A DNA stretch of 39,905 bases. Origin: Chiloscyllium plagiosum (taxonomy: Eukaryota). The DNA is taken from positions 14,612,762 through 14,652,666 of the forward strand of contig NC_057752.1 in the NCBI RefSeq assembly GCF_004010195.1. Reading direction: 5' to 3'. The translations under genes were made by a program, and so were the position numbers. This document shows, piece by piece, positions 1 to 39,905 of this stretch. Position 1 is the stretch's first letter. Each line of letters begins with the position of its first letter. The notes under the pieces are model-generated. The model was given only the letters and a program-made list of their open reading frames with translations. It was not told the origin of the DNA and searched no databases.

Positions 1-331
1 ATAGTGCCCAGGGATGTGTAGGTTAGGGTGGATTGGCCATGCTAAATTGTCCCATAGTGTCCAGGGATGTGTAGGTTAGGGTGGATTGGCCATGCTAGAT
101 TGTCCCATAGTGTCTAGGGATGTGTAGGTTAGGGTGGATTGGCCATGCTAAATTGTCCCATAGTGTCCAGGGATGTGTAGGTTAGGGTGGATTGGCCATG
201 CCAAATTGTCGGATAGTGTCCAGGGATGTGTAGGTTAGGGTGGATTGGCCATGCTATTTTGTCCCATAGTGTCCAGGGATGTGTAGGTTAGGGTGGATCG
301 GCCATGCTACATTGTCCCATAGTGCCCAGGG
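1..331 (+). repeat. 53-bp tandem repeat (6 full units plus a partial unit, open at the window edge) derived from the central region of an HE1 V-SINE
   Basis: Unit ATAGTGTCCAGGGATGTGTAGGTTAGGGTGGATTGGCCATGCTAAATTGTCCC starts at 1, 54, 107, 160, 213, 266 and 319. The same motif occurs about 2.5 times inside the SINE at 8141-8537. Confidence 0.95.
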
Positions 332-462
332 TGGAGTGGAGTTGGCTGGGTGGAGTAGCCATGGGGAATGCAGGGTTATAGGGTGGGTCTGGGTGATATG
401 CTCATCAGACGATCGGTGTGGACTCAGTGCGCTGAATGGCCTGCTTCCACACTGTCGAGAGT
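319..462 (+). mobile_element. HE1-type SINE 3' part continuing from the tandem array
   Basis: TAGCCATGGGGAATGCAGGGTTA...GGGTCTGGGTG..ATGCTC...GAATGGCCTGCTTCCACACTGT aligns by eye with 8412-8530. Confidence 0.85.
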
Positions 463-529
463 TTATTTACGATCAATAAATTTCATTTGAAGTTATTTGA
501 TCGGGGTTAAATTATGTTTAATCAAATTG

Positions 530-975
530 TCAGCAAGCCAATCATGCTCATCCAGGCCTGTGCTCACTAGCTTCAAAACACCATGGCAAATATTTGGAAT
601 GATTCTGCAATCGGACATTTACTACATAATGCAGACCACATTAATAATTCCAGCAGGTTCTGCAGCGTAATGCATTCATGTGTGTCTGAAGTCAGATACA
701 GTAACACATATTTGTATGGAGGCTAAAAGAATGCATTCATAAATTGCACTTTTTTCATTGGGAAAATGGTTACGCTAGCTGATCAGAGCCTACCTGACTT
801 ACCTGGTAACTAAGATTGATAGTTAACTGTTTCTGCTGCATCGCCTTGCCAACAATGGCCAAATCAATTGGCACTTTCCTCTAAAACCGTGTAAATTTGT
901 GTTTCTTTCCCATGTCTGGTGTCTAATCTCCTCACCCTGATGAACATACGATGAGAAACTTCATCATCGAGTTTC
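530..975 (+). mobile_element. Old Penelope-like element 3' remnant (GIY-YIG C-terminus plus decayed terminal motif)
   Basis: Translation from 601 gives DSAIGHLLHN...SVMHSCVSEVRYSNT, then frameshifted KECIHKLHFF, resembling the PLE endonuclease C-terminus. CTGATGA...GAAA occurs at 937-958. Confidence 0.45.
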
Positions 976-1539
976 CCTTGAGTAGTGTGTAATCTCAATA
1001 CAGCTCCATTATCATGCTGTGCCTTGTTTCTGAAGCACTAAGTGTTTCTACTCTGTGTTCCCAAGCATGTACATGATGTGGTCGCCAACAAGTAGAGGTC
1101 AGCTGCCTTCTTGAATCCAAACTGTCCTCTCCAAGTGGCACAGTACCTACCTAGCATTGGATTTCACCCTCAACGATTACTGTTCTGCATTGTTGAATTC
1201 GTGAGGCAGGTCATAACTGAGCACTCAATAATGGACAACTTGTGCATTGACGTACACAGACAGCTTGTGAGATCCTGTCCTGGAGCAATTTGTTCCTTCC
1301 AGAGCCTCACATTTGACAGAGTTGATGGCATCTGGTCAGTTCTGTGTTGCAAGCGAATATCTAACACGCTGGAAAAGAGCTAGAAATAAGCGATACTTGT
1401 TCCAACTGGAACAGTGAGAACATTAACCCTTGATCTACTGAGAATGAGTATGTGGCTCCAGTGCAAAGCCAATTTGTCAGCCCTCTCCTATGTATAATTT
1501 ATTGGTTGATGTCATGGTACCACTACTAGCAAGGATAGC

Positions 1540-1765
1540 ACTTGGTGACCACATGGTTAATAGCCTTTGAGGAGCTTTTACTGAACTGTCGTCCTGACCT
1601 GCTGCAGCCCATGTGCTGTGAGTTTCGCCATTGAGTTGTGAAGAAGTGAGCTCCAGGATTTTGACCCTGAGGAAGCGAAGGAACTGTGATAATGGGTCTG
1701 AGTCAGGACGTCCCGTGTCTTGGAAGGGAACTGCTCCCAGGCATCTTGTCCATAGTTGCCCTCTC
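1540..1765 (-). mobile_element. Decayed 3' fragment of the CR1/L2-group family seen at 15455-16328
   Basis: CCAGGATTTTGACCC...GTCAGGA...TTGGAAGGGAACT matches 15613-15676 by eye. Confidence 0.5.
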
Positions 1766-1846
1766 CAGATCAACGCCAATGAACACACTGATTCATAGCC
1801 TTTACTGTTAATGCAATCCACCTCTTTATTTATCACGCAGTCTGAT

Positions 1847-2190
1847 TAGACAATAGACAATAGGTGCAGGAGTAGGCCATTCTGCCCTTCGAGCCTGCAC
1901 CACCATTCATTATGATCATTGCTGATCATCCTCAATCAGTATCCTGTTCCTGCCTTATCTCCATAACCCTTGATTCCACTATCCTTGAGAGCTCTGTCCA
2001 TTTCTTTCTTAAACGAATCCAGAGACTGGACCTCCACTGCCTTCTGGGGCAGAGCATTCCACACAGCCACCACTCTGGGTGAAGAAGTTTCTCCTCATCT
2101 CTGTCCTAAATGGCCTACCCAGTATTTTTAAGCTGTGTTCTCTGGTTCGGGACTCACCCATCAGCGGAAACATGTTTCCTGCCTCCAGAG
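1847..2190 (-). mobile_element. CR1 LINE 3' end
   Basis: TAGACAATAGACAATAGG tail, GAGTAGGCCATTC.GCCCTTCGAGCC terminal hairpin region, and GTGAAGAAGTTTCTCCTCATCTC (antisense of the conserved MRRNFF motif). Confidence 0.85.
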
Positions 2191-2629
2191 GAAAGTTGAA
2201 AATGTCTTCTGCGGCATTTTATTCTGTCACAGAATTTCACAAACTCTCTTCAAACCAGATGCCAGTCTCTGGCATGAACTAAGCTATCAGTTTGTTTGGT
2301 GATTGTGCTATCTCCCTGTTTCGAGTAAATTCTTATCGAACTGTAAGATAAGGAAAATTTGTTCTTCTAACCGATAGCAATTTAGATCAAAGTTCAGGGC
2401 AACAAAGCTCTCAGAGTTCGGAAATGGTGTCCACACACATTTTTACAGTGAGTCATACTGCCCGCCATGTTGGTGGGCATGTTAGAGTGCACAACCTTAA
2501 ATGGACACACAAATCAATGACATCAAACAGCACACAGCCTGGACATTCCACGCCAACAGTGCCAGTTCACAGCTCAATGTTCTAGCTAATGCCCTCGTTA
2601 TGGGGAAAGGACAGGATGGTAGACGTGAG

Positions 2630-2716
2630 GAATGCTGGATCAGCCATAATCCTATTGAATGGGAGAGAAGACTCGAGGGGCCGAATGGCTACTTCTGTTC
2701 CTATTTCCAATGTTAA
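2630..2716 (+). mobile_element. Short CR1 3' UTR fragment
   Basis: GATCAGCCAT.ATC.TATTGAATGG...CTCGAGGGGCCGAATGGC.TACT.CTG.TCCTATT. Confidence 0.65.
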
Positions 2717-3499
2717 GAGGCCATCAGCCCATCATCTTCACACATGCACCTTCCAAGCAGGTGTCTAAGGGGAACACCAACTACTTCCAAGTTGGTTACT
2801 GTTTGATTTTGTTTGACTACTTCTTCAACTGTTGGTGAGTTTTAAAATCTTTGTTCAAGGCTTGCTAAAGTCCACCAGGGGTGTTGTAGCTGGTGCTGAA
2901 TAAACTCAAAGCATCTGCACAAACTTCTTTACATGGGCACACGCTGAGCTTTTCCATTGAAATACACTGGGACTTGGAGAACGAGTAATAAGCAGCCAGA
3001 ACTGAACGAGCTTCTAGAGGGCAGTGGGAAGGAGACAATATACTCCCCAGCCTGTTCAGGAGAATGTCTCTAACTGAAAACCCAATGAGGATCAGGGTAG
3101 GAGATATCTGAACTTTCAGTAAGAAGGACCACTGTGAGCTCCACTTTCCCCAACTTCAACTGCAGCCTCCGAGCAGGGTAAAGACTCAATTGCTTCTGGT
3201 TGTGAGGGTGACTGCTGCAATGAATGCTTTATGCATTTGATTGTCTCCAGGATATTTCTAACATCTCAGTGTCTGTCTCCCACTGTTGTACAGGGCAGTC
3301 ATTGACGTGGGCTCCTCAATAACAGCATTACCAAGGAGATGAGCATGCTGGCAGCTTTGCTGGGGTACAGGTATCTCAATGGGGCAAAGTGCTATTGACT
3401 GTACTCACCTCACTCTGCAACTGCCAATCACTCTGGCAGCTGGAGACTGGGCGGGGAGTCCACACCATTAACATCCAACTGCTGTATGACAACAGGTAG

Positions 3500-3757
3500 T
3501 GAATGGAAACAGATCAATGAAGGACTCTAATTTCAAACTTTAAATTTTATTACTACTTTAGACTGAGAAGGACTGTAAAGTCAAACTTTTAATTTATTTT
3601 AACTTATTTCTTTGTTTTTCTACATTTTACCTAAGATTTTGCAGCTAGGTGCCTATATCTAAGATGGTGCCAGGACTGGCGACATTGTAAATGTTTCAGT
3701 GTACTCCTGTATCCCTCCGTGTAAGTACACATGACGGTAAAGCCTCATTCTAATTCT
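3500..3757 (+). mobile_element. Rex1/Babar-like LINE 3' UTR fragment inserted in the Harbinger remnant
   Basis: Ends TTTCAGTGTACTC...GTACACATGACGGTAAA...ATTCTAATTCTA, similar to the 3' end of the Rex1-like element at 34170-34237. Confidence 0.5.
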
Positions 3758-4046
3758 ATCTTGGCATCTGTTATGTTGCTTTCATTCTGCAGCTGTCTGA
3801 TGTTCCAGGGACATTTGAACCACTCACAAGCCTTAGGGTGACTGCTGGACAACAAGCTTAATGGCTCTTGTACACAAACCATGCACAAATTCATAGTGTG
3901 TACATAATGAAAGTCATGCTTTGATGCCAAGTGTGTTAGGGAAGATCATTGCTGCATTGATACAACATGTCAAGACCTCTTGGGGAGCCCCGTTGTATTC
4001 TTGGCAGAGCAGGAGTCAGAATTTATCTCAGTCTGCTGCACGCAAG

Positions 4047-4177
4047 GAGAAAGTGAGCACGGCAGATGCTGGAGATCAGAGTCGAAGAGTGTGTTGCTGG
4101 AAAAGCACAGCCGGTCAGGCAGCATCTGAGGAGCAGGAGTATCGATGTTTCGGGCATATGCCCTTCATCAGGAATGA
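4047..4177 (-). mobile_element. Penelope-like element terminal fragment with hammerhead motif
   Basis: Homologous to 24519-24647 and 39492-39618. The minus strand reads ATTC CTGATGA A GGGC ATAT GCCC GAAA CATC GAT (4175-4141). Confidence 0.85.
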
Positions 4178-4454
4178 GGCTGGACATGCTAGGCAAACGC
4201 ATTAACATTAAAAGACAGCCCTGCTCAACAATGAGCGCCTCAAGAGGATGAAGAGGGAGAGGAGGAACAGGACGTGTGGAGGGAGCAGCTGGAGGACGGG
4301 AAGAGGAAACTTGGAGAACCCATTTCTGGCAGCACTGTCCTTGAAGGTGATACAGGAAGGGGAAGGTAGGGACGTGGGTTGTGGTGGGTGGAGTGTGAGA
4401 AAGAGAGTTAGGTTTAATAACAGTGCCACCTTCAATGATTTCAGTGTTGGCTAT

Positions 4455-4742
4455 TAGCTATGACTGCAGCAAGGTGCTGAGCACCATCTCCTCTGTGGGA
4501 ATAAGGAAATCCAGCTGTACCTATGACCCTCAGGATATCTCCTGCAGCCTATGGATGTGCACATCGTGTCCTGAAGGAGAGAGTGAAGATCCCCAAAGAG
4601 TACCATGTAATCTGGTCAAAATAGTTGAATAGCTGATAGTGTGTGTGTGCACTGTAAGACCTGACTGTGTGGTTTGCAACAGTGTTAAATGCTTAAGAGT
4701 GTGCTCTTGAAAGTCAGGTATGAGCCCAGAGTGATACAATGG
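4455..4742 (-). pseudogene. Probable decayed Myb/SANT-like (trihelix) partner ORF of the Harbinger element
   Basis: Minus strand gives LYHSG...HTLKH, an FN.LTR-like stretch, a pyrimidine-tract acceptor CTCTCTCCTTCAG (AG at 4572-4571), then ..HRLQEIS*GS*VQLDFLIPTEEMVLSTL, resembling 'R.TGGG...L..LTP.EE.VL.I'. It is convergent with the transposase. Confidence 0.45.
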
Positions 4743-4869
4743 TTGGGATCTGAGATTTAGAGATGTGGTGTTTAATCAGTCTGGAGATATTGTTACATTT
4801 GGCAGGGTATGGCATTTAAATAAATATTCATTGTATATGTCTAGTTGTGTAATGTCATTACCATTCATA

Positions 4870-5056
4870 TCGTTCATGGAATGCCCTGCCAGTAGCAGTG
4901 GTGGACTCTCCCTCTTTATGGGCATTTAAGCGGGCATTGGATAGGTATATGGAGGATAGTGGGTTAGTATAGGTTAGGTGGGCTTGGATCGGCACAACAT
5001 CGAGGGCCAAAGGGCCTGTACTGCGCTGTATTCTTCTATGTTCTATGTTCTATGTA
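4870..5056 (+). mobile_element. CR1 LINE 3' end
   Basis: TGGAATGCCCTGCCA (WNALP), TTTAAGCGGGCATTGGAT (FKRALD), GAGGGCCAAAGGGCCTGTACTG and a (TTCTATG)3 tail. Confidence 0.9.
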
Positions 5057-5154
5057 GAGCTCGACTCCGGCCCAGCACCCTCGTGACTCTGACATTATCC
5101 ATCCAAGGGTGGAGAGACAAGATACACCTGTCCTCCATTGTGCCTTTAGGTTCA

Positions 5155-5232
5155 GCAACCTGTGGGTCAACCTGTAGCACACGGACTGCAGCAGTTCAAG
5201 AAGGCAGCTCACTCCCACCTTCTCAAGAGGGA
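5155..5232 (+). mobile_element. 3' fragment of CR1/L2-group family B
   Basis: CACACGGACTGCAGCAGTTCAAGAAGGCAGCTCAC.CCCACCTTCTCAAG is shared with 21008-21057 and the antisense of 15528-15577. Confidence 0.8.
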
Positions 5233-5235
5233 AGG

Positions 5236-5429
5236 TCATAGAGTCATAGAGATGTACAGCATAGAAACAGACCCTTTGGTCCAACCCTTCCATGCCAACC
5301 AGATATCCCAACCCAATCTAGTCTCACCTGCCAGCACCCGGCCTATATCCCTCCAAACCCTTCCCATTCATATACCCATCCAAATGTCTCGGAAATGTTG
5401 CAATTGTACCAGCCTCCACCACTTCCTCT
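5236..5429 (-). mobile_element. Young CR1 family, short 3' fragment
   Basis: GTCATAGAGTCATAGAGATGTACAGC tail; near-identical to 9284-9478 and 14155-14346. Confidence 0.92.
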
Positions 5430-5741
5430 AATGACGAAGGTCAGATAGCCGTTTTGCGGATTGTATCACCAGATTCCTGTTTAATGAGCAGTGCCAAGAA
5501 GATTGAAAATGGAAACGTGTGGGCAGATGGGTAATGCATCACCAGAGAGACAAGGGAGGACAGCGTGATAAGTACATCAGATATAAGAGGGATGATGAAT
5601 AGACAGAAATGGTGAGAGAAAAGATTGGTTTCGAGCGTGGAAGCAAGAGAAATCATTTGAGGCACAGACAGGGCGAGAGAGGTGGAGAGGGGGTGAAGTT
5701 AAAACTTGGATTGTTACCAATGCATTTCTTCCTTATAAATG

Positions 5742-5881
5742 ATTAGATTAGATTCCTGACAGTGTGGAAACAGGCCCTTCAGCCCAACCAGTCCACACCG
5801 ATCCTCTGAATGTAATCCATTTCCCTCTGACTAATGCACCGAACACTACGGGCAATTTAGCATGGCCAATTCACCCTGACC
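5742..5881 (-). mobile_element. HE1-type SINE 3' half
   Basis: TTAGATTAGATT tail, ACAGTGTGGAAACAGGCCC and GGGCAATTTAGCATGGCCAATTCACC (antisense central domain). Confidence 0.8.
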
Positions 5882-5885
5882 AATT

Positions 5886-6736
5886 CTCAGCCCATGGGCC
5901 AATGGGCTGAGAAGTGGCAGATGGAGTTTAATGTAGATAAATGTGAGGTGCTGCATTTTGGGAAAGCAAATCTTAGCAGGACTTATACATTTAATGGTAA
6001 GGTCCTGGGGAGTGTTGCTGAACAAAGAGACCTCGGATGCAGGTTCATAGCTCCTTGAAAGTGGAGTCACAGTTAGATAAGATAGTGAAGAAGGTGTTTG
6101 GTATGCTTTCCTTTATTGGTCAGAGTATTGAGTATAGGAGTTGGGAGGTCATGTTGCAGCTGTACAGGACATTGGTTAGGCCACTGTTGGAATATTGAGT
6201 GCAAGTTGGGTATCCTTTCTATTGGAAGGATGTTGTGAAACTTGAAAGGGTTCAGAAATGATCTACAAGGATGTTGCCAGGGTTGGAGGATTTGAGCTAT
6301 AGGGAGAGGTTGAATAGGCTGGGGCTGTTTTCCCCGGAGCGTCAGATCCTGAGGGGTGACCTTATAGAGGTTTATAAAATCATGAGGGACATGGATAGGG
6401 TAAATAGACAAGGTCTTTTCCCTGGGGTGGGGGAGTCCAGAACTAGCGGGCATAGGTTTAGGGTGAGAGGAGAAAGATATAAAAGAGACCTAAGGGGCAA
6501 CTTTTTCACACAGAAGGTGGTACGTGTATGGAATGAGCTGCCAGAGGATGTGGTGGAGGCTGGTACAATTGCAACATTTAAAAGGCATTTGGATGGGTAT
6601 ATGAATAGGAAGGGTTTGGAGAGATATGGGCTGGGTGTTGGCAGGTGAGACTAGATTGGGTTGGGATATCTGGTCAGCATGGACGGGTTGGACCCAAGGG
6701 CTTGTTTCCATGCTGTACATCTCTATGACTCTATGA
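5886..6736 (+). mobile_element. Young CR1 LINE, 5'-truncated (RT C-terminal part plus 3' UTR)
   Basis: WAEKWQMEFNVDKCEVLH, ORF 6271-6648 (MLPGLEDLSYRERLNRLGLFS...LRGDLIEVYKIM...RGNFFTQKVVRVWNELP) and a CTCTATGACTCTATGA tail. Confidence 0.95.
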
Positions 6737-6828
6737 TGCTGAACTTATACAAGACACTTGGTGGGCCTCAGCTGGACTATCGTGTTCAATTGTGAGCGCC
6801 ACATTATAGGAATTATGTGGATGTATTG

Positions 6829-6866
<38 letters not shown>

Positions 6867-7203
6867 AGACCCGATTTACAGGCATGGTTTGAGGAATGAG
6901 AAAGTTCAGTGATGAGGGTAGATTGAGGAAGTTATGACTGTTCTCCCTGGAGAGAGGAAGGCTGAGAGGAGAGTTGATAGAAGTTTTCCAAATCATGAGT
7001 AGGCCGGACAGAGTAGATCGGGAGAAGCTGTGCCCACTTGTAAAAGGATCAAGAACGAGAGGGGCATAGGTTTAAAGTGATGTGTGAGCGAAGCAAGGGG
7101 AATGTGAGAAAAGAACTTTCTCACCCAGTGAGTCTGGAATGCATTGCCTGGAAATGTGGTGGACACAGGTTCAATTGAGGCATTCAAGAGAGACATTGGA
7201 TGG
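6737..7203 (+). mobile_element. Older CR1 fragment with internal (GA)n at ~6829-6865
   Basis: LNLYKTL..PQLDY.VQ, RLRGELIEVFQIM and WNALPG motifs with frameshifts. Confidence 0.8.
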
Positions 7204-7522
7204 GGAAGGACCTGCACAAGATGCCCATACAAGAAAAATGACAATCTCTAGAACAGTAATTGCTCTTGGTATACTGCAAGATGAAGTGAACTCTAAGATG
7301 CCCCATGACCCCGATTCATTGAAGAGTATGAATAAATCTCGCTGCAATGATTGCTGTCGTATCTTCTTTCTCATTAAGATCAGAGTGCTGCAAATATGAG
7401 GAGGAGGAAGGGGAAGGTAGAAGAAATGGCAGGGTCACCCCTTGACAGATTGCAGTGTAACATAGTCACGGTCACAGAATCACGTGTTAGATTCTAAGCC
7501 AAATACTCTTCATTCATCCAGC

Positions 7523-7667
7523 CATACAAACATACAAACAAGAGCAGACACTCGGCCCTTCAAGCCTGCACTCCCATTCAAAAGAGTGTGGCTGATCTGA
7601 TTTTAACCTAACCCAGACATTCCTGCATACCGCCGGATAATCTTTCATCCCCTTGGTCATCAAGAAC
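7523..7667 (-). mobile_element. CR1 3' UTR fragment
   Basis: CATACAAACATACAAAC tail followed by CGGCCCTTCAAGCCTGC.CTCCCATTCAA...TGGCTGATCTG. Confidence 0.65.
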
Positions 7668-7999
7668 TAATGGCCAATAAGAACTGGAGTTTGACTTGCA
7701 CGCACAGTTTCTACCTCAAGGACAGAGACACCATCCCCTGAGTCTCAAGACCTACATCAGATGGGATAACAGCCAGTGACAAGTAAGTTCTATTTCAGCA
7801 GGAAAGGAGTAAAGTTTTTCAAAAATGACAAATGCTTAAAATGGATAAGGCAGGGTGAGCAAGTCTGGGAGAATACCATGAAAAGACAATGGAGAGGGAG
7901 TAAGTGATTAAATAACAGAAGATGTCCACTTCAGAAAATCAACAAAAGAAGCAAATTGGGAGTTGGAGGAGGCCTGACCAGTTCAAGCTTTCAACAGAG

Positions 8000-8650
8000 A
8001 ATCAAACCCTTATCTAAACAGCTCGTGGATGAAGGATGGAGAGAATTTCTTTTCAAGCAACGAGTTGTTACGATGTGAACTTCTGGTAGAAGCAGAGTCG
8101 ATGGCAAATTGAAAATAAATTGGATTAAAAAATATTAAAAGGGGCAGCACGGTGGCTCAGTGGTCAGCACTGTTGCCTCACAGCGCCAGCGACCCGGGTT
8201 CGATTCCAATCTCGGGTGTCTGTGTGGAGTTTGTACGTTCTCTCTGTGTCTGAGTGGGTTTTCTCCAGTTTTCTCCCACAGTCTAAAGATGTGTAGGCTA
8301 GGTGGCTTGGCCATGTTAAACTGCTCATAGTATTGAGGGATGTGCAGGTTAAGGTGGATTGGCTGTGCTAAATTGTCCCATACTGTTCAGGGATGTGCAG
8401 GCTAGGTAGGTTAGCCATGGGGGATGTGGGGTTACCGGGATAGGGTAGAGGGGTGGATCTACGTGGGATGCTCTTCGGAGGGCCAGTGTGAACACGATGG
8501 GCCGAATGGCCTACTTCCACCCTGTAGGGATTCTATGAATATAAAACTGTAGGGCTATGGAGAAAGCGAGGAGGATTATGAGATGTATTTGGATCTTTGT
8601 TTTCAAGATATAACACTGACACTGGGTTCTTTCTCAGCTGCACAAATTTT
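8000..8650 (+). mobile_element. Old CR1 3' region split by the HE1 insertion
   Basis: GGAGAGAATTTCTTTTC..GCAACGAGTTGTT (RNFFxQRVV-like) lies before the SINE and GGGCTATGGAGAAAG after it. Confidence 0.5.
8141..8537 (+). mobile_element. Full-length HE1-type tRNA-derived V-SINE
   Basis: Pol III A box TGGCTCAGTGG (8153-8163), B box GGTTCGATTCC (8197-8207), TGTGTGGAGTTTG.ACGTTCTC central domain and CR1-like 3' end GGCCGAATGGCCTACTTCC...ATTCTATGA. Flanks are AATATTAAAA / AATATAAAA (degenerate TSD). Confidence 0.92.
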
Positions 8651-8759
8651 AGTTTCATTCCAGCTAAGATTTTATTTTGTCTTTTATAACGTGAGCATGA
8701 CTCTGAATGTGCGTGTGTGTATGCATGATAAATAGAATTGAGAGACTGAATTGATCTTT

Positions 8760-9253
8760 AAACCTACCATGGAGTATTGTGTCCAGTTCTCGTCTCCATG
8801 ATATAGAAAAAATATTGTTAAGCTGGAGAGGGTTCAGAAGAGATTTATGAGGATGTTGCCGGAAATGGAGAGTGTGAGTTAGGAGAGGTTGGATAGGCTG
8901 GGATTTTCTTCATTGGAGCATAGGAGGCTGAGGGGTGACCTTATCGAGGTTTATAAAATCATGAGGGGTTTAGATAAGGTAAATGGCAGGTGCCTTTTCC
9001 CTAGGTTTAAAAAAGACAGTGAGTTTTCTGTGTGTGGAATGAACTTCCTGAGGAAGTGGTGGATGTGGGTACAAATGTAATGTTTAAAAGACATTTGGAT
9101 AAGTACATGAATAGGAAAGGTTTGGAGTGTATGAGCCAGGAGCAGGCAGGTGGGACGGGTTTAGTTTGGGATTATGGTCGGCATGGATTGGTTGGACCGA
9201 AGGGTCTGTTTCCATGCTGTATGAATCTCTGACTCGATGACTGGCTCTATGAC
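8760..9253 (+). mobile_element. CR1 LINE, 5'-truncated with internal deletion
   Basis: EYCVQF.SP, KLERVQKRF.RMLP, RLRGDLIEVYKIMRG and WNELPEEVV motifs; degenerate CTCTATGAC tail. Confidence 0.9.
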
Positions 9254-9280
9254 ATATCCACATTGGAACCACTCTGAATT

Positions 9281-10846
9281 AGAGTCATAGAGTCATAGAG
9301 ATGTACAGCATGGCAACAGACCCTTCAGTCCATCCCGTCCATGCCGACCAGATATCCCAACCCAATCTAGTCCCAACAGCCATTACCCGGGCCATATCCC
9401 TCCAAACCCTTCCTATTCATATACCCATCCAAATGCCTCTTAAATGTTGTAATTGTACCAGCCTCCACCACTTCCTCTGGCAGCTCATTCCATACACGTA
9501 CCACCCTCTGTGTGAAAAGGTTGCCCCTTAGGTCTCTCTTATATCTTTCCCCTCTCACCCTAAACCTATGCCCTCTAGTTCTGAACTCCCTGACCCCAGG
9601 GAAAAGACTTTGTCTACTTATCTGATTCATGCCCCTTATAATTTTGTAAACCTCTATAAGGTCACCCCTCAGGTTCGGACGCTCCAGGGAAAATAGTCCC
9701 AGTTTGTTCAGCCTCTCCCTGTAGCTCAAATCCTCCAACCCCGGCAACATCCTTGTAAATCCTTTCTGAACCTTTCAAGTTTCACAACATCTTTCTGATA
9801 GGAAGGAGACCAGAATTGCACACAATATTCCAACAGTGGCCTAACCAATGTCCTGTACAGCCGCAACATGACTTCCCAACTCCTGTACTCAATGCTCTGA
9901 CCAATAAAGGAAAGCATACAAAATGCCTTCTTCACTATCCNNNNNNNNNNNNNNNNNNNNNNNNNNNNNNNNNNNNNNNNNNNNNNNNNNNNNNNNNNNN
10001 NNNNNNNNNNNNNNNNNNNNNNNNNNNNNNNNNNNNNNNNNNNNNNNNNNNNNNNNNNNNNNNNNNNNNNNNNNNNNNNNNNNNNNNNNNNNNNNNNNNN
10101 NNNNNNNNNNNNNNNNNNNNNNNNNNNNNNNNNNNNNNNNNNNNNNNNNNNNNNNNNNNNNNNNNNNNNNNNNNNNNNNNNNNNNNNNNNNNNNNNNNNN
10201 NNNNNNNNNNNNNNNNNNNNNNNNNNNNNNNNNNNNNNNNNNNNNNNNNNNNNNNNNNNNNNNNNNNNNNNNNNNNNNNNNNNNNNNNNNNNNNNNNNNN
10301 NNNNNNNTTCAAAAAACTCAATCAAGTTTGTGAGACATGATTTCCCACGCACAAAGCCATGTTGACTATCCCAAATTGGTCCTTGCCTTTCTAAATACAT
10401 GTACATCCTGTCCCTCAGGATTCCCTCCAACAACTTGCCCACCACCGAGGTCAGGCTCATTGGTCTATAGTTCCCTGGCTTGTCCTTACCGCCCTTCTTA
10501 AACAGTGGCACCAAGTTCGCCAACCTCCAATCTTCCGGCATCTCACCTGTGACTATCGATGATACAAATATCTCAGCAAGAGGCCCAACAATCACTTCTC
10601 TAGCTTCCCACAGAGTTCTAGGATACACCTGATCAGGTCCTGGGAACTTATTCACCTGTATGCGTTTCAAGGCATCCAGCACGTCCTCCTCTGTAATATA
10701 GACATTTTGCAAGGTGTCACCATCTATTTCCCTACAGTCTATATCTTCCATATCCTTTTCTACACTAAATACTGATGCAAAATATTTAGTATCTCCCCCA
10801 TTTTCTGCAGCTCCACACAAAGGCCGCCTTGCTGATCTGTGAGGGG
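9281..10846 (-). mobile_element. Young CR1 LINE ORF2 (RT) fragment spanning an assembly gap
   Basis: ORF 9726-10820 contains KYFASVF, PGPDQVYPRTL, DWRLANLVPLFKKG, NYRPMSLTSVVGKLLE and SQHGFVRGKSCLTNLIEFFE. ORF 9367-9750 gives the C-terminus; (ATAGAGTC)n tail. Confidence 0.95.
9941..10307. other. Assembly gap (367 N)
   Basis: Run of N. Confidence 1.
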
Positions 10847-11040
10847 CACAACAATACTCCCAGTTTTTTAGATCTAGTTGATACGTTTCTTAACTCTATC
10901 TGTTTCCATTCATTCCCCTCACATCCTTCCCAAAGAAAGACTTTTGGCTTTTCCAAGGAATTCACTGCCAATTTTAAATTGTGCTACGACCTCCACAGTT
11001 TCACCCCAAAAAATCTTTTCTCTTCCTTTCCATTTTATTT

Positions 11041-11234
11041 GATGTGGAGGAGCCGTGTTGGATTGGGGTGGACAAAGTTCAAAATCAAGCAACACCAGGT
11101 TATGGTCCAACAGGTTTATTTGGAAGCACTAGCTTTCGGAGCGCTGCTCCTTCATCAGCTGGAATCACCTGATGAAGGAGCAGCACTCTGAAAGCTCGTG
11201 CTCCTAAATAAACCTGTTTGACTATAACCTCGTA
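11041..11234. mobile_element. PLE-terminus-derived hairpin insertion with two inverted hammerhead motifs and a 13-bp TSD
   Basis: Arms 11097-11158 and 11169-11230 are reverse complements. TCCATTTTATTTG occurs at 11029-11041 and 11235-11247. Confidence 0.85.
11166..11200 (+). ncRNA. Minimal type I hammerhead ribozyme motif (inverted second copy at 11127-11161 on the minus strand)
   Basis: CAC CUGAUGA A GGAG CAGCA CUCU GAAA GCUC GUG: stem I CAC/GUG, conserved core, stem II, palindromic AGCU stem III and NUH triplet CUC. The minus copy has a perfect GGAGC/GCUCC stem II and a CUA triplet. Confidence 0.7.
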
Positions 11235-11537
11235 TCCATTTTATTTGTCATTCATGAGCTGGCCCTTGGTGACATGATTGAAATGTTGAAAATTCACAAG
11301 TGGCTCTGACTCCTCGTGTATTACTCAAGTCGGTACAGCTGCAACACTCTGAGATTGCTGAACCCTCCAATTCGGAGCTTTGAGAGCAAAGATTCAAATT
11401 GTCATGCAATCCTCCTTCATGTCTTCGAGTATAGAAGTCTTAAGCTCTGGAGCTCCCCACAAAAATAACTCTACGCATCTCTACTTTAAACATGTAAACG
11501 ATCATCTCACCAAATAGGTCACCGCGATGTTGAATGC

Positions 11538-11838
11538 CATAGAAAGAGGCCATTCAGAACATCAAGTCTGCACTGACCCTCCGAAGAGCATCTCACCCAG
11601 ACCCACCTTCCTATCCAATCCCTGTCACACTGCAATCCCCATGGCTAATGCACGAAGCTTGCACATCCTTGGACACTATGGAGCAATTTACCACAGCCAA
11701 TCCACCTTAACCTTTGGAATGTGGGAGAAAACCCATGCGGACATAGAGAGAATGTGCAAACTCCACACAGTCGCTGAGGCTGGAACTGAACCTGGGTCCC
11801 TGGGGCTGTGAGGCAACAGTGCTAACCATGAGCCACCC
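11538..11838 (-). mobile_element. HE1-type SINE
   Basis: Antisense GAGAATGTGCAAACTCCACACAG, GGAACTGAACC (B box) and GTGAGGCAACAGTGCTAACCATGAGCCACC (tRNA head). Confidence 0.88.
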
Positions 11839-11877
11839 TATATGTCATGTTATATTTTTGGATGCTTGAGGCAAAAA

Positions 11878-12715
11878 TACATGATTCAGGAGTGGAGTTG
11901 GGTCCTGAGGAGCCTTCATCCTGTTATACCTTTCCATAAGACAGTGACTCATTTTACTGTGGCCTCAACTCACTTTCCTGTCTTTATTCCAACTTCCATG
12001 AGTCCCTTGTCAACAAAGTCCACCACAATGACCCAGCATCCAAACTAGCAAAAAGGTCACCTCTCCTTCGGCTAAACTCCAATGAGTATGGACCCAACCT
12101 GTGTAACCTTCACTCACAAGATAACGCAGTCACCCCAGGAATCAGTTGAATGAGACTTTGTTGGACCACTAACAACTTAATGTTTTCATTTCTGAAGCAA
12201 AGGTGATTAAAGCTGTACACAATGCTCCACTTATGTTTTGACAAAAGAACTGTGCTGCTATACAAACATTTCTCTGTTTTTATACTTGATTCCCCTTCAG
12301 ATAAATGGCATTATTCAACTTGCCTTTCAAATTACATCCTGTACCTGCATGTTCACCTTTTGTGAATCATTTACCAAGACATCTGTAAATCAGAATTCTC
12401 CATTCTCTCCAGTCAAATAATATTCTGCTTTTTAATACATCCTTCTAAAGTGCACAAATTCATATAAGTCCCCATAAATCCATATTGTCCCACATTATGC
12501 TCCATGCAATGATTTCTTACCCACTCACTTAACCTATAGAAGCCTTTGTAGAATTTTCATGTCCGATAGCTAACTTACATGCCTACCACTCTCTTACATC
12601 AGCAAATTTAACTACCATACATTCAGACCCGACATCCAAGTCATTGGTGTAGATATTAAATATTTGAGGCCACAACTCTGATCTCTGATTCAGTGTAACA
12701 GCTTACCAATTTGAA
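11878..12715 (-). mobile_element. Old, heavily decayed CR1
   Basis: Antisense remnants ACATCAGCAAATTT (KFAD), TTCCCCTTCAGATAAATGGC.TTATTC.ACTTGCCTT and CCCACATTAT.CTCCAT. Confidence 0.6.
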
Positions 12716-12810
12716 AATGGCTAACAAATCCTCTATCCTTTTTGGAAGGCTTATTGCTGTAAACGTGATATTAAATAAAGAAGCTGTTGTCAAGTTTGCA
12801 TTCATAGTTG

Positions 12811-13110
12811 CAGAATCACAGAATCCCCACAGTGTGGAAGCAGGCTATTCAGCCCATCGAATATACAGTGACCCACCTCACGTCTGTAACTTCACATTTC
12901 CTAACTAATCCAACAAACCTACACATCCCTGGACACAATGAGCAAGTTAGCATGGCCCAACCATCTAACCTGCATATCTTTGAACCACAGGAGGACACCC
13001 ACACAGACACAGGGACAATGTGGAAACTCCACACGGACAGTCATTCAAGACTGGAATCGAACCTGGCACTGCGAGGCAGCAGAGCTAACTACTGAGGCAC
13101 TGTGCCGCCC
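12811..13110 (-). mobile_element. HE1-type SINE
   Basis: CAGAATCACAGAATCCCCACAGTGTGGAAGCAGGC tail, GGAATCGAACC B box and GCACTGTGCCGCCC 5' end. Confidence 0.88.
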
Positions 13111-13164
13111 CAAATTGCAGTCGCTCTATTGTTTGGTTAAACCACATGGAGGTTCAATTTGCCA

Positions 13165-14153
13165 AAGTGGAAGGTTTCATAATTTTACCACATTATACTT
13201 CATCTCTTCACTCACTTAACTCATTTATGCTCTTGTGACTTGCTTTCTGACAAGCCTTAGGATCATCAGAAAATTTAGCTGAAATGCATTTGGATCTTTT
13301 GTCGAAGTCACAAACATAGATTGCAAATTGTTGATGCCTCAATGCTGATTGCTGCAACACATCACTAATTACAGCTTCCATCCTGAAAATGTCCCATTTA
13401 TCCTGACGCTCAGCTTCCAGTTCGTTAGGTAGTTCTTAATCTATGCTAACATTTCAAGCCAATTCCCTAACCTCCTTTCTTGTACAGCAACGTATCATAT
13501 CAAACCTAATAACTTGCCTTTAGAATTCCAAATACACTGCATCTACTTGGTCCCCTTTTTAACCTGCCTGTTTGATCATCAAAGATATCTACTCGATTTC
13601 TCTATTCACAAAGAAACGTTCAGTCGGGCATTATTATTATTTTCAAATGTGCCACGACTGCCCCAGAGATTGGATTGCTTTTCTCAGCGGAAGGCATTAG
13701 CATCGCGAGTCTATGGTTTCGTACATTTATTTTTCCCTACTTTCCTGAGCGTAGATGATATATCTGCAGTTTCCAATCCATTGGAACCTTTCCAGAATCT
13801 GGGGAATTTTAAAACGTTACACACGCTCACATCCACCATTTCTGCTGCCATGTTTTTTCGAAAGTTAGTCCACAGACCACCAGATCTGCAAAGTAGTCAG
13901 TCTTAAGCTTCCTGATTATTCTCATTCCTAGATTTCTTTTCAAACCAAATGTAATTGTGACATATTATGATCACTCTTGTCTAGATGACCCTTTAATATG
14001 TGGTCTTTAATCAAGCTTTCCAAATTCCAGGTTTGTTCAAAATACCATGGTTGCTAAGAAATTGTCCCAAATACATGCTATGACCTCATCTTTGATGCTA
14101 CTCTTACCAATGTGATTTGTCCAATTGACATGAAGATTTAAATCATCCGTGAT
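13165..14153 (-). mobile_element. Old CR1 ORF2 remnants (RT and endonuclease pieces)
   Basis: ATCATCAGAAAATTT (KFSDD) near 13262-13276; IITDDLNLHVNW...IACIWDNFL (endonuclease GDFN region) at 14050-14155. Confidence 0.55.
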
Positions 14154-14154
14154 T

Positions 14155-15442
14155 ATAGAGTCATCGAGATGTACAGCACGGAAACAGACCCCTCGGTCCA
14201 ACCCGTCCATGCCGACCAGATATCCCAACCCAACCTAGTCCCACCTGCCAGCACCTTGCCCATATCCCTCCTAACGCTACCTATTCCTATACCCATACAA
14301 ATGCCTTTTAAATGTTGTAATTGTACCAGCCTCCACCACTTCCTCTGGCAGCTCATTCCATACACGTACCACCCTCTGTGTGAAAAAGTTGCCCCTTAGG
14401 TCTCTCTTATATCTTTCCCCTCTCACCCTGAATCTATGCCCTCTAGTTCTGGACTCCCCCACCCCAGGGAAAAGACTTTGTCTATTTACCCTATCCATGC
14501 CCCTCATAATTTTGTAAACTTCTAAGGTCACCCGTCAGCCTCCAACGCTCCAGGGAAAACAGCCTCAGCCTGTTCAGCCTCTCCCTATAGCTCAAATCCT
14601 CCAACCCTAGCAACACCCTTGTAAATCTTTTCTGAACCCTTTCAAGTTTTGCAACATCTTTCCAATTGGAAGGAGACCAGACTTGCACACAATATTCCAA
14701 AAGTGGCCTAACTAATGTCCTGCACAGCCGCAACATGACCTCCCAACTTCTGGACTCAATGCTCTGACCGATAAAGGAAAGCATACCAAACGCCGCCTTC
14801 ACTATCCTATCTACCTGTGACTCCACTTTCAAGGAACTATGAACCTGCACTCCAAGGTCTCTTTGTTCAGCAACTCTCCCCAGGACCTTACCATTAAGTG
14901 TATAAGTCCTGCTAAGATTTGCTTTCCCAGAATGCAGCACCTCACATTTATCTGAATTAAATTCCATTTGCCACTTCTCAGCCCATTGGCCCATCTGGTC
15001 CAGATCCTGTTGTAATTTGAGGTAACCTTCTTCACTGTCCATTACACCTCCAATTGTGGTGTCATCTGAAAACTTACTAACTGTACTTCTTATGCTCGTA
15101 TCCAAATCATTTTTGTAAATGACAAAAAGTAGAGGACCCAGCACCGATTCATGTGGCACTCCACTGGTCACAGGCCTCCAGTCTGAAAAACAACCCTCCA
15201 CCACCACCCTATCTTCTACCTTTGAGCCAGTTCTGTATCCAAATGGCGAGTTCTCCCTGTACTCCATGAGATCTAACCTTGCTAACCAGTCTCCCATGGG
15301 GAACCCTGTCAAACACCTTACTGAAGTCCATATAGATCACATCTACCACTCTGCCCTCATCAATCCTCTTTGTTACTTCTTCAAAAAACTCAATCAAGTT
15401 TGTGAGACATGATTTCCCACGCACAAAGCCATGTTGACTATC
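14155..15442 (-). mobile_element. Young CR1 LINE, 5'-truncated, RT domain
   Basis: VDVIYMDFSKVFDRVPH, VTSGVPHESVLGPLLFVIY, SKFSDDTTIGG, RDLGVQV and EYCVQVWSP; frameshifted; GACTCTAT tail. Confidence 0.95.
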
Positions 15443-15454
15443 TAAGCATGCTTA

Positions 15455-16328
15455 TTTTCTATTCATCCATGAGATGTGGGGGTCACTGGCTGGGCTAACA
15501 TTTATTACCCCATCCCTAGTTGCCCCCTTGAGAAGGTGGGAGTGAGCTGCCTTCTTGAACCGCTACAGTCCGTGTGCTGTGGGTTGACCAACAATGCCCT
15601 GAGGAAGGGAATTCCAGGGTTTTGACCCAGCGAACTATTCCCAAGTCAGGATGGTGAGGGGCTTGGAGGGGAACTTGCAGGGGGTGGTGTTCCAATGTAT
15701 CTGCTGCCCTTGTCCTTCTAGATGGAAGTGGTCGTGGGTTTGGAAGGTGCTGTCTGAGGATCTTTGGTGAATTTCTGCAGTGCATCTTGAAGATGGTACA
15801 CACTGCTCTACTGACCGTTGGTGACTGAGGGAATGGATGTTTGTGGATGTGGGGCCAATTAAGCGGCTGCTTTGTCCTGGATGGTGTCGAGCTTCTTGAG
15901 TGTTGTTGGAGCTGCCCCCATCCAGGGGCAAGTGGGGAGTATTCCATCACCCTCCTGACTTGTGCCTTGTAGATGGTGGGACAGGCTTTGCGGAGTCAGG
16001 AGGTGAGTTACCCGTTGCAGGATTCCTAGCCTCTGACCTGTTCTTGGAGCCACAGTGTTTATATGATGAGTCCAGTTCAGTTGCTGATCAATGGTTACCC
16101 CCAGGATGTTGATAGTGGGGGATTCAGTGTCAGTAACACCATTGAACATCAAGGGTGATTGTTAGATTGTCTTTTATTGGTGATGGTCTTAGCCTGGCAT
16201 TTGTGTGGCATGAATGTTACTTGTCAATTGTTGGCCCAAGCCTGGATATTGTCCAGATCTTGTTGCATTTGAACATGGACTGCTTCAGTGTCTGAGGAGT
16301 TGCAAATGGTGCTGAACATTGTGCATCC
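15455..16328 (-). mobile_element. CR1/L2-group non-LTR retrotransposon (family B), 5'-truncated
   Basis: SPTINILGVTIDQQLNWTHHINTVA..GQRLGIL.RV.HLL, MEYSPL and LKKLDTIQDKAA motifs. The 3' end is homologous to 20206-21130. Confidence 0.85.
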
Positions 16329-16543
16329 ATCGGGGTTGTGCTTGGATATTCCAGGAATCATCCAAGATGGAGGAATCCACGTTAGTTAGCAGAACGAGTG
16401 TCGGTGTGAACCAACAAGGGATTTTCTTTCTATCATTGGTCTTTGTGCCATGAGATAACATTGGATTTGGAATGAAAGTTGGAGATTCGCAGGTCACAAC
16501 TGTCTCAATCGCAGACTACTGTGCTGCCACCTCTGGCGATCCT

Positions 16544-16544
<1 letters not shown>

Positions 16545-16606
<62 letters not shown>

Positions 16607-16922
16607 NNNNNNNNNNNNNNNNNNNNNNNNNNNNNNNNNNNNNNNNNNNNNNNNNNNNNNNNNNNNNNNNNNNNNNNNNNNNNNNNNNNNNNNNNNNNNN
16701 NNNNNNNNNNNNNNNNNNNNNNNNNNNNNNNNNNNNNNNNNNNNNNNNNNNNNNNNNNNNNNNNNNNNNNNNNNNNNNNNNNNNNNNNNNNNNNNNNNNN
16801 NNNNNNNNNNNNNNNNNNNNNNNNNNNNNNNNNNNNNNNNNNNNNNNNNNNNNNNNNNNNNNNNNNNNNNNNNNNNGAGTGCGTGTGTGAGTGTGTGAGA
16901 GTGTGTGTATGTGTGTGTGTGT
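16545..16922. repeat. (GT)n microsatellite spanning a 270-N gap (16607-16876)
   Basis: Perfect (GT)31 at 16545-16606 and degenerate GT at 16877-16922. Confidence 0.97.
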
Positions 16923-17300
16923 CTTCTGCTCAATAAAACTGTGAAATGTTTAATAATTCAAACTAACATCACTTGGATAGTCAAGAATTGCAAGTTTGAT
17001 ATTTTCCTCACGGAAAGTTGGTAATCTGCCAGCTCATATTCAGGGACAGTTCATTCTTTAGACCATGCTAAAAGGTGCCTCACTGTCTAGAACTTGGTGA
17101 CTGCTCGGTTTCGCCTGAGCAGTCAGTGTTCACCGAACCAATAATGGCTTTAAATCAGAAATATTTAACATTGTGAGATATGGAGAAGGAAGGTAAAAGG
17201 GAGATAGCGCAAAAGAACTGAAAGAGGGAAGCAGGGATACAGCGGGAAAGAGCAAGGTGAAATAAATTTAAATGCAGGCATGAAAGGGTTGGGAGAAAGG

Positions 17301-17324
17301 GAGAGAGAGAGAGAGAGAGAGAGA
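17301..17324. repeat. (GA)12 microsatellite
   Basis: Direct read. Confidence 0.95.
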
Positions 17325-17344
17325 TGGGGAGGAAGGAAAAGATG

Positions 17345-17425
17345 AAAGGAACAATTTGCCTTTCCAGAATGTTTCTTCAGAATGTCAGGATATCCCAAAG
17401 AACTTCACAGTCAGTGAAGTACTGC
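17345..17425 (-). mobile_element. Possible DeuSINE (SacSINE1/AmnSINE-like) 3' tail remnant
   Basis: Antisense AGTACTTCACTGACTGTGAAGTTCTTTGGGATATCCTGA resembles the remembered tail AGTACTTCATTGGCTGTAAAGCGCTTTGGGACGTCCTGA. Confidence 0.45.
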
Positions 17426-17545
17426 TGATGCTTTAGGTTTCATTAATTTAACAGCCCACCACCAATCACCCAAATAATCAACAAAACAAACACTGAATAA
17501 GCACTCCACACCAGGGGCAATGCAACAATACCAAAAGTGAAGGAA

Positions 17546-17740
17546 GAGACAAAAAAACTGCAGATGCTGGAATCCAAAGTAGGCAGGCAGGAGTCTGGGA
17601 GGACACAGCAGGCCAGGCAACGTCAGAAGGTGGAAACGTCAATGTTTCAGATATAACCCTTATACCAGAAACATTGACTTCTCCACCTCCTGATGTTGCC
17701 TGGCTTGCTGTGTCCTCCCAGCCTCCTGCTTGTCTACTTT
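17546..17740. mobile_element. PLE-terminus-derived asymmetric hairpin
   Basis: AAAACTGCAGATGCTGGAA terminus. Arms 17576-17648 and 17668-17740 are reverse complements; the hammerhead core is deleted at the loop. Confidence 0.8.
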
Positions 17741-17751
17741 ACCCACAAAAG

Positions 17752-18274
17752 CATAGAGTCATAGAAATATACAGCACAGAAATAGACCATTCGGTCCAAC
17801 TCATCCATGCCGACCAGATATCCAAAACTAATCAAGTCCCATTTTCCAGCACTTGGCCCATATCCCTCGAAACCCTTCCTAATCATATCCCCATCCAGAT
17901 GCCTTTTAAATGCTGTAATTGTACCAGCCTCCACCACTTCCTCTGGCAGCTCATTCCATACACGTACCACCCTCTGCGTGAAAGGTTGCCCCTTTGGTCA
18001 CTTTTAAATCTTTCCCCTCTCACCCTAAACCTATGGCTTCTAGTTCTGGATTCCAACACCCCAGGGAAAAGACCTTGTCTATTTACCCTACCCAAGTTCT
18101 TCGTGATTTTATAAACCTCTATAAGGTCACTCCTCAAACTCCAACACTCCAGGGAAAACAGCCCCAGCCTATTCAGCCTCTCTCTGTATATCAAATCCTC
18201 AAACATCCTTGTAAATCTTTTCTGAACCTTTCATGTTTCACAACATCTTTCCAACAGGAGGGAGACCAGAATTA
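17752..18274 (-). mobile_element. Young CR1 LINE 3' fragment
   Basis: CATAGAGTCATAG tail; ORF 17883-18206 contains YRERLNRLGLFSLE..LRSDLIEVYKI. Confidence 0.93.
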
Positions 18275-18275
18275 G

Positions 18276-19705
18276 ATCACAGAGTCATAGAGATGTACAG
18301 CATGGAAACAGACCCAACTCGCCCATGCTGACCAGATATCCTAACCTAATCTAGTCCCATTTGCCAGCATTTGACCCATATCCCTCTAAACCCTTCCTAT
18401 TCATATACCCATCCAGATGCCTTTTAAATGTTGTCATTGTACCAGCCTCCACCACTTCCTCTGGCAGCTCGTTCCATACACGCACCACTCCCTGTGCGAA
18501 AAAAGTTGCTCCATATATCCCTTTTATATCTTTCTCTTCTCACCCTAAACCTGTGCCCTCTAGTTCTGGATTCCCCCTCTTTACTCGATCCATGCCCCTC
18601 ATGATTTTATAAACCTCTATAAGGTCACCCCTCAGCCTCAGACATTCCAAGGAAAACAGCCCCAGCCTATTCAGCCTCTCCTTGTAGCTCAAATTCTCCA
18701 ACTCTGGCAACATCCTTGTAAATCTTTTCTGAACCCTTTCAAGTTTCACAACATCTTTCCGATCGGAGGGAGACCAGATTTGCACGCAATATTCCAAAAG
18801 TGGCCTAATCAACGTCCTGTACATCCACAATATGACCTCCCAACTCCTGTACTCAATGCTCTGACCAATAAAGGAAAGCATACCTATCCTATCTACCTGC
18901 GACTCCACTTTCAAGGAGCTATGAACCTGCACTCCAAGGTCTCTTTGTTCAGCAACACTCCCTAGGATCTTATCATTAAGTGTATAAGTCCTGCTAAGAT
19001 TTGCTTTCCAAAAATGCAGCACCTCACATTTATCTGAATTAACCTCCATCTGCCACTTCTCAGCCCATTGGCCCATCTTGTCCAGATCCTGTTGTAATCT
19101 GAGGTAACCGTCTTCGCTGTTCACTACACCTGCAATTTTGGTGTCATCTGCAAACTTACTAACTATACCTCCTATGTTCACATCCAAATCAGTTACATAA
19201 ATGACAAAACGTAGTGGACCAGCACCGATCCTTGTGACACTCCACTGGTCACAGGCCTCCAGTCTGAAAAACAACCCTCCACCACCACCCTCTGTCTTCT
19301 ACCTTTGAGCCAGTTCTGTATCCAAATGGCTAACTCTCCCTGTATTCCATGAGATCTAACCTTGCTAACCAGTCTCCCAAGGGGAACCTTGTTGAACACC
19401 TTACTGAACTCCATATAGATCACGTCCACTGTTCTGCCCTCATCAATCCTCTTTGTTACTTCTTCAAAAAACTCAATCAAGTTTGTGAGACATGATTTCC
19501 CACGACAAAGCCATGTTGACTATCCCGAATCAGTCCTTGCCTTTCTAAATACATGTACATCCTGTCCCTCAGGATTCCCTCCAACAACTTGCCGACCACC
19601 GAGGTCAGGCTCACTGGTCTATAGTTCCCTGGCTTGTCCTTACCGCCCTTCTTAAACAGTGGCACCACATTCGCCAACCTCGAGTGTTCCAGCACCTCAC
19701 CTGTG
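18276..19705 (-). mobile_element. Young CR1 LINE RT region running into a gap
   Basis: ANVVPLFKKG, NYRPVSLTSVVGKLLE, DVIYMEFSKVF, VTSGVSQGSVL, SKFADDTKI and LRGDLIEVYKIMRG motifs. Confidence 0.95.
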
Positions 19706-20205
19706 NNNNNNNNNNNNNNNNNNNNNNNNNNNNNNNNNNNNNNNNNNNNNNNNNNNNNNNNNNNNNNNNNNNNNNNNNNNNNNNNNNNNNNNNNNNNNNN
19801 NNNNNNNNNNNNNNNNNNNNNNNNNNNNNNNNNNNNNNNNNNNNNNNNNNNNNNNNNNNNNNNNNNNNNNNNNNNNNNNNNNNNNNNNNNNNNNNNNNNN
19901 NNNNNNNNNNNNNNNNNNNNNNNNNNNNNNNNNNNNNNNNNNNNNNNNNNNNNNNNNNNNNNNNNNNNNNNNNNNNNNNNNNNNNNNNNNNNNNNNNNNN
20001 NNNNNNNNNNNNNNNNNNNNNNNNNNNNNNNNNNNNNNNNNNNNNNNNNNNNNNNNNNNNNNNNNNNNNNNNNNNNNNNNNNNNNNNNNNNNNNNNNNNN
20101 NNNNNNNNNNNNNNNNNNNNNNNNNNNNNNNNNNNNNNNNNNNNNNNNNNNNNNNNNNNNNNNNNNNNNNNNNNNNNNNNNNNNNNNNNNNNNNNNNNNN
20201 NNNNN
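19706..20205. other. Assembly gap (500 N)
   Basis: Run of N. Confidence 1.
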
Positions 20206-21130
20206 AGCCCAATCATCTTCTTCTGCTTCATCAATCACCTTCCCTCCATGATAAGGTCAAAAGTGGGGATTTTCGCTGATGATTGTACAATGTTCAGCAT
20301 CATTCATATCTGCTCAGATACTGAAGCAGTCCGTGTTCAACTGCAACAAGATCTGGACAATGTCCAGGCTTAGGCTGACAAGTGGCAAGTAACATTTGTG
20401 CCATGCAAATGCCAGGCTATGACCATCACCAACAAGAGACAATCTAACTCCTGACCATTGACATTCAATAGTGTTTCCAAACTCAATACCCACTATCTAC
20501 AGCTTTGGGTTTACTATTGATGAGAAACTCAACTGGCCTCACCACGTAAATACAGTAGCGACATGAGCAGGTTGGAAGCTGGTTATACTCATCACCAGAC
20601 ATCCCAAAACCTGTCCACCATCTCCAAGGCACAAATCAGGACTATGACGGAATACGTCCCCACTCACTTGGATGGGTACAGTCCTAACAACACTCAAGAA
20701 GCTTAACACCATCCAGGACAACACAACCCGCTTGATCAGCGCTTCATCCACACGCATCCACCCCCTCCACCACCAACACTGAGTAGCTACTATCTACAAA
20801 ATGCACTGCAGAAATTCCTCAGACAACACCTTCCAAATCCACGAACACTCCCATCCCGAAGGACAAGGACATGGGAACACCACCACCTTCAAGTTCCCAT
20901 CCAAGTCACTCACCACACTGACTTGGAAATATATTGCCCTTCCTCCACTGTCGCTGTGTCAAGATCCTGGAATTCCCTCCCTCAGGGCATTGTGCGTTAT
21001 CACACAACACACGGACTACAGCAGTTCATGAAGGCAGCTCACCCTCACCTTCTCAAGGAGCAAGTAGGGATGGCACAATAATACTGTGGCCAGCCAGCGA
21101 CAGCCACATTCCTCAACATGAATTTTTAAA
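20206..21130 (+). mobile_element. CR1/L2-group family B LINE, RT C-terminal half and 3' end
   Basis: PIIFFCFINHLPSMIRSKVGIFADDCTMF, QLQQDLDNVQA*ADKWQVTF and LKKLNTIQD motifs; homologous to 15455-16328. Confidence 0.88.
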
Positions 21131-21146
21131 AACATTCCTTCACGCC

Positions 21147-21273
21147 GAGGATCACTCCATCGATCGTTCAGCTTCCTGATCGCTCTCTCGATCATCCATC
21201 CAGAGAATCATTCCCTCAATCATCCATGCAGAGGATCACTCTCTCGATCATCCATGCAGAGGATCACTCCCTC
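21147..21273. repeat. 28-bp tandem repeat, about 4.5 units
   Basis: Unit GAGGATCACTCYCTCGATCATCCATGCA at 21147, (21175, degenerate), 21203, 21231 and 21259. Confidence 0.85.
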
Positions 21274-21610
21274 AGTGCTTCACTGGAATTGAACAATGAG
21301 ACTCAATGGACAATATCAAATCCAACTAAAAAAGTGACAGAGACAGGGATAGAGAAAGGGTCAGATAGAGGGAGAGAGTGACAGAGGCGGAGAGAGAAGT
21401 GTGAGTCAGGTAGAGACAAGAGTCCAATTTGTGACACTCACAGATTGCTGATTCTATGAAACTGCCGGACTCCCTCCTTGTTCATTCTCTGATATTTCAG
21501 TTCTGTTACATCACTGACACTCTAAATAAAACACAGCTGTCCGCCAGCAAGTGTGATCCGACAGTGTGGCAATAATTCAGCAAAGGTCTTCCTGAAATCT
21601 AATGCTGTCT

Positions 21611-22066
21611 CAGCGCTGACCCTCCGACATTGTGGCACTTGCTCAGCATTGACCATCTGACAGTGCGGCACTCCCTCAGAATTTACCCTCTGACAATGCA
21701 GCATTCCCACAGTCCTGACCCTCCGACAGTGCAGCAGTCCATCAGCACTGACCTTCCGACAGTGCAGCACTCTCTCAGCATTGACCCTCCAACAGTGCGG
21801 CACTCCCTCAGTTCTGACCCTCCGACAGTGTGGCACTCCCTCAGTACTGACCCTCCGACAGTGCAGCACTCCCTCAGTACTGACCCTCTGACAGTCAGCG
21901 CTCCCTCACCACTGACCGTCTGACAGTGCTGCAGTCTCTCAGTACTGACCCTCGGATGGTGAGGTACTGCCTCAGCACTGACCCACTGACGGTGCGGCAC
22001 TCCCTCAGTACTGACCCTCTGACAATGCTGCACTCCCTCAGTATTGAATGCACTGACAATGCTGCA
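21611..22066. repeat. 33-bp minisatellite, about 13-14 units, probably DeuSINE-derived
   Basis: Unit CAGTACTGACCCTCCGACAGTGCAGCACTCCCT at 21611, 21644, 21677, 21710, 21743 and onward. Antisense CAGTACTGAGGGAGTGCTGCACTGTCGGAGG matches my recollection of the Deu-domain SINE core. Confidence 0.9.
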
Positions 22067-22619
22067 GGCTGATTATGCAGAACAGCAGTGGGGTAGGTCC
22101 CAGTGTTTGTGGACTCTCTGACACACCAATGTTCTCTCTGTGCTCTGAGACTTTAGCTCTCGTGCAATGCTGCATCTTTACACAGATAGATATATGGAGA
22201 TAGATTTCAGAAGCCCACGTGAAGGAGGATCAACGTGTCCTTGTACATTCATCATGACCGAATGCAAGTCACTTTCAATCGTTAGTGGAATGTAGGCATT
22301 GATTGCAGGAAATTTGATTTTCAAATCATCGTCCAGCCAACTGCACTGAGCCCAGCTGGAGTCTTGTGCACTGTGTTCATTGGTGAAGAAGGATATGCTT
22401 ATCATTGGGAGTTTTTCATAGATTATCTGCAAGATGTATTTCTCTGATGTACAAATTTAGATCCTGCATAACAGGTTGTATCTCTTGGACAATGAGTCAT
22501 TAGTGATGTGAGAATCGACAAGTGGTTTTGATGGAAACGTTGATCTGACTGGATGATAAATGCATTTAGCTTAAAGGACATCTACCTGGGTCACTGATCA
22601 GCATTCCTGTGTACATTGT

Positions 22620-23610
22620 ATAGAACATAAGAACTAGGAGAATGAGTAGGCCATTCAGCCTCTCAAATCTGCCCACCATTTGATACTATCCTCATCTTGG
22701 TATGAACCCCCGCTCTCTATAGCCATTCAATCCATTACTCATTAAAATCTGTCTGTCTCTAGCTTAAACTTACTCAATGTCCCAGCGTCCACCACACTCT
22801 GGGGTACTGAATTCCTTTGTCAGAGGTCATTTCTCTTCATCTCTGTGTTACATCTGCCGCCCTTAAGCTTGTCCTTAAGCTATGACCTCTTGTTTTAGAT
22901 TGCCCAACAAGAAGAAACATCCTCTCCATGTCTACTTTGTCAATTCTCCTTACTATCATCTGTACTTCAGTTAGATCGCCTCTCATTCTTCTAAACTCCA
23001 GAGAGTATTGACCTAAACTGTTCAATCTCTCTTCAAAAGCCAGATGCCATATCTGTGGAATCAATCTGGTGAACCTCCTCTGAGCTGCCTCCAATGCAAT
23101 TGCATCCCTCCTCAAGTAAGGAGAACAAAACTGTCCACAATACTCCAGGTACGGCCTTGCACTTTTGCAGCAACACTTGCCTCCTTTGATACACTATTCC
23201 TTGGCAATAAATGCCAAAATTCCAAGTTCCTTCTTTATTAGCTGTTGGTTTTGCAAACTACCTTTCTGTGGTTCATGCACAAGAACACCCAGATCCCTCC
23301 ATCCTGAAGCATTCTGAAGTTTCTCTCTATTTTGATAATCACTTGTCATTCTAAATTTCATACCAAAATAGATTACCTTAACCACCTTAAACTTCGTCTG
23401 CTACAGTTTTGCCCATCACCTAACCTATCCACATCCATTTTTTAAATTTCTCATTTCTTCATTGCAACTTACTTTCCCACCTATTTTAATGTAACATGCA
23501 AACTTGGCTCTGGTACATTCTATCTCCAATTAAAGTCATTCATCACTGAATCCGGTAGCACCCCACTAAATACATTTTGTCAGCCAGAAAAAAAGACCCA
23601 TTTACCCACA
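22620..23610 (-). mobile_element. Older CR1 LINE, 5'-truncated
   Basis: AGAACATAAGAAC tail; ORF 22837-23115 (ALEAAQRRFTRLIP..EERLNSLGQYSLEFRRMRGDL); RDLGVLVH. Confidence 0.88.
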
Positions 23611-23957
23611 GTCTCTTCAATATTTCCCAACAATTGAATCTCTGACTCACGGGGATAATTTTGAACGATAGTATATCTGTACCCAGAATACAAGGGTTCT
23701 GCGTTCGTCGGTACAACTCTCATTGGACAGATGTAAACCCTCCCGAAATGATCCTTAGTTCTTTATCCATGTATCATTTCACTGAACTTCTTTTACTTTA
23801 TAACCTTAGTGGCCTGTGTATCTGGATCCCCAGGACTGCAGTGACAATCCGAAAAGCATGAGGAAGCACTACACCGGGTCTGGAATCGCGCTATTCCAAT
23901 TCAGTGGAACTAACCCACACTGGGATCGGGGTTCCCTTTCAACAATCGACGCAACTT

Positions 23958-24062
23958 TGTGTGTGTGTGTGTGTTTGTAAGTGTGAGAGCTTGTGCATGT
24001 GCATGTGTCTGAAAGTAAGTGTATGTGTGTTTGTAAGCGTGCGTGCTTATTGGTGTGTGTGT
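23958..24062. repeat. Degenerate GT-rich tract at the L1 breakpoint
   Basis: TGTGTGTG...GTGTATGTGTGT...GTGTGTGT. Confidence 0.8.
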
Positions 24063-24610
24063 AAGAAAATCAGCAACCCCTGAATCGATCGCTGTTGGCA
24101 AACTTGGACCATATTCAACAACCTTCTAATATTATTAGAGGACCTACGGCCCCTTATAAAGCCTGTCTGGTCCTCTTTAATAATATGGGGCAACACCCTT
24201 TCCAATCTCAGCGCCAGGATCTTGGACAGAATCTTGAAATCTGAATTTAATAGAGAGATCGGCCTGTATGAGGCACAGTCCTAACGAACTTTCCCCTTCT
24301 TAAGAATTAAGGAAATATTAGCTTCTCTCAAAGATGGTGGTAGGCGTTCATGCATATAGGAGTGATTGTACATCTCCAACATCGGCCCTGACAGAATCCC
24401 TATAAACTCCTTATAAAACTCACCCGGAAGACCATCAGGGCCAGGCGCTTTCCCACTCTGAAGTTGTCTCGCTGCCTCCTGTATGTCCTGAACTGTCAAG
24501 GGGGCATTAAGGAGAGAGGAGAAAGTGAGTTCTGCAGACGCTGGAGATCAAAGCTGAAACTTTATTGCTGGAACAGCACAGCAGGTCAGGCAGCATCTAG
24601 GGAACAGAAG

Positions 24611-24646
24611 ATTCGACGTTTCGGGCACATGCCCTTCTTCAGGAAT
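24611..24646 (-). ncRNA. Minimal type I hammerhead ribozyme motif, best-preserved copy
   Basis: AUUC CUGAAGA A GGGC AUGU GCCC GAAA CGUC GAAU: 4-bp stem I, intact core, 4-bp stem II, palindromic ACGU stem III and GUC triplet. Confidence 0.75.
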
Positions 24647-25257
24647 GAGCAGAGAGTGTTCAGCAGGAGAAGATAAAAGGTAGGGAGGAGGGACTTGGAG
24701 GAGGGGCGTTGGAAATGTGATAGGTGGAAAGAGGTAAAGGTGAAGGTGATAGGTCGGAGTAGGGTGGAGGCGGAGAGGGCAAGAAGAAGACTGCAGGCCA
24801 GGAAGGCGGTGCCGGGCTGGAGGGATTCGGCTGAGACAAGGTGGGGGGAGGGGGGATGACACCTGCCTTTGGGACAGGACATATCCAGGGATGATGATGG
24901 TGCTGTCTGGATTATATCTGTAAGGTAAAATTCAGTGAATATGCCTATGTCAGGCTGTTGCTTGACTTGTCTGTAAAAGGGTCTGTATCTTCCGACTGGG
25001 ATCCCTCCAACCGCAGGGGATGAACTTGGACTTCACCAGTTTCTTCATCCCCCCTCCCCCCACCTTGTCTCCGCCGGATCCCTCCAGCCCGGCACTGCCT
25101 TCCTGACCTGTAGTCTTCTTCTTGACCTCTCCGCCTCCACCCTACTCCGACCTATCACCCTCACCTTGACCTCTTTCCACCTATCACATTTCCAACGCCC
25201 CTCCTCCAAGTCCCTCCTCCCTACCTTTTATCTTCTCCTGCTGAACACTCTCTGCTC

Positions 25258-25293
25258 ATTCCTGAAGAAGGGCATGTGCCCGAAACGTTGAAT
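25258..25293 (+). ncRNA. Minimal hammerhead motif, inverted sister copy (GUU triplet)
   Basis: AUUC CUGAAGA A GGGC AUGU GCCC GAAA CGUU GAAU. Confidence 0.68.
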
Positions 25294-27259
25294 CTTCTGT
25301 TCCCTAGATGCTGCCTGACCTGCTGTGCTGTTCCAGCAATAAAGTTTCAGCATTAAGGAGAGAGGCCTGTTCCAAGGTTACACCTGGGAGGTCCAGGTTC
25401 TTAAAAAAAGGTCTCCATTTTAGCCCTCCTGTCCTCGCAACCTTCAGACTGATACAATTCAGCGTAAAAACTCCGAAAAGCCTCATTAATCTTTTTAGCA
25501 TCGTATGTAAGGACCCCGGCGCTGTCTCTAATGTCAGTAATGGATTGGGGTGCACGCTTTTTCCCAGTCAGGTATGCTAAACACTTCCCTGGCCTATCTC
25601 CACATTCGGATAGCCTTTGTCTAGCAAAAGCAAGTTCTTTCTTTGCTTTTGTGTCAGCATTGAATTCAAGGCAGCCCAGAGGGCCGTGATCCACTGTAGC
25701 TCAGTCATCGAAGGCTGCGCAAAATGTGCTGCCTTGGCGGCTTTCAACCACATCTCAAGTAGATGCTGCTGTTCCTCCTTTTATCGTTTCCAGCTAGCTG
25801 AATAGGAAATAGCTAATCCCCTAGAAAAGGCCTTAGCATCGATGGACTAATAGCCGTGCCTGAGCTGATCGTCAAAATTTGGAATCCTCATGGAGAAAAG
25901 GGTCCAAACGCCAGTGCCGCAAACCTAGCCCCTCACTCTTGGCCTTAACCTCCAAATATACCTTTGCTTGATCAGAGATAGCTATATTCCCAATTTTACA
26001 ACCCATAATCGAATCCAGAAGGGCCGAGGTAGCCAGAAAGAGGTTAATCCTTGTGTGACATTTATGTGGATTTGCAAAAAAGGTGAAGTCCCTGCTGGTA
26101 GGGTGAAGACATCTCCAAATATCCACCAGCCCCAACTCCTCGCATAAGTCAACCACCTGCCTGGCCTGCGAAAAAATATTTGTGGGCCCTCAAGGCAACC
26201 TGTCCACTCTCGGATCCAAAAGACAATTAACATCCCCCCCACCCCCTCCCTATAATAATGTGCGGTGTTCCAAATGCAATTAACTTGGAGAAAGCACTAA
26301 TCAAAAATTTGAGATGAAGAGCTGGAGGACAGTAGACATTTAAAATGCGATATTCCTCCCCATGTAACAGGGCTTTAACTATCATAAATCGTCCCTGCGC
26401 ATCTTTCACCTGCTCGAATAATGTGAACGGAAGCATTTTCTGGATAAGTACCACCACTCTCCCCTACTTTTAGTAGTTAAGGCTGAAAAGAATACCCGGT
26501 CATACCCCCCTGTTGTAATTTCAGGTGTTCCCCATCATCAAGATGGGTCTCCTGCAACAAAGCGATATCTACCCTTTCCCTCCTAAGGCTGGAAATCCCT
26601 TTTTTTTCCTTTTAACAGGCGAATGGCTTCCCTTAATGTTCCAGGTGCACCATATAATAAGACACTTACCCATATCCCCTTTCAGAGACCCTTGAACCCC
26701 TTGGACGGAGAACCCTGCTTACAAAGCGCTGAGCATAAATAAATAAAGACACATAGAATCGAAAAACTATATATACAAAAACTGCTCTATCACAACTATA
26801 AACAACTATTACTGCCAAAAACCTACAAAGAAAACCAACTATAAAACTTTGAATGGAAGACTCTTCCCCCTGCCCATAGGGGGCACTCACTATACCCATC
26901 CCTTCCTTCACAGCTCCTTCAAACCCGGACTATGTCCCACTGTTAGGCCAGAAAAAAAAACAAGGAGATGATTCTTAAAACACCATAAAAAAGACAAAGT
27001 CAGGATGAGCACTCCACCCATCCCTGGCTTCATGTCACTCCTACTTGTGACTAAAAGAGAAACAGAACAAACAAAAAAGGGGAAAGACAACAAAGAACTT
27101 TCACAAAATTTCCCATCAGAAAATCCAGTTATTAAAAAAAAGGAACAACTTATTCCAATATCTTTTCCCCCCTTTCCAAAAAGGAAATTATGAGGGAAAA
27201 GAAAGGAATTTTAAAAAAGGAAGGGAAAACATGGGGAAAGATAGAAAAGAGAACAAACA

Positions 27260-28032
27260 TTAATCGTATTCTTCAGGCCAATCCATCCATTTAAAAGTGT
27301 CCACAAAGTTTTTAGCTTTATCCGCTGAGTCAATTGTATAAACTGAGTCCTCGTGGCTGAAACGAAGTAATGTGGGGTATCTCGTGGAGGTTCCTTAGCC
27401 TCTTTTTAACTTCATCAAAGGACTTCCTCTTTTGAATTGGAGCTGCAGAGAAATTCTGGAAAGACATGATTTTTTACCTATTGTACAGCAGTGCCTGCTG
27501 ATCGTTTCCCAGGGATCTGGAAGCTTCTATGACTTTTCGCTTGTCCTAATATGAGTGGAAGTGCACTAGGACCGAGCGGGGGCGCTGCACTGGGCCTGAC
27601 CTGTGCACTGTAACCCGATAAGCCCTTTCAATTTTCGAGGTCGTCGATACGATTTTGCAAAGCCCGCAACTCTCGCTCCAGCATCTGGATCCGACTGGAG
27701 GAGGACTCTATCTCAGCTTCCGAGGCCTGAGATCGACCCTTCACCTCCTCCAGCCACTCCCCAATGCCCTAGATCTCCGGCTCATGCTTCTGCAGCATGG
27801 ATGCGATAGGTTGGACCTGGGCACGAATCTCCCCACGGATCTCTTCAATCGCAACCCCAAATTTCAAGGTAAGTCTCTCCATCGCCGCAGCCAATTCCTG
27901 TGCATCTGTCAGGTCCCTGGGGGGTTCAGGAGAGGCTGCTGCTGCTGCAGTCTCTGGTGGGATAAGTGCTGCAGGGGAATGTCCTCCCTGCTGCTGTTTG
28001 CTTGCATCTTTTCCGTTTGGCATCCTTCCCAT
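27260..28032 (-). pseudogene. L1 ORF1p remnant (coiled coil, RRM, CTD)
   Basis: ATG at 28032 (MGRMPNGK...), ELAAAMERLTLKFGVAIEEIRGEI, RPRSVLVHFHSY*DKRKVIEASR and IMSFQNFS...KRKSFDEVKKRL; contains stops and frameshifts. Confidence 0.8.
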
Positions 28033-28156
28033 TCCCAAATATTAACAAATATGTCTTCTGTAAGGTTTTAAACTAATAATTCCACCACATAAGTTGGCCA
28101 GGGATGGTAAAAAAAACACCAGTATGCCTTGGCTGTTAGGCAGTTCGACAGAATCG

Positions 28157-28166
28157 CCGCCATCTT
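28157..28166 (-). promoter_or_regulatory. YY1-type site (AAGATGGCGG) at the L1 5' terminus
   Basis: The + strand reads CCGCCATCTT. YY1 sites near position +10-20 are an established feature of L1 internal promoters. Confidence 0.6.
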
Positions 28167-28756
28167 GCCGAGTCAAAAGGGTCATCTTATTGAACCCATT
28201 TGGAGTGACGCTATCGAACTGTGGTTTGCAGGGTTATGTGCACCTCCACCAATAAAACCAATGTGTGTTTTTGTTTGTGAACTTGTGTGTGCATCTGTGT
28301 GCAGCTTTTTAAAAATCAGAATGTTACCAGTCGATCCATACATTGTCATCTCATACCTGTTAACTTGTGATTAGCATTTACTTACCTGCAATAAGTATTA
28401 ATTCTTGTCAAGTCCAGGGAAAGTGTCAGAGTTCAGGGATTGCTTTCTGCGAACTTGATATCAGCCGAAAGGTGGTTTGTGGATTTGCGTACTTTGATTA
28501 AAGGATTAATATTTGTGATCATTCCCCAGCCCACCCTCAGTGTAATGGGGTATATGGCTCAGCGCACTTTCCAAAGTGAGGTCTTACAATGTGAATCAAT
28601 GAAAATCCATCATGTGGGGAAATAGATCACCCATGCTGTTTCCCATCTTCTCCTTCAGGGATTGCTTTCACTCATTTACTCGCCCATTTACTGCCAGGGT
28701 ATTGTAACTCAAGGTCAGGGATAAATGTGGCTTTTATGGAATTGGGATAAGACCAC

Positions 28757-29650
28757 TCACCTCTTGGCTGCTTCTCTCCATTTATTTATTTTTTTAAAGA
28801 ATCGAGCAATTGGTGCAACCAAAGTGTCCTTGACCTGCTGTCTAAACTTGGATAGTGTTGCCAAATACGTAAAGGCACTTGTGCAAGAACGAACATTCCT
28901 CAGAATAAGTGCAATGTCTCGACATATTTTGATAGCTTCAGTTAGATAATCTCTCCTCACACGATAACGTACGACATTTATAATGTAGCCCATCCATAGA
29001 AGTACAAAACTGCCGGAAATAGTGAAGAGTAAAGTAATTGACGTTCTTCTATTCTCTATCTCAAGGTCACTGTGGTTCTCTCCTTTATTCTGACCCCTCA
29101 GTCCCTTGCGGACTCGACTAACGAATAAAATGTGCTTGACTGTCAGAGTGTTGAGTAGCAGAATTAATACAAATGGGAGCAAAGGGGTTATAAGCTTGTG
29201 AAACAAGTCATGCCTCTCCATCCTGCCTCAGTCAAATAGATTTCCTTAGGCTTACTTTCTAAGGGATATTGTTGACTATGTACGGAGGTTTATATTTAAA
29301 GTAGATAGGCACATTTTTAATGCAGGTTGTTGCAAGAATCACCGTGCAGTTGTGTCAGTGCAATATTTTGTTTTCTGCTTATGGCAAAAACAAGGACACA
29401 AATCAATTAAAGGAGAAAAAGCCAGTGAACCAGACAGAAGAGACAGAAGAGAAAGCATACAAAAATGACACATGGCAATGAGATTCAGGAAAGAGTCCTG
29501 TGAAGCATATAAGGTAGTAGTTTGCTTCTGGATGGTGTTAGTGATAGTAGACAGTAGATCCATCGTTGATATGACAACGAAGTAGTGAGTGGTGCAAGTG
29601 GAGAGGCCAACTTTACACGGGAAAGAAAATCACAATCGCAAGTAAGTTAA
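28757..29650 (-). pseudogene. GPR139/GPR142-like class A GPCR pseudogene, exon 2 (end of TM1 to C-terminus)
   Basis: (V)NLLAIVI, GLSTCTTHYFVVISTMDLL, WFTGFFSFN*FV (TGA at 29405-29403 where the DRF arginine should be), KTKYCT, KNVPIYF, NIP* (29261-29259), then ORF 28757-29221 LITPLLPFVLILLLNTLTVKHIL..SRVRKGLRG..DLEIENRR.SITLLFTISGSFVLLW..SCTSAFTYLATLSKFR. Several frameshifts; the acceptor reads AA rather than AG. Confidence 0.9.
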
Positions 29651-30119
29651 TTGTGTGGGTGAGAGAATTCAAAAGTAAACGGGAAGTTGTTGATCATAAA
29701 TATTCACGTGTCACCTACAAAACGGGATGGAAGGAGTTTGGCTTCACCTGACATACCTCTGAGATGTAGAGGTTGGCTGGTGATTCACAGATATTAATGA
29801 TCCACAATTGTATCTTGGACTCCAGCTGGATTAAAGATTATTTTAATGAAGCCAAAGATCTCCATTAAGATTCGATTTATAAGTTTCACTCTTTTAGGAC
29901 AATCAGACAGAACATCATGCAGAAAGTGAGTGATTGCAGCAGAATCCCCTCTCCCATCATCACTGCCAGATTTCAGTTCCTGCACAGAATTATTCTCACC
30001 ATTCTGTATCAAGCATCTGAGCAGTTTTCCAATCTTATCTCAGCTTGCTTTTGAACACTCTTCAAGCTTGGACCTGAGCTGGAAATCTGTGATGTGAGCA
30101 CAATGAGAAATAAAAAAGC

Positions 30120-30245
30120 TTATGAGGGATTTGGAAAAGCTGCATGACAGCTCTAAAATGATGTGAATACATGTGAGGTTGCACACTTTGTTCAGAGAAA
30201 CATAGCTATCGAGGTTTCTTTTCTTAAATTGTGAGAAATCAGTTT
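30120..30245 (+). mobile_element. Very old CR1 RT fragment
   Basis: GATTTGGAAAAGCTG...ATGTGAATACATGTGAGGTTGCACACTTTG (DLEKL..NV.TCEVAHF). Confidence 0.45.
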
Positions 30246-30383
30246 GTGTTATTTATATATGAATTGTGACTGATTTTTATGTATTAATATTATTTATTTT
30301 AACTTTTGAATATCAGATTAGTGGCATTTGGATATGCATCGAAGTTTTGTGATGGGATGGAAAAGTAATTACATTGTTATCGT

Positions 30384-30692
30384 TAGGGTGGCTCAGTTGT
30401 CAGCACTACTGCCTCACGGGGTCCTGGGTTCAATTCCAGCTCTTGGTGACTGCGTGGAGTTTGTACATTCTACCTGTGTCTGTATGAGCTTCCTCCAGGT
30501 TCTCCGCTTCCCGCCCCCCGGTCCAGTCCAAACTTGTGCTATTTATGTGGATTGATCATGCTAAATTGCTCATCTTGCCTGGGGATATGCAGGCTAGTCG
30601 GAGTAGCCATGGGAAATGCAGGTTTACAGGAATAGGGGTTGGTCTGGGTGGGTGTGCTCTTTCGAGGGTGTGTGGACTGTTGGGAATCTGAC
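30384..30692 (+). mobile_element. HE1-type SINE (decayed) in the GPCR intron
   Basis: GGTGGCTCAGTTG A box, GGTTCAATTCC B box, GTGGAGTTTGTACATTC and CATGCTAAATTG. Confidence 0.85.
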
Positions 30693-30960
30693 AAAAGTGT
30701 AATTAAATAATAATAGCAGTTGTCATAGAGTTGTTAACTGCTCTGTTAATAGATATTTCGTTATACTGAGCTAGTTAAAACAGTGGGTCAAACCTCATAT
30801 TCTCAACTCAACCATGAATGACAAGGAATACAAAATATTTCGATTTACTTCAAAGGACACCATGCTGAACTCAAAAGCAAGCAAGCTCTCTGATGAAGGA
30901 TATTTTTCAGCGCAGTTCAGATCATAAATTGCTTCAGTGAAAGAGGATAGTTAGTGCACA

Positions 30961-31097
30961 ATAAAACCTGAATGAACTGTGGATGCTGTAAATCGAAACA
31001 AAAATAATAATTGCTGGAAAAGCTCAGCAGGTCTGGCAGCATCTGTGGAGTGAAATCAGAGTTAACTTTCGGGTCCAGTGATCCTTCCTCACATCAA
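30961..31097 (-). mobile_element. PLE terminal fragment with 10-bp TSD
   Basis: GAACTGTGGATGCTG...GCTGGAAAAGCTCAGCAGGTCTGGCAGCATCTG...TTTCGGGTCCAGTGATCCTTCCTC. TTAGTGCACA occurs at 30951-30960 and 31098-31107. The hammerhead core is degenerate. Confidence 0.8.
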
Positions 31098-31159
31098 TTA
31101 GTGCACATTCCAGTCCAGGAGATTGTTCGAATTCTGCAGATTATTAAAAGACCAATAAT

Positions 31160-31855
31160 CATAACGTTGGGAGCACTTGCTGGGACCTGAAAACATTAAT
31201 TTTAAGAGGAACCTATGTCACATTTAAGAATGCAAGATCCAAGAGTTTCTGGAATTGATCAGCGGTATAATGGCGAATGTTATTGTACAGGTTTTAAAGT
31301 GGATTTGAATCTTGCAAAAAGTATTCTGAGGGGAAAGAATATGACAATAGAGTATTAAAATTATTTCACAAAAACGAACCTGAGAATTAGTAGCTAGATT
31401 AGAAACAGAACTGGAAGGATGATTTTGTCCAAGGAATAAACGTGAGAGAAATTAATAAACGTTCAATTTCGAAGAGGGAGCTCTGAAATTGCGATGTCAC
31501 ACGTCGTCCCAGTTAAGATAAAGTTTAATTTAATGAGACTTTATTTGGCAGAAAAAGACCGAGAGAGGGAAATACAAAGGCTCAAATGGACAGAGGAAGA
31601 GAAGAAACTACAATGTGAAAACAAAAACCACACAGATTTAGGGAAACTTGAAATCAAAACAGAGGATAAAGAGGAATAGAGGTTAATGGCAAATGCGATG
31701 GAATTTAAGAGGCTCAAACATCAAGGAGACAAAGAAAGTAGACCACAGGATTTGACAAAGAACAAAAACATAAAGGAAAGAGGAAATGGGAGCAGGCGGA
31801 ATTTTCTGAATCCAATGAAGGATTTGATTTAACTAAAGCTTAAATCTTAATTTAT
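31160..31855 (+). mobile_element. Probable Gypsy LTR retrotransposon gag 5' remnant
   Basis: PBS-like ATAAC-G-TTGGGAGCACTTGCTGGGA (31161-31185), ELVARLE.EL, coiled-coil MRLYLAEKDREREIQRLK..EEEKKLQ, and EGFDLTKA*IL resembling 'FDVSK.IRLVP'. Confidence 0.45.
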
Positions 31856-32327
31856 TGCCTACATCTATGAAGGATGGAGTCAACATACTGTCACATCTTC
31901 TGTACCCTGATGGATAATCCCAGAACTCATTGTACGGGTTTGGGGATACAGCTCTGATCATTAATGCACAGTGGGAGCAGTTCCTCACTGACAGATAATT
32001 CCAGTCATGCATGGTCGAGAGCGGTGTCATATCCTGTCTGAGCGGGTTAATCAGGCAAACGTCAAGTCTCTGTTCAGAGAGTTTCTGCTGGTGGTAATGA
32101 TACAGAATGCAGCGTTACACTAAACACAATGACTTGGAAAACTGAGTCCAGTGGAAGAAAACTGCAGAGATTATTCAGGGTGTTTAATGCCACAACGAAA
32201 TATTATTGCTGTGATCTCTGTACAATATTGATGACTGGATCGGCATGCAATATTCTCGGGAGCACGTAAATACGTGAGATCAGCTCATTCTAATCATCAC
32301 ACAATTGGAATGATGACAGTCATTTAC

Positions 32328-32393
32328 CAGGAAGACCAATAATCCCAAGGATTGTGTCAGATAATTTCAATATAATGCACCATAGAGGACCAT
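32328..32393 (-). pseudogene. GPR139-like pseudogene exon 1 (N-terminus and first half of TM1)
   Basis: ..PLWCIILKLSDTILGIIGLP-G|GTAAAT. The phase-1 donor at 32327 joins exon 2 to give IGLP-V-NLLAIVI. The ATG at 32393 is one base out of frame; an in-frame ATG lies at 32496. Confidence 0.75.
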
Positions 32394-32934
32394 TGTGTGA
32401 TGTGTCCTTTCCTGCTTCAGCAGAGATCTCTGGGTTTAAATCTGAGCCAATACATTCCTGGAGCGATGGATTTACATCCATCTGTGGGATCTCCATGGGG
32501 ATGCTCAACTTGAAGTATCATTCAATGTCAATAAGAAATAAAACTGAACAAACATATTACCACAGTGAGTTAATTCCCAATGCTACTGGTTCGGTGTTTT
32601 TTTAGGAATGATCTTCTATTACACAATTCAAATGGTAATGATTGGAAACAAGTCGTAGTAATCTTGCAGAAATCTCAGTGACCACTTTAACACAACAGAT
32701 TCAAGCCCAGATTCCACTTCAATTCTGTCTTCATATTGACTGTGTCCATTCAGTCTTTATCCTCTGAGTTTTCCAGAGAATCTCTCAGGGTCATTGTACT
32801 GGGCTCTGGGATGTAACTGCCTTCTCTAAACCTGGCTATTCACTTCACTGATTAACTAGAGTGATGTGTGATCCTGCATTGCAGAATTGAACTCATATAC
32901 CATCAGAATGAATTCATGACTGTGAAATATAACA

Positions 32935-33110
32935 ATGTTAATTCAGTTGGCTGGATAGCTGGTTTACAATAAAGAGCAATGCCAGGAGTAGTTACCATGA
33001 AGTTTCTGCATTCTCATCGTGCCCCTTGCCTGAGCTATGGCGACCTTCAGGTTAAACACACCACCACTTGTCTGACAAGAGAGTGGGACTCTGGTATTGA
33101 ATGGTCGTTA
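32935..33110 (+). mobile_element. Decayed tRNA-derived SINE-like repeat (non-HE1)
   Basis: TCAGTTGGCTGGATAGCTGGTTT A-box-like head and GCCTGAG..ATGGCGACCTTCAGGTTAAAC.CACCACC body; B box absent. Confidence 0.35.
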
Positions 33111-33394
33111 TATAATATATATGTACTTCAGTCAAATCCCTTGGAGGTGATTGTCCAGAGGACAGATTTATTCACACAATTTTAACAAATCGTGTTTCTT
33201 GTATCGCAGCTTTGTGTCTATTTTCAGCCAATTCAGCCAATCTCATTGTTATTTCTTGCATCTGCGTTAGTTCTTTGTGTTCTTAAGTATCCTTCTCTGT
33301 AATCGATGCATGTCCATCTGACTGTTCAGTTCCCATCACCAACACTGTAAGATGCATCAAATAGAATGAAATTAAATGAAATAGAATACCAGAC

Positions 33395-34237
33395 TAATGC
33401 CATTTACAAGTTCACTGATGACATCGTCGGTCGAATCTCAGATGGCAATGAAACAGACTACAGACGGAAGGTAGAAGATCTGGAAAAATATTGCACTGAG
33501 GACAACCTTGCTCTCAATGCCGGCAAAACCAACTGATTGACAAAACCAAAAACCATTATTGACTTTCGGCAGGATACTACTCATGCCCCCCGCCCCCATG
33601 CACATTAGCAGCATAGAGGTTGAAAGAATGTGGAGAGTGTCAAGCTCCTGGGAGTGGCCATCAACAACGAGTTTTATGTGGACACACTGTTTACAAAGGC
33701 CCAACAAAGTCTCTTCTTCCTCAGACAACTGGGGAAATTTGGCATGACAGCGAATACCCTTGCCAACGTTCATAGTTGCGCCATCGAGAGCATTCTGTCT
33801 CTATGTATCACTACCTGGCATTGTAATTGTACTATTTAAGATCAGAGACGGTTACAGAGAGTGGTGAACTCGGCAAGGCCAACCTTCCATCTATAGGATC
33901 CATCTCTGAGGCCCGCTGTCAAGGAAAGGCCGCCAGCATTCTCCAAGATCCATACCACCCTGGCAATGCTTTGCTACAATGTCTACCATCGGGGAGAAGT
34001 TACAGAAGTCTGAACAAGTGCTGGTTTTGAAACAGTTTCTAACCTAGAATACTGAATGGACTCACAAACTGTTAGCATTCGCCTGTACCTGTGTTTTTGT
34101 TTTTTGCTGCTGTTTAACTATTATTTACTTATTAACTATGTAATCTGCCTGTATTGCTTGCAAGAAAAAGCTTTTCACTGTGCCTTGGTACATGTGACAG
34201 TAAATTCAATTCAATTTAATTTCATTCAATTTAATTC
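33395..34237 (+). mobile_element. Rex1/Babar-clade LINE, 5'-truncated
   Basis: IYKFTDD..GRISDGNETDYRRKVEDLEKYCTEDNLALNAGKT, IIDFR, ESVKLLGV..KAQQSLFFLRQLGKFGM..CAIESIL..CITTW and HPGNALLQCLPSGRSYRSL motifs; (ATTCA)n tail. Confidence 0.9.
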
Positions 34238-36725
34238 AACCGATCTCATTCCTTGTTTCCCATAGCAACCTTGGATATATCTGTTTCGGCCCTGGAGACT
34301 TATCTACCTTGATGCTTCCCAGAATTTCCAGCACATCCACTTTATTAATATCAATCTGTTCAAGCCAATTAGCGTGGTCCACGGTACTCTCACTATCAAC
34401 AAGGTCCCTCTCTCTCTCTCTCGTGAATAGTGAAGCAAAAAAACTCATTTAGCCGCCCACCCCCCAACTCACACCTCCTCACACTCCAGGTACAAGTTCC
34501 GTCCAATATCCCTGATCACCCTCTCTCTGATCATTCTCTTATTCCTCAACTAAGTGTAGAACACCTTTGGGTTTTCGCAACTCCTTCCTGCAAAGGCTTC
34601 TTCGTGACCCCTCCTAAATCTCCTCAGTCCATTTTGAGATCTTTTCTAGCTGCCCTGTATTCTGCTAAAGCTGTGCCAGATCCTTGCTTCATCAACCTTA
34701 AGTAAGCTTCCTTCTTCCTCTTGACGAGAAGCTCCACTTCATCCGAGGCTCCTCCACCTTACCATTCCTTGCCTGTCTCAGTGGAGCAAAGTTATTCAAC
34801 ACTCATGACAAGTTCTCCTTAAACAGTCTCCACGTTTCTGTTGTGCATTTCCTGCAGAGCAATTGTTCCCAATTTATACTCCACAGCTCCTGTCTAATAG
34901 CAGTATAATTTTCCCTCCCCCAATTAAATACCTTCCCATACTGCCTGTTCCTATCCCTCTTCATGGCTATGGTAAAGGCGAGGCAGTTGTGGTAACTTTC
35001 ACCGAAATGCTCTCCCATCAAGAGATCTGACACCTGGCCTGGTTCGTTGCCTCGCACCAATACTAATATGGCCTCCCCCCTACCTGGCCGCTCTACATAT
35101 TGAGTCAGGAATCCTTCCTGCACACACCTGACAAAATCGGCTCCATCCAGGTCATCTGCACTAAGGACGTTCCAATCAATACTGGGGAACTTGAAGTCAC
35201 CCATAACAACAAGTCTGTTACATCTGCACTCTTCCAAGATCTGCTCTCCAATCTGTTTTTCTATCTCTCTGCTGCTATTGGGGGGGAGGGGGAGAGGAAC
35301 TATAGAAAACACCCAATAAAGTGACTGCTCCTTTCCTTTTACTGACTTCCACCCATACTGACTCAGTAGACAAACCCTCCTCAACAACCTCCTTTTCTAC
35401 ACTCTCGAATTAACAATGCTCCTCCCTTCTGTTGTTAATAAAAGGTCTAAACCCTGGAACATCCAGCAACCTTTCCTACTCCCGTGAAATGGATGTCTCC
35501 ATTATGATCACAACATCGTAGTTCCAATCCATGCTCGAAGTTCATCACTCTTCGTTTAGCACGGCCACTTCACCTAACCTGCACATCTTTGGATTGTGGG
35601 AGGAAACCAGAGCACCCAGAGTAAACCCACGCAGACACGGGGAGAATGTGCAAACTCCACACCGACAGTTGTCTGAGGCAGGTATTGAACCCGGGTCTCT
35701 GGTGCTGTCAGGCAGCAGTGTTAACCACTGTGCCACCGTGCCGCCACCCGCTTGTGTATCCTTCCTGACAGAATCTCTGCATTCTATTTCTGCCCCTTCA
35801 ACAACTACCCTCGACTCTGATCTGCAGCTCTGATTCCCACCCCCCTGCCAAACCAGTTTAAACTCTCCCGAAGTGCTCCAGCAAATCTCCTGGCACGGAC
35901 ATTGGTGCGCCTCCAGTTTTAGAGCATCCCAGCTCAGATACATCCCATGTACAGGTCCCACCTTCACCAGAAGGTACCCAATGCCCTACTTATTTGAATC
36001 CCTCCCTCCTGCACCAGCCCTGTCGTCACGTGTTTAGCTGCACTTGTTCCCTGTTCCCCGCCTCACAAGCATGTGACACCAGTAGTAATCCTGAGATTAA
36101 TACTCTGCTCATCCAGCTTTTTACCTTCTAACCTTACTCCCTGAAATCACTTTTTAGATCCTTATCCGTTTTCCTAGAAGTATCATTGGTGCCACTGTGC
36201 ACAATGACTTCTGGTTGCTCACCCTCCCCCTTCAGAATATTGTAAACTCGTTCAGAGACATCACGGGTGCTGACACTTGAGAGGGAACATACCTTCCAGG
36301 AGTCCCGATCACGGCCACAGAATCTCCTGTCTGTTTCTCTCACTATTGAGTCTCGTACTACTAACACTTTTGCATTCTCCCCCTTCCCTTCTGAGCCAAA
36401 CAGCCAGAGACCTGGCCACAATGGCTTTCCCCTGGTAGATAATACCGCCCAAACAGTATCCAACAGGTATACTTGCTATTGAGGGAATGGCCACAGGGGA
36501 TCCCAACTGTATATCTATTCCCTTTCTGTGCCCTGACTGTAACCCAACAACCTTTGTCCAGCACCTGACATGAGAATACCTCACTGAAACTGCTCTCTAT
36601 TACCCCTCTGCCTTCCGAGTGATCTAAAGTTCATCCACCTGCAGCTCCAGTTCACTACCACGATTTCCGAGGAACTGGAGTTGGAAGCACTTCCTGCAGA
36701 TGATGTCAGAGAGGACACTAGTGAC
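34238..36725 (-). mobile_element. CR1 LINE 5' portion: ORF1 (zinc finger/leucine zipper, SGNH esterase) and ORF2 endonuclease; 3' part missing
   Basis: ICRKCFQLQFL..ELELQVDEL (~36625-36705), VLVVRDSIVRETDRRFCG..VIVHSGTND (ORF 36134-36463), PPNSSREIEKQI..VVMGDFKFPSIDW..FLTQYVERP.RGEAIL (ORF 34803-35387) and FFASLFT..KSPGPKQIYPRLL (ORF 34236-34448). Confidence 0.92.
35557..35746 (-). mobile_element. HE1-type SINE 5' half inside the CR1
   Basis: Antisense GGCGGCACGGTGGCACAGTGG..GGTTCAATACC..GTGTGGAGTTTGCACATTCTCCCCGTGTC; 3' tail absent. Confidence 0.9.
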
Positions 36726-37059
36726 CTGAACAAATCGGCGCACAGAATCTTTCTTTTTTTTTGGTTAGAGGAGGAGGATGGGTGGGAAAAACTACCCAAG
36801 TAGTGTTTCAGGTAAAGCAACTGCCCAGATATGCTGCCTCACTTACTCAGCAGTCCTGTCTCAGCATGCACTCTGGCCTATACATGAGATAACTTATTAA
36901 AGGATTAATTTACCTTCCCAGCAGCCCCATCCTCCTCACTCTCAATGTTCCTGCTGCTGCTGTAAAATGGAGGCCGCTGATCCCACGAGATTCTATGAGA
37001 TCCGCCTGACTGACTTTGTTACAATCACTACAGCAGCAAGAGGAGGAAAGACGGGCACA

Positions 37060-37480
37060 GGCAGAGACAGGGACACAGAAAAATACAAGATGAGAGAGAG
37101 ATTGGACAGAAAAATAGATTGATAGATGTAGAGAGAGAGACTGGGGTGTAGAGTGAGAGAGAGACAGAGATAGAGCGAATCAAAGAGAAATAATGAAGAG
37201 AGAGAGAGGCTGAAGAGAGATGGAGTGATAGAGATGGTGACACAGTCTGTGAGAGACTGATGATGTAATGGAGAAAGGATGAGAAGGACAGAGACTTTAG
37301 CTGAGAGAGAGGCAGAGATGAAGTGAGAAAGTAAGAGCAAGATGGAATGACCAAGACGAAAGAAATGGATGGAAGGGGGGAAATGAAAGAGACAGAGACA
37401 TAGGCCAGGGCAGAGTGAAAACATCTAATAGATGGGGGTATGTCAGGTCAGGGCAAGAACAACAGAGACAGAGAGATGGA
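37060..37480. repeat. GA-rich low-complexity region
   Basis: Degenerate GAGA/GACA/GATA runs. Confidence 0.85.
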
Positions 37481-37629
37481 ATGCGAGTGGAAGAGATGTG
37501 ATGATTTGAGAGACAGTATGTTCAAGAAAGACCTTGATACCTTTTTGGGTATTAAGCTCATCAACAGGTGGGAATATGCTTTCAGTGAAAGGATCAGCCA
37601 TGATTGTATCAAATGGCAGAGCTTGCTCT

Positions 37630-38517
37630 CAGAGGAAGATAGAGGAGGTCTGATTAGCAAGTTTGCAGATGACACTAAGATTAGTCGAGTAAAAGATCGT
37701 GAAGGGGACTGTCCGAGAATGCAACAGAATACAGATAGGTTGGAGAGTTGGGCAGAGAGATGGCAGATGGAGTTCAATCCAGGCAAATGTGAGGTGATGC
37801 ATTTTGGAAGATCCAATAAGACGAGCAAACTAACCAGTAAAAGGAAAAGCCCTGGGGAAAATTGATGTGCAGAGAAATCTGGGTGTTCATGTCCATTGTA
37901 CCCTGAAGGTGGCAACGCAGGTTGATAGAGTGGTCAAGAACGCATATGGCATGCTTTCCTTCATTGAACGGGGTATTGAGTACTCGAGTTGGCAGTTCAT
38001 GTTGCAGTTGCATAGGATTTTGGTTCGCCCAAATTTGGAATACTGCATTCAGATCTGGTTGCCACATTACCAAAAAGGATGTGGATGTTTTGAAGTGGGT
38101 GCAGAGGAGGTTTGCCAGGATGTTGCCTGGTATTAAGGGTGCTAGGTATGAAGAAAGTTTGAGTAAAGTAGGGACCTGATTGAGGTCTCCAAAATCATGA
38201 GAACTATAGACACGTTGTCAGCAAGAAGCTTTTTTTCCCCCAGAGTAGGGGATTCAGTTACTGGGGGTCACGATTTCAATGGGAAGGGAAATGTTTAAGG
38301 GAGATATGCTTGGAAAGGGTGGTGGGTGCCTGGAACATGTTGCCAGCGGAGGTGGTAGAAGTGGGCATGATAGCGTCACTTAAGATGTATCTGGACAGAT
38401 ACATGAATGGGCAGGGAGCAGAGGGATACAGATCCTTAGAAAATAGGTGACAGGTTTAGATGGAGAATCTTGATTGGCGCAGGCTTGGAGTGACAAAGGG
38501 CCTGTTCCTTGCTGTAA
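37630..38517 (+). mobile_element. CR1 LINE, 5'-truncated, nested in an older CR1 3' end (~37515-37630 and ~38525-38560)
   Basis: GGLISKFADDTKI..LESWAERWQMEFNPGKCEVMHFG and QRNLGVHVH..LVRPNLEYCIQIWLP motifs. Flanks GATCAGCCATGATTGTATCAAATGGCAGAGC and GACCGACTACTGCTCC form one interrupted 3' UTR. Confidence 0.88.
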
Positions 38518-38679
38518 CTAACAGGTGACGGACCGACTACTGCTCCCAGTTTCTATCTCTAACCTAAAGTGTCGGGTGTTGGAAAAAACTCCATATGTGC
38601 ACCACATTGACAGTGCAAATATAAAAAAAAATCAAACAGCTACAAAACAGCAAAGTCTTGTGCCCTAATGGTGATCCAA

Positions 38680-39487
38680 TTGCATTCTATAAAGCTCAAT
38701 GACTTGGCCTCCAAAGCCTTCTGCGGCAATGTTTTCTACAGATTCATCACCTTCTGGATGAAGAAATTGCTCCTCATCTCAGTTCGAAAGATTTGTCCTG
38801 TGACTTGGAGGCTGTACCCTCAGGTCCTAGTCTCTCCCTAAAGTGGAAATATCTTCTCCAGGTCCACTCTATCCAAGCCTCTCAGTAGTCTGTAAGTTTC
38901 AATCAAATCCCTCTCATCCTTCCAAATTCCATGGTATACAAATGCAGAGTCCTGAATGATTCCTCATATTGCAAACACTTCAGCCCGGTGAATATTCTCG
39001 CAAACCTGCTCTGAACTCCCTTCAAAGGCAGCGCATCTTTCCTCAGATACAGGACCCAAAGCTGCTCACAATGCTCCAAATGCGGTCTGGACCAGAGCCT
39101 TATTCAGCCTTAGCAGTCCATTTTTGCTCTTGTATTCCAGCCCTCGCACAACGAATGCTAACTTTACATTCACCTTCCTAACTGCCACCTGAACATGCAT
39201 GTTAACTTTAAGAGAATCCTGAGCTGGGATACCAAGTCTCTTAATGTTTCAGCTTTCCAAAGCCGTTCCCATTTAGATAACTGCTTAAGCTTCTATTCTT
39301 CCGACCAAACGACACTTTCCCACATTATATTCCATCTGCCACTTTATTGCCCACTCCCCTAGCTTGTTCAAGTTCTTCTGCAGAGTCGCCACTTCCTCAA
39401 CACCATCTGTCCATCCAGGTATCTTTGTGCCATCTGCAAATGTAGCAAAAGTGCCCTCAGTTCCTTCACTCAGACAGTTAATATATA
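38680..39487 (-). mobile_element. Older CR1 LINE fragment
   Basis: Antisense CATCTGCAAATGT (TFAD), ATATTCCATCTGCCAC (WQMEY) and ATGAAGAAATTGCTCCTCATCTC (MRSNFF). Confidence 0.85.
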
Positions 39488-39489
39488 AG

Positions 39490-39905
39490 GTAAAAACAAT
39501 GACTGCAGATGCTGGAAACCAGATTCTGGATTAGTGGTGTTGGAAGAGCACAGCAGTTCAGGCAGCATCCAAGGAGCAGCGAAATCGACGTTTTGGGCAA
39601 AAGCCCTTCATCAGGAATAAAGGCAGTGAGCCTGGAGCATGGAGAGATAAGCTAGAGGAGGGTGCGGGTGGGGAGAAAGTAGCATAGAGTACAATAGGTG
39701 AGTGGGGGAGGGGATGAAGGCGATAGGTCAGGGAGGAGAGGGTGGAGTGGATAGGTGGAAAAGGAGATAGGCAGGTAGGACAAGTCCGGACAAGTCATGG
39801 GGACAGTGCTGAGCTGGAAGTTTGGAACTAGGGTGAGGTGGGGGAAGGGGAAATGAGGAAACTGTTGAAGTCCACATTGATGCCCTGGGATTGAAGTGTT
39901 CCGAG
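39490..39905 (-). mobile_element. Penelope-like element 3' end, running off the window
   Basis: The minus strand begins LGTLQSQGINVDFNSFLI (GIY-YIG C-terminus). The hammerhead-like CTGATGA A GGGC TTTT GCCC AAAA CGTC at ~39586-39614 has GAAA mutated to AAAA. Terminus is GACTGCAGATGCTGG. Confidence 0.88.

Follow-up and report, generated by a model that had tools for sequence, protein, structure and literature searches.

Minimal type I hammerhead motifs in Neptune-type Penelope-like elements of Chiloscyllium plagiosum and their probable position at the template RNA's 5' end

The 39,905-nt stretch of the Chiloscyllium plagiosum genome analysed here (hereafter the window) contains minimal type I hammerhead ribozyme motifs in the pseudo-LTRs of Neptune-type Penelope-like elements (PLEs), which probably represent the first 32–37 bases of a capped and mostly uncut template RNA. 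The families of this genome, at least eight in number and present in approximately 10^5 copies, constitute a statistical record of template ends that bears on the function of PLE hammerheads. This record argues for a capped, uncut template and for a position of the ribozyme at the 5' end of the transcript in the Neptune-type families.

The hammerhead motif at positions 24611–24646

The minus strand of positions 24611–24646 contains a full hammerhead core with a 4-bp stem I, an extra A after A9, and a 4-bp stem II. After stem II come GAAA, a bridge of two bases, and the triplet at which cleavage is predicted, and stem III lacks a loop; the core boxes CUGANGA, GAAA, and NUH are present in the window in the type I order that defines PLE-type minimal hammerheads. 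A preliminary description of this DNA had read the copy as a complete minimal hammerhead, and a strict descriptor confirmed the core, the extra A, and both stems. The descriptor match also predicts the cleavage site previously proposed, i.e. between 24615 and 24614, and self-cleavage of this intact family-1 copy is accordingly placed after C17 as a prediction. Its first base, 24646, coincides with the family edge designated +1 below.

The strict descriptor matched the window three times (24642 on the minus strand, 25262 and 11169 on the plus strand), whereas 200 shuffles averaged 0.01 matches each, and it matched 768,741 random genomic bases (80 random 10-kb stretches) 18 times, compared with 0 in three shuffled sets. 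All 18 genomic matches possess the extra base and a loopless palindromic stem III, though the descriptor permitted other forms. A loose core pattern gave 12 matches in the window, approximately half of which are related to no family. An Rfam scan of the window yielded nine weak matches, none of them to a hammerhead, and no Rfam model caught these motifs.

As a monomer, the bare 24611 motif is predicted to fold at -7.8 kcal/mol with stems I and II only, and stem I is predicted to be lost when 100 nt of downstream sequence are included. For two motifs, an intermolecular stem II duplex (-26.4 kcal/mol) is favoured over the double hammerhead (-14.5 kcal/mol). Both predictions suggest that unaided cleavage should be poor. 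The 4-bp stem I is a minority form within family 1, in the commonest subfamilies of which the third position of stem I is a U-U mismatch (30 of 42 exact copies).

The Penelope-like element carrying the motif

The 24611 motif and a second motif at 25258 reside in two inverted pseudo-LTR arms of 310 nt each, which are 97% complementary. The inverted arm (24516–24859, minus strand) has a long tail, to approximately +131, and matches another locus (L285) as far as 24516, whereas the direct arm (25045–25354, plus strand) has a short tail, to approximately +95. The two copies of a 16-bp target-site duplication are found at 24504–24519 and 25350–25365, the last bases of the left copy overlapping the arm end. 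The C-terminal end of a GIY-YIG endonuclease reading frame was identified between the arms on the plus strand (24978–25049; tblastn E 1.8e-07). The inverted pseudo-LTR, the one-sided 30–40-bp tail, and the target duplication are all marks of endonuclease-positive (EN+) PLEs.

The 25-kb copy enters the GIY-YIG C-terminus and shares 95% identity with the 3' end of elements at other genomic sites that encode a reverse transcriptase (RT) and an endonuclease, which bears out the earlier assignment of the motifs to the minimal type I hammerheads of PLE pseudo-LTRs. Five long copies were fetched by a search with the RT thumb of a related locus. Three of them, matching the window at 91–95%, contain in order the RT, a cysteine-rich linker, GIY-YIG, the pseudo-LTR, and the same hammerhead. 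The linker of these relatives has the pattern C-x4-C-x2-C before GIY-YIG, and Pfam detected RVT_1 (E 9e-08, above the cut-off) and GIY-YIG (E 2.5e-04; 21.7 bits, just under the cut-off of 22.6). Only in the relatives does a single ORF, located before the pseudo-LTR, join an RT to a C-terminal GIY-YIG; the window copy retains the last codons alone, and none of the five long copies includes a 5' pseudo-LTR together with the ORF start. Judged from its sequence by the linker criterion given in the main text of PMC8557442, the element is of the Neptune type. In family 2, one decayed copy (L177) has a PLE RT upstream in the same orientation, which is 29% identical to that of family 1.

Positions 24860–25050 form a 189-bp chimera, in which a reversed non-PLE fragment (24860–24977, listed on the plus strand), which we take to resemble a LINE endonuclease, is joined to the PLE endonuclease end. 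The chimera recurs with 99–100% identity in 11 other loci that have differing pseudo-LTRs, the non-PLE fragment being identical in all 11, and in seven of these loci an N gap interrupts the sequence at the very base where the inversion junction of the window lies. Either this is a young subfamily of non-autonomous elements or gap filling has produced an artefact.

Other copies in the window

The motif of the direct arm (25258–25293, plus strand) is a family-1 hammerhead and satisfies the strict descriptor, but position 17 is U instead of C. An older family-1 stub with a long tail was recognized by sequence comparison at 4045–4178 (minus strand). Its hammerhead at 4141–4175 is indeed related to family 1 but is damaged in stems I and III, i.e. 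only two stem I pairs remain and a G16.2 to A change breaks the stem III palindrome. Another older family-1 copy, starting at approximately 39490 and leaving the window at 39905 within the endonuclease end, carries its hammerhead at 39586–39617 (minus strand). The G12A change reported there is present; however, G12A is an ordinary change (16 of 151 family-1 copies) and this copy belongs to a different subfamily, so the control proposed on this basis would not be isogenic.

Family 2 is represented by a fold-back stub at 11042–11234, around which 13-bp duplications (11029–11041 and 11235–11247) were read by eye. Its plus-strand motif (11166–11200) passed the strict descriptor, with G-U pairs and C at position 17, in agreement with the preliminary description. 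In the minus-strand motif, listed at 11127–11161, the core (11127–11158) is intact, but the 5' arm of stem I (CAC) is absent, having been lost at the inversion junction. The copy noted as decayed at 31060–31090 belongs to a third family, F5; it is part of a stub on the minus strand (approximately 30960 to 31090) with a broken core. A further family, F6, missing from the earlier account, is present as a fold-back stub at approximately 17575–17742, in which the junction has deleted the core and the 5' half of the hammerhead. Among the fetched loci, nothing related to the candidate near 937 was detected (best E 0.93); as it also failed the descriptor, it is attributed to chance rather than to decay.

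Dimer formation in cis is precluded for the copies of the window, because they are solitary or lie on opposite strands, and these dispersed copies are likely to be inert. Among 117 family-1 cores, 76 are solitary, 33 have an opposite-strand neighbour only, and eight have a same-strand neighbour within 1 kb.

Copy number, families, and selection on the fold

One exact family-1 pattern has 38,268 matches in the genome (reversed control, 0), and the family-2 anchor pattern has 33,040. The 117 family-1 cores were found in 1.54 Mb, which extrapolates to approximately 270,000 in the 3.56-Gb genome. Eight families were defined by stem II and loop II only, after inspection in a relaxed scan, and the other positions were then read out; F7 and F6 comprise only two and five copies, respectively. 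The earlier count of at least two families is thus exceeded, at least eight being recognized in the genome, and the extra base is not A in all of them: it is A in six and U in two.

Stem I positions 1–3 are Watson-Crick pairs in 21 of 24 cases over the eight families, with C-G, A-U, U-A, and G-C all in use. When the stem I partners were permuted among families, the mean was 9.1 and 21 was reached in 2 of 40,320 permutations. The covariation anticipated for stems I and II is therefore seen as compensatory change between families, not within family 1. Pair 15.2–16.2 is C-G or G-C in seven of the eight family majorities and G10.1 is present in all eight, whereas position 7 and loop II are variable. 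In one family, F8, U3-A8 replaces C3-G8, a pair that matters in the active conformation of the hammerhead. The stem I pairing and the C3-G8 to U3-A8 swap indicate, at the level of sequence comparison, that the hammerhead fold is under selection.

Family F8 was found at L225, L236, L248, L205, and L209. Families F3 (L046, L070, L095, and L247) and F4 (L064 and L237) carry an extra U rather than A, and their TATA box is located approximately 50 nt before C3; on the basis of an RT motif, we take them to be Poseidon-like. Short head-to-tail arrays of the ribozyme-bearing end, which are retrozyme-like, also occur, namely a 224-bp unit at L153/L154 and three copies approximately 205 bp apart at G000:C2:96929335-96929779, and some of the tandem junctions in such arrays fall on +1/+2. 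In addition, a 19-nt motif downstream of the cut (25307–25325 in the window, and equivalent positions elsewhere) is common to several otherwise different families. It opens with the ATG of a 42-codon frame and is a candidate protein-binding signal.

Distribution of copy ends

The ends of family-1 copies were mapped with an anchor downstream of the cut, so that the ribozyme was not required. In 160 random 10-kb stretches, 216 copies were identified, matches with a score below 70 or an identity below 85% being left out, and removal of nine copies ending at assembly gaps left 207. Their 5' ends were distributed as follows: 32 at or before -11, 21 at -10 to -2, 54 at -1 to +3, 56 at +4 to +14, 22 at +15 to +31, 10 at +32 to +35, and 12 later. 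No peak was found at the cut site among these 207 copies, only two of which start at the expected position, +33; nine start at +33 to +35, and a small excess of starts at the cut is possible. Because 108 of the 207 copies adjoin an inverted arm, the ends are not all independent; when only host-joined copies were considered, 25 of 99 start at -1 to +3. Genome-wide junction patterns, which differ in length and subfamily reach, gave 14,430 matches at +1 and 11,972 at +2, whereas the cut site accounted for 860 and position +37 for 579. The 3' ends gather at approximately +90 to +99 and +128 to +132, corresponding to the PLE tail. A branch-point and splice-acceptor-like stretch occurs at the second 3' end (approximately +118 to +136; L141-L170), and no donor was found.

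The TATA-like box of family 1, TTTTAT at approximately -32, is merely weak. In family 2 (45 copies left after two were dropped), a canonical TATA box is located 30 nt before +1, which is an A situated 8 nt ahead of C3; eight of the 45 copies start at -2 to +2, none at -10 to -3, and none at the cut. In the one long copy of F8, 31 nt separate a TATA box from the 5' edge, and F5 has an initiator-like start 4 nt before C3. The edge precedes C3 by 4 nt in family 1, F5, and F8 and by 8 nt in family 2, whereas the spacing to the TATA box is kept, indicating that the edge tracks promoter spacing and not the fold. The two Poseidon-like families have no +1 edge, and 11 of 13 F3 copies extend past the TATA box.

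The base preceding the start is G in 57 of 100 copies at +1 and in 17 of 100 at +2, by hand tallies of the first 100 matches listed for each. After removal of letters templated by the inverted arm, the values are 34 of 65 and 12 of 71, respectively (also by hand; Fisher p 2e-5). Twenty more loci were added, taken as the first host-joined rows whatever their letter, and 65 starts at +1 were examined. The target duplication could be resolved in 21 of these, a small set. Fourteen of the 21 junctions are flush or joined by microhomology without an extra base (G in four), and seven carry untemplated bases, of which five end in G; both single-base additions are G. An untemplated G is a mark of cap copying in L1 and SVA insertions according to the main text of PMC4859970. 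The +1 edge and the extra G preceding it suggest that the templates are likely to be capped and uncut. Microhomology of 1–4 nt with AT/ATT is used at 12 of the 21 junctions, and this, together with the lack of an extra base at 14, suggests that target choice also helps to shape the +1 peak. A spliced template was ruled out as the source of the edge, because the sequence before +1 is heterogeneous. Single-cell reads on L285 numbered 2,099; they map to both strands with a depth shaped like the genomic copies and show no start or end sites. A second read set contained none.

Alternative origins of the 5' edge

The capped, uncut template is not the only conceivable source of the edge. The hammerheads may be selected while the edge arises because the RT pauses or switches templates where the motif begins with a quasi-palindromic sequence, or from endonuclease nicking combined with ATT microhomology. 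Fold-backs joined between +1 and +15 make up approximately half of the copies, AT/ATT microhomology is used at 12 of the 21 resolved junctions, and the anole enzyme is described in the main text of PMC11167929 as preferring ATT. We nevertheless regard this origin as rather improbable: the edge follows the TATA box at its two different distances from C3, ATT is absent from +1 in family 2 and in F8, and the G excess is specific to +1.

A second explanation, and a somewhat weaker candidate, follows the model of PMC4209133, in which insertion is templated by unit-length or circular RNAs that the ribozyme has cut from tandem transcripts. The selection on the catalytic fold, the short direct tandems, and the slight excess of starts at +33 to +35 all accord with it. 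Linear cut templates, however, predict ends at +33, where family 1 has two of 207 starts and family 2 none of 45, and with a circle no hard edge would be expected at +1; in addition, ribozyme mutants are stated to insert normally in vitro (main text of PMC11167929). Templates of this kind are thus unlikely to account for the observed ends.

A third explanation, in which the motif has kept a hammerhead-like shape as a structural or protein-binding signal and lost cutting, is very improbable. It could be suggested by the commonest subfamilies, whose stem I consists of 2 bp and a U-U mismatch, by the predicted loss of stem I and favoured duplex, and by the low in vitro activity in print. However, the exchange of C3-G8 for U3-A8 and the invariance of the catalytic bases in eight families best fit an active conformation, and related motifs are reported to cleave as dimers or with protein (main texts of PMC4209133 and PMC11167929).

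Proposed life cycle

Given a capped, mostly uncut template, Pol II would start at +1, approximately 30 nt after the TATA-like box in the pseudo-LTR, and the RT-EN protein would prime internally at +95 or +131. Priming on the 5'-terminal repeat of the transcript would run off at the capped end and produce a promoterless 95–131-bp stub, often with a second, inverted arm, whereas priming on the 3' repeat would produce a longer and randomly truncated copy, such as the 25-kb arm of the window. The ribozyme would be maintained by selection in the master elements but would be slow. To build stem III it would rely on a second copy, supplied by another RNA or, in a read-through transcript, by the 3' repeat, and it would probably also require the element protein. 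A cut would take off the cap and the first 32 nt and would trim the 3' repeat, and the ribozyme most likely steers the fate of the RNA (translation, turnover, or monomer release), not the insertion ends.

A more far-reaching version can be offered tentatively. The Neptune-type hammerhead may be the extreme 5' end of a capped mRNA and act as a dimer- and protein-gated self-decapping switch, and the stubs, present by the hundred thousands, may be run-off copies through which the genome records the start site, cap, and cut fraction of each family, with the Poseidon-type elements differing in this respect.

Comparison with known systems

Minimal PLE hammerheads are known from PLEs of fish, coelacanth, frog, and reptiles (Cervera and De la Pena 2014, PMC4209133). 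According to the main text of that paper, they share with the present motifs the core boxes, an extra base between positions 9 and 10.1, G10.1-C11.1, a palindromic 15.2–16.2, the absence of loop III, and the occurrence of several families per genome, mostly as solitary copies and opposite-strand pairs. The U3-A8 variant, which is published for Schistosoma, and weak dimer cleavage are also included; dimer cleavage is further described in a 2017 RNA Biology paper, as cited through PMC6765202. Neither the class of motif nor the extra base nor the idea of dimers is thus new, all three being in print, and the extra A, to judge from these texts, is a general feature and not a peculiarity. Relative to the main text of PMC4209133, the families of this genome are new, families 1 and 2 are shorter (stem II, 4–5 bp; stem I, 2–4 bp), and the family-1 cores (38,268 exact and approximately 270,000 estimated) compare with approximately 9,000 for Xenopus. 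The present addition is the end map, i.e. the TATA spacing, the cap-like G, the lack of a cut-site peak, and the difference between clades, all drawn from DNA alone.

The element resembles the Neptune-clade EN+ PLEs, as presented in the main texts of PMC8557442 and PMC3846280, in its RT, cysteine-rich linker, and C-terminal GIY-YIG, in its pseudo-LTR with TATA/Inr-like motifs and an adjacent inverted copy, and in its 30–40-bp tail at one end and target duplications. It differs in that most insertions here are only 95–131 bp long and begin at the predicted start site.

For the Poseidon element PAc of Anolis (Frangieh et al. 2024), the main text of PMC11167929 describes in vitro two internal priming sites for the RT, which account for the tail, the use of uncut RNA as template, and a hammerhead that cuts only with protein. 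No reads were found to end at the cut site of PAc, and the genomic ends here show no clear peak there. PAc belongs to another clade, however, and its ORF starts inside the ribozyme; within the present genome, too, the Poseidon-like families differ from the Neptune-type families in lacking the +1 edge.

The short direct tandems recall the non-LTR retrozymes of a recent preprint (bioRxiv 10.64898/2026.07.22.740005), the main text of which includes one cartilaginous fish. Tandems are rare here (eight of the 117 cores), and a head-to-tail array with a ribozyme in each unit, as in retrozymes, was not found in the window, where copies are solitary or inverted. No report of shark PLE hammerheads or of a +1 edge was found in a literature search that covered main texts.

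Other features of the window

A long fold-back at 9180–9345 consists of two inverted LINE-like 3' ends and gives spurious microRNA matches in Rfam. On the minus strand, a 156-codon frame at 28757–29227 presumably resembles the end of a seven-transmembrane receptor. Tandem arrays with 33-bp and 53-bp units are located at 21534–22080 and 1–371.
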